Assembly (NCBI GenBank): GCA_963666975.2
Contig: CAXVYR010000004.1
Coordinates: forward strand, 1,280,001-1,344,000
Source: Terriglobia bacterium
GTDB lineage: Bacteria > Acidobacteriota > Terriglobia > 2-12-FULL-54-10
Direction of reading: 5' to 3'
DNA length: 64,000 bases
Numbering within the stretch: the stretch's first letter is position 1; each line of letters begins with the position of its first letter. The notes beneath the pieces are model-generated. The model saw only the letters and a program-made list of their open reading frames with translations, had not been told where the DNA came from and ran no database searches. The position numbers and the translations under genes were made by a program. Shown in pieces: positions 1 to 64,000 of this stretch.

Positions 1-77
1 CGGGCCAGCTCATCAGGAAAACAGCGCTGCCGCTCCCAAACTAACCAACAGATTCTGCACCTCCCGAGGAGGATATT

Positions 78-3000
78 TTGTACCGAAGCAGTCCTTATGA
101 CCGGTCCCAACCCAACGTGGACTTTGACAGCATTCGTATTAGTTTAGCCTCGCCGGAAAAAATCCGTTCCTGGTCCCGGGGCGAGGTCATCAAACCGGAG
201 ACCATCAATTACCGGACCTTCAAGCCGGAACGCGACGGGCTGTTCTGTGCCCGCATTTTCGGCCCGGTGACGGACTGGGAATGTCTCTGCGGGAAGTACA
301 AGCGCATGAAGCACCGCGGGGTGATCTGCGACAAGTGCGGCGTCGAGGTCACGCTTTCGCACGTCCGCCGCGAGCGCATGGGCCACATTGAGCTGGCCGC
401 CCCCTGCTCGCACGTTTGGTTCTTCAAAGGGTTGCCCAGCCGCATCGGCCAATTGCTCGATCTGTCGTTGCGCGAGTTGGAGCGCATCCTGTACTTCGAG
501 GCCTACGTGGTCCTGGACCCGGGAGAAGCTCCGCTGAAGGAATGCGAGATTCTTTTGGAAGAAAAATACCGCCAGTTGCAGCAGGAGTATCCCGGAAAGT
601 TTTCGGCCACGATGGGCGCCGAGGGCATCAAGAAACTGCTGAAGGGGCTCGACATCGAGCAGATGTGCATCGATCTGCGCGAGAAGATGATAACGGAGAC
701 CTCCCAGCAGAAGAAGCTGAAGTTCGCCAAGCGGCTGAAGGTGGCCGAGTCTTTCCGCAAATCGGGCAACCGGCCGGAATGGATGATTCTCGACGTGATT
801 CCCGTTATTCCGCCCGAGTTGCGCCCGCTGGTGCCGCTCGACGGCGGCCGCTTCGCCACCTCGGACCTGAATGATCTGTACCGCCGCGTGATTAACCGGA
901 ATAACCGGCTCAAGAAGCTGATGGAGCTGCATGCGCCCGATGTCATCGTCCGCAACGAAAAACGGATGCTGCAGGAAGCGGTCGATGCCTTGTTTGACAA
1001 CGGACGCCGCGGACGCGTGCTGCGGGGCGCCAATAACCGCCCGCTGAAGTCGCTGTCAGACACCCTGAAGGGAAAGCAGGGACGGTTCCGCCAGAATCTG
1101 CTGGGCAAGCGCGTAGACTACTCCGGCCGCTCGGTGATCGTGGTGGGCCCGGAATTGAAACTGCACCAATGCGGGCTGCCCAAGAAGATGGCGCTCGAAC
1201 TATTCAAGCCGTTCATCTACCACAGGCTCGAACAGAAGGGTCTGTGCACCACCATCAAGCAGGCCAAAGAGATGGTGGAGCAGCAGGACCCGCTGGTGTG
1301 GGACATCCTGGAGGAGGTGATTCGCGACCACCCCGTCCTGCTTAACCGGGCTCCGACCCTCCACCGTTTGGGAATCCAGGCTTTTGAGCCGGTTCTGGTT
1401 GAGGGCAAGGCCATCAAGATTCACCCGCTGGTCTGCACGGCTTTCAACGCCGATTTTGACGGCGACCAGATGGCGGTCCACATCCCGCTGTCGCCGGAGG
1501 CTCAGATTGAGGCCAGCGTGCTGATGCTCAGCGCCAATAATATCCTCTCCCCCTCCAACGGGCAGCCGGTCACGGTTCCCACGCAAGACATCGTGCTGGG
1601 ATGCTACTACCTGACCAAGGCCAAGCATGGCACCCGGGGAGAAGGCCGGGCGTTTGCCACGCCCGAGGAGGTGATGCTGGCGCTCGAGGCCCAAGAGGTG
1701 GAGACCCTCACGCCGATTCGCCTCCGGCTTTCCGGCCCTGTGATTGACCTGACCAAAGCTTATGACGATCAAGATATCATGCGCACGCAACCGGTGACCT
1801 TCCAGAGCCAGATGCTGGAAACCACGGTGGGCCGGGTGATTTTGAACGATCATCTCCCGAAAGAAATGCCGTACATCAACGGCCTGATGAAAAAGAAAGG
1901 CTTGGGCCAGTTGGTTAATTATTGCTACCTCAGCTTCGGCTTGGCTACGACGGTTGAGTTGCTGGATGAGATCAAGCAGCTCGGCTTCCTCTACGCCACG
2001 AAGGCGGGCATCTCCATCGGGATCGACGACATGATCATTCCGTCCGGCAAGGCGCAGTTGGTCAACCAGGCTCAGAAGGAAGTGATCTCCGTGCAGCAGC
2101 AATACCTGGACGGCGCCATCACCAACGGCGAGCGGTATAACAAGGTGATTGCGATCTGGTCGAACATCACCGAAAAAGTCGCCGATGAAATGTTCCATGC
2201 CATGCAGGAGATGGATCAGAAAGGCGGAAGTTTCAATCCGATTTACATCATGGCCGATTCCGGCTCCCGCGGCTCCAAGCAGCAGATCCGGCAGCTCAGC
2301 GGCATGCGCGGCCTGATGGCGAAACCCTCCGGCGAGATCATCGAAACGCCGATCACCGCCAATTTCCGCGAGGGCCTCACCGTGCTGCAATACTTTATCT
2401 CCACCCACGGGGCCCGCAAAGGGCTGGCCGACACGGCGCTGAAGACCGCCGACTCCGGCTATCTGACCCGCCGTCTGGTCGATGTCGCCCAGGACGTCAT
2501 CATCAGCAGGATGGACTGCGGGACGGTGGACGGCATCTACGTGGGGTCGATCGTGGAAAGCGGCGAGATCATCGAACCGCTGCGGGACCGCATTGTCGGA
2601 AGGGTGTCTCTGGAGAAGATCAAAGACTACGAAGGCAACCTGATCGTGGATATCAACAACGAGATCACCGAAGACCTCGCCAGCGCGATTCAAGGAGCCG
2701 GCATTGAACGGGTGAAGATCCGTTCGGTGCTGACCTGCGAAGCCAGGCGGGGCGTTTGCGTCATGTGCTACGGGCGGAACCTCGCTTCCGGTCGCCTGGT
2801 GGAGCTGGGCGAGGCGGTGGGCGTGATCGCGGCGCAGTCGATCGGCGAGCCCGGCACGCAGCTGACCATGAGGACCTTCCACATCGGCGGCACGGCCAGC
2901 CGCATCTCCGAGCAGTCCACCCTGGACGCCAAAAACAACGGTTTTGTGAAGTTAATCAACGTCACGACCGTCCGCAACAAGCAGGGCGATCACATTGTCA

Positions 3001-4253
3001 TGAACCGCAACGGCGACCTGGCGGTGGTCGACGAAAAGGGACGCGAGCGCGAGCGGTATTCGGTGGTGTATGGAGCGCGCCTCAAGGTGAGCGAGGGCCA
3101 GCCGGTTACGGTGGGGCAAATCCTGGTCGAGTGGGACCCCTACACCTTCTCCATCCTGACCGAGGTGGGCGGCACCGTGCAGTTCAAAGACCTCGAGAAG
3201 GACATGACCTTGAAAGAAGAGGTGGACGAGATCACCGGACTGTCCCGGTGGGTGGTGACGGACCCGTCAGACGAAAAGCGCCAGCCCGCCATCGTCATCC
3301 GCGATGAGAAGGCCGGCGGACGCCATGCCGCGAAGAAGTATCTCATGCCCACGCGGGCCCACTTAATGGTGAGCGAGGATGATGAGATATTCCCTGGAGA
3401 CGTGCTGGCCAAAATCCCCCGGGAAACCACCAAGACCAAAGACATCACCGGCGGGCTGCCGCGCGTGGTGGAGCTGTTTGAGGCCCGCAGGCCGCGCGCG
3501 ACCGCGGTTATTACCGAGATTGACGGAACCGTAAAATACGGGGATGTCGCCAAAGGACAGCGCAAGGTTTTCGTCACCAATGAAAACGGCACTGAACGGG
3601 AATACTCGCTGCCGCGCGGCGTCCACCTGAGCGTGCAGGAAGGGGAGCTCGTCCGCGCCGGTGAGCCGCTGATGGACGGCCCCCGCAACCCGCACGACAT
3701 TCTGGCCGTGCTCGGTGAAAAAGAACTCCAGTCTTACCTGGTGAATGAGATCCAGGAGGTGTACCGGCTGCAGGGCGTCAATATCAACGACAAACACATC
3801 GAGGTCATCGTCCGCCAGATGATGCGCTGGATGAAGGTGGAACAAGTGGGGGACACGACCTTCCTGCTGGACGAGCAGATGGACAAGTTCCGGTTCCGGG
3901 AAGAAAACGAGCGGGTGCTCGCGGAGGGCGGCAAGGCCGCCACGGGCGTTCCGCTGCTGCTCGGAATCACCAAAGCCTCGCTCTCCACCGACTCGTTCAT
4001 CTCGGCGGCTTCCTTCCAGGAAACCACGCGCGTGCTGACCGAAGCGGCCATCAGCGGCAAGGTGGACCACCTGCGCGGGCTGAAAGAAAACGTGATCATG
4101 GGCCGGTTGATTCCCGCCGGCACGGGCATGGAACATTACCGCGACTTCCGCCTGCTGACCGCAGAATCCCAGCCGGAGGAAGAAACGCTGCCGCAGCCCT
4201 TCGAGGAACCCTCTGCAGAAGAGTTTGTGGAGGAAAAAAGGCCGCTGGCGTGA
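78..4253 (+). CDS. rpoC: DNA-directed RNA polymerase subunit beta'
   Basis: 1391 aa; [12 protein letters not shown] catalytic motif, N-terminal zinc finger ([12 protein letters not shown]); GGAGG RBS before the TTG start. Confidence 0.99.
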
Positions 4254-4352
4254 GCCGCCGGAGAAGGAGCGCGGTTCTATTGGGGCTTGCAAGATTTTTT
4301 CAGGCCCCTCGCCGTTAGACCGAACTGTTGATCAAAATGCGAGGGTTCACCA

Positions 4353-5081
4353 ATGGCTACCGACGCTGAGATTCAGAAATTCGATTTGAACGACCCGATG
4401 CCGGAAGACTACCGCAAGCTTCTGGTGAAGCTGTGCTGCGTGGAGCACGGCATCGAGATGATCTCGCGCACGGCCATCCTGGACTTCTTGAGCAAGGTTT
4501 GGACGGTGGGAACCTACCAGGCTCCTTCGCCCTTCGAGCGGGTGCGGACGGCGAGCTATTGCTGGCAGGAGGTCGGCCACAGCGAGATGTTTTACAACAT
4601 CGCCTATGATCTGGACCCGGAGCTGGCCAACGAAGACTTGCCGGTCACGCAATACGCCTTTCAAATGGACTTTCCCACCTGGACCGAGCTCGCCGCCGTG
4701 AACTTCCTGACCGACCGCGTGGGCATGTACCAGGCCAACGAGTGGGTCAACTCAAGCTACGTTGTTCTGGCAAAGATAGCTCCCCTGGTGGTCAAGGACG
4801 AACGGGGCCACACCACTATGGGTCATGACCGGCTGGAGCGGGTCTGCGAATCGGCCAAAGGCAGGGAGGAAGCGCAGCGGGCCATGGAGAAGTGGTACCC
4901 GGCGGCGCTCGATATGTTCGGGCGGTCCGAATCCAGACGCCAGCACGAATACATCCGCTGGGGCCTCAAAAAACGGCAGAACGGCGAGCTGCGCCGGCAG
5001 TTCATCGACGACGTCAACCCGCTGGTCGCCAAGCTCGGCCTCGATGTCCCCGACGAAAACAAGAACCGGCGGTTCTTTTAG
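4353..5081 (+). CDS. PaaA/PaaC-like ferritin-fold diiron protein (phenylacetyl-CoA epoxidase-like), stand-alone
   Basis: Two ExxH motifs (QEVGH, DERGH); PTW.E and W.P.ALDMFG..S...WGLK...N.ELR segments typical of PaaA/BoxB. Confidence 0.8.
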   Translation: MATDAEIQKFDLNDPMPEDYRKLLVKLCCVEHGIEMISRTAILDFLSKVWTVGTYQAPSPFERVRTASYCWQEVGHSEMFYNIAYDLDPELANEDLPVTQYAFQMDFPTWTELAAVNFLTDRVGMYQANEWVNSSYVVLAKIAPLVVKDERGHTTMGHDRLERVCESAKGREEAQRAMEKWYPAALDMFGRSESRRQHEYIRWGLKKRQNGELRRQFIDDVNPLVAKLGLDVPDENKNRRFF

Positions 5082-5384
5082 GCGGGCCGTTGCAACTGTG
5101 CGTTTGGAACCCCAACCAACATTCTGAAAGCGGCGCCGCGCCAGAGTTCAACGTTTAGGCCGGACCGTCGCCGCGAGCGTCATCACGGTTTTAGCATTTG
5201 CTCACCCACTCCGTTGTCCGTTCCAGTTTCGCTCTCAGGAGCATGTCGCGCAATGAGAAGTTTCCTCCACGCTCATGGCAGTTGGCCAGAACCCATCGCT
5301 TACCATTGAAATTCTAACAACTACACAGAGCAGATGGAGTAAATCCGGTAGCCATCTACAACGCCGACGCCGTTATAGATGGTC

Positions 5385-5535
5385 TAGATGAGAGGGCAGA
5401 ACCTGGATGGCTACTGTGCGGTCCAGGCGGGTGTCTCTGGCCTTGTACTACCCTTCACCCTATGCCGCGCGCGCCCACACCTAGCGGGCTGAGGGCCTCG
5501 CACGAGCCAAGACGGGCACCTGGGGATACGGGCAC
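5385..5535 (-). pseudogene. 5' remnant of a Hanks-type Ser/Thr protein kinase gene
   Basis: Minus strand reads VPVSPGARLGSCEALSPLGVG..., then after a frameshift YKARDTRLDRTVAIQVLPSHL, matching kinase subdomains I-II; stop codons follow. Confidence 0.8.
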
Positions 5536-5569
5536 AGATTATCCCCGCATGATTGAACAGAATGGAGAA

Positions 5570-5598
5570 AGATTACACGAGGGGAGAGGGAAAAGCAA
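5570..5598 (-). promoter_or_regulatory. sigma70-type promoter, kinase-promoter family copy 1
   Basis: TTGCTT-17 nt-TAATCT; near-identical copies at 10730-10758 and 26302-26330. Confidence 0.65.
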
Positions 5599-5803
5599 TT
5601 GTGGACAGGAGGCGTCTTAATAGCTCTGCCGCTGCCAGACGGCTAGCGACCCAGCAGAGAGGGGAATTTAGCTCTTCAGAAGTGGTCAGACGGATAAGTG
5701 TCAGCGGCGAGGCAGGCTAGGCGGCCAAAACCCGCACAGCGACTCCACTGAACAACCAAAACGAGCCGCACTACCACCTCAAAGAGGCCAGAGCGATTTG
5801 CCA

Positions 5804-5868
5804 TTGACACGACAGGGTAGGAGGCATAGGTTTTCGGGTCAAAGGAAGCTCAAAATGGATATTCCGGT
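5804..5868 (+). promoter_or_regulatory. sigma70 promoter plus conserved leader, copy 1
   Basis: TTGACA-17 nt-TAGGTT followed by AAAGGAAGCTC.AAATGGA..TTCCGGTT; homologous block at 10869-10940. Confidence 0.7.
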
Positions 5869-5995
5869 TTAGTTCGTAACGCTGCGGATTCGGATGGGCC
5901 ATTGCCCGCAGCCCTCCCGTGGATCTCTCTCACGGAACCGGGACTTGTGGGATCAGCCGAAGGTGTTTTTTAAGAATCACGAGAAGGTGAGGTTT

Positions 5996-7069
5996 ATGTT
6001 CAAAGGAGCGTCATCGATTTTCTTCGCTATTTTTATTGCCGTGGCTGGGGCCTTTGCAGACCAGGTCAGCCTGAGAAACGGTGATCGATTGTCCGGCAGC
6101 ATCGTGAGTTCGAATCGCGAAAGCATGACGATGAAAACGGAGTTTTTGGGGGATGTGACCATTCAGTGGGATGCGATTGAGGAGATTACCTCTGAGGAGC
6201 AGTTGTTCGTCACCTCCTCAGACGGGCAAGTCCTGGTTGGATCCGTATCGACCAGTGGCGGCGAATTCATCGTCCGAACCGCTCCAGGCAGCACGGTTCC
6301 CGTCGGCAAGGCCGCCGTTGCGTCTGTCCGGTCCCCAGAAGAGCAGGCCTCCTATGAGGCCAAAATCGAACGCTTGCGCAACCCCAATTTGCTCGATTTC
6401 TGGAGCGGCTTTGTCGATGTTGGACTCAGCTTCTCCGAGGGCAACGCGGAGACGAATAACTTCTCGGCAGCGGTGAAAACAGAACGGAAGACCTCAAGAG
6501 ACAAAATCAGTGTCTATGCGAACTCGCTGTTTGCACACAACAGCACGACGGGCGTATCGGAGACTACGGCAAACGCGATCCGTGGCGGGACCCGGTACGA
6601 TATCAACCTGAACGGAAATCTGTTCACCTTCGGCTTCCTCGATCTGGAGTTTGACGAATTTCAGAACCTGGATCTTCGCAATGTGATCGGGGGCGGGCTT
6701 GGCTGGCACGTCAAAGACTCCGGACGAGTCATCTTTGACTTTTACTCCGGCGGCTCGTTCAATCAGGAGTTCTTCTCCACGGATGTCACTCGCAGATCGG
6801 GTGAGGTCGTATTCGGCGAGGAGTTGACTTACAAGATCTTAGAATCCACATCGATTTCAGAGAAGCTCTCCTTTTATCCCAATCTGAGTGAAACCGGTGA
6901 ATATCGTGTTCAGTTCGACTCCACCCTCAGTACGGAGCTGAGCCGCTGGCTGGCGTGGCATTTCACCCTCAGCGACCGCTTTTTGAGCAATCCCATCCCT
7001 ACAGTAAAAAAGAACGATGTTCTGCTGACTACGGGTATCCGTATTAGTTTTGGTGAAGCCGGTTTGTAA
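5996..7069 (+). CDS. DUF481 (YdiY-like) outer-membrane beta-barrel protein
   Basis: Signal peptide, DQVSLRNGDRLSG N-terminal domain, amphipathic beta strands, G.GLGW motif, terminal strand LLTTGIRISF; ATG at 5996 follows GAGG. Confidence 0.85.
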   Translation: MFKGASSIFFAIFIAVAGAFADQVSLRNGDRLSGSIVSSNRESMTMKTEFLGDVTIQWDAIEEITSEEQLFVTSSDGQVLVGSVSTSGGEFIVRTAPGSTVPVGKAAVASVRSPEEQASYEAKIERLRNPNLLDFWSGFVDVGLSFSEGNAETNNFSAAVKTERKTSRDKISVYANSLFAHNSTTGVSETTANAIRGGTRYDINLNGNLFTFGFLDLEFDEFQNLDLRNVIGGGLGWHVKDSGRVIFDFYSGGSFNQEFFSTDVTRRSGEVVFGEELTYKILESTSISEKLSFYPNLSETGEYRVQFDSTLSTELSRWLAWHFTLSDRFLSNPIPTVKKNDVLLTTGIRISFGEAGL

Positions 7070-7219
7070 TTCACGGGCCGGCATCGTGTCAATATCGGAG
7101 GCAGCGTCATCGTCACCGAGGACGGCAATGTTGATGATCGAACCCGCATCAATATTGACGTTGGAGTCATTCAGAAGATTGCCGCTTCATCTTCAAAATG
7201 GAAATGCGGGCCAAGCCCT

Positions 7220-7331
7220 AAGCGGCGACGTTGTGCGGTGGAGCATACACGAGAGAACCAGTCTATCGGAACGGCATGCCTGCCGGCTGCTGGGGCTATG
7301 GAGGGGAACACAACGGTATGAGCGGGAATGA
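7220..7331 (+). mobile_element. IS3-family OrfB N-terminal fragment
   Basis: Translation SLSERHACRLLGLWRGTQRYE resembles the IS3/IS407 'SERRACR..G..RST.RY' motif. Confidence 0.6.
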
Positions 7332-7350
7332 CTCTTTCACAATACGCTGA

Positions 7351-7794
7351 CTACTCGCAGCCGGGTTTACCGGCGTGCGGATCATCGGGGGGGATCATAG
7401 GCCAGTCGGCACGGCAACCATCCACCTGACCTGCCACCCGCCGTTCATCCGGATCGCGCTCCAGCTTGTTTGCGCCCTTCTTGGGAGGATGATACCGCAA
7501 TCGCTCGACAGGACGACCGCCGATCAGATGATCTTCGATGATTACCGGCACATCTTCTACCGTCAGATGAGAGTACCAGACGCCTTCAGGGTAGACGACT
7601 ACATTCGGGCCATGACCGCATTGATCTAAGCAGCCGCTGTTGTTGACGCGAACCCTCCCCTTGAGCCCAGCTTGAGCAACTTGCTCTTTGAAAGCCTTGT
7701 GAATCTTCTTGGAATCGCCGTCGAGCATTGGACAATACTCACCCGATGTGCAAACAAACACATGTTTTTCAAAAGGTGTCGTCAAATCACTCAC
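7351..7794 (-). CDS. thioredoxin-like [2Fe-2S] ferredoxin
   Basis: HVFVC..C ... SGCLDQC.HGP.VVVYPEGVWY ... EDHLIGG.PVE signature. Confidence 0.9.
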   Translation of the reverse strand: MSDLTTPFEKHVFVCTSGEYCPMLDGDSKKIHKAFKEQVAQAGLKGRVRVNNSGCLDQCGHGPNVVVYPEGVWYSHLTVEDVPVIIEDHLIGGRPVERLRYHPPKKGANKLERDPDERRVAGQVDGCRADWPMIPPDDPHAGKPGCE

Positions 7795-8008
7795 TGCCTT
7801 TCCACCCCGAAGCCATATCGACTAAATGAATCGCCTTGACTGGGCAGAGCTTGACCGCTGCTTTCGCTCTTTCCAGGCGCTCTGGCTTCAAGTCACTGTC
7901 AATGAGCACGTATGCAACCCCCCCTTCATCCATCTTAAAGAGGTCCGGCGCTATTCGCTCACATTTGCCGTATCCCTCGCACGCTAATTTATCGATAACC
8001 ACTCTCAA
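7787..8008 (-). CDS. small single-cluster [3Fe-4S]/[4Fe-4S] ferredoxin
   Basis: CEGYGKC...AP.LF ... CPVKAI pattern; overlaps the downstream ferredoxin start. Confidence 0.85.
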   Translation of the reverse strand: MRVVIDKLACEGYGKCERIAPDLFKMDEGGVAYVLIDSDLKPERLERAKAAVKLCPVKAIHLVDMASGWKGSE

Positions 8009-8072
8009 GGGGAATATCCTGGGCGACCAAACCGATCTTTTGTACCAGAGTGACTGAGAGAGTCTACACCAC

Positions 8073-8488
8073 TGAGGGGCCCTGGATTTTTGTACCAGAG
8101 TCAGAGTGAGTTTTGGGCTGTTTCCAGGCCTTTCCGATTGCAGCTAGCTGCAATCGGAAAGGCGAACTCGTTCGGCGTCCTCTCCCCAGGGCTCTGTGAG
8201 GACGGCTCTCATTGTACTCCCTCCGCCAAGCCTCGATGATCTGCCTGGCTTCTCCCAGTGTTCTGAACCAATGTACATTCAGGCACTCCTCCCGAAACGT
8301 CTGCTCCGAGATCCCTACCTTCCGGATCAGTTCCCCCACCGGCGCCCCCACCTCAGCCTGCTTCAGTATCCCTACAATCTGCTCCACGCTGAATCGCTTC
8401 TGTTTCACGGCATATCCCCCTTCTTTTGGTATTAGATTCTGCTGCAAAACTCACTCTCAACTTGGATCAAAAAACCGGGGGCCGGTCA
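8073..8488 (-). mobile_element. internally deleted IS3-family (IS407-group-like) element with both terminal inverted repeats
   Basis: TG...CA ends with ~40-bp imperfect IRs (TGA..GGCCC.GG.TTTT..CCA....AGAGTGAGTTTT); OrfA start (KRFSVEQIVGILK..ISEQTF) fused directly to OrfB end (REECLNVHWF..WRREYN..RPH.ALG). Confidence 0.85.
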
Positions 8489-8676
8489 GGGGGGGATACC
8501 CTGGAGGACCCAGGCCAGGTCGCCTCTGGCCCTTCCTCTCATACCGCTCACAAGTCACTGCACCCACTACAGGGTCTGCGGAGACGAAGCTTTCAAATTG
8601 CTGATCGTTTGTCCCAGCAGATCCCTATTTGTCAGATGGCCTACCCCACGAAGGAAGCGGAAACTCGGCGCATCTT

Positions 8677-10603
8677 TTACCATTGAGCCGCTGGTCCGCC
8701 GAGTTCCACCTGGGCCCCGGTCGGTTGCATCCCGATTTCGCGGGCCAGGGAGGGAACCAGATGGACTACACTGCCGCCCACCATGGTCATCAACACCCGG
8801 ATATTCAGAATGTCATCCACGGGAATGGTCAAGTAGTCTCGGTCTAGAACCGTAAGGTCTGCCAATTTGCCGGGTTCCAGCGAACCCATCTTATTCTCTC
8901 GCATGGCATAATGGGCACCCCAAATGGTTGCGGCTTTCAGCATAGCTTCCCGACTGACCGACTGTCTGGCTCCCCAAACTTTCCCGTCTGCGTCCTTTCG
9001 AGTGATTCCAGTGTACAGAACGTGGAAATAGGTTAGGTTCGTGTAGCCAATGGGGCGATCGATTTCAACGCTATTCATCACCCCAGCATCAAGGAGATTT
9101 TTCCGGGGCACTACCCATTCCACTGCCTGTTCCCCATAATTCCGGAATACCTGCTCAGTGCCACCCTCCCAAGTCCGAAGATCGGTTCCGCCCGTCATCA
9201 TGCCGAGGTTCTTGATGCGAGGAATTTGGTCCGGGCGGGGGCTTAATGCCATGTGGTCGTACGCGTGCCGTTTGGCCCTAATTTCCTCCATAGTCATGCC
9301 CGCTTCCTTGCTTGCATGCTCAATTACATCCATCATGTAGTCAACGTCGGCGTCCCCGCCGGTGTGGTCTCCGGCAAAACGACCGCCTGCCCGGATCCAA
9401 TTGGCTAGAATTTCCCGATTTCGTTCCTGGTCGGGAGCAAAAATGCACTTCCCTCGCCTCTCCCTTTCTTTTATCTCTGGCGAAGTCCCTGGCAACGTGG
9501 TGCACGCTCCCAAGTTCGAAACTGGATTTACTCCAATGAACCAAAATTTATCGGACCCTTGGCCCACAAGCCCTGCTAAGAAGGTGCTCAGAAAGGTGTC
9601 TTAAAATAGGTCTTTTCCTGGAGGCCAGTACCAAGTGTATGCAAACCGAATCGGTAGCAGACCCAATCGATCCAGTCGGGTGTATGCTGCCATCGATCCG
9701 GCTGTGTACATATTGGAGGCATTGAGAGTTTGCCCGTAGCCTGCGAGCCATGATAGACCTTGGCGGTAAATTTCGGAAAGTACCTGGGTGGGATAGATTA
9801 CATCCATTTCAAAATACCGATAGCAGACACTGCACACCCCGGTCCTCAAAGTTCGCTCTGCCGTATCCCCCACACCCGCTTCCAAGGGGTTGGAATCCGC
9901 CCCGAACCGATCCCACTCTTTTCCATAATGTTTTCTTAATTCGTCCAGAGCCCGCTGATTCACCACCGCCCCCGTAAAACCGCCTCGAACAATCACTGGA
10001 TTGTCAGGAGCTGCCAGATTTAACGTATCCTTTGTAATCTGACGTCCGAAAAACGCCATAATTTCGTCTCCCCACCTATATTCCTTTCCAAAAAGCATAC
10101 TAATCCGAATCCATTGCCCAGGCTTGGCCTTCCTTACCGCCTCGTCCAGGACTCTGGGAAACTGCTGGATCTGCTGGTTTGGGGGATCATTCAGGAACCG
10201 CTCTATGTGTATATCATCCGTCACCACTTTTGGTACGATGTACGGATTGATGAGGTTCCACTGATCCGGATGATCGTGGGTAGCCGCAAAGCCCGGAGTC
10301 ACCATCCGGCCCTTCAGGTCAATGTTCTTTGTATTAGGGCCGGCCAATGCTCGAACTTGGGCGTTGGTTCCCACGGCCAGGATTGTATTGCCTCCGATAG
10401 CCAGAGCCTGAGCGAGGGTGCCTAAATCCTCATTAACCTCATGGTTGTCCACCGTAACGATCTTCCCATTATAGAGAATGGTATCCGGGGCTTGTTGCCC
10501 AAAGCCCACAGGAGGTCCATTATAGAGAATGGTATCCGGGGCTTGTTGCAGCCCAAATGACACATACCATCAGCACAACTCGCAAAACACAATGCCTTTT
10601 CAT
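8677..10603 (-). pseudogene. secreted amidohydrolase (Amidohydro_3/YtcJ-like), disrupted
   Basis: IDL.GRMVTPGF..THDH and GSLEPGKLADL.VLDRD motifs; ORFs 9601-10563 and 8677-9567 are in the same frame, separated by a TAA; the signal peptide starting at 10603 is frameshifted by a 31-bp duplicated insert. Confidence 0.8.
10466..10549. repeat. 33-bp direct repeat with 51-bp period in the amidohydrolase 5' end
   Basis: CCATTATAGAGAATGGTATCCGGGGCTTGTTGC at 10466 and 10517. Confidence 0.9.
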
Positions 10604-10729
10604 GATTCGCCCCCTCGACTATTGTTAGCAGGTTAATCCAGAAGCTCCGAGTACAAAGTATACGCTCCCCCGTTATCGGTTCCATCTCTTTTCGCCTCTC
10701 TTGTTGCAAGGCCTCAATCCTGTCCCTAA

Positions 10730-10820
10730 TTGATTTCCCCTCTCCCCTCGTGTAATCTCTCGCTGATATTTCCTTCCAAGCGGGGGCAACAATGTGGCGG
10801 TTTCCCAGGGTATAAATCTT
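10730..10820 (+). promoter_or_regulatory. kinase-promoter family copy 2 with vestigial kinase start
   Basis: TTGATT-17 nt-TAATCT, then GCGGGGGC RBS-like motif and AVSQGINL, resembling the M.VSPGT.LG kinase start. Confidence 0.6.
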
Positions 10821-10868
10821 CCTAATTGAACCGCCATACCACACCAAACTAGCCCGGGCGATTTGCGG

Positions 10869-10940
10869 TTGACACGACAGAGTAGGAGGCATAAGTTTTC
10901 TGGTAAAGGGAAAGCTCCAAATGGAAGTTCCGGTTAAAAC
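10869..10940 (+). promoter_or_regulatory. sigma70 promoter plus conserved leader, copy 2
   Basis: TTGACA-17 nt-TAAGTT; TTGACACGACAG.GTAGGAGGCATA.GTTTTC shared with 5804. Confidence 0.7.
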
Positions 10941-11341
10941 CGGGACGGAGGAATCCGTGGACGACCCCTTAGTGAATACCCTCCCGAATGCCACGATCAC
11001 TGCGGTGTAGATCGAGCTCCAACAGAGCCAGCCAACAGAGATGCTTCTTAAAGTGGACCTCATTATTGATGTTATAGTAGATCGTCGAAAAGGCACGCTC
11101 TCTCGGCGGTGAAGATTGCCATGGCCACCCGTTCGGCGGGGAGCGGACACTAGGCCGGGAAGGCCGACTCAGCGGGAATTCTTTTGGTGGGGGTGATCCT
11201 TTGTATCCGGCGTTTGTGGAGTTTATGATGGATCGGCTATCCGGCGGCGCCAAGCAAAACAACCCAAGCGAAACCCGGAACCTGAAGAAACATCCTAATC
11301 GCGAGTTGCTCCAGGGCCTCCCGCTCGATGGGTATACTTTC

Positions 11342-14300
11342 ATGAGATTGTTCTGGAGGCGGGTTGCAGCAGAAGTGGAACGGCCAGGTTTGACTTTGCC
11401 GGCAGCAATTTTGGTCACGCTGCTTTTCTTGCCAACGACAGGGTTACCGGCACAGGAGACCGCTGCGACGGTGCGCGGCAGGGTGCAGACTCCCATGGGG
11501 GCCCCCATTCCTGAAACGACAGTGACGGCAAAAAACCTTGAGACGGGGCAGAACTACACAGTTACCAGCGACACGGAAGGACAGTTTGAAATTCTGCAGC
11601 TGGCCACCGGCAGCTATGAAGTCCAGGTTTCCCGGCCCGGCTTTGCCAGCCGGACGCAGAAAGGATTGCAACTGCGGGCTGGGCAGCCGGTCAGCCTGGA
11701 CTTTGTCCTGGAACGAGGTCCCGGACCCCAAGAGCGGATGGCCCAAGCTACTGGCGAGGGAACAGCAGAGCCTTCCTCCACCGCCACGGCGAACCGAATC
11801 AGCGAGAGCCAGCTGGCGGGACTGCCTCTCAACGGCCGGAGTTACAGCCAACTGGCCACCCTCCAAAGCGGGATCAGCGATCCATTTGGCGGTTCGGCCC
11901 AACGAGGGGGCGGCAGCGGGGGCCTGACTGTCGCCGGGGGACGCTCCACCTCAAACGTATTCTTGCTGGATGGGACCAACATTATGAATGTCGAGAATCG
12001 GGTCCCGCGCAGTGCGGCAGGCGGGCAACTGGGCTCGGATGCGGTATTCCAGGTTCAGATATTCAGCAGCAACTATGCGGCCGAGTATGGCCGTGGCAGC
12101 GGCGGCATCCTGAATTCTATTACCCGCTCCGGAACCCCGGAGTTCCACGGCACCTTTTTCGAGTTCTTTCGCAACAGCAAGCTCGATGCCCGTAATTTTT
12201 TTGACCCTGGGCCGGAGCCGACTCCCTTCAAACGCAACCAGTTCGGATTCACGCTCACCGGCCCGGTGATGAAAGATCGGACCTTTTTTATGGGGAGCTT
12301 TGAGGGGCTGCGCGACCGGCTGGCCAAGACGGAGATCGACTTCTTTCCAGACGAACTGGCCCGGCAGGGGATCATCACGGACAAAGCCGGAAAGCAGATT
12401 CGGACCGTCCCGGTGGCCCCGAGCGTGAAACCCTACCTGGCGCTTTATCCTCTACCCAACTCGGTCCCGCTGGGGGGGGGAGTCGGTGTAAACGCCGCCC
12501 CCCAGTTCCTGCCGTCCGATGAAAGCTATTTCACGGTTCGTGTGGATCACCAGGTCTCGGACCGGAACAGCCTTTTCGCTCGCTATACCTTTGATGACGC
12601 CAGCAGCCGGAGCGGATCGCCCTCCGTTGTCTTCTCAACGCTGACCAACAGCCGCCAGCAGTATCTGACCCTGGTGGACACACACATTTTTAATTCCCGT
12701 CTTTTGAACTCGCTCCGCCTGGGGTACACCCGGCCGGTGGATGCCTCCGAGAGTCTCTCCTCTATTGAGATTCCGCGTTCGCTGTTCTTTCTGCCTGATG
12801 CTCCCCAGTTTGGGTGGATTGATGTTCCCGGCATGACTGCTTTCGGTCCTTTTTTCGTCCAACCGGATATGAATATTATGAACACCTTTCAATTTGCAGA
12901 CGATATGGTGGTCCAGCGGGGAGCCCACGCGCTAAAGTTCGGATTCGAAGTCCATCGCTATCGCTGGGACATGGTCTCGAACTTTCTGACATCCGGCCAA
13001 TGGTCTTTCAACAGTTTGGACAGCTTTCTCCAGGCGGGACCGAGCGGGACCACCTTGCAGGTTGCTTTGCCCGGATCCGACAACAGGCGGAATTACCGCC
13101 AGACCCTGGCAGGCTTTTATGTTCAGGATGCCTATACGGTCAACCCCCATCTCCAGCTCAACCTGGGCCTTCGCTATGAATTTGCCACGGTCATCAGTGA
13201 TAAATTCGGCAAAACCGTTTTCCTCCGCGACCCGGTGCGGGACTCAGCGATTGAGGTCGGACGCCTTCTGGAGAACAATCCTTCGCTGCGCAATATTTCT
13301 CCCCGCCTGGGCATTCGCTGGTCTCCCGGCAGCAGCGGGAATACGGTGCTGAGTGGAGGCTTTGGGATTTACTACGATGAATTGCTCGAGCATGTGGTGG
13401 ATCGGCAGAAAAGCACGGCTCCTTTTTCCCAGATAGCAGTGAAACCCAACTTTGATTCCTCCGGGACGTTCCCTGACGCGGTGGCGGCCGGCACTGGAAC
13501 ACCCCTCCTGGCTCAGTCCCTGGACCGGAACACGACCACCCCGATGGTGCTGCGCTACAACTTCACGCTCCAACAGCAGCTCCCCGGAGACTGGCGAGCT
13601 CGAGCATCCTATGTGGGGGCCAGGGGCAACCATTTGTTTCGTGGCTACGAAGCCAACCTGTTTCCTGTTCCCATCACCCGGGACGACGGGTCGCTCTTCT
13701 TCTCCCCGAATTCCGGTCCGGTGAATCCCGCTTTCGGAGGGATTAATATTGTCAGCAGTGATGCGCAGTCCTTTTATAACTCTTTGCAGCTTTCCGCCAA
13801 CAAGAGCCTCAGCCAGGGAATTTCTTTGCAGGCCAGCTATACGTACAGCAAATCCGTGGATGACGCCTCCGTTCCCTTTTCGGATTCGGGTTCCGGCCAG
13901 TACGGGTTGTTGCGCGCTTTGGACCGGAGCCTATCGAATTTCGACATCCGCCACCGCCTGGTGCTGAACTACTTTTACACTCTCCCCTTGGGTAGTGGGC
14001 AGCAATGGTGGAATTCCGGGGTCCTTTCGCACATTTTTGGAGGCTGGCGGCTGGGAGGCATCCTGTCGTTTCGCACTGGGATCCCTTTCATCCCGCTGAC
14101 CAAAGTCCGCACTCCCGGGTTCCTGTTCGCCGCCAACCGGCCTGATTTGCTTTCCGGTCGGAGCAATAACCCCATAAAGGGCGTTACTGCCGGCTGCGGT
14201 TTTGATCCGATAACCGGCAAGTTTGTGGTAGAGCCAGGTCGGGAGTTGGGAACTCCGGAGCTGTATTTTGATCCCTGCGTGTATAAAGTGCCTGAGGAGG

Positions 14301-14581
14301 GCACCCTTGGCAATGCCGGGCGCAACACCCTGATCGCACCGAACGTGTTCAACGTCGATGTTTCCCTACAGCGGGAATTTTCCCTGGATGCCAAGCGGCG
14401 GCTTCAATTTCGAGCGGAATTTTTCAATCTGCCGAATCATACAAGTTTTGATCGCATTATCGGGGGTTCCAACCTGATCTTCTCGGGTGCGTCTGGCCGC
14501 CTCAATCCCAGCGCGGGAAGGCTTCATGGCACCGCCACCACCGCGCGCCAGATCCAGTTTGCCCTGCGATTTTCCTTCTAG
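11342..14581 (+). CDS. TonB-dependent transporter, Oar-like, with carboxypeptidase-regulatory-like N-domain
   Basis: LPLNGRSY.QLA, F.RNQFGF..GP, LNLGLRYE, NAGRN, R.IQFALRFSF C-terminus; start uncertain (ORF opens at 11201). Confidence 0.92.
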   Translation: MRLFWRRVAAEVERPGLTLPAAILVTLLFLPTTGLPAQETAATVRGRVQTPMGAPIPETTVTAKNLETGQNYTVTSDTEGQFEILQLATGSYEVQVSRPGFASRTQKGLQLRAGQPVSLDFVLERGPGPQERMAQATGEGTAEPSSTATANRISESQLAGLPLNGRSYSQLATLQSGISDPFGGSAQRGGGSGGLTVAGGRSTSNVFLLDGTNIMNVENRVPRSAAGGQLGSDAVFQVQIFSSNYAAEYGRGSGGILNSITRSGTPEFHGTFFEFFRNSKLDARNFFDPGPEPTPFKRNQFGFTLTGPVMKDRTFFMGSFEGLRDRLAKTEIDFFPDELARQGIITDKAGKQIRTVPVAPSVKPYLALYPLPNSVPLGGGVGVNAAPQFLPSDESYFTVRVDHQVSDRNSLFARYTFDDASSRSGSPSVVFSTLTNSRQQYLTLVDTHIFNSRLLNSLRLGYTRPVDASESLSSIEIPRSLFFLPDAPQFGWIDVPGMTAFGPFFVQPDMNIMNTFQFADDMVVQRGAHALKFGFEVHRYRWDMVSNFLTSGQWSFNSLDSFLQAGPSGTTLQVALPGSDNRRNYRQTLAGFYVQDAYTVNPHLQLNLGLRYEFATVISDKFGKTVFLRDPVRDSAIEVGRLLENNPSLRNISPRLGIRWSPGSSGNTVLSGGFGIYYDELLEHVVDRQKSTAPFSQIAVKPNFDSSGTFPDAVAAGTGTPLLAQSLDRNTTTPMVLRYNFTLQQQLPGDWRARASYVGARGNHLFRGYEANLFPVPITRDDGSLFFSPNSGPVNPAFGGINIVSSDAQSFYNSLQLSANKSLSQGISLQASYTYSKSVDDASVPFSDSGSGQYGLLRALDRSLSNFDIRHRLVLNYFYTLPLGSGQQWWNSGVLSHIFGGWRLGGILSFRTGIPFIPLTKVRTPGFLFAANRPDLLSGRSNNPIKGVTAGCGFDPITGKFVVEPGRELGTPELYFDPCVYKVPEEGTLGNAGRNTLIAPNVFNVDVSLQREFSLDAKRRLQFRAEFFNLPNHTSFDRIIGGSNLIFSGASGRLNPSAGRLHGTATTARQIQFALRFSF

Positions 14582-14876
14582 ACCAATTTCAGAGTTGGTG
14601 TAGAGTGCTTCATAGCCCTGCAAGGGCAGCAGAATCTAGCCCGGGGCGTAAGCCCTGGGACAACGGAGATCGGTATTACCCCAAGCCCCGGAGGGGCGCA
14701 AGACGCTCCGGCCCTCTTCTTTCGCCCCCTTCGGCAAGCTCAGGGCAGGCTCTTCCGGGGCTGATCCGGCGTGGCCTTTCCTACCCACGGCTGGCGCCGT
14801 GGGCTAAACTCTTGCGCCCCTCTGGGGCTTCACGAGCGTTCTGGAAAGCTATACAGCAACTATGAATTTGCTCTAA
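14578..14876. mobile_element. MITE-like element A carrying a REP/BIME cluster
   Basis: CTAG and CTAA flanks; ~24-bp TIR (ACCAATTTCAGAGTTGGTGTAGAG versus AGCAAATTCATAGTTGCTGTATAG on the reverse strand); internal palindromes such as CCCACGGCTGGCGCCGTGGG. Confidence 0.75.
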
Positions 14877-15027
14877 ACTCTTCAAAGCCTTCTGGAGTGG
14901 CGCTTTCCAGCGGCGTGTAAGCAAAGTCGTGCATAAGGGTCTTCTGAGAAGTAGCCGTTACTTGCCCGGCCATGCGTCCTGTCAAAAACAGCACAGTTCC
15001 CGCCACGAACAGCGTGAGCCTTCTCAT
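14877..15027 (-). pseudogene. truncated secreted protein, possibly Dabb-like, cut by element A
   Basis: Signal peptide MRRLTLFVAGTVLFLTG then KTLMHDFAYTPLESATPEGFEEF, running into the MITE TIR. Confidence 0.5.
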
Positions 15028-15206
15028 GAGTAATTCCGACATATGGTCCCTCCTCGCACAATCCGACTGGTTCGAAAAGTTGCCAACAGTTGTGAGATTC
15101 CACCTCCTAGACAGAAGTTCCAATGAGTGATTGAGGTTAGGTAAATTCTAGGCGACAAGGGAGGACCGATCTGCCAAATCTGAGGTGCAATCACGTGACG
15201 TGCGGG

Positions 15207-15839
15207 CTACATCTGCGAGACCGCGAACCCGTCCACATGAACCTCAAGGTGGTGATTGACCCGGATGCCATAGATGCCGTCGGTCTTCGCCGTCGGCCCG
15301 GTCTTTGGCGTCGTGTGCACGATCTTGCCGTTGACGACGTAATCGATCTTGTCGCCCATGACGCGCACTTCTAGCGCGTTGGTAGACTTGCCACCAGCGT
15401 CGGGCGTCTTCACGGTGTCGCTGGCCGTTTTCGCCGTCACAGTTGGCGCTGAGGAGTCACCGTCTCGGCGTTTGATGAGCCATGTCCCATCCTGCGCTAC
15501 CATGAAATAGAGGTAGTTCTGCCCCGAACCTTCGAGATCGCTCCCGCCGAACACGAGGCCGTAGTAGTTTGTATGGTCGCTCGGCTTCATGAGAGTGAAT
15601 GTTCCCTTGAGCGAGTAATTCCCTGTGACCGTATGGGCCGGGTTCCAGTAGACGGCCGCCTGGGGGTTGGTCGCATGGAAGCCCGTGCCCATCGTGACGA
15701 ACTTGATGTCGCCCGCAGCGTCGGGGTCCGACGCGCTCGTGCTGCGATCGACGCGCAACATCCAGTCGACCGGGGTCTGAGCGACAAGTGGTACGACGGT
15801 GAGCAGCGCGAGCGCCGCAAAAGCAATATAACTTGTCAT
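15207..15839 (-). CDS. secreted beta-sandwich protein (DUF1080/concanavalin-like), hypothetical
   Basis: Signal peptide, GAGGA RBS, beta-rich with YGL.FGG, NALEVRV.G..I.Y.VNG, G.YGIRVNH. Confidence 0.7.
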   Translation of the reverse strand: MTSYIAFAALALLTVVPLVAQTPVDWMLRVDRSTSASDPDAAGDIKFVTMGTGFHATNPQAAVYWNPAHTVTGNYSLKGTFTLMKPSDHTNYYGLVFGGSDLEGSGQNYLYFMVAQDGTWLIKRRDGDSSAPTVTAKTASDTVKTPDAGGKSTNALEVRVMGDKIDYVVNGKIVHTTPKTGPTAKTDGIYGIRVNHHLEVHVDGFAVSQM

Positions 15840-16186
15840 TTGTATTCCTCCTCGGGCCTCAAACTAAGAGATTTCTGGATTAGGATATCATAACTACACA
15901 CCCGCTCTACCTGCGAGTTATGGCCACGGATCTCGCCGAACCAGTTCCCTTCCTTGGATGCCAACGAATACAGTCACCTAACGCCGCAGTTCTCTCCGGT
16001 CTGGCAGCTAATTCCTGTGGAGTCTTAGTGTAGTCTCCATCTCGGACACTGGCGGCATGGATCGGCGCCAGTCCCTCATCACTTGGCGGTGCGTGACCTT
16101 GAGCTGATTCAGGAACTGGCATAGATCGTCGTCAGGCGGAACCACCCATAATCACCTATAATGGGGCTGATCGCCGTGATGCTGGG

Positions 16187-17290
16187 ATGATCTACCGAAT
16201 CCACCGCCGGACGCGCCTCGTCGTTTTCACTATTTGTGTCGTCGCCGCAATGGCAGTGTCGGCCGTTCGGCTCCAAATCCAGCCGACTCCGGTGCCGTTC
16301 GCGAAGCTCGTCGAGGAACTCTCCGAGCCGAGCGGATATTTCGACACCGACAATCTCATTTCAAACGAAAAATCGTACCTGCACGTCATGCCGCATCTCG
16401 AGCAGCGCGGTATCATAGGCGGCATCTACATCGGCGTTGGCCCCGATCAGAACTTTTCCTACATCGCTCGCATCCGCCCCACAGTCGCGTTCATCGTCGA
16501 CATCCGGCGCGACAACTTGCTGCAGCACCTGCTGTTCAAGGCTCTATTCGCGACAGCGCGAAACCGCATGGAATACTTGAGCCTGCTGACCGGCAGGCCC
16601 GTTCCCGACGGTGTCGAGAGCTGGCGCGATGCCAGCATCGACCGGATCGTCGCCTACATTGATGGCACAAGGCCGTCGGCCACGCTCGCGCTCGACCGGC
16701 GGCTCCATGACGTCATCCAGCGGTTCGGCATCCCGGTATCGGTCAAGGAGTATGCGACCATCGACCAGTTTCATGCGGCTTTTGTCAACTCGGGACTGTC
16801 GCTTCGGTTTCAGTCTTTTGGGAGACCAACGCAAAGCTACAACCCAACCTATCGCGAGCTGCTGACCGAGACCGACCAGGAGGGTCGCCAGTTGAGCTAC
16901 CTCGCGTCAGAAGACGACTTCCAGTTTGTCCGCTCCCTGCAGCGACGCGACGGCGTAATTCCGGTTGTGGGCGATTTCGGCGGGACGCACGCCTTGGCTG
17001 CGATTGGGCGCTGGATGACGGAGCACGATGAGCGCCTGTCGGCCTTCTACGTATCGAACGTGGAGAATTATCTGTTCCGCAACGGCAACTTTGGGCGGTA
17101 TATGGAAAACCTGAACCGCTTCCCTCATACCGATCGAAGCGTGATTATCCGGTCGATCTTCGGCCGGTTGGCGCGGTCCGTGTCGGCGCCCGGCTACTAT
17201 AGCGCGTCGATCGTGCAGGATCTCGATGAATTGCTCGCGAACTTCTCAGCCGGGAAGTATCGAACCTACTCAGATCTCTTGCGCCGATGA
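16187..17290 (+). CDS. conserved exported hypothetical protein, possible SAM-methyltransferase-like fold
   Basis: N-terminal hydrophobic leader; SEP.GYFDTDNLISNE, GG.YIGVGPDQNFSYI, FY.SNVE.YL blocks. Confidence 0.7.
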   Translation: MIYRIHRRTRLVVFTICVVAAMAVSAVRLQIQPTPVPFAKLVEELSEPSGYFDTDNLISNEKSYLHVMPHLEQRGIIGGIYIGVGPDQNFSYIARIRPTVAFIVDIRRDNLLQHLLFKALFATARNRMEYLSLLTGRPVPDGVESWRDASIDRIVAYIDGTRPSATLALDRRLHDVIQRFGIPVSVKEYATIDQFHAAFVNSGLSLRFQSFGRPTQSYNPTYRELLTETDQEGRQLSYLASEDDFQFVRSLQRRDGVIPVVGDFGGTHALAAIGRWMTEHDERLSAFYVSNVENYLFRNGNFGRYMENLNRFPHTDRSVIIRSIFGRLARSVSAPGYYSASIVQDLDELLANFSAGKYRTYSDLLRR

Positions 17291-17420
17291 ACTCCACCGA
17301 TTCAACAGAAGAGCGAACACGAGCGATGGATAGGTGCGGCCGTTGTACGTCCAGTGGTCGACCCCTGAGGCCAGAGAACCATTCCTAAACAGTAGGCGAC
17401 TGGGGGGGAGTGATCTGGGA

Positions 17421-17636
17421 CTAGACCTGTTTTAGAGTTCATGTATCCCATATTGAGTTCTTGTCAGGGCGCGGTTTGACGGGGACCCCGTGAGGCAGCG
17501 GTAAACCCAGCTTTGGTTGCCCCCCTAGCGTTCGGGGACCGCTTGCTAGAGCCTGCCCTGAGCCATGTCCCGAGCGAAGCCGAGGGATTGCCGAAGGGCG
17601 CGCGGCTCTGACTATGCACGAACCGTGAAAGTCTAG
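17421..17636. repeat. REP cluster / degenerate MITE B with nested small repeats
   Basis: CTAGAC...GTCTAG ends; REP doublet with GAGCCTGCCCTGAGC..GCCGAAGGG and TGTCCCGAGCGAAGCCGAGGG nested inside. Confidence 0.6.
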
Positions 17637-19114
17637 AACGTCACCAAAGTTTGCAAGTAACCGAACTGCGAGGCCTGTGACCCCTGGGTGCCGCGGGCAA
17701 ACTCTCCCGGCAGAAACACCGAGTACCCTGCCAGCATCCTGACCTGCTCATAAAGAGGAAAGGCAAGCGTCAGGTCAATTTCGTGTCCCAGGTCGGTGCC
17801 GAGCAGGCCGGTGGGATCAATTCCCAGCACCTTGCCGCCTGCGTTCTTCCAAGCGCCTCGCTCCTCGGCGAGCAGCAGGCGGTGATAGCTTACCTGAGTG
17901 CGGACGTTGGCCCGAGGCAGGAAGGCGAAGTAGGGTTTGAAATCCTGCATGTTCCGCCACCCCATGTAATCCCCATAGCCATAGTGAAGATGGTTGGTGG
18001 GGAAAAGGTTGTGGAACTCCCCAGAACGGCCGTCCTGCGGGTCGCTGTCTCCGGTGGCAAAGTCATACTCAAAACCAAACTCCGGCGAGAAGCGCGCAGC
18101 AAACCGGTAACGGGCGCTGGCAGCCACCGCTGCGGCACGGTGCGTATCGGGACCCCGCTGGCCCGCTTGGTAGGCGCTCTCCATGTCGTACCTAAAACCG
18201 CTTTGAAAAGCGGCAAAGTGCCGGAACCCGAGCGTGACGATTCGTGTTGCTTCCGGGAGAGACGCAGATGCTTCGCCGCCAATCTCCCGCCCATCCCGGA
18301 GATACAACACATAGGGTTCCAAACCCATTCCGGAGGCGCTGGGACCGATTCGGGTATACAAGCCGATCAAATCCTGGCTGCCGTCGCCACGGTTCGAGTT
18401 GCGGCGGTCGGTCACGCGGCTGAAAAGAAACTCCGAGGACCACTGCGGCGCGGCATAGGTCAGCTTCAAGGCGTCAAATGACCGGCCGATATTGTTCCAG
18501 CCAAACGCCCCGATGAGCCGCTGGTTGCCGTAGCTCACCTCCTGGCGGCCCAGCCGCAGGCTCAGCCGCGGATGCAGAAACTCGTCCACCTGGAAGTATG
18601 CCTGATGCAGGTCGATGTTGGACTCGTTCGACGCCGTAGAGCCCTCCTGACCCCAGAGGCGCGAGTCCTGCAACTGAACCAGGCCGGAGAGGTTCTCGCT
18701 CAGCCGGAGGCGGGCATTCAGCCGGATGCGTTGCAGCACGACGTTATTCACCGGATTGGTTTCCGTGAAGTTGCTGCGGGACTCGGGACGAAACCTGATT
18801 TGCGCGCCGAAAGTGACCCGCTGCGGAGGAGCTTCCGTCGGCGCGGCTGGGGCGGTTGCGGCTGCCTGCAGCGGCGGAGACCCGCTCCCGGCAGGGCCGG
18901 CGCTTTCGAGACTTGCCAGGCGGTCCCTCAGGCTCTGGTTCTCCTGTTCGAGCGCAGCCTGCCGCTGTTCCAATTGGGCGAGCCTTTGGATCAGGGATTC
19001 CATATCGTTCTCGTTGCCCTGCGCCAGCCCGGAGGTGGTAAACAAACCAGTGACCGGGATAAATATAAAGATGCTAAAAATCGCAAATTGCTTCCAGCAG
19101 GTTGGGTGATTCAT
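17633..19114 (-). CDS. alginate-export (AlgE-like) outer-membrane porin with N-terminal coiled coil
   Basis: Signal peptide, coiled coil, Q.QDSR.WG, LHQAY, LGRQE..YG.QRLIG..GW.N.GRSFD, F.NLFPTNH motifs; terminal Phe. Confidence 0.88.
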   Translation of the reverse strand: MNHPTCWKQFAIFSIFIFIPVTGLFTTSGLAQGNENDMESLIQRLAQLEQRQAALEQENQSLRDRLASLESAGPAGSGSPPLQAAATAPAAPTEAPPQRVTFGAQIRFRPESRSNFTETNPVNNVVLQRIRLNARLRLSENLSGLVQLQDSRLWGQEGSTASNESNIDLHQAYFQVDEFLHPRLSLRLGRQEVSYGNQRLIGAFGWNNIGRSFDALKLTYAAPQWSSEFLFSRVTDRRNSNRGDGSQDLIGLYTRIGPSASGMGLEPYVLYLRDGREIGGEASASLPEATRIVTLGFRHFAAFQSGFRYDMESAYQAGQRGPDTHRAAAVAASARYRFAARFSPEFGFEYDFATGDSDPQDGRSGEFHNLFPTNHLHYGYGDYMGWRNMQDFKPYFAFLPRANVRTQVSYHRLLLAEERGAWKNAGGKVLGIDPTGLLGTDLGHEIDLTLAFPLYEQVRMLAGYSVFLPGEFARGTQGSQASQFGYLQTLVTF

Positions 19115-19197
19115 TTTCGCCTCATTCTTAGGATGGATCAAGTTGGAATGGAGCATCCCCCACAGGCGCAAGTTTCCAGGCGAAGCTGCCTGGGACA

Positions 19198-19368
19198 CTA
19201 GAGCGGATCCCCAGTTGTTATAGACCGGTTCCGAGCCGCGACCGTGAGGGAGCGGGTCCAAAAATAACTCAACCGACCAGCATTTGTGACCGCTTGCTTA
19301 CGCGCGCGGCTCGGATTGGCTCGGCTTCCGGTGAACCTTGGTCTACACTATCGCGAGAACCGCTCTAG
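19198..19368. mobile_element. MITE-like element C with REP doublet
   Basis: CTAG at both ends; TIR AGCGG.TC.C..G.T.GT..TAGACC; REPs at 19233-19255 and 19290-19312. Confidence 0.75.
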
Positions 19369-19449
19369 TCAGGTTCCTATGGGAACAGGGCTGGGCACCG
19401 GTTCAAGACCGGGTTCCGTATTTTCGCATTTATATTTCCTCCAGCGAGT

Positions 19450-20661
19450 TTAATTATGATATTGGAGGCTTTCCCTTAAATAGGGATCATTTACCGGAAC
19501 CAGGGGCGCTTGCCGCACGGCGCGAAGAAACACAATTAAGAACAGCCCCACTGCTCCTAGAATCGCGCCTACCTCCCAAACTCCAAAAACCGGAACCGGA
19601 CCCACCGTCGGAGGAAAAATCATGAGATAAACATCCAGCCACCGGCCCGCCAGGATGACGATGGCGACCTTGCCCAATACCGCTGGATTTCGCTTGGCCG
19701 ACCGGGGCAGAAGCACCAGGAAAGGAATAACCCAGTTGAGAAATATATTCAGAAGGAAAACAGGTTCCCAGAACTTGTGGAGCCGGTGAACGAAGTAGAT
19801 GGTCTCCTCGGGAATGTTCGCATACCAAACCAGCATGTACTGGCAGAACCAGATGTACATCCAAAAGGTGCTGAAGACGAACAGAAGTTTGCCCAGATCA
19901 TGAAAATGTTCCTCGTTCACAAAGTCCCGCAGCGGACCGGAGCTTCTTAACCAGATCAGCAAAAGAATCAGCGCGGCCAATCCTCCCGAGAACAGGCCGG
20001 CAAAGTTATACACGCCGAAAATGGTGCTGTACCAGTCTGGCTCGAGCGACATGATCCAATCGAAACTGGCCAGCGAGAACGTCACCGCAAAAACAACCAG
20101 AAACAGCGCAGAAAAACGCACGTTCCTGCGGGTGTGGCTGAAATCGCCGTCGCGGTCCTGACGCCGGGAGGTACGAACAATCACATAGGCCAGCGCGATC
20201 CAAAGAAGCAGATACACGGCGGAACGAATCCAAAAAAATGGAAGAGTCAGCCAGGCTGCCTTAAAGCCCGCCAAAGGTTCCGCGCCTTCCGATCCTCCAA
20301 CCCAGGAATACATCGACGGCTGGAGGAGGAAAACCGTTGCCAGTCCCAAAGCGGCCACGGGCAGCACCGCCGACATCGCCTCCGGCACCCGCCGCAGGGC
20401 CACGCTCCAACTGGCGCCGATGACGTATTGCAAGGCCACGAAGAATACGGCAGACAACCCGATTCCCACCAGAAGGTACCAGCCCAGAAGAAAGTTCGGC
20501 CAAAAGCGGTCCGGGGCGAGAATGGCGCCTGCCAAAAGAATCGCGCCTCCCAGGATGGCCACAGATTGAATCTGGCGCACCGTCTTTGCGGAGGGCCGAA
20601 AGTCGCTGAGGTTCGCCGTGTCTAGGTTCCTGGTCTCTAGGTTCCTGATCTCTGGATTCAT
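19450..20661 (-). CDS. actF: alternative complex III subunit F
   Basis: Polytopic membrane protein with W...LRR.PEA, DW.MSLEP.WYSTIFG, HDLGKL.F.FS.FW.Y.WF.Q..L.WYANIPEE. Confidence 0.9.
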   Translation of the reverse strand: MNPEIRNLETRNLDTANLSDFRPSAKTVRQIQSVAILGGAILLAGAILAPDRFWPNFLLGWYLLVGIGLSAVFFVALQYVIGASWSVALRRVPEAMSAVLPVAALGLATVFLLQPSMYSWVGGSEGAEPLAGFKAAWLTLPFFWIRSAVYLLLWIALAYVIVRTSRRQDRDGDFSHTRRNVRFSALFLVVFAVTFSLASFDWIMSLEPDWYSTIFGVYNFAGLFSGGLAALILLLIWLRSSGPLRDFVNEEHFHDLGKLLFVFSTFWMYIWFCQYMLVWYANIPEETIYFVHRLHKFWEPVFLLNIFLNWVIPFLVLLPRSAKRNPAVLGKVAIVILAGRWLDVYLMIFPPTVGPVPVFGVWEVGAILGAVGLFLIVFLRAVRQAPLVPVNDPYLRESLQYHN

Positions 20662-21248
20662 CGTGTCTCTGCTTCTTCCGCGCTCTGCTGCTGTAGCGAA
20701 CGAACGTACAAGATAGTTTTCCAACGGTCTTCCCGGGAAAGCTGCGAGGCATAAGAAGGCATGTTGCCCTGGCCAAAGCTGAGAATTTGAAACATCTGGC
20801 CGTCCTTCATGCGGACGGCTTTTTCTTCCATCAACGACGCCGGCGGAGGAAAGCCCCGCAAGACAACCAGCCCGTCGCCCTTTCCCGAAACGCCGTGGCA
20901 GGGCACGCAGAAAGTAGCGTACATCCGGGCTCCCCGCTCCACGGAGGGTTCTTCTTCTAAAGAAAATGGGTTCACCAATTCTTGTCCTGCCCGGAGGGCG
21001 TCCTCCAGCGTGGGCGCGTATTGCAGGGGAAGCGCACCGCGCGGGATGGTGCCCGGCACCGGCATCTGCAGGGTTTTCCCGTCCGCAAAGTTCAGGTTGG
21101 GCGAGAAGGCGTCGTAGGGGATGGAATGGACCATCTCGGGCAGAAATTCGCGATTGGGTTGCGAAGCGTCCTGCCCGGCGCCGAAGTTCAAACCGAAGGA
21201 GGCGATGAGGGCGCAGAGAAGCAATATGTTTACACCGCGAAGCGACAT
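20658..21248 (-). CDS. actE: alternative complex III monoheme cytochrome c subunit E
   Basis: CVPCH heme motif; PVPGTIPRG, G.G.MPSYA, DRW....YVR.LQ. Confidence 0.9.
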   Translation of the reverse strand: MSLRGVNILLLCALIASFGLNFGAGQDASQPNREFLPEMVHSIPYDAFSPNLNFADGKTLQMPVPGTIPRGALPLQYAPTLEDALRAGQELVNPFSLEEEPSVERGARMYATFCVPCHGVSGKGDGLVVLRGFPPPASLMEEKAVRMKDGQMFQILSFGQGNMPSYASQLSREDRWKTILYVRSLQQQSAEEAETR

Positions 21249-21300
21249 CCGAAAATCTCCTGTGATTCAGCTTTTCATTCGATTCCTATTCGATCGATTC

Positions 21301-21819
21301 CTATTCGACGCGTTCTTCAATTGCAACAGCGTTGAAGTTTCCCAGTAACTGTTGCACCTTGGCCAAGTCAAAATCGCCGCCGGTTTGTTCCAGGATGAGC
21401 GCAAAGCGGTCGTTGGTCACCCGGGGCGCGGCCAGCACTGCCTTTCTTCCGGGAAGCAGCCGGCTCACTGCGAAAAATGCGATCACGGTGCTCACGCCGG
21501 CAAACAGCACCATAATCTCAAAGGTCAGCGGGACGAACGCCGGAAGGGAGTCCCAAGGCTTGCCTCCGACGTTAACAGGCCAGTCCATCGCCGAGGCCCA
21601 GTATTCGAACCCTACCTTGGCGGCGGCGCCGAACAATCCCAACAGGAAACAGACCCAGGGCAACCGCGAGGGCGACAGGCCCATCGCTTTGTCCAGGCCG
21701 TGCACGGCGTAGGGAGCGTAGACATCCACAATTTTCAAGCTCCGGAGCCGCACCGCGCGGGTTGCGCCCAAGATGTCTTCTTCGTGTTCAAAGGTTGCGG
21801 CCAGCAGTCGGCGACTCAT
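21301..21819 (-). CDS. actD: alternative complex III subunit D (DUF3341)
   Basis: DVY.PY.VHGLD, DWP.NVGGKP..S.PAFVP..FE motifs; ATGA overlap with actC. Confidence 0.9.
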   Translation of the reverse strand: MSRRLLAATFEHEEDILGATRAVRLRSLKIVDVYAPYAVHGLDKAMGLSPSRLPWVCFLLGLFGAAAKVGFEYWASAMDWPVNVGGKPWDSLPAFVPLTFEIMVLFAGVSTVIAFFAVSRLLPGRKAVLAAPRVTNDRFALILEQTGGDFDLAKVQQLLGNFNAVAIEERVE

Positions 21820-23189
21820 CCCTGTGCTCCCTTCTTGGGCTTGCCGTCGTTCAACACTCCCTTCACCTCGCCCATGGCGATGACTGGCAGGAAGCGGCAG
21901 AAGAGCAAAAAACAAGTAAAAAACAGTCCGAAGCTGCCCGCCAGAGTCGCCAATTCAATCGATGTGGGAACATATCCGCTCCAGTTCGATGGCAGATAAT
22001 CCCGCTGCAACGATCCGGCGATGATGACAAACCGCTCGAACCACATCCCCACGTTGATCAAAATTGAAATGACAAACACGATCCCCAGGTGGGAGCGGAC
22101 TCGCTTTGACCATAGCAACTGCGGGATGAGCACGTTGCATCCCACCATGATCCAGTACCCCCAGCCCAGCGGGCCCAGGGCGCGGTTCATAAACGCAAAC
22201 TGTTCATATTGGTTGCCGGAGTAGAGCGCGGTAAAAAACTCCGTCAAGTAGGCGAGCCCCACCATGCCGCTGGTGGCAATCACGATTTTGCACATCGCGC
22301 CGACGTGGCGATGGGTGATGTAGTCCTCCAACCGCATCAGCTTCCTGGCGAGGATCATCAGCGTCAGGACCATCGCCATGCCGGAGAAGATGGCTCCCGC
22401 CACAAAGTAGGGCGGGAAGAGGGTCGTATGCCAGCCGGGAATCATCGACGTGGCAAAGTCGAAGCTGCCGATGGTGTGCACGGAGACCACCAAGGGTGTG
22501 GCCAAACCCGCCAGGAGCAGATAGACCGTTTCATAGTGCTGGCACGTCCTGTAGGAGCCGTTCCAGCCCAAACTGAAAAAAGCAAAGAGGCGGCGGCGCA
22601 ATCCGGGTTTCAGACGGTCGCGGACCGTCGCCAAATCCGGGACCATCCCCACGTACCAGAACATCAGTGAGATGATGAAATAGACGGAGATGGCGAATGC
22701 ATCCCAGGCCAGAGGCGAGCGGAAATTAATCCACAGGGGGCTCCGGAAGTTGGGGTAGGGGAAAACCCAGTAGGCCAGCCAGGGACGCCCCATATGAATG
22801 AGAGGGAAAATCCCGGCGCACATTACGGCAATCAGCGTCATTGCTTCAGCGGACCGGTTGACCGAGGTGCGCCACCTCTGGCGCAATAGGAACAGGATGG
22901 CGGAGATCAGCGTTCCGGCATGCCCGATGCCGATCCAGAACACAAAATTTGTAATATCGAAAGCCCAGCCAACGGTGTTGTTGAGCCCCCAGGTTCCGAT
23001 CCCTGTAGACACCTGGTAGGTGACGGCAGCCATCCCCACCAAAAGAACCGTAACCGAAGCGAGAAATGCCGCCCACCATAGCGCCGTCGGCCTGCGCTCC
23101 ATCGGCACGCAGATGTCCTCCGTCACCTCCGAAAGCTGCTTGTTTCCCTGAATCAGGGGTTGCTGAAGCACCACGTCGGCACTAGCCAT
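21816..23189 (-). CDS. actC: alternative complex III subunit C (NrfD/PsrC family)
   Basis: W.FDITNFVFWIGIGHAGTLISAIL, WRTS.NR.AEAMT, HMGRPW, WHTT.FPPYFVAGAIFSG. Confidence 0.95.
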   Translation of the reverse strand: MASADVVLQQPLIQGNKQLSEVTEDICVPMERRPTALWWAAFLASVTVLLVGMAAVTYQVSTGIGTWGLNNTVGWAFDITNFVFWIGIGHAGTLISAILFLLRQRWRTSVNRSAEAMTLIAVMCAGIFPLIHMGRPWLAYWVFPYPNFRSPLWINFRSPLAWDAFAISVYFIISLMFWYVGMVPDLATVRDRLKPGLRRRLFAFFSLGWNGSYRTCQHYETVYLLLAGLATPLVVSVHTIGSFDFATSMIPGWHTTLFPPYFVAGAIFSGMAMVLTLMILARKLMRLEDYITHRHVGAMCKIVIATSGMVGLAYLTEFFTALYSGNQYEQFAFMNRALGPLGWGYWIMVGCNVLIPQLLWSKRVRSHLGIVFVISILINVGMWFERFVIIAGSLQRDYLPSNWSGYVPTSIELATLAGSFGLFFTCFLLFCRFLPVIAMGEVKGVLNDGKPKKGAQG

Positions 23190-24124
23190 GGTGATTTCCA
23201 TCCTCGCTTTCAGGCCGGTTGCGAACCAACCGCAGATACCCGACCGCAGGCCGGACATTAATCTCTTCCAGCACCCGGTAGACGCGCTCGCTTTGCAGCA
23301 GCAGCGACACCTTGCTGGCCGGATCGTTCACATCACCGAAAACAATGGCCTTCGTTGGGCAGGATTGCTGGCAAGCCGCCTGCACATCACCATCTGCTAA
23401 GGGTCGCCCCTCCCGTTTCGCTTCGCTCTTGGCATCCTGAATTCTCTGGATACAGAAAGAGCACTTTTCCATTACGCCACGGGATCGCACAGTGACGTCC
23501 GGATTGAGCACCAAGTTCGCCATGCGGTCCTCGCGCGGGTAATCGAACCAGTTAAAGCGGCGCACTTTGTACGGACAGTTGTTGGCGCAATAGCGCGTGC
23601 CGACACAGCGGTTGTAGATCTGGTGATTGAGCCCCTCTTCGGTATGGACCGTCGCCAGCACCGGGCAGACGGTCTCGCAGGGAGCATGCTCGCAATGCTG
23701 GCAGAGCATCGGCTGGTGCACTATATCCACTTCAGCTTCATCGGCGTCCACTGAGTAATAGCGGTCGATACGAATCCAGTGCATCGCGCGCTTTCGCCGC
23801 ACCTCGTCCTTGCCGACCACGGGGACGTTGTTCTCCACCTGGCAGGCGATGACGCAACCGGAGCAGCCGGTGCATGCATTCAGGTCAATCGCCATGCCCC
23901 AGCGATGGCCGGGGAAGGGATGATCCCGTGGCCAGAGATCTTCTTCCTGGACGTGATGTTTGTGCCCCCCGGCGGCGGGGTCCTTCAGAAACTCCGGCAA
24001 GGTGGTTTCCTGAACGATGGGTCGGGGCTCGGCATTCCCGATGGCGAGGTGGTGCGGAACGCTCAATGTGTGATGACTCTGCGTGCTTGCCAGCTCGTGC
24101 CTCTTGCCGGTTTTGGCGACGGAC
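23182..24124 (-). pseudogene. actB: C-terminal Fe-S domain of alternative complex III subunit B, 5'-truncated by IS3
   Basis: CTGCSGC, CQHCEHAPCETVCP, RCVGTRYCANNCPYK, MEKCSFC motifs; upstream LASTQSHH retained; frame ends at the IS end at 24125. Confidence 0.88.
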
Positions 24125-24425
24125 TGTGCCCCGTCAGGGCTTGTTGGACAGGTAGAGGGTAATAGTTAAGGTGATGTTTTTGGCTCATCGTAGAGACTGA
24201 AAGGAACGAAGATGAGACAAAAACAAGACGACAGGGGGGCGGTCGAGAAGGCCGTCCGGGAGATCAAACGCAGGACGCGGCGCAGGTTCAGCCCGGAAGA
24301 CAAAATCCGCATTGTATTGCAGGGACTTCGCGGCGAGGACAGCATCGCGGAGCTGTGCCGCCGCGAGGGGCTGCACCAGAACCAGTATTACCACTGGAGC
24401 AAGGAGTTTCTGGAGGCTGGCCGGC
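24125..24425 (+). mobile_element. IS3-family left end with OrfA fragment
   Basis: TG start (TGTGCCCCG...); IKRRTRRRFSPEDKIRIVL.GLRGEDSIAELCRREG....YY.WSKEFLEAG HTH, truncated. Confidence 0.85.
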
Positions 24426-24793
24426 AATCCATGCGGAAGGGGAGCGACCCGCGAACCACAGTAACCCGGCGAATCAGTTCGTGATGCCCGTGCCCGCTGG
24501 CAGGCCGGCCAATCGGCATATAATCGGTAACCTCGCCGACTCCCTCAGGGCAAAGGAACCGCGTCACGAGGACGTTGGTACCCGGCCAGTAATAACTGCT
24601 TCTGGGTGACTTTACCCACAGTGGGAGCAATATGAAATCGCCCGCCTTTCTTGTCATCGAGGATAGCCGCAAACACGCTGGGTGAATCGAAATGGGGATA
24701 ACAAAGCCAGTCAATCGAACCGTTCATCCCCACCAGAGCCACAGTATGCATGTCACCGATCATCCCGTAGTTTTCGATTGGTTGATATGGCAT
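24420..24793 (-). pseudogene. N-terminal fragment of a glycoside hydrolase family 15 (trehalase/glucoamylase-like) gene
   Basis: [33 protein letters not shown], frameshift near 24590, then Y.PGTNVL.TRF..DYMP; fused to the IS3 fragment. Confidence 0.85.
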
Positions 24794-24984
24794 CACAGCA
24801 CTCCAGGGTCACGTTTCAGCAGAACGCTCAGGTCCCGAGAACGCTTAAAGTCGAGAGTGAAATTTAACAGGTACTTGGTCATTTGAGACTCCGTGCTTCC
24901 TAACACCCGCCTGATCAGCTAATTTGTTCCGGCTCGGCGGGCACCAATTCGCTATAGCAGCAGTTGAAGATACAACGCTTCGAA

Positions 24985-25872
24985 TCAGGTGCGGTCGCTG
25001 ATGCGCGCCGCCTGGCGATTGCCCCGGTGCGCATAAAGAAGCTCGCTGAGTTTGTGGTGATGCAGCTTGGCACAGAGAACGGCTTGGACCCCCATCGCCC
25101 GGGTGTAGACTTCCGCCGCCAGAAGCATTCCCAGCGGAGGAGCGGTGAAATAGAGCCAGAGCGCGTTCCACAGCTGCGGGGGCAGTGCCGATCCGAGCGA
25201 ACGTGCCGGGTTCATACTCATCCCGGAAATCGGCGCTTCTACAGTAATGTAAGTGGCTACCAACAAGCCTGCAAACAAGCCGGTGAACCGTGCAACGGAC
25301 CGCCGGTTGGATACCACAAGGACCGTAAGCATGAGTCCGAAGGAAATGACCGCCTCGGCCACAAATGCTATCTCTATGCCTCGTGAACCTGGAACGGTTG
25401 CTACAAAGTTAACCGCCGGGTGGGAAAGCCACGTCCCGAGCAGGCCCCTAACGAGCAATACGCCTCCGACGGCGCCAAAAAACTGAGCCGCCACGTAGAA
25501 GAAGGCATCGGGTAGTTTCACCTTTCCCAACCGGAAAAAGGCCAAGGTAATGGCAGGATTGATATGCGCCCCGGATCGTTGGCCCCACGGAGAATAAATA
25601 ACGCCGATGGCGGTTAACCCCATTGCCAGTCCCATCAGGACGCGGCGCGCTACCGGGTTCTCAATCGATTCGTACAGGGGTGATTGTGGGTATTCCAACA
25701 AGGCGCCGAACACGCAGGCGGCGACCATAAATATACCGAGCCCGGCTGCCTCCATCAGATACTCCGGCCAATGCTGGGCCAATGCAACACGGAAGTTGTG
25801 AACCCCCCATTCCCCTGGGCCGGGGGAGCCGGTGGAATTCAAGATTTTATTCTTCCCGGCTTCTGTGTTCAT
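24985..25872 (-). CDS. aquaporin (MIP family) with C-terminal tail interrupted by a 67-bp insertion
   Basis: SGAHINPA and SGMSMNPARS motifs; CAKLHH tail whose continuation KRCIFNCCY lies in another frame beyond the insert. Confidence 0.92.
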   Translation of the reverse strand: MNTEAGKNKILNSTGSPGPGEWGVHNFRVALAQHWPEYLMEAAGLGIFMVAACVFGALLEYPQSPLYESIENPVARRVLMGLAMGLTAIGVIYSPWGQRSGAHINPAITLAFFRLGKVKLPDAFFYVAAQFFGAVGGVLLVRGLLGTWLSHPAVNFVATVPGSRGIEIAFVAEAVISFGLMLTVLVVSNRRSVARFTGLFAGLLVATYITVEAPISGMSMNPARSLGSALPPQLWNALWLYFTAPPLGMLLAAEVYTRAMGVQAVLCAKLHHHKLSELLYAHRGNRQAARISDRT

Positions 25873-25972
25873 GCTTGTAGGGTGACAAACAAAGCTGCTC
25901 GTAAGAGCGGTGCTAACTAACTAATGATGTGAACTGAATTTCAGGTTGAGTTTCCCCGCCTCCCTGACAACT

Positions 25973-26166
25973 CTAGCTCGTTTTCGCAAATGGTGTAGAC
26001 CGCTCCGCCATCGGAACCAGGCAACCTCTTTGGCTGTCATCCTGAGCGAAGCGAAGGATCTGCTTTTGTACAAGGGGATTGGCCCTTACCCGGCGAAAAG
26101 CAGATTCCTCGCTGCGCTCGGAATGACAACGCGTTGTGGTTTACACCATTTGCGAAAACGCTCTAG
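25973..26166. mobile_element. MITE-like element D carrying a GTCATCCTGAGCGAAGCGAAGGATCT-type REP pair
   Basis: CTAG flanks; TIR CGTTTTCGCAAATGGTGTA(G/A)ACC; inner inverted pair at 26036-26061 and 26101-26127. Confidence 0.85.
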
Positions 26167-26169
26167 CTC

Positions 26170-26330
26170 GGATCACCGTGGCTACATTCGGATGTTGGAT
26201 GCCACCGAAACCAGAAGGACTCAGTATTTCGTAAGCGCCAAGTTGAGTTCCAGGAGAAACCGCCGCGCTATGGCCCCCGCCTGATTGAAAATAATGGGGA
26301 AAGATTACATGAGGAAAGAGGGTAAATCAA
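26170..26330 (-). pseudogene. Ser/Thr kinase 5' remnant with promoter (kinase-promoter family copy 3)
   Basis: TTGATT-17 nt-TAATCT; VSPGTQLGAYEILSPSGFGGI fused to HPNVATV (internal deletion). Confidence 0.75.
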
Positions 26331-26425
26331 TTGAGTGCAGGGAACTTCCTGGGCCTGTACCGAGCGCTGAGTGCGGTCGAATATGATTCATTTCATAGAA
26401 GAAATCCGCAAGGGAATTCATCTGC

Positions 26426-26455
26426 AAAAAAAAACGGCCCTGAATGCCGGGGCCG
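26426..26455 (-). terminator. Rho-independent terminator after iorB
   Basis: CGGCCCCGGCATTCAGGGCCG hairpin followed by T9 on the minus strand. Confidence 0.8.
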
Positions 26456-26483
26456 CAAGCATTCTTGCCAAGATGTAGCCGGA

Positions 26484-28649
26484 TCAGGCCGTGCTCAGTT
26501 CTGCCGGGCGGATGGGCAGCCGGCGTATGCGCTTGCCTGTTGCGGCGTAGATGGCGTTGACGACTGCTGAGAAGATCGGGGGCGTGCCTGGCTCGCCCAT
26601 GCCGCCGGGGGTTTCCGTGCTGGGCACGATGTGGACCTCGATCTCCGGCATCTCGTTCATCCGCAGCATCTGGTAGTCGTGAAAGTTGGACTGGACGACC
26701 CGGCCCCGGTCGATGAGTATCTCGCCCTTCAGAAGCGCGGTCAGCCCGTATACGATGCCGCTTTCCACCTGCGCCTTGATTGTGTCGGGGTTGATGATCC
26801 AGCCGCAGTCCACCGCCGCCGTGACACGGTGCACACGAACCTCGCCGTCCCGGCCGACGGAAACTTCCGCCACTTGGGCGATGATGCTGCCGAAGGATTC
26901 ATGCACGGAGATACCCCGTGCCCTGCCGCTGGGCAATGGCTTTCCCCAGCCGGCATTCTCGCCGGCTAATTCCAAAGCTGCTTTGTGGCGGGGAGCCTTG
27001 TCGAGCAGTTGCCGACGCAACTCCAAGGGGTCCTTGCCGGCCATGACGGCGATTTCGTCGAGGAAAGACTCCGTGACATAGCCGTTGACGGAATTACCGA
27101 CCGAGCGCCAGTAACCGACCGGAATGCCCGGTTCGAATCTCACATACTCGACGCGAACGTTGGGAATGTTGTAAGGCAGGTCGGCGGCGCCTTCCATAGA
27201 GTTGCGGTCAACGCCTCCCGCTGAATCCAGACCGCGAGGGTTGCCTCGGGCGCGCAGCGAGGGCTGCACGAGCCGCTGCATCCAGGCAACGGGCATGCCG
27301 GACTCATCCAGAGCAGCCCAAAAGCGTGCGTAAGAGACGGGGCGATAATAGTCATGCTGGATATCGTCCTCACGGGTCCAGATCACCTTCACCGGGCGGC
27401 CGACAGCCTTGGAGGATTCCACAGCGTCGGCGACAAAATCGGTCTGGCCGCGGCGGCCGAAGCCACCGCCCAGATAGAGAGTGTGGACCTTGACAGCGTC
27501 CGGCGGCAGACCGGTGATCTCGATCGCTGCGCGGTGAGTGCTGGTCTGGGATTGGGTGGAAACCCAAACATCGCAGCCATCTGCACGGACATCGGCGGTG
27601 CAGTTCATCGGTTCCATGCAGGCGTGCGCCAAGTAAGGGACTTCGTAGGTGGCCTCGAAAGTGCGGGAAGCCCCCGACATGGCAGCGGTGAAGTCGCCGT
27701 CGTTACGCGCCACGGCGCCCGTTTTCTGGCCGAGTTCTGCCAGTTGCTTGCTGATGTCGGAACTGCTCAATCCGGCCAGGGGGCCTTCGTCCCACTGAAT
27801 CTCCAGGGCCTGGACGCCCTTTGTGGCGGCCCAGTAATTGTCCGCGATGACGGAAATACCGGAGCTGATCTGGATGACATGACGGACGCCGGGAACGGCT
27901 TTGGCCTTGTCGGCGTTGAAGCTTTTGACCTTCCCTTCGAAGACGGGACAGCGGACGACCCGCGCCACGAGCATATTGGGCCGCGAGATGTCTATGCCGA
28001 AAACCGCGCTGCCGTTGACCTTCTCTGGAATATCGAGGCGCGCCAGGGGCTGGCCGAGCAGACGGAATTCGTCGAAGTCCTTGAGAGTGACCTGTTCGGG
28101 GACCGGCAGAGTCGAGGCCTTTTCGACGAGCTGGCCGTACTGCAGACGGCGGCCCGTGGAGGAGTGGATGACTTCTCCCTTTTCGGTGGAGCATTCATTT
28201 TCCGGGACGCCCCAGGTCTGGGATGCGGCAGCGACCAGCATGGCGCGGCCGGTAGCGCCGGCCTCGCGGAACAACTTCCACATACCCCGGACGCTGCGGC
28301 TGCCGGCGGTGGACTGCGATCCGCCAAAACCGGGATTGCCGTAGGCGGGGTCGGCAGGCGCCCAAACGGTATCCAGCTTCTGCCAGTCCATGTCGAGTTC
28401 TTCGGCGATCAACATCGGCATGGAGGTCATCACGCCCTGGCCCATCTCCAGTTGCGTGAGAGTGATCGTCACAGTATCGTCGGTGCCGATCTGGATCCAC
28501 ACGTTCGGCTCGAATACCTCCGAAGCAGCCGTCGTTTCCTCATTCATTCCGAGGTAGCCGGGCAAATAAAGCCCGATCAGGAGACCGCCGCCAGCGGCAG
28601 CCCCGACTTTCAAGAATGTGCGTCTGGTGAGATTCATTGCCTGTGCCAT
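26484..28649 (-). CDS. iorB: xanthine-oxidase-family molybdopterin subunit (isoquinoline 1-oxidoreductase beta-like), Tat-exported
   Basis: TRRTFLK Tat motif; EMGQGV.T, LAHA.MEPMN, LGGGFGRR, W.REDD, G.GEPG.P. Confidence 0.9.
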   Translation of the reverse strand: MAQAMNLTRRTFLKVGAAAGGGLLIGLYLPGYLGMNEETTAASEVFEPNVWIQIGTDDTVTITLTQLEMGQGVMTSMPMLIAEELDMDWQKLDTVWAPADPAYGNPGFGGSQSTAGSRSVRGMWKLFREAGATGRAMLVAAASQTWGVPENECSTEKGEVIHSSTGRRLQYGQLVEKASTLPVPEQVTLKDFDEFRLLGQPLARLDIPEKVNGSAVFGIDISRPNMLVARVVRCPVFEGKVKSFNADKAKAVPGVRHVIQISSGISVIADNYWAATKGVQALEIQWDEGPLAGLSSSDISKQLAELGQKTGAVARNDGDFTAAMSGASRTFEATYEVPYLAHACMEPMNCTADVRADGCDVWVSTQSQTSTHRAAIEITGLPPDAVKVHTLYLGGGFGRRGQTDFVADAVESSKAVGRPVKVIWTREDDIQHDYYRPVSYARFWAALDESGMPVAWMQRLVQPSLRARGNPRGLDSAGGVDRNSMEGAADLPYNIPNVRVEYVRFEPGIPVGYWRSVGNSVNGYVTESFLDEIAVMAGKDPLELRRQLLDKAPRHKAALELAGENAGWGKPLPSGRARGISVHESFGSIIAQVAEVSVGRDGEVRVHRVTAAVDCGWIINPDTIKAQVESGIVYGLTALLKGEILIDRGRVVQSNFHDYQMLRMNEMPEIEVHIVPSTETPGGMGEPGTPPIFSAVVNAIYAATGKRIRRLPIRPAELSTA

Positions 28650-28650
28650 G

Positions 28651-29115
28651 TTACGCCTCCGCTCGGATCGTCTGCGCCGCGCGGTGAATGGCACGGCGGA
28701 TGCGCTGGTAGGTCCCGCACCGGCAGATGTTGCCCGACATGGCGCTGTTGATGTCCTCGTCGGTGGGGTTGGGGTTGCGGACCAGCAAGAAAGCCGCCGA
28801 CATGATCTGTCCAGACTGGCAATAGCCGCACTGGGGCACCTGCTCGGCGATCCATGCCAGTTGCAGGGCGTGCGTGGAATCGGCCGAGAGGCCTTCGATG
28901 GTCGTAATCTTCTTCCCGGCAGCCGCCGAGACTGGAGTGCTGCAAGAGCGGACCGGAGTGCCTTCCAGATGCACGGTGCAGGCGCCGCACTCCGCTATGC
29001 CGCAGCCGAACTTCGTTCCGGTCATTCCCAGCGTCTCCCGGATGACCCACAGCAAAGGGGTGTCCGGGCTGACGTCCACTTCGTGTTGCTTTCCATTGAC
29101 GTTCAGAAAAATCAT
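28651..29115 (-). CDS. iorA: [2Fe-2S] subunit (isoquinoline 1-oxidoreductase alpha-like)
   Basis: [35 protein letters not shown]. Confidence 0.92.
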
Positions 29116-29780
29116 GGCCAGCTCCTGAATGTGCGAATGCCCTGCGTGAATTTAAGTCGCCCCCGCAGAGACGGGATTTGATATGGCAAAGTTTATCCAT
29201 TTCCGGGGGCAAGAGCAAGGAAGAAAAGGAGGAAGATGATGGGGGTAGTGGGTAGTTTCCCATTTGCCGACTCTGCGGCCAAGTGACGCAGAAATCGGTA
29301 AATAAAGTGGCGTTACTCGCGGGTAATCGGTGAAGCGACTGTTTGCCAGTATGCTGGGGCGGATAGAAAGCTGCCGCTTCCGTCGGGATAGCCGAGACTG
29401 CGGCACCCAAGAAACGGATTTCGATATCCTCCAGGAATGGACAGATGTCTGAAAAAGCTGATTCTGGATGCCGGGGCGAAGGGTTTTCAGGACCCGGAAA
29501 AGGGCGGCTGAGAGTCTGTGGGACTGTCTGGGAAAAGAATCTTTCTTGGAGGAGTCGGTTGGAAGGAATCGTGTGTATACTGTCAACCGCCGGAGAGTCA
29601 AAAAACTAATTCCGGTTCATGTTCGTCTGCTCTGAGGCTTGTTTCTGCTGTCACCGCAGAGGAATCCGTAGGGGCAGCATATCACGAAACCGCCTCTAAT
29701 ACCTTTCCCGCCTGTGCGCGATATTGACTGCCTTCCAGGTGGTGGTATTCCTGATAGCGGTGGGGGGGGGTCTGAGTGGG

Positions 29781-29836
29781 AATCTATGGGTTCCTATAGA
29801 TTATTGTTTACAAACCGGGGTGTAGATGGTTATCAT
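29781..29836 (+). promoter_or_regulatory. inverted-repeat operator and promoter of the island HTH gene
   Basis: AATCTATGGGTTCCTATAGATT palindrome (29781-29802), then TTTACA-18 nt-TATCAT. Confidence 0.55.
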
Positions 29837-29847
29837 TGCTAACATTC

Positions 29848-30060
29848 ATGAAAACGATTACACCCGAACGTTGGTATACCGCAAGAGAGGCCGTCGAACT
29901 TCTGGAGCGCGAAGTCACCGAAGCGACGGTGAAAGAATACTGCAATTCAGGCAAGCTGAAAGGCAAGAAAATGGGACCCAAAAAGCGGTGGATGGCTCTT
30001 GGGTCCTCTATCCAAAAACTGCGACGAGATTGGGGCATCGACGATGCAAAGCGGAACTAG
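29848..30060 (+). CDS. small excisionase/MerR-like HTH (HTH_17) protein
   Basis: WYTAREAVELL....TEATVKEYC.SGKLKGKK.G...W pattern. Confidence 0.8.
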   Translation: MKTITPERWYTAREAVELLEREVTEATVKEYCNSGKLKGKKMGPKKRWMALGSSIQKLRRDWGIDDAKRN

Positions 30061-30118
30061 CACAGTTCGGCTGAACTGTGGCATCATTACTGCTTTGCCA
30101 ATACCAGAGAGGAGACGC

Positions 30119-30331
30119 ATGCCAGCACCGCAGAAAAAAAGAGGGAAGCGGCGCGCATACACTGACCCACAGGATGCGCTTGCCAGATTTGACAATCCGC
30201 AGGTTCAGCGGGAGTTTCGTAAGTCTATGGACCGGTGGGCAAAAAAAACCCAACCCCTAATTGACGCCGTCCAGTCAGCTGAGCGACTCGACGAGAACGA
30301 TTTCGCCATCAGGATCAATACCAAAGCGTAA
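30119..30331 (+). CDS. 70-aa hypothetical peptide
   Basis: GAGGAG RBS; basic N-terminus, helical middle, C-terminal ERLDENDFAIRINTKA; 21 nt upstream of the next gene. Confidence 0.7.
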   Translation: MPAPQKKRGKRRAYTDPQDALARFDNPQVQREFRKSMDRWAKKTQPLIDAVQSAERLDENDFAIRINTKA

Positions 30332-30352
30332 GTTTGGGCCAGGCCCACGCCC

Positions 30353-31879
30353 TTGGAAAAACTCGAACAAAAACTTGACTTTTGGAAGCTAGGTGAAAAG
30401 CCCCTCGCGGAACTCCTCCAGCTCGAATCGCCACCTTTCATGGAACGGGGGGAGGCGCACCGTCAGCTTTCGTTTGTCGAGAAGCACGTCCGCGAGCTAG
30501 GGGCAAAATTAACGGTTGTTGAGAATCGTTATGTGGACCGGGACTACATGGAGGAACACAGTGTTTTTTATTCCAAGAACTTAGTCCCGTATCACAACTG
30601 GTGCCAACGCCTGCACTTCTTTAGGATGGAAGGGAAAGACCTAAAAGGTGAATTTAGGCGGCTCCGGGGTATCCGTGATAAGGCAGATTTTCAGTCAGAG
30701 TGCGAAGAATTTTCCACGAGGCACTACTTAGGCTTTAGTGTTATCAAACCCTTACCAGGGTGTCCGGTGGGGCGCACGGTCTTGCGGCCTTTCCCAGAAG
30801 ATGCTTCACCGGACTATCAACGAGAATTCAAATGCGTTTGCCTAAGAAACAAAGCTCATTTGCTCGGCATTCCGCTCTCCGTAACCGGCCTTCCATTTCA
30901 GCAACAAGATCTTGGCGTTAGCGCCTGTGCTACAACGGCCCTCTGGTCCGCACTACAAAGAGCCCGGGAACTCGAAGAAAGTGGGACCGCAACTCCAGCG
31001 CAAATAACGCTTCGGGCTTCTCAGTTTACGCTTCCATCCGGCAGAGCCATGCCGTCAGAAGGATTATCTGTCGACCAGATGTGCCAGGCAGTGCATTCCT
31101 TTGGTTACGCGCCAATTCTCTTCCGTGCGGAAGATTTCGAGTCTTCGCGGGGCGTTCTGTACGCCACGGTTCGTTCGGGAATCTCTCCCGTTCTGATTTT
31201 GGAGCAATCAAAAAAGAGCCTTAAACATGCAGTTGCGGTGGCTGGCATAAAGCTTAGAAAACAGCATGAGCCGGATTTCCTTATAGAGCTGATCGATGCT
31301 CGGTCTAACGACATGGCGGGGCTGTACATCCATGACGACCGGTTCGGACCTTATCTCACCACTCAGATTGAGAAGCATGGGAATCGATTACTGCTTCATG
31401 TGCCGTTTCCACCTCCACTTAAATCCGAGACCTGGCTTCTCTCGCACATTCTCATCCCAATGCACGCCAAGATACGCCTGTCGTTTGGCGATCTTCGGAA
31501 AGCAGCCATTCATGTGGTCCGGTCAGTTCATTCATTCCGGGCCAATGTCATGAACGTTCCGGAAACCGTGATTTCCTGGGATTCTCGGATCATCAGAGCG
31601 CACAATTACGTAGAGGAGATTCTTTTGTTTGGTGAGCAAAGGGTGTCTGACCTGTTAGTCGAGAGACTTTGTGCCGCGGTTTGTTTCTCCCGGTATCTGG
31701 CTTTGGTCAGAATCCGGGCGGACGATCTAGACCCAATCGATGTCCTTCTCGACACGACGAGCACGGAAAGGAATCTCACTGCGCTTGCGGTTGTCCGGAT
31801 CGGAAACTCCCAGCCAAATACTGCTGCGATGGCCGCTCTTTTGGGAAAGCACTATGACTGCCCGGTGATAGTTAGCTAG
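30353..31879 (+). CDS. hypothetical protein with predicted papain-like (C39/transglutaminase-type) Cys-His-Asp core
   Basis: FQQQD....ACATTALW (Gln oxyanion residue plus Cys), HAVAVAG (His), LYIHDD..GPY (Asp) in papain order; no signal peptide. Confidence 0.7.
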   Translation: MEKLEQKLDFWKLGEKPLAELLQLESPPFMERGEAHRQLSFVEKHVRELGAKLTVVENRYVDRDYMEEHSVFYSKNLVPYHNWCQRLHFFRMEGKDLKGEFRRLRGIRDKADFQSECEEFSTRHYLGFSVIKPLPGCPVGRTVLRPFPEDASPDYQREFKCVCLRNKAHLLGIPLSVTGLPFQQQDLGVSACATTALWSALQRARELEESGTATPAQITLRASQFTLPSGRAMPSEGLSVDQMCQAVHSFGYAPILFRAEDFESSRGVLYATVRSGISPVLILEQSKKSLKHAVAVAGIKLRKQHEPDFLIELIDARSNDMAGLYIHDDRFGPYLTTQIEKHGNRLLLHVPFPPPLKSETWLLSHILIPMHAKIRLSFGDLRKAAIHVVRSVHSFRANVMNVPETVISWDSRIIRAHNYVEEILLFGEQRVSDLLVERLCAAVCFSRYLALVRIRADDLDPIDVLLDTTSTERNLTALAVVRIGNSQPNTAAMAALLGKHYDCPVIVS

Positions 31880-33033
31880 GATTGAATATCGGAATTGCCG
31901 AGACTCTCATCGATTTCGACTTCAGTCTCCACGCCCCGAAGCCGTTTCGCATAGCGGTAAGATTCGAGTGCCTCATTAGCAGTGGCAAGTTTAGCGGTGG
32001 CCCGGATAATTTCGCCCTCCCCCATTCGGTTGAAATCAAAATTGTCGAGGGATTGGTCAAATAAGTACGTAAAATCGAGCCTGTGCCTCGGCAGATTTTC
32101 CGGACGCTTAATATCGGGGTGAAAGTATTCCGAGGGGACAGTGACGTCGGTGTGATAACGACCAATGTATTCGCAATAGTTCTTGTCGGCCAATATGGTT
32201 GGGAGTTGGACGGGGCACTTAGGCAGGTCTCGTGAATTTGGAGGCAGGGGAATCAACCGCGTGGCTTTCCCGGACGGGCCTTCTGATGCTAGCGCAATTG
32301 TCCGCATAGCAAGTTCCAGAGCTTTTTCAAGGGAGTCGATCTTCGGGATTTGGAACTCATCGGACGCCGTCCCCATCACCTCCTCTAGGTCGCGCATCGC
32401 GTTTGCTAATTTTCCCGATTTCACCATATGACCTACGGAATTTACAGAGAATGCGATGCCTGCTGGGAATCGATGATCCTGCCACCAACGCTTGTCGCCT
32501 TGCGAGGAGAAATAGTTGACACCAGCGAGCCACTCCCATGTCGTACGACGGGAGCCCGGTTGTTCGAGTTTGATTCGATCCGTGTAAACCCCGTCGGGCT
32601 CTATCTGTTCATGTAAATAAAGAGAGCAAATCCTCAATGCTATTTCCTTGACGGTTTGATCAGGTACTGCATTGACAAGTCGTTCCGAAAGCAGAACGGT
32701 AATAAATCCGCTCGCAATGCCATCGAAGGCCATCTTTTTCCATGCCCGCCGCGACTTTTGGATCTTCCTTTCCATTGCTTCGTCAGGACCAAGAAGATCA
32801 CTCTCTTTCAAAAGGCAATAACTTATAAGCCCTTTTTTGGCTGCAACCCGACCGAATAAACAAGGTTGGTGCACTTGCAGCCACTTATTTAGTTCACTGA
32901 CGATGGAGTCATCCTGAGAGGCGGGATTTAATACCGTTGCAAGCGTTTTCTTAACTTCGGGAGTAAAGCCGACCTCGTTACGCCACTGGTCTTCTTTCAG
33001 AAGGCTCATCAATCCCGAAATCTGCGATGCCAT
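31876..33033 (-). CDS. hypothetical protein, possible remote YqcI/YcgG-like heme enzyme
   Basis: 385-aa ORF with GGAGG RBS; QPCLFG..AA and HRFP..IAF..N resemble YqcI/YcgG motifs. The ORF is well supported; the family call is tentative. Confidence 0.55.
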   Translation of the reverse strand: MASQISGLMSLLKEDQWRNEVGFTPEVKKTLATVLNPASQDDSIVSELNKWLQVHQPCLFGRVAAKKGLISYCLLKESDLLGPDEAMERKIQKSRRAWKKMAFDGIASGFITVLLSERLVNAVPDQTVKEIALRICSLYLHEQIEPDGVYTDRIKLEQPGSRRTTWEWLAGVNYFSSQGDKRWWQDHRFPAGIAFSVNSVGHMVKSGKLANAMRDLEEVMGTASDEFQIPKIDSLEKALELAMRTIALASEGPSGKATRLIPLPPNSRDLPKCPVQLPTILADKNYCEYIGRYHTDVTVPSEYFHPDIKRPENLPRHRLDFTYLFDQSLDNFDFNRMGEGEIIRATAKLATANEALESYRYAKRLRGVETEVEIDESLGNSDIQS

Positions 33034-33072
33034 CGAGCCTCCGTCATCTAGAGAGAAGCAGAAGTTGGCCTT

Positions 33073-33186
33073 AGGTACTTCCCGCTATGATACCACGGGG
33101 AACGAGTACGCTGATTCAGCGATGAAGCAAAGTTGGCCAGGTACTTCCCGCTATGATACCACGGGGAACGAGTACGCTGATTCAGC
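33073..33186. repeat. perfect 48-bp tandem duplication (66-bp period) containing a promoter-like motif
   Basis: AGGTACTTCCCGCTATGATACCACGGGGAACGAGTACGCTGATTCAGC at 33073 and 33139; minus strand contains TGGTATCAT (extended -10). Confidence 0.9.
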
Positions 33187-33335
33187 AAAACAGTTTCTGA
33201 TCGGTTCCCGTCGCGCCCTCCACAAGATGCTCGTGCGGTGGATCACCCCACTCCAGCCCCCTCGGGGCGGGAACCTGGAAGAAGCTCTCCGGCAGGGTGG
33301 AATTGGAAGGGGGTAGGATTTTGGCTGGTGGTGGC

Positions 33336-33356
33336 CGAATCCCACCCTCGCCGCCA
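33336..33356 (+). other. tRNA 3'-end scar (att-like)
   Basis: CGAATCCCACCCTCGCCGCCA = T-arm half, acceptor stem and CCA, resembling tRNA-Ser. Confidence 0.65.
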
Positions 33357-33562
33357 GAATTCTCTCCGCATTTTCAGCAGGGAGGAGTAGGCCCTCCGGC
33401 CCTATCGTAGTAGAATCGCGGCTGGAAAATCTCTTTCGGCTTTGCGGTTTGCCGCGCTCTCAAGAATGTTTTCAAATACACTCAGCTCGTGCCTGTCAGG
33501 GCTCGAACCTGTCAGACGAAGCCCCCGTCGGAAACAAGGCCGGCAGGAAAGGATGTGAATCC

Positions 33563-33955
33563 ATGTTCTGCAGAAATTGCGGTAAAGAAGTGCCCGAGCA
33601 AGCTGTGATGTGCGTGTCCTGTGGGTGTCCCCCGAAAGACGGGAAGAAGTTCTGCCAGCAGTGCGGGGCCGAAACGACTCCCGCCGCCGATGTGTGCGTA
33701 AAATGCGGCGTCAAACTCGCCGTCGCCGTGCCTGCGGATGCAAAATCCAAATTGACGGCGGGGCTTCTCGGCATATTCCTAGGCGCGTTTGGAGTGCACC
33801 GCTTCTACCTGGGATACGTCGGCTTAGGAATCGTCCAAATCATCGTCACAATCATTACGCTCGGCCTCGGCGCGATTTGGGGATTTATTGAGGGCATTCT
33901 GATTCTGACAGGGTCCATGAACAAAGATGCCAAAGGGCAGCCTCTCAAGGAATGA
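33563..33955 (+). CDS. zinc-ribbon + TM2 domain membrane protein
   Basis: Four CxxCG motifs then KSKLTAGLLGIFLG.FGVHRFYLG. Confidence 0.9.
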   Translation: MFCRNCGKEVPEQAVMCVSCGCPPKDGKKFCQQCGAETTPAADVCVKCGVKLAVAVPADAKSKLTAGLLGIFLGAFGVHRFYLGYVGLGIVQIIVTIITLGLGAIWGFIEGILILTGSMNKDAKGQPLKE

Positions 33956-34119
33956 GCGCGAGATACTTCGCCGGACGCAGGCTACCCGCTACGCCGCCAC
34001 CGTCGAATCTAACCCATCCAGTTCGCGACCTTCCTCCGGCGCTCAGATTGTAGAGTGCACAAAGCGAGGGAAGGCCTTCATCGCCTCACTATGGTCTCAG
34101 CGGTTGCAGCTCGTTGTTT

Positions 34120-34515
34120 TTAGCGGTTGGCGAGAATCGGAAGACCCTTGGTCCCGATGAGCCGCTTATCGGCCGTGACGAGCGTCAGCCCGAAGACCCT
34201 GGCCGTGGCTGCGAGAAACCGGTCGGCTGGGTCTCGATGGGGGAGTTGAACCCGCCGAATTTCCAGCGCCACTTCGTGAGTGAGCGGAGCTTCCTTGAGC
34301 GGCACTTCCTGGAGCGCCCGTCTGATCCATTCCGCCGTTCCGACATTCGCTGCAATCCGCCCCGCTTCCCCTAGCATCAGCAACTCCCATAAGCTGATGG
34401 GCGACAACCAGGATTCGTTATCCGGATTTCCCAGAGTCTTACGCACATGGGCACTTAGCTTCTCCGGTTCAATCAGGCTCCAAATCCAGATGTGGGTGTC
34501 CAGCAGCAGCTTCAC
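34120..34515 (-). CDS. vapC: PIN-domain toxin (VapC family)
   Basis: LLLDTH..IW, S.ISLWE, HRDPADRFL.ATA, LVTAD. Confidence 0.92.
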   Translation of the reverse strand: MKLLLDTHIWIWSLIEPEKLSAHVRKTLGNPDNESWLSPISLWELLMLGEAGRIAANVGTAEWIRRALQEVPLKEAPLTHEVALEIRRVQLPHRDPADRFLAATARVFGLTLVTADKRLIGTKGLPILANR

Positions 34516-34754
34516 TAGCGGAGCGCCTCCCAATCCTGCTCGTCCCCGATGGGTGAGACGATGTCGCCTCGAATTTGCGCTGTGCCTTTCATGCAGCCCA
34601 GCCAGCGCTTAGGGCGGGCCGGTGGCGGTGGCGGAACGATTTCCGCAACCGGCTTCCCAAAACGGGTCACCAGAACAGGCTTCCGCGTGCGGCGCACGCC
34701 TTCCAGCACCGCCAGGCATTTCGCCTTAAATTTGGAAATGGCTATTTCTTCCAT
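34515..34754 (-). CDS. Phd/YefM-family antitoxin
   Basis: IAISKFKAKCL..L..V......VLVTRFGKPVAE; overlaps vapC start; upstream palindrome ATGGTC-AAA-GACCAT. Confidence 0.9.
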   Translation of the reverse strand: MEEIAISKFKAKCLAVLEGVRRTRKPVLVTRFGKPVAEIVPPPPPARPKRWLGCMKGTAQIRGDIVSPIGDEQDWEALR

Positions 34755-34832
34755 AGTACCGGTTCTCCAAATAGATTGTACTATGGTCAAAGACCATGGT
34801 CAATTAAGAACCTGGCAAGCACATTCGCTTGG

Positions 34833-34882
34833 TGCCTTGAAAACCGTTGACGGTCCGTGGGTTGAATCCCCCCTCACCGCCA
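34833..34882 (+). pseudogene. degenerate tRNA-Ser(TGA) 3' half
   Basis: CTTGAAAACC anticodon loop, shortened variable arm, GTGGGTT-GAATCCCC.CTCACCGCCA. Confidence 0.7.
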
Positions 34883-34911
34883 TAGTCGGTTTGCCGCTAC
34901 CCCAGTTCAAG

Positions 34912-35127
34912 CTACAAAATGGCAGTCTCTATATACTGGCAGTGCGTGGAGGGTTCGGGGATGGGCAGCCCTTCTTCTCTCAAGCCCTCCAAGTGAAGTT
35001 CGATCGCTTCTTTTATATGGCGCTCGACCGCTTCCAACGTCTTTCCCGTAGAGACGTAACCTGGAAGGTCGGGAACATAAGCCGAGTAGTTGTTCGGGCC
35101 TTTCTCGATGATCACAGCGTATTTCAT
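34912..35127 (-). CDS. hicB: HicB-family antitoxin-like protein (orphan)
   Basis: YAVIIEK....YSAYVPDLPG.V.TG.T.E......EAI..HLE.L...G.PIP. Confidence 0.88.
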   Translation of the reverse strand: MKYAVIIEKGPNNYSAYVPDLPGYVSTGKTLEAVERHIKEAIELHLEGLREEGLPIPEPSTHCQYIETAIL

Positions 35128-35178
35128 CGGTCCTCTTGTTTCACCTGTCACTGATGCGAGATTTTATGATGCAAGCCT

Positions 35179-36390
35179 TCACGTCCGGTAGCTCGCGTTG
35201 ATGCGGATGTACTCTTCCGTGAAGTCGCAGGTCCAGAAGCGCGCTGTAGCCTTCCCTCCCGGCAACACCATTCGGATGAGCACTTGCTTGCCGCGCAGTT
35301 GGCGCTGTGCGGCGGCCTCGCTGAACTTTGTCGCTCCTCCTTGGCGGCAGACCCGGATTCGGTTCAGGTAGATATCGGCGCTGCGCGGATCAAACTTCAC
35401 CCCGGCGTTGCCCGCGGCGGAAAGAATCCGTCCCCAATTGGGGTCCGCTCCGGCCAGGGCGGTCTTGACCAGCGACGAAAGAGCAATCGCACGGGCCAGC
35501 GCCTCCGCCTGTTTTTCCGATGCCGCTCCCTCCACGCGAATCTCCGCCACCCGGCGCGCGCCCTCGCCGTCGGCGACCATCGCGATGGCCAACTGCTGCG
35601 CGATCTCGGTCAATGTTTGGAGAAACTTTTTTCCGGCGGGACTTTTTTTCGTAATGGCCCGATTCCCGGCCATTCCGTTGGCCATGAGATAGACCGTATC
35701 GTTCGGAGAGGTGTCGCCGTCCACGGAGATGCGGTTGAAGCTGGCCGCGCACATGCGGCGCGCCGCCGCCTGCAGGAAGCGAGGATCGAGGGCCGCGTCG
35801 GTGAAGAAAAATCCCAGCATCGTCGCCATGCGCGGATGGATCATCCCCGCGCCTTTTGCCATGCCCAGGATCGTGATGCGGCGGCCTGCCAGAGGAATCG
35901 TGCGGGAGACCACCTTGGGCCGTGTGTCGGTGGTCAGAATGGCGCGGGATACGGCGTGAACCGCCTGGGGATGCATCCGGCGAACCAGCGCCGGAAGCAG
36001 CCCTGTGATGCGGCGCGACTCGAGCGGCACGCCGATGACGCCGGTCGATGCCACGAGCACCTGCTCCGGGCGGATGTGGAAAAGTTCGGCGGCCTTCGCG
36101 GCGCACTGCCGGGCCGCGCGCGCCCCTTGCGCGCCGGTGGCGCAGTTGGCGTTTCCCGCGTTGACCAGGATTGCCCGCGCAGCGCCGCGGTTGCGCCGTA
36201 GATGGTCTCGTGAAATCTCAATGGGCGCGGCCTGCAGGCGGTTGGTGGTGAACAGCGCCGCCACGCGCGCCGGGACCATCGAGTAGATCAAGGCCACATC
36301 CGGTCCGTGACCGTGCGTGCGCAGCCCGCCATCGCCTGCGGCGAAAAGAAAACCTTTCGGGAGTGGAATGTTTTTGGTCGCTTTGGTCAT
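35179..36390 (-). CDS. argJ: ornithine acetyltransferase / N-acetylglutamate synthase
   Basis: NAGNAN..TG, STGVIG, TTDT, KGAGMI.P.MATML, VDGDTS.ND, DGEGA, INASYRT. Confidence 0.96.
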   Translation of the reverse strand: MTKATKNIPLPKGFLFAAGDGGLRTHGHGPDVALIYSMVPARVAALFTTNRLQAAPIEISRDHLRRNRGAARAILVNAGNANCATGAQGARAARQCAAKAAELFHIRPEQVLVASTGVIGVPLESRRITGLLPALVRRMHPQAVHAVSRAILTTDTRPKVVSRTIPLAGRRITILGMAKGAGMIHPRMATMLGFFFTDAALDPRFLQAAARRMCAASFNRISVDGDTSPNDTVYLMANGMAGNRAITKKSPAGKKFLQTLTEIAQQLAIAMVADGEGARRVAEIRVEGAASEKQAEALARAIALSSLVKTALAGADPNWGRILSAAGNAGVKFDPRSADIYLNRIRVCRQGGATKFSEAAAQRQLRGKQVLIRMVLPGGKATARFWTCDFTEEYIRINASYRT

Positions 36391-36492
36391 TAGGCTTTTC
36401 GGGCTTTCAGGGCTTTTGGGAGCGGTCAGTTTACCGCAACAGGCGCAGGGGGCAAGGCAAAAAAACCATTCGATGCATTGGAGTGCGCAACG

Positions 36493-36729
36493 TATTGAAG
36501 ATCACATCATATAGTGGCGATGCTTTCCGTCAGGGCACGCCTTCAGGCGTGCCGTTACCTCGTGGCGTTTTGTGCGCTTTAGCGCCTGAGGTGCACCTTC
36601 CGGTGCTGCCCCGTGGGATGGCTCAGGCCTCAGCGGCTGAAGCCGCTCTGTGAACTCCTCCTGGCGGCACGGTTGAAACCGTGCCCTGACGATTCCTCTC
36701 CTTGTCGCTATGTTATGCGAAATTCAATA
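36493..36729. mobile_element. MITE-like element E with BIME-like palindromes
   Basis: Imperfect TIR TATTGAA..TC.CAT.A.ATAG; internal CGTCAGGGCACG..CGTGCCCTGACG and CCTCAGCGGCTGAAGCCGC. Confidence 0.65.
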
Positions 36730-36743
36730 GGAGCTGTCCGGCC

Positions 36744-37886
36744 TCAGAGGCTGGCGATCAAATGCGCCAGCAAGGCGGCGCGGCGGGGCAGCTCCCGCAG
36801 CAGGATGTTTTCGTGAGGCGCGTGCGCGCCTTCGCCGACGCCTCCCAGCCCGTCCAGAGTGGGGACTCCCAGGGCAGCCGTGAAGTTGCCGTCCGAGCCG
36901 CCTCCCACGGCGGCCTCTAGCAGCTCAATGCCCAGCGGACGGGCCAGCGCGCGCGCCCGCTGGAAGAGCTGGGCGACCTGCCGCGTTCGTTCGAGCGGCG
37001 GGCGATTCTTCCCGCTGGAGACTTTCATGCTCGTTCGCCGGTCGGCGGGTTGGAGCGACCGAATCTTCCTTTCAATCTCCCGCTGGTCCCGAATCCTGGC
37101 AACGCGCACGTCCACCACAGCGGAGGCCTCCGCTGCGACGACGTTCGAGCGGGTGCCGCCGGAGATCACTCCCACGTTTACGGTGATGCCCCTGCGCCGG
37201 TCGGCGAATTGCTTCACTCGTAAAACCTGCCGGGCCAGTTCCTCGATGGCGCTTGCCCCCTTTTCCGGGTCCAGCCCGGCATGAGCGGCGCGCCCTTTTA
37301 TTTGAATTTCGAATTCGCCGACACCCTTTCGGGAAGTCTTCAACGCTCCCTTCAATCCATGGGCCGGCTCCATCACCAGGACGCAGTCGCTGCGGCGCGC
37401 CTCGCGTTCCGTGAGGGGACGGGAGGCGAGGCTTCCGGTCTCCTCATCGGAGGTGAGCAGCAGAACGACTTTTTTCTTCACAGGGATGCGCAGTGTCCGC
37501 AGGGCGCGCAGCGCGAACAGGGCGGCGACGATTCCCGATTTCATGTCGAACACGCCCGGACCATAAACGCGTCCCTGCCGCACGCGGAACGGCATGCGGG
37601 CAATCGTGCCGCAGTCCCAGACCGTGTCCATGTGTCCCAGCAGCAGGATCTGGCCGGACGTTCGCACCGGCCCCAGCCGAAACTCCGCCCGCAGATGGTT
37701 GCCGGTCTGCCGGGAAGGGAAAACCCGGACGCGGGCCTGCATCCGGCGAGCAATCCCGCCTATCATCGCCCCGAAGTGGTCAACAGCGGCTTTGTCCGTG
37801 CTGGGGGATTCAGCCTCGACCAATCGCCGGAGCATCTTCACCATCTCGCCCTGTTGAGCCTGGAGGGTGCGCAAAATGGAATCCAT
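36744..37886 (-). CDS. M20 family metallopeptidase (glutamate carboxypeptidase-like)
   Basis: GHMDTV, GPGVFDMK.G, DEE.GS, GGGSDGN, G.GAH...E. Confidence 0.92.
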   Translation of the reverse strand: MDSILRTLQAQQGEMVKMLRRLVEAESPSTDKAAVDHFGAMIGGIARRMQARVRVFPSRQTGNHLRAEFRLGPVRTSGQILLLGHMDTVWDCGTIARMPFRVRQGRVYGPGVFDMKSGIVAALFALRALRTLRIPVKKKVVLLLTSDEETGSLASRPLTEREARRSDCVLVMEPAHGLKGALKTSRKGVGEFEIQIKGRAAHAGLDPEKGASAIEELARQVLRVKQFADRRRGITVNVGVISGGTRSNVVAAEASAVVDVRVARIRDQREIERKIRSLQPADRRTSMKVSSGKNRPPLERTRQVAQLFQRARALARPLGIELLEAAVGGGSDGNFTAALGVPTLDGLGGVGEGAHAPHENILLRELPRRAALLAHLIASL

Positions 37887-38082
37887 CGAGGTTACTCCAG
37901 AATCCTTCTGAATCACACATCAATTCGAATATAATCAACTAGATTCCGGAAACAAAGCGGCATGTTCCGAGCAGAACCCCTGAAAGCAGCTTCATCTGGG
38001 GAGCGGAGATCAGCAGCCTTTTTGTTACCATACCGGAATGCCCGCGGAGTCTCGCAGAATGGAGCGCCTAGAATAAAACACC

Positions 38083-38556
38083 ATGACCCTCGATATCAAT
38101 GAGATACAGAAAATCCTGCCGCACCGTCCTCCGTTCCTGCTGGTGGACCGCATCCTGGAACTGGAACCGCAGAAGCGAATTGTCGGAATCAAGAACGTGA
38201 CCATCAACGAGCCGTTCTTTGCCGGCCACTTCCCCAATTTCCCCGTAATGCCGGGCGTGCTGATTGTGGAGGCGATGGCGCAAACGGGCGGCGTGCTGGT
38301 GCTGCGCGACGTGCCGGAGGCGGATTCGAAGCTGGTGTTTTTCGCCGCCATCGAGGAGGCCAAATTCCGGCGGCCCGTTTTTCCCGGCGATCAATTGCGC
38401 CTGGAGGTGGAGGTCCTGACGCGGCGGAACACCTTCTGCCGAATGCAGGGCAAGGCATGGGTTGACCAACGGTTGGCCGCAGAAGCGGTGATCCTGTGCA
38501 AGATAGCAGAAAGGCCAGCAGAAAAGACAGCGGACAAAACACCGGAGAAGTCTTGA
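38083..38556 (+). CDS. fabZ: 3-hydroxyacyl-ACP dehydratase
   Basis: [39 protein letters not shown]. Confidence 0.97.
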
Positions 38557-39386
38557 TGAGCGGAGTCGATCTGGAGCGGGTGCATCCCAGCGCGGTCGTC
38601 CATCCCGGCGCGAAGTTGGGCGCGAACGTCCGCGTGGGCCCCTACTGCATTCTCGGCGAAGAAGTGGAGATCGAGGACGGCTGCGAGCTGATGGCGCACG
38701 TCTACATGGACGGCCCTTTGCGCGTGGGCCCCGGCAACCGCTTCTTCCCCTATTCCTCGATTGGCGTCGTGCCGCAGGATTTGAAGTTTCGCGGGGAGCG
38801 CACCGAGACGGTGATCGGCAGGGAGAACACCTTCCGCGAGTTCATCACCGTGCACCGGGGGACGGCGGGCGGCGGCAGCCTCACACGCATCGGCGACGGC
38901 AATCTCATCATGGCCTACGCCCACATCGCGCACGACTGCCTCGTCGGCGACCATACCGTCCTCGCCAACGGCACCACGCTCGCCGGGCATGTGGTGATCG
39001 AGGACTACGCCGTGATCGGCGCTTTCTCCGGCGTCCACCAATTCTGCCGCGTGGGACGCCACAGCCTGGTCGGCGGCTACAGCGTGATTACTCAGGACGT
39101 GCTGCCCTTTTCCAAGACCGTCTCGGAGAGGAAGGTTCACACCTACGGCGTCAACACGGTGGGTCTCGAGCGGCATGGGTTTTCCTCCGAGCGCCGTGGA
39201 AACCTGAGCCGCGCCTTTCGCCTCCTGCTCTCCTCCAAGCTGAACACCACGCAGGCGCTCGAAAAGATTCGCGAGGAGCTGGCCGGGTCGGAGGACGTGA
39301 AGGACTCAGAAGACATTAAAGACTCGGAAGATATTAAAGAATTGATCCGTTTTATTGAATCCTCCGAGCGGGGAGTGATCAAATGA
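38556..39386 (+). CDS. lpxA: UDP-N-acetylglucosamine acyltransferase
   Basis: Hexapeptide repeats, PQDLKF.GE, MAYAHIAHDC, HQFCRVG. Confidence 0.96.
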   Translation: MSGVDLERVHPSAVVHPGAKLGANVRVGPYCILGEEVEIEDGCELMAHVYMDGPLRVGPGNRFFPYSSIGVVPQDLKFRGERTETVIGRENTFREFITVHRGTAGGGSLTRIGDGNLIMAYAHIAHDCLVGDHTVLANGTTLAGHVVIEDYAVIGAFSGVHQFCRVGRHSLVGGYSVITQDVLPFSKTVSERKVHTYGVNTVGLERHGFSSERRGNLSRAFRLLLSSKLNTTQALEKIREELAGSEDVKDSEDIKDSEDIKELIRFIESSERGVIK

Positions 39387-40243
39387 CCGCCGCCGCAGGC
39401 AGCCTGCCGCGCTACGGCCTCATCGCCGGCAGCGGCCAGTTTCCGTTGCTGGTTTTGGAGGCCGCACGCAGCCGGGGCATCCAGATGGTGGTGGCCGCCA
39501 TCCGGGAAGAGGCCGCCCCGGAGCTGGAGTCGCGCGCCGGTTGCTGCTACTGGCTGGGGCTGGGCGAGCTTTCGCGGCTGATTCAAATCTTCAAGGAGCA
39601 GGGCGTCAGCCGCGCGGTGATGGCCGGGCAGGTGAAACACAACAAAATATTTTCTTCCCTTCGCCCGGACTGGAAGTTGTTGCAGGTGCTGATGTCGCTC
39701 CCTCAGAAAAACACCAACTCGCTGATCGGAGGCGTGGCCAAGGTGCTCGGCGAAGAGGGCATCGTCCTGGAGGAGTCCACGCTGTTTCTGGAACCGCTGT
39801 TGGCCGGCGAGGGCGTGCTAACCCGGCGCGGGCCCAGCGCGGACGAGCAGGCCAATCTGGATTACGGAAGGAAGGTGGCGCGGGAGTTGGCCCGCTGGGA
39901 CATCGGGCAGACGGTTGTGGTGGGCGACAAGGCCTGTGTGGCCGTGGAGGCGATGGAGGGGACCGATGAGGTTATTCGCCGGGCCGCGCAACTTTCGCAA
40001 GGCAAGCCGCTGAGCGTGGTCAAGGTCTCAAAGCCCGGTCAGGATATGCGTTTTGACGTCCCCGTGGTGGGGTTGCCTACCATCGCCGTCATGAAGGAGT
40101 CGGGCGCTACAGCCTTGAGCGTGGACGCCGGGAAGACGCTGCTGTTTGACCGCGAGGAGTTGATCCGCCGGGCCGATGAGGCGGGCATCACCATTGTCGG
40201 CGTGGCCCCATCCGAGCCGCACCAATCCGAGCCGCGCGCGTAA
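39383..40243 (+). CDS. lpxI: UDP-2,3-diacylglucosamine diphosphatase
   Basis: GLIAGSGQFP, DIGQ.VVV, AVEAMEGTD, KP.QD.RFDVP.VG. Confidence 0.93.
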   Translation: MTAAAGSLPRYGLIAGSGQFPLLVLEAARSRGIQMVVAAIREEAAPELESRAGCCYWLGLGELSRLIQIFKEQGVSRAVMAGQVKHNKIFSSLRPDWKLLQVLMSLPQKNTNSLIGGVAKVLGEEGIVLEESTLFLEPLLAGEGVLTRRGPSADEQANLDYGRKVARELARWDIGQTVVVGDKACVAVEAMEGTDEVIRRAAQLSQGKPLSVVKVSKPGQDMRFDVPVVGLPTIAVMKESGATALSVDAGKTLLFDREELIRRADEAGITIVGVAPSEPHQSEPRA

Positions 40244-40282
40244 GCAAGCGGGCCAATCCGAGCCGCGACCGCAAGGGAGCGG
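40229..40282 (+). repeat. tandem REP pair overlapping the lpxI stop codon
   Basis: GAGCCGCGCGCGTAAGCAAGCGG and GAGCCGCGACCGCAAGGGAGCGG, same family as at 19233 and 54741. Confidence 0.85.
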
Positions 40283-40293
40283 ACAAAGCGGGT

Positions 40294-40333
40294 AGCCACG
40301 GCGAAGGCTTTATCTCGCCGTGGGCTTTTCTCT
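40294..40333 (+). terminator. terminator-like hairpin between lpxI and the oxidoreductase gene
   Basis: CCACGGCGA-loop-TCGCCGTGG followed by CTTTTCTCT. Confidence 0.5.
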
Positions 40334-40345
40334 ATTGAGAAAGAA

Positions 40346-41350
40346 ATGAATGAAGCCATCAAAGTCGCTGTAGTCGGGGTCGGGCAGTTTGGCCGTCATC
40401 ATGCCCGTGTCTACAGGGACTTGCCGGAGGCGGAGTTGACGGGCGTCTTCGACATCGACGAGCAAAAAGCCGCCGCTGTAGCCGCAGAGTACAATTGCCG
40501 GAAGTTTTCCAGCTTGGAGGAGCTTTTCGGAAAGGCGGAGACGGCGAGCCTGGCCGTGCCGACCGAACTGCACTCCGAGATTGGCGTAAAGCTCTTAGAA
40601 GGCGGAATCGACCTGCTGGTGGAAAAGCCGCTGGCTCGCACCACGCCGGAAGCGGACGCGCTGATCGCCGCAGCCGAAAAACATCGCCGCATCCTGCAAG
40701 TGGGCCATCTGGAGCGCTTTAACCCGGCCGTTCAGGCGGTGCGCGAGATTCTCGGCTCGCCGCTGTTCTTTGAGGTCCACCGTCTGAGCATCTTCACCGA
40801 GCGGAGCCTCGACGTGGACGTGGTTTTGGACTTGATGATCCATGATTTGGACATCGTGCTCTCGCTGGTCGACTCGGAACCGGAGGAGATTCGGGCCGTG
40901 GGCCTTCCCGTGCTGAGCCCGAAGATTGATATTGCCAACGTACGGCTGTCCTTCCAAAATGGATGTGTGGCCAATTTCACCGCCAGCCGGGTGAGCCCGG
41001 AGAAGATTCGCAAATTGCGCTGGTTTCAGCCGCGCGAATATGTTTCACTCGATTACGCCCGTCAGGACGCGGCGGTCACAACGGTTGATATTTCCAGCGG
41101 CCGTCCCGTGCTCTCGCACCGCCGCCTGGAGCCGCCGCGTGCGGAGCCGCTCCAGTTGCAACTGGCCGACTTTCTCAGGAATGTGCGCCAGCGCACTGCT
41201 CCTGCCGTGGGGGGAAAAGAAGGGCGACGCGCGCTGCAGTTGGCGCATCAGATACTTCAGCAGATCGGCAGCCACTCCGACCGGCTGAGGACAGCGGGGC
41301 CGCAAGCCTCCTCCATTCCCACCCTGGCGGGGGGGAGCCCCGGCCGCTGA
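40346..41350 (+). CDS. Gfo/Idh/MocA oxidoreductase, GnnA-like (UDP-GlcNAc 3-dehydrogenase)
   Basis: VVGVGQFG..HAR, VEKP, VGHLERFNPA, DVDVVLDLMIHD, TASRVS; located in the lpx cluster. Confidence 0.85.
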   Translation: MNEAIKVAVVGVGQFGRHHARVYRDLPEAELTGVFDIDEQKAAAVAAEYNCRKFSSLEELFGKAETASLAVPTELHSEIGVKLLEGGIDLLVEKPLARTTPEADALIAAAEKHRRILQVGHLERFNPAVQAVREILGSPLFFEVHRLSIFTERSLDVDVVLDLMIHDLDIVLSLVDSEPEEIRAVGLPVLSPKIDIANVRLSFQNGCVANFTASRVSPEKIRKLRWFQPREYVSLDYARQDAAVTTVDISSGRPVLSHRRLEPPRAEPLQLQLADFLRNVRQRTAPAVGGKEGRRALQLAHQILQQIGSHSDRLRTAGPQASSIPTLAGGSPGR

Positions 41351-41405
41351 TTTTTTTGCCTGCGGCGCATAGAGAGGACATCCTGCCAAGGGGCAGCCGG
41401 GAACC

Positions 41406-42404
41406 ATGACGGATTGGGAACCCCATCTGTTGCTGGAGCTGGAGCTGGAAAACGAGCGCACTTCATCGCGCCGCAGGGAGACCTTTCTTTTATCCGTTAT
41501 CGTCCATCTGGTGGTCGTTCTGGTCGTCATCACGATGCCGGATCTGTTCCGCAGGGCGTTCCCGGAGGTACTCGTTCCCGCGCCGAGGGAGCAGGACGTG
41601 ACGCTGCTCTATCAACCGCCGGACCTGCCGGAGGTGGAGATTCCTCCGGATACGCCGGTGCTTTCCGACAGCAACCGCAGGGCACAGCCGGGCGTGGAAG
41701 AGCCCCAGCCTCCATTGGAGTACCGGCCTCCGATCCCTCCGCCTTCTGTCCTGGAGCGCGATCTGGAAGAGAGAGCCATGGGAGAACTGCCGGAGATCGG
41801 TCTCCCGGAATTCTCAGAGGTTCCGGAAGAATCGCCACCAGAGGAGACGGACGAGGGCCAGCGGGCGGCGCTGGAGCCTGTGCTGCCTCCCGAAACAACC
41901 GCGCCTCCAACCGATGCCCAGCTGACGTTGTCCCAGATCGTTCCGCCAAGCCGGGGAACAGACGCCATCTTAAAAGGGATGGCGAAGGAGCGCGCCTCGG
42001 GTGGCGGAGGACAATCGTTCCAGGGCGGATTTCCCGGCACCGGCCCGCAGAATCCGAACCTCTACCTTCCCGGACCCCAAATCCTTTCCGACACGATGGG
42101 CGTCGATTTTCGTCCGTATCTGTTGCGGATGCTTGCGCTGGTGCGCCGCAACTGGTATGCCGTAATCCCGGAGATCGCGCGCCTCGGAAGGCAAGGGAGG
42201 GTGGTGCTGCAGTTCTCCATCCTGCGCGACGGCTCTGTGCCGGACCTGATTCTGGCGGAGGGTTCCGGCACCCGCTCGCTCGATGGGGCGGCCCTGGCCA
42301 GCATCCGCCTGTCGAACCCCTTTCCGGCCTTGCCGCAGGAGTTCCCCGGCGCCGACATCCGCATGCAGTTCACCTACCTGTATAACTTGCCGGTTGAATA
42401 TTGA
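41406..42404 (+). CDS. TonB-family energy transducer
   Basis: TM helix with S...H, Pro/Glu-rich linker, TonB_C domain (ILSDT.GVDF.PY, G.VV..F.I.RDG, SG...LD.AA). Confidence 0.85.
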   Translation: MTDWEPHLLLELELENERTSSRRRETFLLSVIVHLVVVLVVITMPDLFRRAFPEVLVPAPREQDVTLLYQPPDLPEVEIPPDTPVLSDSNRRAQPGVEEPQPPLEYRPPIPPPSVLERDLEERAMGELPEIGLPEFSEVPEESPPEETDEGQRAALEPVLPPETTAPPTDAQLTLSQIVPPSRGTDAILKGMAKERASGGGGQSFQGGFPGTGPQNPNLYLPGPQILSDTMGVDFRPYLLRMLALVRRNWYAVIPEIARLGRQGRVVLQFSILRDGSVPDLILAEGSGTRSLDGAALASIRLSNPFPALPQEFPGADIRMQFTYLYNLPVEY

Positions 42405-42512
42405 TCGCGCCCATGGAAGTTTCTCGCCACCAGCTTTTGGGTACTCTGCTGTTGTTGATCTTCCTGGTCTTGCTGGTGTGGTGGAAATACCTGCGGATGG
42501 CCCAATTCTAAG

Positions 42513-43460
42513 ATGAACAAGGACGCTTCTCTGCTGGCTATTGCAGGCCCTACCGCCAGCGGCAAATCCTCTCTGGCAATCCATCTGGCCAAACAGTTTC
42601 GGGGCGAGATCCTCAACTGCGATTCGCTCCAGATGTACCGCTACTTTGATCTCGGCTCCGCCAAGCTATCGGTGGCCGAGCGGGAGGGCGTTCCCCACCA
42701 TTTGCTCGATATCCTGAGCCCCGAGGAGGAGTTTACGGCGGGAGAGTTTGCGCGCAGGGCAAAGGAGATTCTCGCTGTTGTAACAAGTCAAGGCAAACTG
42801 CCCCTCATCGTGGGAGGGTCTGGATTTTACCTGCGGGCGCTGCTGGACGGGCTGTTCTCCGGACCTGCACGGAACCGGGAGCTGCGGGAACGGCTGCAAC
42901 TGCGGGCCGGGCAAAAAGACACGGGCTACCTGCACCGTCTGCTGCGGCGTCTGGATCCGCCCTCGGCGGAGAAGATTCATCCCCATGACACCCCCAAGCT
43001 GATCCGCGCGCTGGAGGTGTGCATCGAAACGCGGCGTTCCCTCTCTGAGTTGTTTCGGGAAGGGCGGGACTCCTTGCAGGGTTATCATGTCCTGAAGATC
43101 GGATTGAACCCTCCCCGAGCGGAGCTTTACGAAAAGATAAACCAGCGGACACGGGCGTTGTTTGAGAGCGGCTTGTTCGAGGAGGTGCGCGGCATCCTGG
43201 CCAAAGGTTTTCCCAAGACCGTCTCCCCCTTCCAATCCATCGGGTATCGCGAGGCGCTGGAATATCTGGAGGGAAAGACCGGCATGGAAGAAGCCCTCAG
43301 CGCAGCGCAAGCCAAGACGCGCCAGTATGCCAAACGGCAGATGACATGGTTTCGCAAGGAAGCCGGAGTGCGGTGGTTCTCAGGCTTCGGAACGGATCGC
43401 GCAATCCAAGCCGAGGTCAGCAACTATCTTTCTGGCGAATGGCCCGATTGGGCAGGCTAA
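42513..43460 (+). CDS. miaA: tRNA dimethylallyltransferase
   Basis: GPTASGKS, DS.Q.Y, GGSGFY, TRQYAKRQ.TWF. Confidence 0.97.
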   Translation: MNKDASLLAIAGPTASGKSSLAIHLAKQFRGEILNCDSLQMYRYFDLGSAKLSVAEREGVPHHLLDILSPEEEFTAGEFARRAKEILAVVTSQGKLPLIVGGSGFYLRALLDGLFSGPARNRELRERLQLRAGQKDTGYLHRLLRRLDPPSAEKIHPHDTPKLIRALEVCIETRRSLSELFREGRDSLQGYHVLKIGLNPPRAELYEKINQRTRALFESGLFEEVRGILAKGFPKTVSPFQSIGYREALEYLEGKTGMEEALSAAQAKTRQYAKRQMTWFRKEAGVRWFSGFGTDRAIQAEVSNYLSGEWPDWAG

Positions 43461-43564
43461 CCGTATCCTGATCCTGAATCCGAAACTAAAAGATGGAGTG
43501 GGGCCGCCGGTCATAGTAAGATAAAGCGCCTTTGGCGGCGGGTTGGCGGGAAGGCGCCGAGGTG

Positions 43565-45638
43565 ATGTTGGACAAGCAATCGCCATCCGACCGCGTACTG
43601 AGCGGAGGATATACCGAAGAAGGACGTGCCGGAGAAAGATATACCGGAGAAGGATACGCCACACCTGAGTCGCGCCGGGTTCCGCCCCGTGGCGCCGGGA
43701 AGGTATTGCTGACGAGCATTTGCCGCCCGATCGGCCCTGCGCATGGTGATGCTCCCAGCGTAGGCTATGAGCTTTTGCACGGGCAGGTCACACGGGCCCA
43801 AGGCATCTTCAGTCCGCGCGCCACCCACCACACCTTCGCCCTGGACTACATTGCCGCCAACCTGGACGCGCCAGCCGTTGTCCTCCACTATCCGTCTCGG
43901 AAGGAGCTGATCCGGGAGCTGCGGAAGCAGCCGGAGATTGTCGGCGTGGCGTTCGTGCTGGCGACGTTTCACCGCATGAAGGAGATGGCCGGGCTGATCC
44001 GGAAGCACGCTCCGAACGCCCGCGTGGTTCTGGGCGGCTACGGCACTGTGCTGGACGATGAAACGCTCGCGCCTTACGCGGACCACATCTGCCGGGAAGA
44101 GGGTGTCGGTTTTTTTCGGGCACTCCTCGGCGAGCCGCCACGCGCCCTGCCTTACGACCACCCGCTCGTGGTGAGCACCCTGCGGGTCTTCTCGGTTCCC
44201 GCGGGCCGGACCGGCATGATCTTCGCGGGACTGGGCTGTCCTCACGGCTGCGACTTCTGCTGCACCTCCCACTTCTTCCAGCGCCGGCACATTCGTCTGC
44301 TCCCCACCGGCGACGACATCTTCCGGGTCATTGAGCGGTATCTTGAAATCGATCCGAAGATGCACTTCACAATCCTTGACGAAGATTTTCTCGTCGCCAG
44401 GGACCGGGCGGTCCGCCTGCGCGAACTGGTCCAAGCGCGGGGGACGCCGCTTTCGATCTTCGCTTTCGCCACGGTGAAGGCGCTGAGCCGCATCACTCCG
44501 AGGGAATTGCTGGAGACCGGCATCGACGGCGTCTGGATCGGCTTTGAGGGCAAGCGCTCCGGCTTCGCCAAGCAGCAGGGCCGGCCGCTGGAAGAGTTGA
44601 TCCCCGATTTGCGGTCCCACGGCATCAGCGTTCTGGCCTCGATGATCCTGGGATTCGATTACCAGACCTCCGACATCGTTCGCGAGGAACTTTCGCAACT
44701 TCTGGCGCTGAAGCCGGCGCTGGCGCAGTTCCTCATCTACGGCCCAACCCCGGGCACGCCTTTTTTCGAGCGCGTCATGAAACAGGGAAGCCTCCAGCCC
44801 GAACTGGCCGGGGATCCGGAACGCTACTATAAGGCGTGCGACGGATTCACGGCCATGGTTCGTCATCCGAGCCTGACTGCGACCGACATCGAGCGTTTGC
44901 AGCGCGAATGTTTTGATACCGACTTCCGAGTCCAGGGCCCCACCATTCTGCGGCTGGCCGAGGTCTGGCTGCAGGGGTGGAAGCGGTACCATGACGCCGA
45001 CTCCGCCTACCTGCGCGCCAAAGCAGCGCGCTGGGCCGAGGACATCTGGCATGCGTACCCGGTTTTTCAGGTGGCGAGGCGCTGGGGGCCAAACCCGGAA
45101 GCCGCGGCCCGTCTGCTGGCAGACATCAAAGCCACGCTCGGCCCGCCCAGCCTCGCCCGGCGCAGCCTTGCCTTGGCAGCGCCGCTGGCCGCCGCCTGGA
45201 CGCGCTTCACGATGCAATACGACCGCTTTCAAGCACCCCCGGCTCCAGCGCCGCGCCTACCGTTGTTCGCGCTGGGCTCTCCGGCCGGGCAAGATCGGCT
45301 CGCTGCGGGTGGAGATCGAACGCGCCCTGAAACCCACGCTGAAATCCATGGTGAAACCCACGGTGGTAAAGCTGGAGGGCGCCATGGACCGGGCCAGCGC
45401 GCGCCGCCTCGCTGCCGGGATACTCACCTACCTCCAGACGACCGACGCGCACGTCCACTTGGTCGTGGCCGAAGGAACCTACGCAACACGGCGGCACCTG
45501 CGGATCTTGGAGAAATGGCTTGCCCGCCAGCGCCATCGAGTTTCCGTGGCGATACCCTCCGCTCCGGCGATCTGGAATCAGATTGATCTCAATAAATCCT
45601 ATTCCGTTCTGAATTGTCTCGATGGGATCGAGGATTAA
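43565..45638 (+). pseudogene. B12-binding radical SAM protein with frameshifted STAS-like C-terminal domain
   Basis: VVLGGYG B12 domain, GCPHGCDFC motif; +1 frameshift near 45230 (YDRFQ / HPRLQRR); C-terminal TVVKLEGAMD..SA..L. The main ORF may still give an active enzyme. Confidence 0.75.
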
Positions 45639-45647
45639 AATCGGATC

Positions 45648-46475
45648 ATGCGCGTCTCGGAATGGATTGCAATCGTTTATTTTCTCTGTGTAATCCTGCT
45701 GTTGTTTTTTTCCAGCCTCGCCTGGCGACGGCGGATTTTGGTTTTGCTCTCCAGCTCGGCGCTGATAGCCTTGCTCTTGCTGCTTCCTTACGGGGAGCGG
45801 CTCTCCTCGCCGCAGTTCCTGCCGGTGGCGCGCGACTGCTTGCCGCTGCTGATGATTCTGTCGGCGTATTACCAGGCGGGGCTGCTGATCTCCGCCCGCC
45901 GGGACCACGCCTGGGAGCAGAGGCTGCTGGCATGGGACAAGACCCTGCTTGAAAAAAGCTGGCTGCACCGGCTGCGCGCCTCTGCGCGCTGGCTGGAACA
46001 GTTCGGGGAAGGCGCCTACTTGTTATGCTATCTCGTGGTCCCGCTGGCCATCCCCATTTTATATCTGGCCCGGCAACAAGATTTGGTCGACCAGTTCTGG
46101 AGCGCGGTGCTGCCCGCCGTCCTGCTTTGTTACGGCGTGTCGCCTTTTTTCCCTTCTTTGCCTCCTCGCAGCAGCGCTCCCGGCCTGCACCTGCCGGGGA
46201 AGAGTTTGTTTCTCCGCAGGGTGAACCTTTGGGTCTTAAAATATGGCAGCATTCAGTCCACCATCTTTCCCAGCGCCCACGTGGCCGCCGCGACGGCGAC
46301 CGCCCTGGCGTTGTCGCGCGTCCTGCCGCTGGTGGGAGCGTTGTATTTGGTGATCGCAATAGGGATTGCCCTGGGCTCGGTATTCGGCCGTTATCACTAC
46401 GCGGCGGACAGCATCCTGGGCGTGCTGGCCGGCGTGGCAGGCTTTGCGCTGTCCGGCTGGCTTTTCCCGCCCTGA
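45648..46475 (+). CDS. PAP2-family (AUR1-like) membrane phosphatase
   Basis: P.LPPR, FPSAHVA, GRYHY..D motifs with TM helices. Confidence 0.9.
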   Translation: MRVSEWIAIVYFLCVILLLFFSSLAWRRRILVLLSSSALIALLLLLPYGERLSSPQFLPVARDCLPLLMILSAYYQAGLLISARRDHAWEQRLLAWDKTLLEKSWLHRLRASARWLEQFGEGAYLLCYLVVPLAIPILYLARQQDLVDQFWSAVLPAVLLCYGVSPFFPSLPPRSSAPGLHLPGKSLFLRRVNLWVLKYGSIQSTIFPSAHVAAATATALALSRVLPLVGALYLVIAIGIALGSVFGRYHYAADSILGVLAGVAGFALSGWLFPP

Positions 46476-46608
46476 AACCTTGCGGTCTGGAACGGTTCCT
46501 GGCTAATCATCGCGCGAGAAAAACCGCAGAAGAAAAATCCGGAAGGAAAGTAATTGTACCGTCGCGGCTGCCCCAGCTCCCACCCCATAACTGCGCTAAA
46601 ATGTAAGT

Positions 46609-47247
46609 ATGCGCATGGTGCCGAGCTTGGCGATTCTTGTCCTATTGTTTCCTGCCACGTTACCGGCAGTCCTGCCGGAGCTGAAACCTCCCGATATTCG
46701 CCGGGCGCTGGCGATGGTGCGGGCGAGCGAAGACGACTCCTGGCTGGAAAACTACCGCCGCACATACCCTTTCCGCGCTCCGCAGTTTGTGGAGAAGATC
46801 GAACTCACAACCGACTTCACACGGACGCTGCTGCGGGCGCGCACGCAGCAGCAAGTGGGCAACTATTACACCGAATTTCAAGCCGAGCGAGACTACCGTG
46901 GAAAAAATCACAAGGTCGTCGAGGTCGTTGCGCTGATTTCGCTTTCACCGCAGGCCATCCCCGCCTCGATTGTCTCGCCTTTCAGCGGCTATTCTATTCT
47001 GATTGTTTACACGGACCCGCAAGGCCGTCCTGTGCGCCGCAGCTACTCCGGCAGGCAGATTCTGCGCAAGCTGCTTTGCGGGGGGTTGGAGTGCGCCCAG
47101 CCATCTCCCGAGCGCATTGACGGGGCCGAGTTGAAGGTGTTGCTTCCCCTGGGCTGGATCGATCCGGCGAGCGACTTGACGGTGATCGTTATTGCGTCGG
47201 ATGAGCGCAGCACCGCCGCCTTGTTTAACCTCTCCGAGTTGCCGTAA
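46609..47247 (+). CDS. secreted hypothetical protein
   Basis: Signal peptide, 212-aa ORF with coding-like codon usage. Confidence 0.7.
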   Translation: MRMVPSLAILVLLFPATLPAVLPELKPPDIRRALAMVRASEDDSWLENYRRTYPFRAPQFVEKIELTTDFTRTLLRARTQQQVGNYYTEFQAERDYRGKNHKVVEVVALISLSPQAIPASIVSPFSGYSILIVYTDPQGRPVRRSYSGRQILRKLLCGGLECAQPSPERIDGAELKVLLPLGWIDPASDLTVIVIASDERSTAALFNLSELP

Positions 47248-47433
47248 TCGCGCGGCCAGCGGAAGATAAAGTTGTGGCGTCCTGCTGTTTCCCACCCCAA
47301 GCGGGATACATTGACACATGCTGCACGGCCTCATAAAATGGTCAGTGAAGATGGCAACGGCTTTACTTCGTGTCTCTGGAGGTCTTTCCAAGATGTTCGT
47401 GGAGAATGGCTGGGTTGCTCGGGAAGGGGGAGT

Positions 47434-47862
47434 ATGGAACTCAATGACAATCTCAAACAACTGACTAAGAATTTGGGGACAGCGATCAATGAATCGCTCT
47501 CGAACTCCGAGCCCATCTCCGAGGCAATCGCCAGCATCAAGGACGCCGGCTATGATGTGTTCCTGGTTCTGGAGGCCACCATCGGTTTCAACAAGCGAGG
47601 CGAGGAAGCCCAGATCCAACTGCCGCAAGGCCCCGCAGGCGAACTCAATCTTACGCCCCAAGACGCCCGGTTTTTGAAGTCGCTGAAAATCAGCATCACT
47701 GGCCCGGAAGATCTGCCGGCGGAAGATCTCGCCGCAAGGGCAAACGCGGCCGCAAGGCCCCGCAGGCGAACTCCTTACGCCCCAAGACGCCCGGTTTTTG
47801 AAGTCGCTGAAAATCAGCATCACTGGCCCGGAAGATCTGCCGGCGAAATAAATTTATTCTGA
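47434..47862 (+). CDS. conserved small hypothetical protein, C-terminus extended by duplication
   Basis: GGGGAG RBS; LG.AINESL..S..I.EAIA.IK.AGYDVFLVLEATIGFN..D..FL.SLKI. Confidence 0.75.
   Translation: MELNDNLKQLTKNLGTAINESLSNSEPISEAIASIKDAGYDVFLVLEATIGFNKRGEEAQIQLPQGPAGELNLTPQDARFLKSLKISITGPEDLPAEDLAARANAAARPRRRTPYAPRRPVFEVAENQHHWPGRSAGEINLF
47622..47845. repeat. ~100-bp tandem duplication of the gene 3' end
   Basis: 47622-47721 repeated at 47749-47845 with a 3-bp deletion. Confidence 0.9.
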
Positions 47863-48501
47863 TTATTGCCCCCTCGCTTTCCGTCGCGACTGGATCAAGG
47901 CGCGGCGCTGCTCCGCATCCAGCAACTTGATTACCTTGGAAAGGTGCTGGCCTTCCAGTTCCTCTAGTTTTGCCGGGTCTGCCTGTCCACCCTCTCCGCG
48001 TAGCTGACGCCGTTGCCGGTTGTATTCGCGGAATTCGGTTTGCAGCAGCTCTGCTTGCTCGCTGCTGAGAGGAGCCCCGACTTCTTCCAACATCAACCGT
48101 AGCGCCGGGTAACCGCCCCGCCGGCGTATCTGCTCGTTGCGGTAATTGTCCCAAACCTCAATCTGCTCCGCCGTAAGCACGCCCCGTATTTTTTCCTGCA
48201 TCTCGCCGCCAAAGCGGCCTCTGCCGCCGAAAGCTCCCCGGCGTTCCCCTCCGCGTTCCCGCCTGCGCTCTCCGCCGCCTTCTTGCCTTCGCTGGCGGAA
48301 CTGCTCCCGGAAGGCACGCCTCTGTTCTTCCATAATCGTCTGAAGCGTCTCCTGCTGCTCGTCGCTCAGGGGAACGCCAGCCTCCGCCAGCATGTTCTGA
48401 ACCTGCTCCAGCGGGTTTCGGCGGCGGAAGTCTTCTCCGCGCTGGGCCAGCAAGGGAAGGAAAATGAGCAAGGCCAGCGAAATCCATACAACACGTTTCA
48501 T
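47863..48501 (-). CDS. periplasmic Spy/CpxP-like helical protein
   Basis: Signal peptide; LSDEQ, LTAEQ, LSSEQ, LDAEQ (LTxxQ-like) motifs. Confidence 0.7.
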   Translation of the reverse strand: MKRVVWISLALLIFLPLLAQRGEDFRRRNPLEQVQNMLAEAGVPLSDEQQETLQTIMEEQRRAFREQFRQRRQEGGGERRRERGGERRGAFGGRGRFGGEMQEKIRGVLTAEQIEVWDNYRNEQIRRRGGYPALRLMLEEVGAPLSSEQAELLQTEFREYNRQRRQLRGEGGQADPAKLEELEGQHLSKVIKLLDAEQRRALIQSRRKARGQ

Positions 48502-48514
48502 GTTTCTTCACTCC

Positions 48515-51187
48515 TTAAAAACTGAATCGGACGCCCAGTTCGACTTCCCTGGGGCTGCGGGCGGAATTGGGCTGTCCGAAAAACGGCGACGTCAAAACGC
48601 CGCTGAACCGCGTGAAATTGGTGTGATTCAGCGCATTCCGCAGGTTTGCGAAGATGCGCATCTCGGGCCCGCCACTCCGGCCTCGGCCTCCTCCTCGTCC
48701 CCCGAAACCGCCGCCGCGTCCACCGCCTCCTCTACCACCTCCGCTACTTGGCCCCCCGCCTCTGCCGGGCCCGCCGATCCCACCCGGCGGAGGCGAGCCG
48801 CCGGGAAAGTTTCTGCCCTGCTGGCCGTTACGGTTCGATTTCAGCGAGATCGTCTTCGACAGGGTTAGGTCAATATTGAACAATCCCGGCCCCTCGCCAG
48901 AGTTCCTTTGGACGCCGGCAGGACGGTCATTGGTGACGGTGTCGTTGTTGTCATCCTTCCCGGTGATGATATTGAAAGGCCGTCCGGAGTTCGCCCGCAG
49001 CCGTGTATTGGCCGTAAGATTCCAGGGAAGCTGCAGGTTGAAGCCGGTGAAGACCGAATGCCGCCGGTCTTGCGAGGAGCGTCCCCAATCGGCGCGCAGG
49101 TTGTGGTTGTTGGCCGGGAGGCTGAAGGGCCCGTCGGTGTCGCTGTAGTTCCTGGAATAGGTATAGCGAGCGAAAATGGAGGTGCGGCCGATCCGCCCGT
49201 TCACTCGAACTCCCAGGGAGTGGTAAGAGGACATTGCGGTCGATTCCAGCAGGTTGACATTGCCACGGGTCGGGTCGGGAACCTCGATTTCGCCGGGGAG
49301 CGGCGCGTTCAGGTTCCGGCTGCGGTACAGGTGGATGCCGCGAACAAAGTCATAGGTCACTGCCGCGAACAGGCCCTTCGGCAGGCGTTTCTCAAAAGAA
49401 ACCGAGGAGTTCATCGTGTAGGGTAAAGCCAGGTCCCCGGCGCGCTCGCGCAGCGAGGTGGGAGGGATGGCCTCCACCCCGCCTCCGGTAACGAACGGGT
49501 CCGGATACGACGGGTTTCGGATTACGGTCTGCAATTGCCTGGTGCCGTCCAGGCGGAGCAGCGACGCCACCGTCCCCGTCGCCAGCCTTTGGTGGAACAG
49601 TCCCACGCCGCCGCGCAAGACAGTGGTCCGGTCGAGCGCGTACGCCACACCGAGGCGCGGATCGAAGTTGTTCTTGTCGCCGATGTGGGTCTGCGCCTCG
49701 TATCGGAGGCCGAAAGAGAGCGTCAGATTGGGCTTCAGCTTCAGATCGCTTTGCAGGAACGCGCCAAACTCCAACTGATTGGTGTCGAGCATCGGGTCCC
49801 CGCTGTTGATGGTAAAAGTTGTCGGGCGGTTTTCCTGAAACGCTTCCAGACTGGAAAAGACGAAGGTTCCCAGGAAGTTGTTTTCCGAAAGGCTGCGGTA
49901 TTGCTGGTAGTCGGCCTGCAGACCCGTCTTGAGGCTGAGGCTGCCCAAGGTGGCCATCAGGGCGTTGCCGAACTGGTAGTTGCGGTCCGTCTGCCGGCTC
50001 CGGTTTGTGGCGCCGCCGCTCCGGAAGGCGTCCAGGACGTTGATCGCCACGCCTTCTCCCAGCGGCTCGCTGTTCGACCGGTTCCGACGGAACCGGAAGC
50101 GGGTCTCGTGAACCATTGCATTCGAGAGGGTGGAAGTTTCACTGACCTGAAAAGTAAAGTTGTTCGATTCGGATTGCGAAGCCCGCTCCGGCAGCGTGAA
50201 ACCGCCGACACCCTGGTTTTCTCGGTCGCGCGTGGAATATCTCGCCATCAGGCTCAGGGAATGATTTTGGGACAGCTCGTACTTGCTGCGGCCCATCAAT
50301 TCGTTTCTCCGGTTGGGGTGAACGATGGCGGTGGAAAACGGTCCGTCGGCGGTGATCGCCTGCACGGTATCGCTGTCTTCCGCGGTGGAACGTCTGGCAG
50401 AGAGGGAAAACGACATCCGCTCCCGGAGAATCGGACCGCTGAGGTTGGCGCGGAAAGAGCGCTGCTGGTAGGGAGGTTTTGTGTCGGCAAACGCATTGCG
50501 CGCATTCAGGGCCTCATCGCGGAAGTTGAAACTGAGATTGCCGCGGAATTGGTCCGTTCCCGCGCGGGTGAACACCTCAATGCGGCCGCGCCCCGGACGG
50601 CTGTATTCGGCGCTGAAGGGATTCCGGTTGATCCGGATTTCCCGGATCTGGTCCCTTGGAGGCAGTTGGCCGCCGGAAAAGCCGTCCACGATGAAGTCCG
50701 TTCCGCCGGTGGCGTCGGCTCCGGGCCCGGCCATCTCCCGGAGAAGCTCTGCCAGTTCTTCTTCGTCCTCGGGCAGGTCGCGCAAATCCTCTTCATCGAG
50801 CACGATGGCCGTCAGGTTTTGATCCGGCTCCAGGCTGATCGTGTAAGGGTCTTCCTCCACATCCACCGATTGCCGGATGGGAGCCAGGTTAAGGGTTACC
50901 GAAAAAGCGGACATGCCGGCTTGGACCGCAATGACCTCCCTGTAAGGCTCAAAATCGGGAGCAGCTACATGAAGCCGGTACTCCCCCGGCGGAAGGGAAA
51001 GTTCAAACTCCCCGCCGTTGCCGGTCCGGGTTTCCGCCACAACCGCTTCGCCTGCGTAGGCCGTGACCGAGGCGCCCTGGATCAAGGCCCCGGTGGAGTC
51101 AAGCACGCGACCCTTCAGCGTCTCGGTTTGTGCCCAGGCTGCGGTCGTCACCAGCAGCGATGCAATCAGGAGCAAAAAGCTTCGCAT
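48515..51187 (-). CDS. TonB-dependent transporter-like outer-membrane protein
   Basis: Signal peptide, carboxypeptidase-like N-domain, NPFSAEY..PG.GRIE, LSFGLRYE.Q, PR.VELGVRFSF. Confidence 0.9.
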   Translation of the reverse strand: MRSFLLLIASLLVTTAAWAQTETLKGRVLDSTGALIQGASVTAYAGEAVVAETRTGNGGEFELSLPPGEYRLHVAAPDFEPYREVIAVQAGMSAFSVTLNLAPIRQSVDVEEDPYTISLEPDQNLTAIVLDEEDLRDLPEDEEELAELLREMAGPGADATGGTDFIVDGFSGGQLPPRDQIREIRINRNPFSAEYSRPGRGRIEVFTRAGTDQFRGNLSFNFRDEALNARNAFADTKPPYQQRSFRANLSGPILRERMSFSLSARRSTAEDSDTVQAITADGPFSTAIVHPNRRNELMGRSKYELSQNHSLSLMARYSTRDRENQGVGGFTLPERASQSESNNFTFQVSETSTLSNAMVHETRFRFRRNRSNSEPLGEGVAINVLDAFRSGGATNRSRQTDRNYQFGNALMATLGSLSLKTGLQADYQQYRSLSENNFLGTFVFSSLEAFQENRPTTFTINSGDPMLDTNQLEFGAFLQSDLKLKPNLTLSFGLRYEAQTHIGDKNNFDPRLGVAYALDRTTVLRGGVGLFHQRLATGTVASLLRLDGTRQLQTVIRNPSYPDPFVTGGGVEAIPPTSLRERAGDLALPYTMNSSVSFEKRLPKGLFAAVTYDFVRGIHLYRSRNLNAPLPGEIEVPDPTRGNVNLLESTAMSSYHSLGVRVNGRIGRTSIFARYTYSRNYSDTDGPFSLPANNHNLRADWGRSSQDRRHSVFTGFNLQLPWNLTANTRLRANSGRPFNIITGKDDNNDTVTNDRPAGVQRNSGEGPGLFNIDLTLSKTISLKSNRNGQQGRNFPGGSPPPGGIGGPGRGGGPSSGGGRGGGGRGGGFGGRGGGRGRSGGPEMRIFANLRNALNHTNFTRFSGVLTSPFFGQPNSARSPREVELGVRFSF

Positions 51188-51355
51188 GATCGAATGGTCT
51201 CCCAGGATCGGGACAGACACACCTAACCTGCCTTCATTGTAAACCCGAAAAGGCCTGCAAAAGTCGCGGTAATAAGGTCTGGCTGTTGCCGGGGCAATGC
51301 CTTTCTCTCCGGCAGCCGATCAGCTCTCAGGCCAACTTCATGTAGTGGGTCAGTA

Positions 51356-52783
51356 TCAAGCAAGGTTACGCCGCCGCCAGTAGAAGTACAGCGGCAAGCC
51401 CAGCAGGACAGTAGCGATACCCAGCAGTGACTCCGTCGGCCGGCTCCGGAAAGTGAAGATCAAAATCCAGGCGGAGAATACCAAGAAAAGGAGCGGAATA
51501 AAGGGATAAAGCGGCACGCGAAAGGGACGGACCAGTTTGGGACGGCGCACCCGCAGAACAATCACCGCGCCCACCGCCAGGGCGGAGAAAAACACCATGG
51601 CAAATCCGGAGTAGACAATCAACTGCTCAAATGTTCCCGAGAGAACCAGCACGGAGGTCCACAGCGCCAGGACAAAGGTCGATGCCGCAGGGGTCCGGAA
51701 GCGGGGATGGATACCCGCCAGCCGCATGGGAAACAGTTTGTCGGTGGCCATAGCATAATAGACTCTGGGAGCTACCAGAATCATGGCGCTGGCTGAGGCG
51801 AGGATGGAAAGCGCCATGAAGGCCGCCACCACATGAGTCGCCACAGGGCCGAAAAGTGCCAGGGAAGCTTTCTCTCCCACCTGCAACACCCCGCTCATCC
51901 CCGAGATGCCCAGGCCATAGAGGAACACTACATTCAGGCCGAGATAGAGCAGGGCCACCACGCCGGTCCCGGCCAGCAAAGAAGCCGGGATGGTTTTGTG
52001 CGGCTGCCGCATTTCCCCTGCGATGTATGCCGCTGCGTTCCAACCGCTGAAGGAAAACAAAACAAAAATCAGCGAGACGGCTCCGTTGCGCAGCGCGCCC
52101 ACGGGAACAAGCCCCTCCGGGCCGGATTGGAGATGCCCCCAATCGCCCGTTCCGAGCGCCACGCCCAGCACAATCACGGCGACAAGGGCGGCGATCTTAA
52201 TGAAAGTCAACCCCACCTGCAACCGGCTGCCGTGCCGCACACTGGAGATGTGAATCAAGGCGAGCGACCACACAATGACCAATGCAAAAAGCTGGCCTCC
52301 GCTCAACTGTATCTGGAGGGAGCCGAGTGGAACCGACCATAAAATGTTTTCGGGGCTCAGCAGGGGAGCAAAGTGAGACAGATAGGCGGCCACGCCGATG
52401 GCGGCGGCGGCGATCGGCGCTGGGAAAGCAATGACGCAAGATGTCCAGCCGGTCAAATAGCCCCACAGGGGGCCATAGGTTTCCCGCAAGTAAACGTATT
52501 CTCCCCCCGCTTCGGGAAAGGCTGCGCCCAATTCGCTATAGGAGAGCGCCCCGGCTAGTGCTAAAATAGCGCCTAGGACCCAGATCGCCAGTATCGCGAA
52601 AGGGCTTCCCAGGTCCCGAGCCAGAAAGCCCGGTGTGGTAAAGATGCCGACCCCGATACAATTGGCTATCACCACGGAGGCTGCGGTGACGGCTCCGACG
52701 GAACGCTGTAGAGATGGCTGAGAGCTTACCTGATCCAAGTGTCGGTTGGTATCCTCTCTGGGATTATGAGATGGGGGCTTCAT
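51356..52783 (-). CDS. APC-family amino acid permease
   Basis: IG.GIF.TPG, Y.ELG...P.AGGEYVYL, F.F.GWN......GE, RPFRVP.YP; about 12 TM helices. Confidence 0.93.
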   Translation of the reverse strand: MKPPSHNPREDTNRHLDQVSSQPSLQRSVGAVTAASVVIANCIGVGIFTTPGFLARDLGSPFAILAIWVLGAILALAGALSYSELGAAFPEAGGEYVYLRETYGPLWGYLTGWTSCVIAFPAPIAAAAIGVAAYLSHFAPLLSPENILWSVPLGSLQIQLSGGQLFALVIVWSLALIHISSVRHGSRLQVGLTFIKIAALVAVIVLGVALGTGDWGHLQSGPEGLVPVGALRNGAVSLIFVLFSFSGWNAAAYIAGEMRQPHKTIPASLLAGTGVVALLYLGLNVVFLYGLGISGMSGVLQVGEKASLALFGPVATHVVAAFMALSILASASAMILVAPRVYYAMATDKLFPMRLAGIHPRFRTPAASTFVLALWTSVLVLSGTFEQLIVYSGFAMVFFSALAVGAVIVLRVRRPKLVRPFRVPLYPFIPLLFLVFSAWILIFTFRSRPTESLLGIATVLLGLPLYFYWRRRNLA

Positions 52784-52973
52784 TCTAGCCGAAACGATTC
52801 GCGACCCCAAGAGGAAAGAGCGGGTTGCCGAAGCTTTTATGAGGTGCCAGGCCGGATTTTCTGTTCAGCCGGTTTGGGGACAATCGGCAGAGAAAAGTGA
52901 GTTGTCCGGCCAAAACAGAAGGCAATAATTTTTTACGCAAAAGAAAGAAATACCCGGCATAGGAGGTGGAACG

Positions 52974-53112
52974 GTGAGACGAACGCCTCTTCGGAGTTTC
53001 AGTCTGCTACTTGTTTCGGTGTCTAGGATTTGCGCGCCGCGGTGGAGAGCGCGGCACAAAAGCCCTCAATGGAACTGCTGGAAGCAAGACCTTCGGCCAC
53101 TTTAGAAGGCTT
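52974..53112 (+). pseudogene. degenerate paralog fragment of the adjacent FxLYD lipoprotein gene
   Basis: AGGAGG RBS, decayed signal peptide, and ATGGAACTGCTGGAAGCAA at 53069 identical to 53600. Confidence 0.5.
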
Positions 53113-53446
53113 TAGACCCCTCATTTCCGTTTTCAAATTCCAAAGCTAACCTTATGCCGACCTCCGATGCCAATACTCATGCTGGTTCCAGCGTCAATCT
53201 GGCATTCAGGGGGTCCAAACCCAGTGGGTGAGAAACAAAATCAGCCATTTCAGCTCTCTCTTAACAGGATCGAGCCGCGATGCCACCCCAAAGAGGCCAT
53301 GGAGATCTGAGCTTGGGATGATAGGGCCGCTGGCGTATAATCTGGAGCCGAGCGAAATTGGAAGTCGACAAATCCCGCTAACCAGAAGCAGTTCGCGGGT
53401 AATGGAGGGGAATAAACTCCCGAAATTCTTGCAGAGGGGGATTAAG

Positions 53447-53899
53447 ATGTCGAAATACATGGACCGGATGGTAGTTTTTTTGTTATTGATCGGCATTGTC
53501 CTTATTGGGTGTGGACCAGCACAGGAACAGCCATCTGTGCAGACGGAAGCACCTGTAGAAGCCGAGCCTAGCGGCGCTGAGGCGAGATTACAACCGCAGA
53601 TGGAACTGCTGGAAGCAAAAATTGCGGCCACGCAGACGGCCTTCAACATCGACGGTCAGGTGAAGAATATCTCTCCGCGGGAAGTGAGCGGAGTGGAAGT
53701 CTATTGTGATTTCCAGAACGTAAACGGCGAGAGCATACGCGTCGAGCGAGGATACCTGGATACGGACCCGCTGGCTGCCGGCGCGACATCGACGTTCAAG
53801 ATCAGCACCCAGTATGACGTCAATATCAAGCGCTTCAACGTCACTTTCGGAAGAACGTTTGGAGGCCCGCTGGTTACCAAGGACAGCCGCGAGCAGTAG
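53447..53899 (+). CDS. lipoprotein with FxLYD-like Ig domain
   Basis: Lipobox LIGC; I.GQVKN.S......VEV..DF....G....L..G....F.I pattern. Confidence 0.75.
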   Translation: MSKYMDRMVVFLLLIGIVLIGCGPAQEQPSVQTEAPVEAEPSGAEARLQPQMELLEAKIAATQTAFNIDGQVKNISPREVSGVEVYCDFQNVNGESIRVERGYLDTDPLAAGATSTFKISTQYDVNIKRFNVTFGRTFGGPLVTKDSREQ

Positions 53900-53968
53900 A
53901 GGGTTGCCATCGGTGGATGGCGATTCTCCGGGTGGCGCGCTCGCGCCGATCAGCTTGCGCGGCAGCCC

Positions 53969-54565
53969 TTAGCGGTCAAACTCGACCTGCGGCGCCTCGC
54001 GGTCCTCTTCGGTGGTTTCGAAGTAGGCATCTTCCCGCTCGAATCCGGAAAAAGAAGCCACCAGGTTGTTGGGAAATAGCTGGATATAGGTGTTGTAGCC
54101 CTGGACGGTTTGGTTGTAGCGGCGGCGCTCGATGGCGACCCGGTTTTCTGTTCCTGCCAGTTCATCCTGCAGACGCAGAAAGTTTTCATTCGCCTTCAGA
54201 TTGGGATAGTTTTCGACGATCACCAGCAGGCGGGAAAGAGCCGATTCGATTTGCTGGTTGGCGGCGATGCTCTCTCCCGGAGTGCGTGCCCCGGCCAGCG
54301 CCGCGCGCGCGTCGGCCAGCCGCGTGAAGATCTCTTCTTCGTGGGCGGCATAGCCCTTTACGGTTGACACCAGGTTGGGGATTAGATCGGCCCGCCGCTG
54401 GAGCACCACATCCACCTGAGCCCAGTTGCCCGTGATCGCTTCTTTCTGGCGAACCATTTCATTGCGATGGCCCATGAAGGTGGAAAACAGCGCGATGCCC
54501 ACCACGAGCACGACCCCGACGATGACGGCGGCTACAATGGCGAATATCTTCAAGCCTTTGGACAC
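53969..54565 (-). CDS. lemA: LemA family protein
   Basis: W.QV...LQRR.DLIPNLV.TVKGYA.HE, ENYP.LKA, LAGTENR....RRYN. Confidence 0.95.
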   Translation of the reverse strand: MSKGLKIFAIVAAVIVGVVLVVGIALFSTFMGHRNEMVRQKEAITGNWAQVDVVLQRRADLIPNLVSTVKGYAAHEEEIFTRLADARAALAGARTPGESIAANQQIESALSRLLVIVENYPNLKANENFLRLQDELAGTENRVAIERRRYNQTVQGYNTYIQLFPNNLVASFSGFEREDAYFETTEEDREAPQVEFDR

Positions 54566-54641
54566 TCCTGCTCCTCCGTTCTGTTACCGTTCTGTTACCG
54601 TTCTTTTGCTCTCTGCATGCTTCCCACGGCGCTGTGCGCTT

Positions 54642-54792
54642 CTAAGAGGTTGTTGAATGGTCCGCTTGCTAACCCCTCGGCTTCGCTCGGGACAGGCGCG
54701 CTCGGCTCGGTAAGCGCAGCCCAATCAGCACGCCGATTCCGAGCCGCGACCGTGAGGGAGCGGGTAAATGGTGTTTTTCAACAACCTGCTAA
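54642..54792. mobile_element. MITE-like element F (IS1182/IS5-like ends) with REP doublet
   Basis: CTAA direct repeats; TIR AGGTTGTTGAA / TTCAACAACCT; REP at 54741-54763 and an interrupted partner at 54662-54710. Confidence 0.8.
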
Positions 54793-54862
54793 CGCTAACC
54801 GTCAAACTAAATCCCAGTAAACAGCGCGCCTCTTTATAGTACACCGGAAACCGCACCGGCCT

Positions 54863-55585
54863 CTACGGGCGCTTTCCCATTTGGTCCACGGCCACTGCCA
54901 GCCGGGAGACCTGCTCCAGGTAGGAGCCGAACAAGTCATGCACGTGGCTGGAGGGCAGCTTCTCGGTCCCCTCGCGGATTCCCAGCACGGTGAGGAACGG
55001 GGCCGCTTCGATGGAAAAATGGGATGAGGCGGCCTGGAAGGTCTCCCGCTTCCGTGCGGGAGCGGTGATTCCAGCCAGGATCAGCGCGTGACGGGCCATG
55101 GTGGCGATGGCCGGCAGAGACTCCACCATCAACCGTGTCACTTCCTTTTCGTGCCGTTGCAACCTCAAGTACCGTTCCCGCAGACGCAACAAGTCGGAGC
55201 GCAGTTCGTGCTCTACTTGCCGGCGGTGGTGCCGCGTGTCGACTTGAATCCCGGCGACCAAGTCTTCCCCGTGCAGGATGCGATGGCTTTGCTGAATGTC
55301 CAGGAACTCGATGGGGAAGGCATCGTGGGAGTTTTTGGTCTCTTCGAGCGAGAGCAGCAGCGGGGCGGGCTGCTTCTGCTTGATCCACCACGCAATGGCC
55401 TTCTCTCCCCGGCGCAATTCGGAAACCCCTACCTGGCGCAGGGTGCAGAGCACGTTGAGGTCGGAATATTTCTTCTGATAATCGTCGCTGGCCGCCGAGC
55501 CGTACAGGACCACGCTCACCAAGTCGTTCCCGTAGGCCTCGCGCAGCCGCTTCACCAGCTCTTCCAGTAGTTGTTCTTTTTCCAT
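54863..55585 (-). CDS. Pol-beta-type nucleotidyltransferase domain protein with helical C-domain
   Basis: SVVLYGSAA..D....SDLNVL motif; FPIEFLDI.....L.G.D. Confidence 0.85.
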   Translation of the reverse strand: MEKEQLLEELVKRLREAYGNDLVSVVLYGSAASDDYQKKYSDLNVLCTLRQVGVSELRRGEKAIAWWIKQKQPAPLLLSLEETKNSHDAFPIEFLDIQQSHRILHGEDLVAGIQVDTRHHRRQVEHELRSDLLRLRERYLRLQRHEKEVTRLMVESLPAIATMARHALILAGITAPARKRETFQAASSHFSIEAAPFLTVLGIREGTEKLPSSHVHDLFGSYLEQVSRLAVAVDQMGKRP

Positions 55586-55703
55586 TGAGATGATCCTTCA
55601 GTTTTTCCTTCCCAGTTTTTCCCGCCGGAGAAGACGGAAGACGGAAGACGAGTGATGCCGAACGGGCCGGGCTTTCCTCCTCAACTGACCTTGCCAACCG
55701 CCC

Positions 55704-56516
55704 TCACCAACTGCCGGATGCGCCGCCGCCTCCGAAACCTCCCCCTCCAAATCCTCCAAAGCCTCCTCCGCCACCGCTAAAGCCTCCCAGGCCGCGTCCC
55801 ATCATGCCTGCGCCATAAAGCGGCATTCCATACCAGCCGCCTCCGCGGCGCCCCCGGCGGCGAAAAAGCAGAAAGGGGAGGAGAAAAAACATTGGCAGGA
55901 GCCGTCTCAAACCGCCTCGCGAGCTGACGCCTGTTCTGTCTTGGGGCCTGACGCCGGAGAGTACGTTGAGGGTGACGCCGGAGTCCTCGGCAATGACCTG
56001 GGCGATCGATACCATTCCCAGGGCGATAGCGTTGTCGTAGTCGCCGCTTTGCAGGTGCGGGGTCATGGCGCGCAGAATGTCGCCCGAGCGGCCGTCGGTG
56101 ATGATGGGCTCCAGGCCATACCCGACCTCAATGCGGTTGCGGCGGTCCTCGATGGCCAGAAACAGCAGGATGCCGCGGTCCTGCTGATCCCCGATTCCCC
56201 AGCGAGTAGCCAGGTCGTTGACGAAAAGTTCCAGCGACTCGCCTTCCAGCGACGGCACCGTCACGACTGCCATCTGAGCGCCTGTTTTTTGCTGGAGTTC
56301 CGCCGCCAAGCCCTCCAACTGCTGCCGCGCCCCCGCGCTGAGGACGCCGGCAAAGTCGTTGATGTAGCCCTGCGGTTTTTCCTGCGGAACCTGACCGTGC
56401 GCCGCCAGACCCGGCAGAAAAAGAACAAGGACCAACAGGGCGCTTGCGGCGGCGGAGCGAATGGGAACCCGGATGGAGAGAGCCATACCGGGCAGAAAAG
56501 TAGAAGTTAGGAACAT
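55704..56516 (-). CDS. TPM-domain (YgcG-like) protein with TM helix and Gly-rich tail
   Basis: INDFAGVL, WGIG....D.GILL, IEVGYGLE..ITD; FGGG.FGGGGASGSW end. Confidence 0.93.
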   Translation of the reverse strand: MFLTSTFLPGMALSIRVPIRSAAASALLVLVLFLPGLAAHGQVPQEKPQGYINDFAGVLSAGARQQLEGLAAELQQKTGAQMAVVTVPSLEGESLELFVNDLATRWGIGDQQDRGILLFLAIEDRRNRIEVGYGLEPIITDGRSGDILRAMTPHLQSGDYDNAIALGMVSIAQVIAEDSGVTLNVLSGVRPQDRTGVSSRGGLRRLLPMFFLLPFLLFRRRGRRGGGWYGMPLYGAGMMGRGLGGFSGGGGGFGGFGGGGFGGGGASGSW

Positions 56517-56605
56517 GCTGGCAGGTTCAGGTTATCACGCTTGCAGCAAAGCACAAAGGAACGGAAAGGCAGGGAGGGGGGAGAGGGAAGTTGTTTGGGC
56601 AAAGC

Positions 56606-57355
56606 TTATTGCTCCGAGGCCACAAAGAGCGAGTCCTGCAACGGAAGGTTGTATTGGACTTTTTGGATGAAGGCTTCGAAGATTTTTCTGCCGTGCCGCT
56701 GGCGCGTTATCTGCCGGGGCGCGGTGACGCCCTGCCCGGTGAAGTAGTTGGAAAGAATCTCCTCCTCCTCAATTCGCTCGCGGGTCTTCGGGTCGCGGCG
56801 TATCCAGACTACCCGCGCTGGCAGATGGGATAGCCGGTCCAAATAGAAAGTGGCAACGCGATTGTCCGCATCGATGAAGTTCACCACATCCACTGCCTGC
56901 GCGCCCAGGAAGTCCCTCCCGGCATACTCCAGCAGGATGCCCGGCTCCCCCAGCCGGTAACGAAGAATGTAGAAGGCGCTCATCGACTCCCGTTCCAGGT
57001 GCGCTTTCATTTCTTCCGGGGGAAAGGGTTTCGCCCCATGGATGTCGATCTCCCAGCCATGGTCGCCGCTGTAGACTATGATCGTTTCTTTGTTCTTGCC
57101 GTATTCTTCCCGCTGCTGGTCCGGGTAACGGGTGTAGGAGACAAAGGTTGACAGGCCGGTGAGCTGGTCCCGCCGGAAAGAATAAACCCTGCCCTCCATT
57201 TTGGCGCTTTCCAGATTCAGAAAGGCCTCGCCTCCCAGGGCTTCTATGGATTGGTGGAGCAGTTTGCGGCCTTGTTCGGCCTGATCCTGTGCCAGAGCCG
57301 AACTGGCTGCCGAACTGGTTATGGCAAGGAAGAGCAGACTTAAGATGACCTTCAT
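56606..57355 (-). CDS. secreted hypothetical protein (LolA/sorting-protein-like fold)
   Basis: Signal peptide; I.ALGG.AF, FY.D...HLP, YN..L.DSLF motifs. Confidence 0.7.
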   Translation of the reverse strand: MKVILSLLFLAITSSAASSALAQDQAEQGRKLLHQSIEALGGEAFLNLESAKMEGRVYSFRRDQLTGLSTFVSYTRYPDQQREEYGKNKETIIVYSGDHGWEIDIHGAKPFPPEEMKAHLERESMSAFYILRYRLGEPGILLEYAGRDFLGAQAVDVVNFIDADNRVATFYLDRLSHLPARVVWIRRDPKTRERIEEEEILSNYFTGQGVTAPRQITRQRHGRKIFEAFIQKVQYNLPLQDSLFVASEQ

Positions 57356-57503
57356 GACGGTTTCCCCATCAGCTTTCCTTCAACTATTTTCCATCAACTT
57401 ATGATCCGGTTGCTTTCGAGACGCCGCCATTTTAGTCGCTTAGGAGTCGCCAATTCGCGGTGGCTGTCAACGAACTTCAAACTTCCGGGAATAGCCGGTG
57501 CGG

Positions 57504-59033
57504 TTAGCGTCCGTAGCGTCGGTTCAAATAACTTCCCAATTCGGCGTCCATGTCCTTGTAGTCCGTCCGCAAGGCGCTTCGGATCGCTGCTGTGATTGAG
57601 CTGCCCTGTCCCAGGAGCTTTAACAGATACGGCAACTGATAAGCTCCGTATTGGTCGCGGATCATGGCCACGGCGGCCAGGGACTCGGCGTAAGCAAGTC
57701 CAGCACGGGAAGAATCAAGCTCCATAAACGACCCTTCCAGTTCCGCCAAGGGAACATGCCGGGACTCGCTATAAATTTTGGCCAGCGCCGGCCCGGTGCG
57801 GGAAAGACGATCCCCGCTTTCCATCTGGGCGAGTCCCTCGTGGAGCCATGTGGGACAGCGGCCCTGTGCCTGGCGATAGACGAAAGAATGAACCATTTCA
57901 TGCTTCAGCACGCCGGCGAGTTCTCCGGTGACGCTGCTCAGCCCCGCCACAGGCACACGAATCTTGCCGTCGTTGAGGGCGCTCACCCAGCCGGGGACTT
58001 GGGTGATATCCATGAACTGCCGCGCAGTATAGAGAATCACCATAATAGGTTCGCGGGGAGAATAATCCAGCGCAAATTCCAGCTCTCGGTACTGCTGTTC
58101 CAGGGTCGCCAGAATCTCCCGGCTGAAGAGGTCTGAAACCTCCGAGCCTTCCCAATTCAATATGAACTGGCCGCTTCGCGCGTTGGCGAACCCGCCCTCC
58201 ACTTGATCTTCTCGTTCAGCTTGCTGGATGAGTTCCTGCAGCTTCTGGGCAAGCTTCTCATCGGGGCGCAGTGCCTGGGCTTGTTTCCAGTAGCGGGAGG
58301 CTTTCTCGGGGCCTTCGGAATAGTAATAGGCATGACCCAGCAGGGTCAGCGCGTCGGGGGACTTGGGCTCGATGCGCTCAGCGAGCAGCAGGTGATCGAT
58401 CGCCTTGCCGTATTGCTGGCGGATGATGTCGATTTGAGCGGCCAAGAGCAAGGCGTTGAAGTCGCGTCTGGATAACCGCAGCGCCTGTTCCGCCCAATGG
58501 CTGGCTTGGTTGAACCGCTGCTTCCGGGCTTCAAAGGAAGCGGCCACCAGGTGTGCATTCACGGCGTTTTGCCTTTCCATCTCACCGGTGTTGGCCGTTC
58601 TGGCCAGGGTTTGCAAATACTGCTCGTCCACTGCGCCGTCTCGAACGATGGACCCGATGTCCATGTCGGGCAGACGGATCTCGGTGGGGAGATTCTTTCC
58701 TGGATCGAGATCGCCCGTTCGCCGGCGCGACGCAGAAGAAGACCTACGCAGCGCAGAGCCTCCCTTCTCGATCCGGTCGACTAATGACTTCGGTATGGTT
58801 ACATCGCCGCCGAAGCGTTCATAGATCACCTTGTCTCCCGCTTCCGTGACGGAGTCGGCGACGATACGGCGGCCGTTTTTTAAGATGATGACGTCAGCCG
58901 GAGCACTGACAACTGCAAGAAAAAAAGAGACGAGTAGGGTTGGTAATATAAGGTCGGCACGCATCCAAAGCATGGAGTGTCCTTCCGGCGCCTTTTTGTT
59001 CCTGCGGTGAGTATAAGCTTTACTTTCCATCAT
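57504..59033 (-). CDS. TPR-repeat protein with C-terminal zinc metallopeptidase (peptidase MA-like)
   Basis: ADVIILKNGR N-domain, TPR repeats, HEMVH and PTWLHEGLAQ; true start may be near 58964. Confidence 0.88.
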   Translation of the reverse strand: MMESKAYTHRRNKKAPEGHSMLWMRADLILPTLLVSFFLAVVSAPADVIILKNGRRIVADSVTEAGDKVIYERFGGDVTIPKSLVDRIEKGGSALRRSSSASRRRTGDLDPGKNLPTEIRLPDMDIGSIVRDGAVDEQYLQTLARTANTGEMERQNAVNAHLVAASFEARKQRFNQASHWAEQALRLSRRDFNALLLAAQIDIIRQQYGKAIDHLLLAERIEPKSPDALTLLGHAYYYSEGPEKASRYWKQAQALRPDEKLAQKLQELIQQAEREDQVEGGFANARSGQFILNWEGSEVSDLFSREILATLEQQYRELEFALDYSPREPIMVILYTARQFMDITQVPGWVSALNDGKIRVPVAGLSSVTGELAGVLKHEMVHSFVYRQAQGRCPTWLHEGLAQMESGDRLSRTGPALAKIYSESRHVPLAELEGSFMELDSSRAGLAYAESLAAVAMIRDQYGAYQLPYLLKLLGQGSSITAAIRSALRTDYKDMDAELGSYLNRRYGR

Positions 59034-59039
59034 TTCCCT

Positions 59040-59693
59040 TCATTTCCCGTCAACACTGGCCCACAGATACCAGGAGGCCACCGAGCGGTAGGGCTGCCAT
59101 CGCCGGCCCATCTGCTCCAGCCTTTCAGGGGACGGCAGCGCGCGCAATCTATATGCCTTTTGTACGGCCTTGCGGATGCCCAGGTCGCCCACAGGCAGCA
59201 CGTCCAGCCGACCCAAACAGAAGATCAGAAACATCTCCGCCGTCCAGCGGCCAATGCCCTTGACCTGGGTCAGATGGGCGATGATCTCCTCATCATCCAT
59301 GTCCATCGGCGAGAGGTTCCGCAGCTTGAGCGATCCGTCCAAAAGGCGCCGGGAGAGGTCCTTCAAATAGGAGATTTTTTGCGGAGAAAGCCCCGCCGAG
59401 CGAAGTTGCTTTTCGGGGGTGCGATCCAGCTTTTCGGGGGTGGGAAACCGGCGGGAGGAATAAAGAGCCCGGAAACGCGAGAAAATAACCGCCGCAGCTT
59501 TCCCGGCGAGCTGCTGATAAATGATGGCTTCCACCAAAGCGGCAAAATGGTTATTGCGACCCGCCCGCCCCAACCGGCAAGGGCCTATCTGACGGATGAG
59601 ACTGCCCAAGGCCGGATCGGCTTGGGAAAGCCGCCGGAGGGCGCTTTGTGAAAGATTCTCCGCATGGGATTGTTTTCGGTCCAGGAAAAGCAT
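59040..59693 (-). CDS. alkA: DNA-3-methyladenine glycosylase II (AlkA/HhH-GPD)
   Basis: AII.QQL...AA, VKGIGRWTAEMFL, PVGDLG, W.PYRS.A.WYLW. Confidence 0.9.
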   Translation of the reverse strand: MLFLDRKQSHAENLSQSALRRLSQADPALGSLIRQIGPCRLGRAGRNNHFAALVEAIIYQQLAGKAAAVIFSRFRALYSSRRFPTPEKLDRTPEKQLRSAGLSPQKISYLKDLSRRLLDGSLKLRNLSPMDMDDEEIIAHLTQVKGIGRWTAEMFLIFCLGRLDVLPVGDLGIRKAVQKAYRLRALPSPERLEQMGRRWQPYRSVASWYLWASVDGK

Positions 59694-59971
59694 AGTTCGG
59701 CCTCAATGTAGCATAGAACTATTGTGTGCTGGGCCGCACGGTTTCACCGAATCGATACATCGAGACTCGGGCAGGAGGCGGTAGATAATAGATATATGGA
59801 TAACTGTTTGAAATTGCTGCCGCATCGACATTGACCCGTGGCGAGCCCAGTACTATAGAGCAGACAACGCGCAGTACCAAAGTCCTATTGTGCCTGGGCC
59901 ATTCCCGCTGAGATAATCTGATGCGTTGGTCTAATGATCTATGGAGTAATCCGCAAGTCCGGAGGTAGAGG

Positions 59972-62900
59972 ATGAGAAAAGTATTCTTATTGCTGGCGAT
60001 TGCAGTTCCGATGGTTTTGCTTGGACCGCGAACTGCCGCTGCGCAAAGCTGCACCGGCAGCAGCGCGCCGCTTGGGGTTCGGTCGGAAGGCACCATTGAA
60101 TTCCTCGGCGAGACCAACTGGGTCTGCGACTCCGGGGTCACGGAGATTCCGGTCACCCTTACGGTTAAAATTTCCCCAGTCACGGCCAAAATCGCTCCGG
60201 CCTCTGCCAGCCCGGACCACATCAGCACGTTCCCGTTTCCGACAATTACCTCTACTGTTTCCTTTGCCGCAGCTGCCGCAGCTCCCACAGTATCCATATC
60301 CACAAGCGGGAGCGATAACACGGTCAGCTTCAGCTTCACGCCCGGCGCGGGCGCTCAGACCTTTACCGTTTCCGGCATCCGTGCGAATATCGCCGCTTCG
60401 GGGATCTCCGGCGGAGTATCAGTCACCTCTTTACTGACCGTCTCGCCCACAGGTCCTGGCCAGCTTACCTTTACCAATCCCTCTCAGACAGTGGCTTTTG
60501 CGCGGTTCGGGCTGACGAGTGTCAGCGGATTTGTTTCCCCTCCTAACATTTCCTCCTGCGCCCCGGCCATTCCAACCCCGGCAGGATCTCCCGCAACCGT
60601 CGCCGGCAATCCGGACGCGTCTCTGATTGCCGCCAACTCCCTCCGGGTAAACCTGGTGGAAAACTTTCCAACCGCGTGGCACGACGCAGCTTCTGAGGAC
60701 GGAGCAAGCGGTCCCGATGGAATTTCCGGCACCGGCGATGATGGAACCGGCGGAGCGCCCCTGTATGGAACTCGCTTCCTGGTTACCCTCACGAACATTC
60801 CCAGCGGTTTTACGCCCTATGCCCCGCAGGAATTCAATGCCACCGGCTTGCTCGATCCATCGACCGGATCATTTGCGCCGTCGACAAGCATTCTGGCGCT
60901 CACGCGGGTTACCGGCGCGGCCGCCGACGGCTCCGGCGGAGCGCCCCTCGGCACAACGGTTGCGAATTCTTTTGACCGCATAACCGTTACAGGCGGGACG
61001 GCAACCATCGTTTACGAGGTGACGGCGACGGATTCGCCCGCGAAGTTCAACAACATCTCTTTTTTCATCGCCCTCACGGGCGCGGCCACCACCGGCACGG
61101 GAACCATCAGCGGTTCGGCTGGGTTTGGGGCCGTGGGGCCTCCGGCGAATCCTCACCGCCCGCAGTTCATTGCCGCCGCAGCGAAGACGGCAGCCGAAGT
61201 GACGGCCTGCGCGGATATCGCCATCACCAAAACCGACAGTTCCGACCCGGTGGAGAGCGGCGGGGCGCTGACCTACACCCTCACCGTCGAAAACCTCACT
61301 AGTTTGGCTCTTGGTTTCGCCACCGACGATGTGACGGTAACCGATCCTTTGCCGGCGGGCGTTTCTTTCGTCTCTTGCACGGCGTCGACCGGAAGCTGCT
61401 CGGAGGCCGCAGGAATCGTGACGGCGCTGCTGGGCACTTTGGCGGCTCAAGCAAGCGAGGTAGTCACGATTGAGGTCACTGCCCCGGCGGTGGCGGCCTC
61501 GACATTGCTGACGAACACGGCCACGGTTACCACCTCCACGGAGGAAGGTCCTGCGGACAACAATCAGGCTAGTCAAACCACAACGGTCAATCCGGTCGGT
61601 GGCCCTCCGGGAGGAGGGATTACGGCGCTGGCCATTGACCCTGTCAACCCCGCCATCCTTTATGCCGGGACCGCCGGGGGCGGTTTCTTCAAGAGCACCA
61701 ACGGGGGCGTGAGTTGGTTCGCTGCCGACATCGGCCTGCCGACCGTGGGTGTGTTCTCCCTGGCTATCGACCCGGCCAACACTGCCACTCTGTATGCCGG
61801 ATTGAACGGCAATGTGGATAGTGTGTTCACCAGCACCGACGGGGGGATGAGCTGGAGCGCTGCCAGTTCCGGACTGACGGATACGATTGTTCTCTCGCTG
61901 GCCATCGATCCGGCCAGCCCCTCCACGCTCTATGCCGGGACGGCGACCGGCGCGTTCATCCCCGGCGATGGTGTCTTCCTGAGCACCGACGGGGGCGCAA
62001 CGTGGGCCATTGCTAACTCCGGCCTGCCGAGTGCGTTTGTTTTCTCGCTGGCTATCGATCCGGCCAGCGCCGGCACGGTTTATGCCGGCACATCCAGCGG
62101 TGTTTTCGTGACCACCGACGGGGGCGCGGGCTGGACTGGCATCAACACCGGCCTGACCGACACGATGGTTCGCTCTGTCGTCGTCGATCCGGCCAACCCC
62201 GGCACGCTCTATGCCGGGACGGACGGCGGCGGTGTCTTCCAAAGCGTGGATGGCGGAGCGAACTGGATCGCCGTCAACACCGGCCTGACGAACACTCAGG
62301 TTGTATCCTTGGCTATTGGCACGCTCTATGCGGGAACAGACGGCGGTGGTGTCTTCAAGAGCGAGGATGGCGGAGCAAGCTGGACTGAACTCAACTCGAC
62401 CCTTGCCGCTACGCTGGCTGAAATTGCTCATATGCCGTTGGCCGTCGATCCGGTCAACCTCGGCACGCTGTATGCGGGGACCGCTGATGGTGTTTTCAAG
62501 AGCACGGATGGGGGCGCTTCCTGGCAGCCCACCGGCACCAGCGAGGGCGGGGGCGCGCCGCCTGCCACAACCATCGCTATGGTGAGCGGAGATAACCAAA
62601 GCGGGGCTGTGGGCGAAGTTTTGGCCCATCCCTTTGTCGTGGTGGTCACCAATGCAGACGGCGTCCCGGTTGCAGGAGTAACCGTTACGTTTGCCGTCAC
62701 GGAGGGCGGCGGAACGCTTTCTCTCACCCAAGCCGATACCGACGATCAGGGCGTGGTTTCCAGCATTTTGACCTTGGGACCCAGCGCGGGAGCCAACACC
62801 GTCACAGCCACTTCCGGGACCTTGGCTGGCAGCCCTGTCACATTTAATGCCACGGGCGTTGCGGAACCGGGCGGAACCGGCGTTGTGATCGACGTCAAGC

Positions 62901-63325
62901 CAAGCGTCAATCCCCGCAGCAGAGGCGTCATCCCTGTGGCCATTCTCACCACGGATGATTTCGATGCATCTACCGTTGCTCCCGGCACAGAGCGATTTGG
63001 CCCCGACGAGGCGGTCATTGCGCACAGGTCAGGGCATTTCGAAGATGTTGATCTGGATGGCGACACGGACTTGATGCTTCATTTCCGAACGCAGGAAACA
63101 GGAATCCAATGTGGCGACACAGAAGCAACCCTAACCGGTGAAACCTTCGACGGACAGTCCTTCCAGGCCTCCGACAGCATTGTGACCGTAGGCTGCCATG
63201 GAAGAGGGCATGGGCCGGATGGCGACGGGGAGCAGGGTTTGCACGCGGACGACGATGACGAAGACGATGACGACGGCAACGACGGGGGCCGAGGTCGGGG
63301 GAAGAAACCAAAGAAGGAAAAATAG
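59972..63325 (+). CDS. large secreted mosaic surface protein (N-domain, DUF11, 7-blade Asp-box propeller, Big_1 Ig, Ca-binding-like C-domain)
   Basis: Signal peptide; DIAITKT.S.DPV..G..LTYT (DUF11); seven SxDGGxxW-type repeats; SGDNQ..V.F.V..G.G Ig; DVDLDGDTD. Confidence 0.88.
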   Translation: MRKVFLLLAIAVPMVLLGPRTAAAQSCTGSSAPLGVRSEGTIEFLGETNWVCDSGVTEIPVTLTVKISPVTAKIAPASASPDHISTFPFPTITSTVSFAAAAAAPTVSISTSGSDNTVSFSFTPGAGAQTFTVSGIRANIAASGISGGVSVTSLLTVSPTGPGQLTFTNPSQTVAFARFGLTSVSGFVSPPNISSCAPAIPTPAGSPATVAGNPDASLIAANSLRVNLVENFPTAWHDAASEDGASGPDGISGTGDDGTGGAPLYGTRFLVTLTNIPSGFTPYAPQEFNATGLLDPSTGSFAPSTSILALTRVTGAAADGSGGAPLGTTVANSFDRITVTGGTATIVYEVTATDSPAKFNNISFFIALTGAATTGTGTISGSAGFGAVGPPANPHRPQFIAAAAKTAAEVTACADIAITKTDSSDPVESGGALTYTLTVENLTSLALGFATDDVTVTDPLPAGVSFVSCTASTGSCSEAAGIVTALLGTLAAQASEVVTIEVTAPAVAASTLLTNTATVTTSTEEGPADNNQASQTTTVNPVGGPPGGGITALAIDPVNPAILYAGTAGGGFFKSTNGGVSWFAADIGLPTVGVFSLAIDPANTATLYAGLNGNVDSVFTSTDGGMSWSAASSGLTDTIVLSLAIDPASPSTLYAGTATGAFIPGDGVFLSTDGGATWAIANSGLPSAFVFSLAIDPASAGTVYAGTSSGVFVTTDGGAGWTGINTGLTDTMVRSVVVDPANPGTLYAGTDGGGVFQSVDGGANWIAVNTGLTNTQVVSLAIGTLYAGTDGGGVFKSEDGGASWTELNSTLAATLAEIAHMPLAVDPVNLGTLYAGTADGVFKSTDGGASWQPTGTSEGGGAPPATTIAMVSGDNQSGAVGEVLAHPFVVVVTNADGVPVAGVTVTFAVTEGGGTLSLTQADTDDQGVVSSILTLGPSAGANTVTATSGTLAGSPVTFNATGVAEPGGTGVVIDVKPSVNPRSRGVIPVAILTTDDFDASTVAPGTERFGPDEAVIAHRSGHFEDVDLDGDTDLMLHFRTQETGIQCGDTEATLTGETFDGQSFQASDSIVTVGCHGRGHGPDGDGEQGLHADDDDEDDDDGNDGGRGRGKKPKKEK

Positions 63326-63486
63326 GTAATTGAAGCCACTTCGTTGTTAGTTGCCCGGCTGGTATGGATGCCAGCCCGGAAGGGCAGGCTCCGCTGCAGC
63401 AGCGAGGGAGTCTCGTCTTCGATCTCCTACGGAACCTTTCGCTGGCAACCGGACCTTCGATTGACATCCGAGCAGGGGTGGAACTT

Positions 63487-64000
63487 GTGCGAACTCTGAT
63501 TGCGCTACTTCTGGAGGGATGGTTGCTGGGAACGCTTCTGATGGGGGGCGTCGCCGCCGAAAACTTTTTCCGGATCGACCGCCTGCTCGATTCTCCATCC
63601 CATAGCTCTTTTCAAAACAACGTCGCCCGGCTGCCCGAGGGAGAAGCCCGCGCGATGCTGCGTTACCTGGCCTCGGAATTGAATCGATTTTATTTTTATG
63701 TTTGGGGATGGGTGCAGTTGATCTTGGGTGCGGTTTGTTTTGCCATCGCCGCTCTAAAACTGAAGCAGAAGAAACTCGTCATAGGCTTTTCTTCAATGCT
63801 GGCCGTGGTCGCCGTGATGGCGTTTTATATTACGCCTGAGATCATCGAGGTGGGCCGCAGCCTTGATTTTGTGCCCCGCGAGCCGTCTCCGCCCGGCATG
63901 GCCTCCTTTGGCAGGCTGCACGCCGCTTATTCCATTTTAGACCTTGGAAAATTTCTGGCTGGCATTTGGATGGCGGTTGCCTTGGTGCGCTTGCCGGCAG
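63487..64000 (+). CDS. DUF4149-like membrane protein, open at window end
   Basis: Hand translation MRTLIALLL.GWLLG..VA.ENF..D.LL..R.MLRYLASELNR.YF..W ... FG.LHA.Y..LD; no stop before 64000. Confidence 0.7.
   Translation, partial: MRTLIALLLEGWLLGTLLMGGVAAENFFRIDRLLDSPSHSSFQNNVARLPEGEARAMLRYLASELNRFYFYVWGWVQLILGAVCFAIAALKLKQKKLVIGFSSMLAVVAVMAFYITPEIIEVGRSLDFVPREPSPPGMASFGRLHAAYSILDLGKFLAGIWMAVALVRLPA

Follow-up and report, generated by a model that had tools for sequence, protein, structure and literature searches.

A low-GC island in the 64,000-nucleotide stretch of DNA analyzed here (the window) bears what looks like a horizontally acquired, four-gene cassette of the conflict/defense type: a small HTH protein (H), a 70-aa protein (p) and a 508-aa cysteine enzyme (E) are encoded in that order, with a fourth protein (Y, 385 aa) encoded convergently. 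The core of the cassette is the obligate p-E pair, wherein E is, as modeled, a papain-fold (clan CA) enzyme. Tentatively, we favor the view that the cassette is a conflict module built around a protease switch, in which p plugs the active site of E and Y is a protease-partnered effector. Although p-E pairs abound in soil and freshwater phyla, they have no family name, structure or described function.

Inspection of the ORFs in the window shows H, p and E on one strand and closely spaced at 29836–31879, as an earlier note on this DNA had proposed. H occupies 29836–30060 (+) and would have 74 aa from a TTG or 70 aa from an ATG at 29848, the latter being the likelier start; p occupies 30119–30331 (+) and has an ATG start with an AGGAG ending 4 nt upstream, in keeping with the strong ribosome-binding site ascribed to it; and E occupies 30353–31879 (+), with a TTG start 22 nt past the p stop codon. 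The long N-terminus that this start implies for E is real, since residues from ~6 onward are conserved in its homologues. The description of the locus as a three-gene unit had to be revised: in the Y-linked subfamily there are four genes, and Y, at 31876–33033 (−) and with its 3′ end overlapping that of E by 4 nt, had been overlooked. With Y as part of the unit, its end lies at ~33033–33270. Two exact copies of a 48-nt unit (33073–33186; 66 nt start to start) lie 40 nt upstream of the Y start codon, while one DNA-run contig has a single unit. The cassette falls within a ~4 kb stretch of GC content 0.50–0.54 (over 29500–33000), as against 0.62–0.64 in the left flank and 0.58–0.66 in the right flank, and is missing from both same-genus genomes; the AT-richness and the island character noted earlier are thereby borne out. 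VapC/Phd and HicB-like genes adjoin it, and no Bub/Bil E1, E2 or Ubl genes are present in the cassette of the window, such genes turning up only next to distant homologues of p-E. RNA-library contigs span p and the p-E junction in all three RNA runs (from one study, with DNA carry-over possible and gaps in cover being uninformative).

Three domains can be delineated in E: an N-terminal alpha/beta domain (30353–30814, +; ~residues 1–154), the papain-fold catalytic domain (30815–31468, +; residues 155–372) and a C-terminal domain (31484–31879, +; residues 378–508). The model (mean pLDDT 92.3) has the two-lobe fold, with C192 opening a helix (192–208), H292 in a strand (290–302) and D328 ending another (321–328); the respective codons are at 30926–30928, 31226–31228 and 31334–31336. 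The Q-x-C...H...D arrangement in papain order, which had been read off the sequence, proved to be invariant in all 62 sequences compared (Gln183/185, Cys192, His292 and Asp328/329, in that order). The suggested fold search likewise returned the papain fold: in VIA-align comparisons staphopain C comes first, with 166 of 173 residues aligning at Z 15.4 and rmsd 3.4, and the 55 chains at Z ≥ 8 are mainly papain-clan enzymes. They include C39, UfSP and ZUFSP chains at Z 11–13; the range for UfSP2, ZUFSP and phytochelatin synthase, a transpeptidase, is Z 11.4–12.9. Foldseek gave 11 matches at E ≤ 0.001 (E 2.8e-6); its low-ranked rows include EndoMS/NucS (probability 0.15–0.85, TM ~0.13). The more specific link to C39 peptidases raised by the earlier note was not supported, as no Pfam C39 family matches E at E ≤ 1 and the homologue alignment of p has no double-glycine motif. 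In the protein Atlas, E falls beside unnamed look-alike clusters, one of which has Peptidase_C39_2 in 11% of its members (score 0.91) and serves as a lead only.

Outside the catalytic residues, the N-terminal domain has several invariant or nearly invariant positions (Q38, E57, Y60, D62, Y73 and R86); it lies outside the predicted interface with p and has no sequence match in Pfam, PHROGs or, for the first 156 residues, the PDB. In and near the C-terminal domain, K373, Y419, R447 and D467 are invariant; TP6A_N (E 0.16) and phrog_34214 (E 0.0075–0.03) were picked up on this part and set aside as too weak. Fold searches with the whole model returned matches to the papain domain and gave no fold assignment for either flanking domain. 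Searches of Pfam, NCBIfam, PADLOC v2.0.0 (cut at E ≤ 1) and PHROGs gave no usable family match for E, a PDB sequence search with its profile gave nothing meaningful, and a type-2 homologue of E had no match in PADLOC. Nevertheless, homologues of E are plentiful, with 3473 cluster representatives (50% identity) at E ≤ 0.001, and the pair is found in Acidobacteriota, Planctomycetota, Verrucomicrobiota, Gemmatimonadota, Myxococcota and others. Viral contigs yielded a single, partial E-like ORF (model positions 13–210, on a 298-kb contig) and thus provide no evidence of phage origin. Literature searches combining papain-like enzymes with toxin-antitoxin or anti-phage systems, C39 or small proteins found the pair undescribed, while the supplementary tables of papers on Bub, CapK/CapS and nuclease-protease systems may list such neighbors; together with the database results, this accords with the suspicion that the system was an unrecognized one.

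The dedication of p to E, which had been proposed earlier, is supported by two lines of evidence. First, of 70 evaluable loci, 68 have a p-like ORF with an in-register tail immediately before E, and the p HMM has no matches among ~13,500 other ORFs. As this HMM was made from those same upstream ORFs, the count shows specificity rather than an independent discovery; unbiased first passes recovered p in 19 (tblastn) and 31 (iterated HMM) of 75 loci. Second, p and E are predicted to form a complex with an ipSAE of 0.84, the best control reaching 0.02. The mark that the pair passed is reached by 58 of 80 solved complexes and by 2 of 110 mismatched pairs; at least 89% of the contacts were common to three runs, and the partner has pLDDT ≥ 80. 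In this predicted complex, residues 61–70 of p contact E at 185, 191–193, 289–293, 330 and 364–365, and its helix contacts E at 377–402 and 488–499, where helices 378–402 and 488–499 of the C-terminal domain lie, so that p wraps broadly around the enzyme with at least 150 contacts.

By itself, p comprises a basic N-terminus, a helix at ~residues 29–57 and the C-terminal tail D61-F-A-I-R65-I-N-T-K-A70. Its C-terminus had been singled out as distinctive, and the conserved part of p is indeed this tail, ERLDENDFAIRINTKA. Many p tails read LRLR, LRLK or IRFR, and past the hydrophobic-Arg-hydrophobic core the homologue alignments have 0–14 variable residues. N67 and K/R69 are peculiar to the Y-linked subfamily, the Bub-linked and other subfamilies being without this extension; column 69 is K or R in 28 of 32 aligned rows, the two residues interchanging. 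R65 is replaced by Q or Y in four rows (L007, L013, L024 and L028), of which the first three come from Y-bearing loci. No family match for p was obtained in Pfam, NCBIfam, PADLOC or PHROGs.

H is the least constant member of the cassette: a homologue stands where H does here at 17 of 33 close genome loci and at 28 of 80 Y-seeded metagenome loci, and the Bub-linked subfamily has another HTH family in its place. H resembles excisionase/MerR-like proteins, with a weak Pfam match to HTH_17 (E 2.3e-4, under the curated cut-off) and, in PADLOC v2.0.0, a weak match to mad1 alone (E 0.0015). The palindrome noticed before these genes is present 34 nt upstream of the H ORF (29781–29802, unstranded) and is imperfect, with 10-nt arms, one mismatch and a 2-nt spacer. 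As a candidate operator it may allow H to autoregulate the operon; there is no second copy in the window, including upstream of Y, and thus no support for H acting at the Y promoter. At one locus (L144), proteins of 178 aa and 480 aa come after H and a p-like ORF, in the place of E; hhalign shows no relation of these to E, and the arrangement was taken as a one-off.

Among 33 close loci, 25 keep Y in its convergent place and orientation. Of 80 Y-seeded loci, 43 have E alongside, or 37 if only the 60 loci long enough to contain it are counted. The family is large, with 824 proteins at E ≤ 0.001, and sporadic, with 2 positives among 401 genomes sampled within the phylum. Its members are linked to proteases of three families, namely the papain-fold E, a caspase C14-DEAD helicase fusion and CHAT. 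The gene cluster of the caspase-helicase fusion, which is HamB-like, occurs in 11 of 23 Y-only loci (examined with Pfam in L102, L133 and L141, and with PADLOC in L141), while elsewhere Y pairs with a CHAT protease or, without p-E, with a type III restriction enzyme. In one genome (G399) the Y homologue is extended at its N-terminus and lacks a neighboring E.

Sequence searches with Y against Pfam, NCBIfam, PADLOC v2.0.0 (cut at E ≤ 1) and PHROGs gave no family match, the protein Atlas gave none either, and a PDB sequence search with its profile found nothing meaningful. Its model, on the other hand, points to an AglA-like (YqcI/YcgG-like) 'sandwich' fold. AglA (9ub3_A) alone matches it clearly, with 189 of 243 residues aligning at Z 9.8 and rmsd 3.9; the runner-up reaches Z 4.7, and Foldseek gives E 0.046 with a probability of 0.84. 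This assignment rests on the predicted fold and its sequence support is weak: PF08892 does not match Y at E ≤ 1, nor does it match anything in the genome of the window, and profile-profile comparison by hhalign yields a probability of 4% (E 0.01), with a sole segment pairing QPCLFGR of Y with FPCFFGQ of the family. The YqcI/YcgG motifs are an N-terminal FPC and a C-terminal CPF; Y carries QPC58LFGR, whose Cys58 is at least 90% conserved, and an invariant Cys273-Pro274. According to PMC12866846, Cys44 of AglA in the family FPC motif ligates heme, the characterized enzymes hydroxylate the guanidine nitrogen of arginine derivatives, and the substrate of AglA is a C-terminally derivatized Arg. Y further has a tail (331–385) that is predicted to be disordered (pLDDT < 50), yet two motifs within it, MGxGxx[IV]R and K[RK]x[RK]G, are conserved whatever the partner of Y; these also appear in copies of Y without a nearby protease and may thus be structural.

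Under the protease-switch reading, E would be a three-domain cytoplasmic cysteine peptidase with a papain-fold center, on which p may lay its helix over the C-terminal domain and thread the I64-R65-I66 stretch of its tail into the catalytic cleft. It would thereby act as a pseudo-substrate plug, an antitoxin-like inhibitor in trans that holds E silent by inhibition rather than being turned over. Loss or displacement of p, the presumed trigger, would free E to cleave its targets, and in the Y-linked subfamily the most likely target is the co-inherited Y. The latter would be a proenzyme-type effector, AglA-like and probably of heme-thiolate fold, with possible heme binding and a conserved disordered tail, and the whole would have a putative role in defense. 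Hachiman, AVAST and Canu are established examples of a proenzyme effector whose partner proteases vary (PMC12799240). Several observations sit uneasily with this reading. The variable residues past the tail core of p are what a processed precursor or a tag would show, and the predicted docking in the cleft would be equally expected of a substrate. For a toxin, E is of large size, and the invariant residues of its N-terminal domain are unexplained by the plug. E and Y are convergent and not co-transcribed, and most of the distant p-E pairs are without Y, which consequently is not the general target of E.

If p is instead processed, it might be a ribosomal precursor, RiPP- or cofactor-like, with the C-terminal domain of E reading its helix as a leader and E cutting off the tail. 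We regard this as rather doubtful, and hold to the same degree the proposal that Y, as a heme N-oxygenase like AglA/DcsA, modifies an Arg or Lys of the tail or peptide to yield a small molecule or signal. The predicted placement of the tail in the cleft with the helix on a separate domain is as in leader recognition, and the variable residues after the tail, the confinement of the conserved N67 and K/R69 to the Y-linked subfamily and the reported action of YqcI/YcgG enzymes on the guanidine nitrogen of arginine derivatives (PMC12866846) are all consistent with it. However, Y also keeps company with the caspase-helicase, CHAT and the type III restriction enzyme without p-E, which is unexpected for a tailoring enzyme, and it is missing from most p-E pairs. 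Furthermore, the swap of K and R at position 69 and the loss of R65 in four rows, three of them Y-bearing, count against this reading, and the loci compared have no conserved transporter beside E, reductase partner or further tailoring gene.

The contexts of the distant p-E pairs bring up another explanation, which we consider unlikely: that H-p-E is a transcriptional switch like CapH+CapP, wherein E cleaves the HTH repressor on a signal and p modulates E. In the distant subfamily control would fall, with the same low likelihood, on a Bub-type operon, and in the window on Y. By profile, E is without H or Y in 42 of 75 loci; related loci adjoin R-M, RmrA/CapP-like, PDC-S54, Fic and Bub-type genes, and the loci of other p-E pairs have mixed contexts, housekeeping genes included. 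In ~17 loci an HTH_3 protein, a small ORF and E are encoded divergently upstream of a Multi_ubiq / Prok-E2_E / JAB-ThiF operon, the same place that CapH+CapP, CapW and CapK+CapS occupy at Bub operons according to 10.1101/2024.11.21.623953 and PMC13373217. In addition, these HTH_3 proteins have a conserved C-terminal DPxFLRAS motif that resembles the DLLNLRL tail of p. Against this, the p profile does not match the HTH ORFs, E does not match the capP model of PADLOC, the HTH protein is HTH_17-like or HTH_3 depending on the subfamily, and H is missing in many loci. Moreover, Y is convergent with the palindrome not being repeated upstream of it, and many p-E pairs have no evident adjoining operon to control.

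A plain toxin-antitoxin system, with E as the toxin, p as the antitoxin, H as the autoregulator and Y as an unrelated hitch-hiker, appears improbable to us. The small gene upstream of a larger one, the tight spacing, the sporadic distribution, the adjacent toxin-antitoxin genes and the occurrence of p-E alone in many contexts are compatible with it, and the gene order together with the predicted binding of p would fit a type II pair. Its difficulties are the three conserved domains of E and the retention, across several phyla, of a convergent Y, which keeps its position at 25 of 33 close genome loci and accompanies E at 43 of 80 Y-seeded loci; this speaks against hitch-hiking.

Even less probable is that p is a Pup-like modifier of ~60–70 aa, helical and without a beta-grasp. 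Equally remote are the attendant proposals that E, as a thioester-forming transpeptidase or deconjugase, swaps the C-terminal leaving residues for a target amine without ATP, and that Y and the Bub-type operons are alternative downstream or competing modules. The C-terminal motif of ubiquitin is LRLRGG. A conserved core followed by 0–14 residues, as in ubiquitin-like precursors, the similarity of the LRLR, LRLK and IRFR tails to that motif, the UfSP2, ZUFSP and phytochelatin synthase neighbors of E and the link of one p-E subfamily to Bub-type E1/E2/Ubl operons would suit a tag, but p is without Gly-Gly, the adjacent Bub-type Ubl ends in VEGG and not like p, in fold comparisons the deconjugases rank no higher than staphopain and the C39 peptidases, and the predicted wrapping of E by p befits a stable subunit more than a substrate that is turned over.

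The p-E pair offers a clean and directly testable model in the form of a cysteine peptidase whose cleft is predicted to be filled by a co-encoded small protein. Y brings together a large family, the fold of a newly described heme-thiolate class and a setting beside three protease families and a Hachiman-like helicase; were it an effector gated by proteases, bacterial immunity would gain an effector chemistry other than nuclease action, possibly an oxidative one. Should p prove to be a precursor or tag, p-E would be a new peptide-processing or tagging route. Under any of these readings, the link to Bub-type operons gives those little-understood pathways a new accessory module.

Parallels might be struck with several known systems, each being partial. 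E shares the clan fold of the C39 peptidases (Z 12–13), and in both a bound helical peptide would present a short motif to the active site; however, E has no Pfam C39 match or fusion to an ABC transporter, and the p tail lies at the extreme C-terminus and has no double-glycine. As with CapH+CapP, CapW and CapK+CapS, the distant subfamily has HTH and protease genes divergently upstream of Bub-type operons, but CapP is a zinc metallopeptidase activated by ssDNA whereas E is a cysteine peptidase with a small partner, and in the window the neighboring Y is convergent and shares no operator. Y resembles the YqcI/YcgG heme-thiolate N-hydroxylases (AglA, DcsA; PF08892) in its predicted AglA-like fold, its xPCxFG aligns with their FPC motif in the one hhalign segment, and it has a C-terminal Cys-Pro; it differs in being ~140 residues longer with the conserved disordered tail and in residing in protease/defense contexts rather than biosynthetic clusters.

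Two further precedents concern the two halves of the favored protease switch. In staphopain-staphostatin and SpeB-Spi, where a papain-fold protease comes with its own cytoplasmic inhibitor, an operon partner fills the active-site cleft, as p is predicted to do, and staphopain C is also the best fold match of E. The staphostatins are beta-barrels, and their genes follow that of a secreted protease. In contrast, p is helical, encoded upstream and predicted to dock on an extra C-terminal domain, and E is cytoplasmic, has three domains and belongs to no Pfam family. Y, for its part, recalls Hachiman, AVAST and Canu (PMC12799240; 10.1101/2025.09.03.673762), wherein an effector is likewise inherited with several protease families, one partner of Y being a caspase with a HamB-like helicase. 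The effectors of those systems are MBL-fold nucleases and their proteases are trypsin-like or caspases, whereas here the candidate effector, putatively cleaved, would be AglA-like and its protease a papain-fold enzyme with a small dedicated partner.

The three co-oriented genes that the earlier note had seen in AT-rich DNA (29781-31879) are confirmed, namely a small HTH gene, H (29836-30060; a weak HTH_17 match), a 70-aa ORF, p (30119-30331; AGGAG just 5' of the ATG), and a 508-aa ORF, E (30353-31879), and the unit extends to a fourth gene, the 385-aa ORF Y (31876-33033), which is convergent with E and overlaps it by 4 nt. This cassette has an imperfect palindrome ahead of it (29781-29802) and lies in a stretch with a GC content of 0.50-0.54 (flanks 0.58-0.66) between two minus-strand features, an aldehyde-oxidase-type operon (26484-29115) and argJ (35179-36390). 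It is adjoined by a gene whose 168-aa product has a TM2 domain and double zinc ribbons (33449-33955); the DNA between the cassette and argJ also encodes VapC (PIN) with an antitoxin of the Phd/YefM type and has a HicB-like antitoxin gene (34120-35151). Since both of two same-genus genomes match the window at 26400-29229 and 33337-37500 with nothing between, the H-p-E-Y block is a recent acquisition at the strain or species level; no tRNA or integrase marking it was found. The TM2/zinc-ribbon gene is probably outside the insertion because one same-genus genome, G401, matches from around 33337 onward and takes it in.

Several repeats are seen around the cassette. One of ~280 nt just upstream (29336-29618), with many copies at 76-80% identity in the window's own, same-genus and same-family genomes, may be a MITE-like element at the insertion's left edge; another short dispersed repeat (26000-26167) has copies of 79-91% identity elsewhere in the genomes G000 and G402. 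Two exact 48-nt repeats, 66 nt apart (33073-33186), lie 40 nt upstream of the Y start codon, and the copy number of this unit varies, as one DNA-run contig has a single copy (joint 33072 to 33139) and the window two. A 1441-nt DNA-run contig matches ~35 nt at each of 29732-29766 and 33267-33302, with 1049 other letters between them as against the 3500-nt cassette in the window; with matching sides this short, it hints weakly at a different cargo in this site or else at short shared repeats. Contigs of RNA libraries (three runs of a single study) map to p, one of them continuing from p into E (30115-30504), with DNA carry-over being possible in both cases.

E belongs to a large family, with >1000 relatives in a word-indexed search and 3473 representatives at 50% identity with E-values <= 0.001 (899 of these <= 1e-30), among which no name or Pfam domain was found; it is single-copy in the window's genome. 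A confident AlphaFold2 model (pLDDT 92.3, pTM 0.92; input of 64 sequences) predicts a papain fold for the central residues ~155-372, the top match being staphopain C (Z 15.4, rmsd 3.4, 166 residues aligned), with Z of 11-13 for PeiR, prostaphopain B, UfSP2, ZUFSP, IdeS and a C39 double-glycine protease, and a best Foldseek E-value of 2.8e-6. In the model the central helix begins at Cys192, His292 is part of a strand and Asp328/329 close the following one; these residues, together with Gln183, Gln185 and Asp186, are invariant in 62 sequences taken from all locus types. The Q-x-C...H...D papain order initially read from the sequence is thus borne out, and fold and catalytic residues together suggest that E works like a clan-CA peptidase. 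C39 membership is not supported, as E failed the C39 tests. The flanking domains (residues 1-154 and 378-508) have their own invariant residues (Q38, E57, D62, R86; K373, Y419, R447, D467), and had no match in sequence searches of Pfam and PHROGs or, for the N-terminal domain, in the PDB. That domain (30353-30814), which lies outside the predicted p interface and keeps Q38, E57, Y60, D62, Y73 and R86 in 60-62 of the 62 sequences, may be a second ligand-binding or catalytic site.

The earlier note had supposed p to be the dedicated partner of E, and proposed both a search for the small ORF beside E homologues and modeling of the complex; this part of its interpretation stands. Taken as a whole, that interpretation is supported in part, and it is now extended by the fourth gene, by co-occurrence throughout the family and by a strong complex prediction. 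Among 75 genome loci encoding an E relative, 19 gave a relative with p as tblastn query and 31 with an iterated profile, the latter always immediately 5' of E and co-oriented with it, and in the remaining loci the ORF ending at the start of E has the same kind of C-terminus. Three groups of p align in register (A-I-R-I of the window with N-L-R-L and L-R-I-R-I), with hhalign E-values between groups of 1.1e-5 and 0.002. A combined tail profile finds the p ORF in 68 of the 70 loci whose sequence reaches 200 nt or more ahead of E and matches 0 of the other ~13,500 ORFs; having been built from the same p ORFs, it measures specificity only. The common design comprises a variable, often basic N-terminus, a ~30-residue helix, an acidic patch and a C-terminal core (D-hydrophobic-x-hydrophobic-[RK]-hydrophobic), followed by 0-14 residues that in the window's subfamily form a conserved N-[AT]-[KR]-x.

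With each protein entered as an alignment, the predicted E-p complex has an ipSAE of 0.84 in 3/3 runs versus 0.02 for the best of three controls (58 of 80 solved complexes attained that mark, as did 2 of 110 mismatched pairs); the runs agree in 89% or more of their contacts, and the partner pLDDT is at least 80. In the prediction, p residues 61-70 contact E residues 185, 191-193, 289-293, 330 and 364-365, i.e., the catalytic cleft, the p helix sits on E helices 377-402 and 488-499, and I64 of p contacts V240 of E in the invariant PSEGLSxDQM loop. Such docking would fit a substrate and an inhibitor alike; a precursor role for p is one that we regard as unlikely.

Of the distant p-E pairs (30-40% identity), ~17 loci have an HTH_3 gene ahead of p and lie divergently upstream of an operon whose products are a JAB-ThiF fusion, a Multi_ubiq protein with a terminal VEGG and a Prok-E2_E-like protein bearing a SYHPH motif; this set of genes is the one described for Type I Bub (10.1101/2024.11.21.623953). 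At L029-L045, L073 and L074 the Ubl (VEGG plus 0-8 residues) and E2 (SYHPH) are not fused but come from separate ORFs that overlap, and a C-terminal VDPxFLRASRA...VRRVTxALL segment is conserved in the HTH_3 protein. Upstream controllers are known at Bub operons (10.1101/2024.11.21.623953, PMC13373217), and a controller reading of the pair appears slightly less likely again than the precursor. Other p-E pairs adjoin Fic/DOC, type I R-M, an AAA_21/SMC-like ATPase or a Ser/Thr kinase in mixed surroundings that also include housekeeping genes.

Of the 75 genome loci, 25 have Y next to E, each of them among the 33 of the window's subfamily, and in 22 it is convergent with E, as in the window (placed elsewhere beside E in L005, L009 and L015). 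A Y-seeded search found E convergent to Y in 43 of 80 metagenome loci; where there is at least 1600 nt of room (60 loci), 37 have E and 23 lack it. Y has 824 relatives (E-value <= 0.001) and no Pfam domain, and is rare in the window's phylum (2/401 genomes sampled). Its model (pLDDT 81; tail 331-385 below 50) has one outstanding structural neighbor, AglA (Z 9.8, rmsd 3.9, 189 residues aligned; next chain Z 4.7), which also leads in Foldseek (E-value 0.046), where heme domains of nitric-oxide synthases come next with low probability. AglA is the prototype YqcI/YcgG heme-thiolate arginine N-hydroxylase, with Cys44 as heme ligand (PMC12866846). The FPC and CPF motifs of that family are visible in one member sequence and in source names; in Y, Cys58 of QPCLFGR is nearly invariant and Cys273-Pro274 is fully so. 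The model thus points to an AglA-like fold and Y is probably heme-thiolate. Membership in PF08892 is not claimed, the likeness being of fold only and the sole hhalign segment, pairing QPCLFGR with FPCFFGQ, having a probability of only 4%.

Where E is lacking, a caspase (Peptidase_C14)-DEAD-box helicase fusion of ~1050 aa recurs tightly linked to Y (its gene cluster is present in 11 of the 23 Y-only loci). Pfam bore out the fusion in three examples (L102, L133, L141), and that of L141, the one checked with PADLOC, matches HamB models (E-value 2e-31); these three look like an undescribed Hachiman-like variant with Y replacing HamA. Further Y neighbors include a CHAT protease, a type III restriction enzyme, a dCTP-deaminase-like protein, an RmrA/CapP-like regulator and PDC-S54. 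One locus without E (L144:761-5149) has on one strand H, a p-like ORF, unrelated 178-aa and 480-aa proteins, a dCTP-deaminase-like gene and Y.

In Hachiman, AVAST and Canu systems, MBL-fold pro-nucleases are inherited with trypsin-like proteases or caspases (PMC12799240; 10.1101/2025.09.03.673762). As the inheritance pattern of Y parallels theirs, Y may by analogy be a protease-partnered effector. Its disordered tail carries a conserved MGxGxx[IV]R ... K[RK]x[RK]G, whose basic-residue sites would suit both bacterial caspase homologues, which are Arg/Lys-specific, and a papain-type enzyme that accepts hydrophobic-Arg. p, which has the same hydrophobic-Arg signature, would plug E and keep it off, and H would be an autoregulator. 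From modeled docking to inhibition and from neighborhood to cleavage are both steps that we infer, and this reading as a whole is tentative, falling short of an even chance. A plain toxin-antitoxin pair seems improbable, and p as a tag more so. The function is narrowed with more than one reading live: p-E can be seen as a conflict-module protease together with its cognate small protein, a pair unusually well suited to being settled by simple experiments.

The earlier note recognized no described system in the pair, and we likewise found no description of it or the cassette in Pfam, NCBIfam, PADLOC, PHROGs or the literature searched, though the supplements to the Bub, CapK/CapS and nuclease-protease papers, outside that search, may list such neighbors. 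In its arrangement p-E is like a protease-inhibitor operon, e.g., staphopain-staphostatin, from which it differs in inhibitor architecture and gene order. Y is akin to the YqcI/YcgG enzymes in fold only. With Hachiman, AVAST and Canu the likeness is in a single effector-like gene, here Y, being inherited with proteases of different families.
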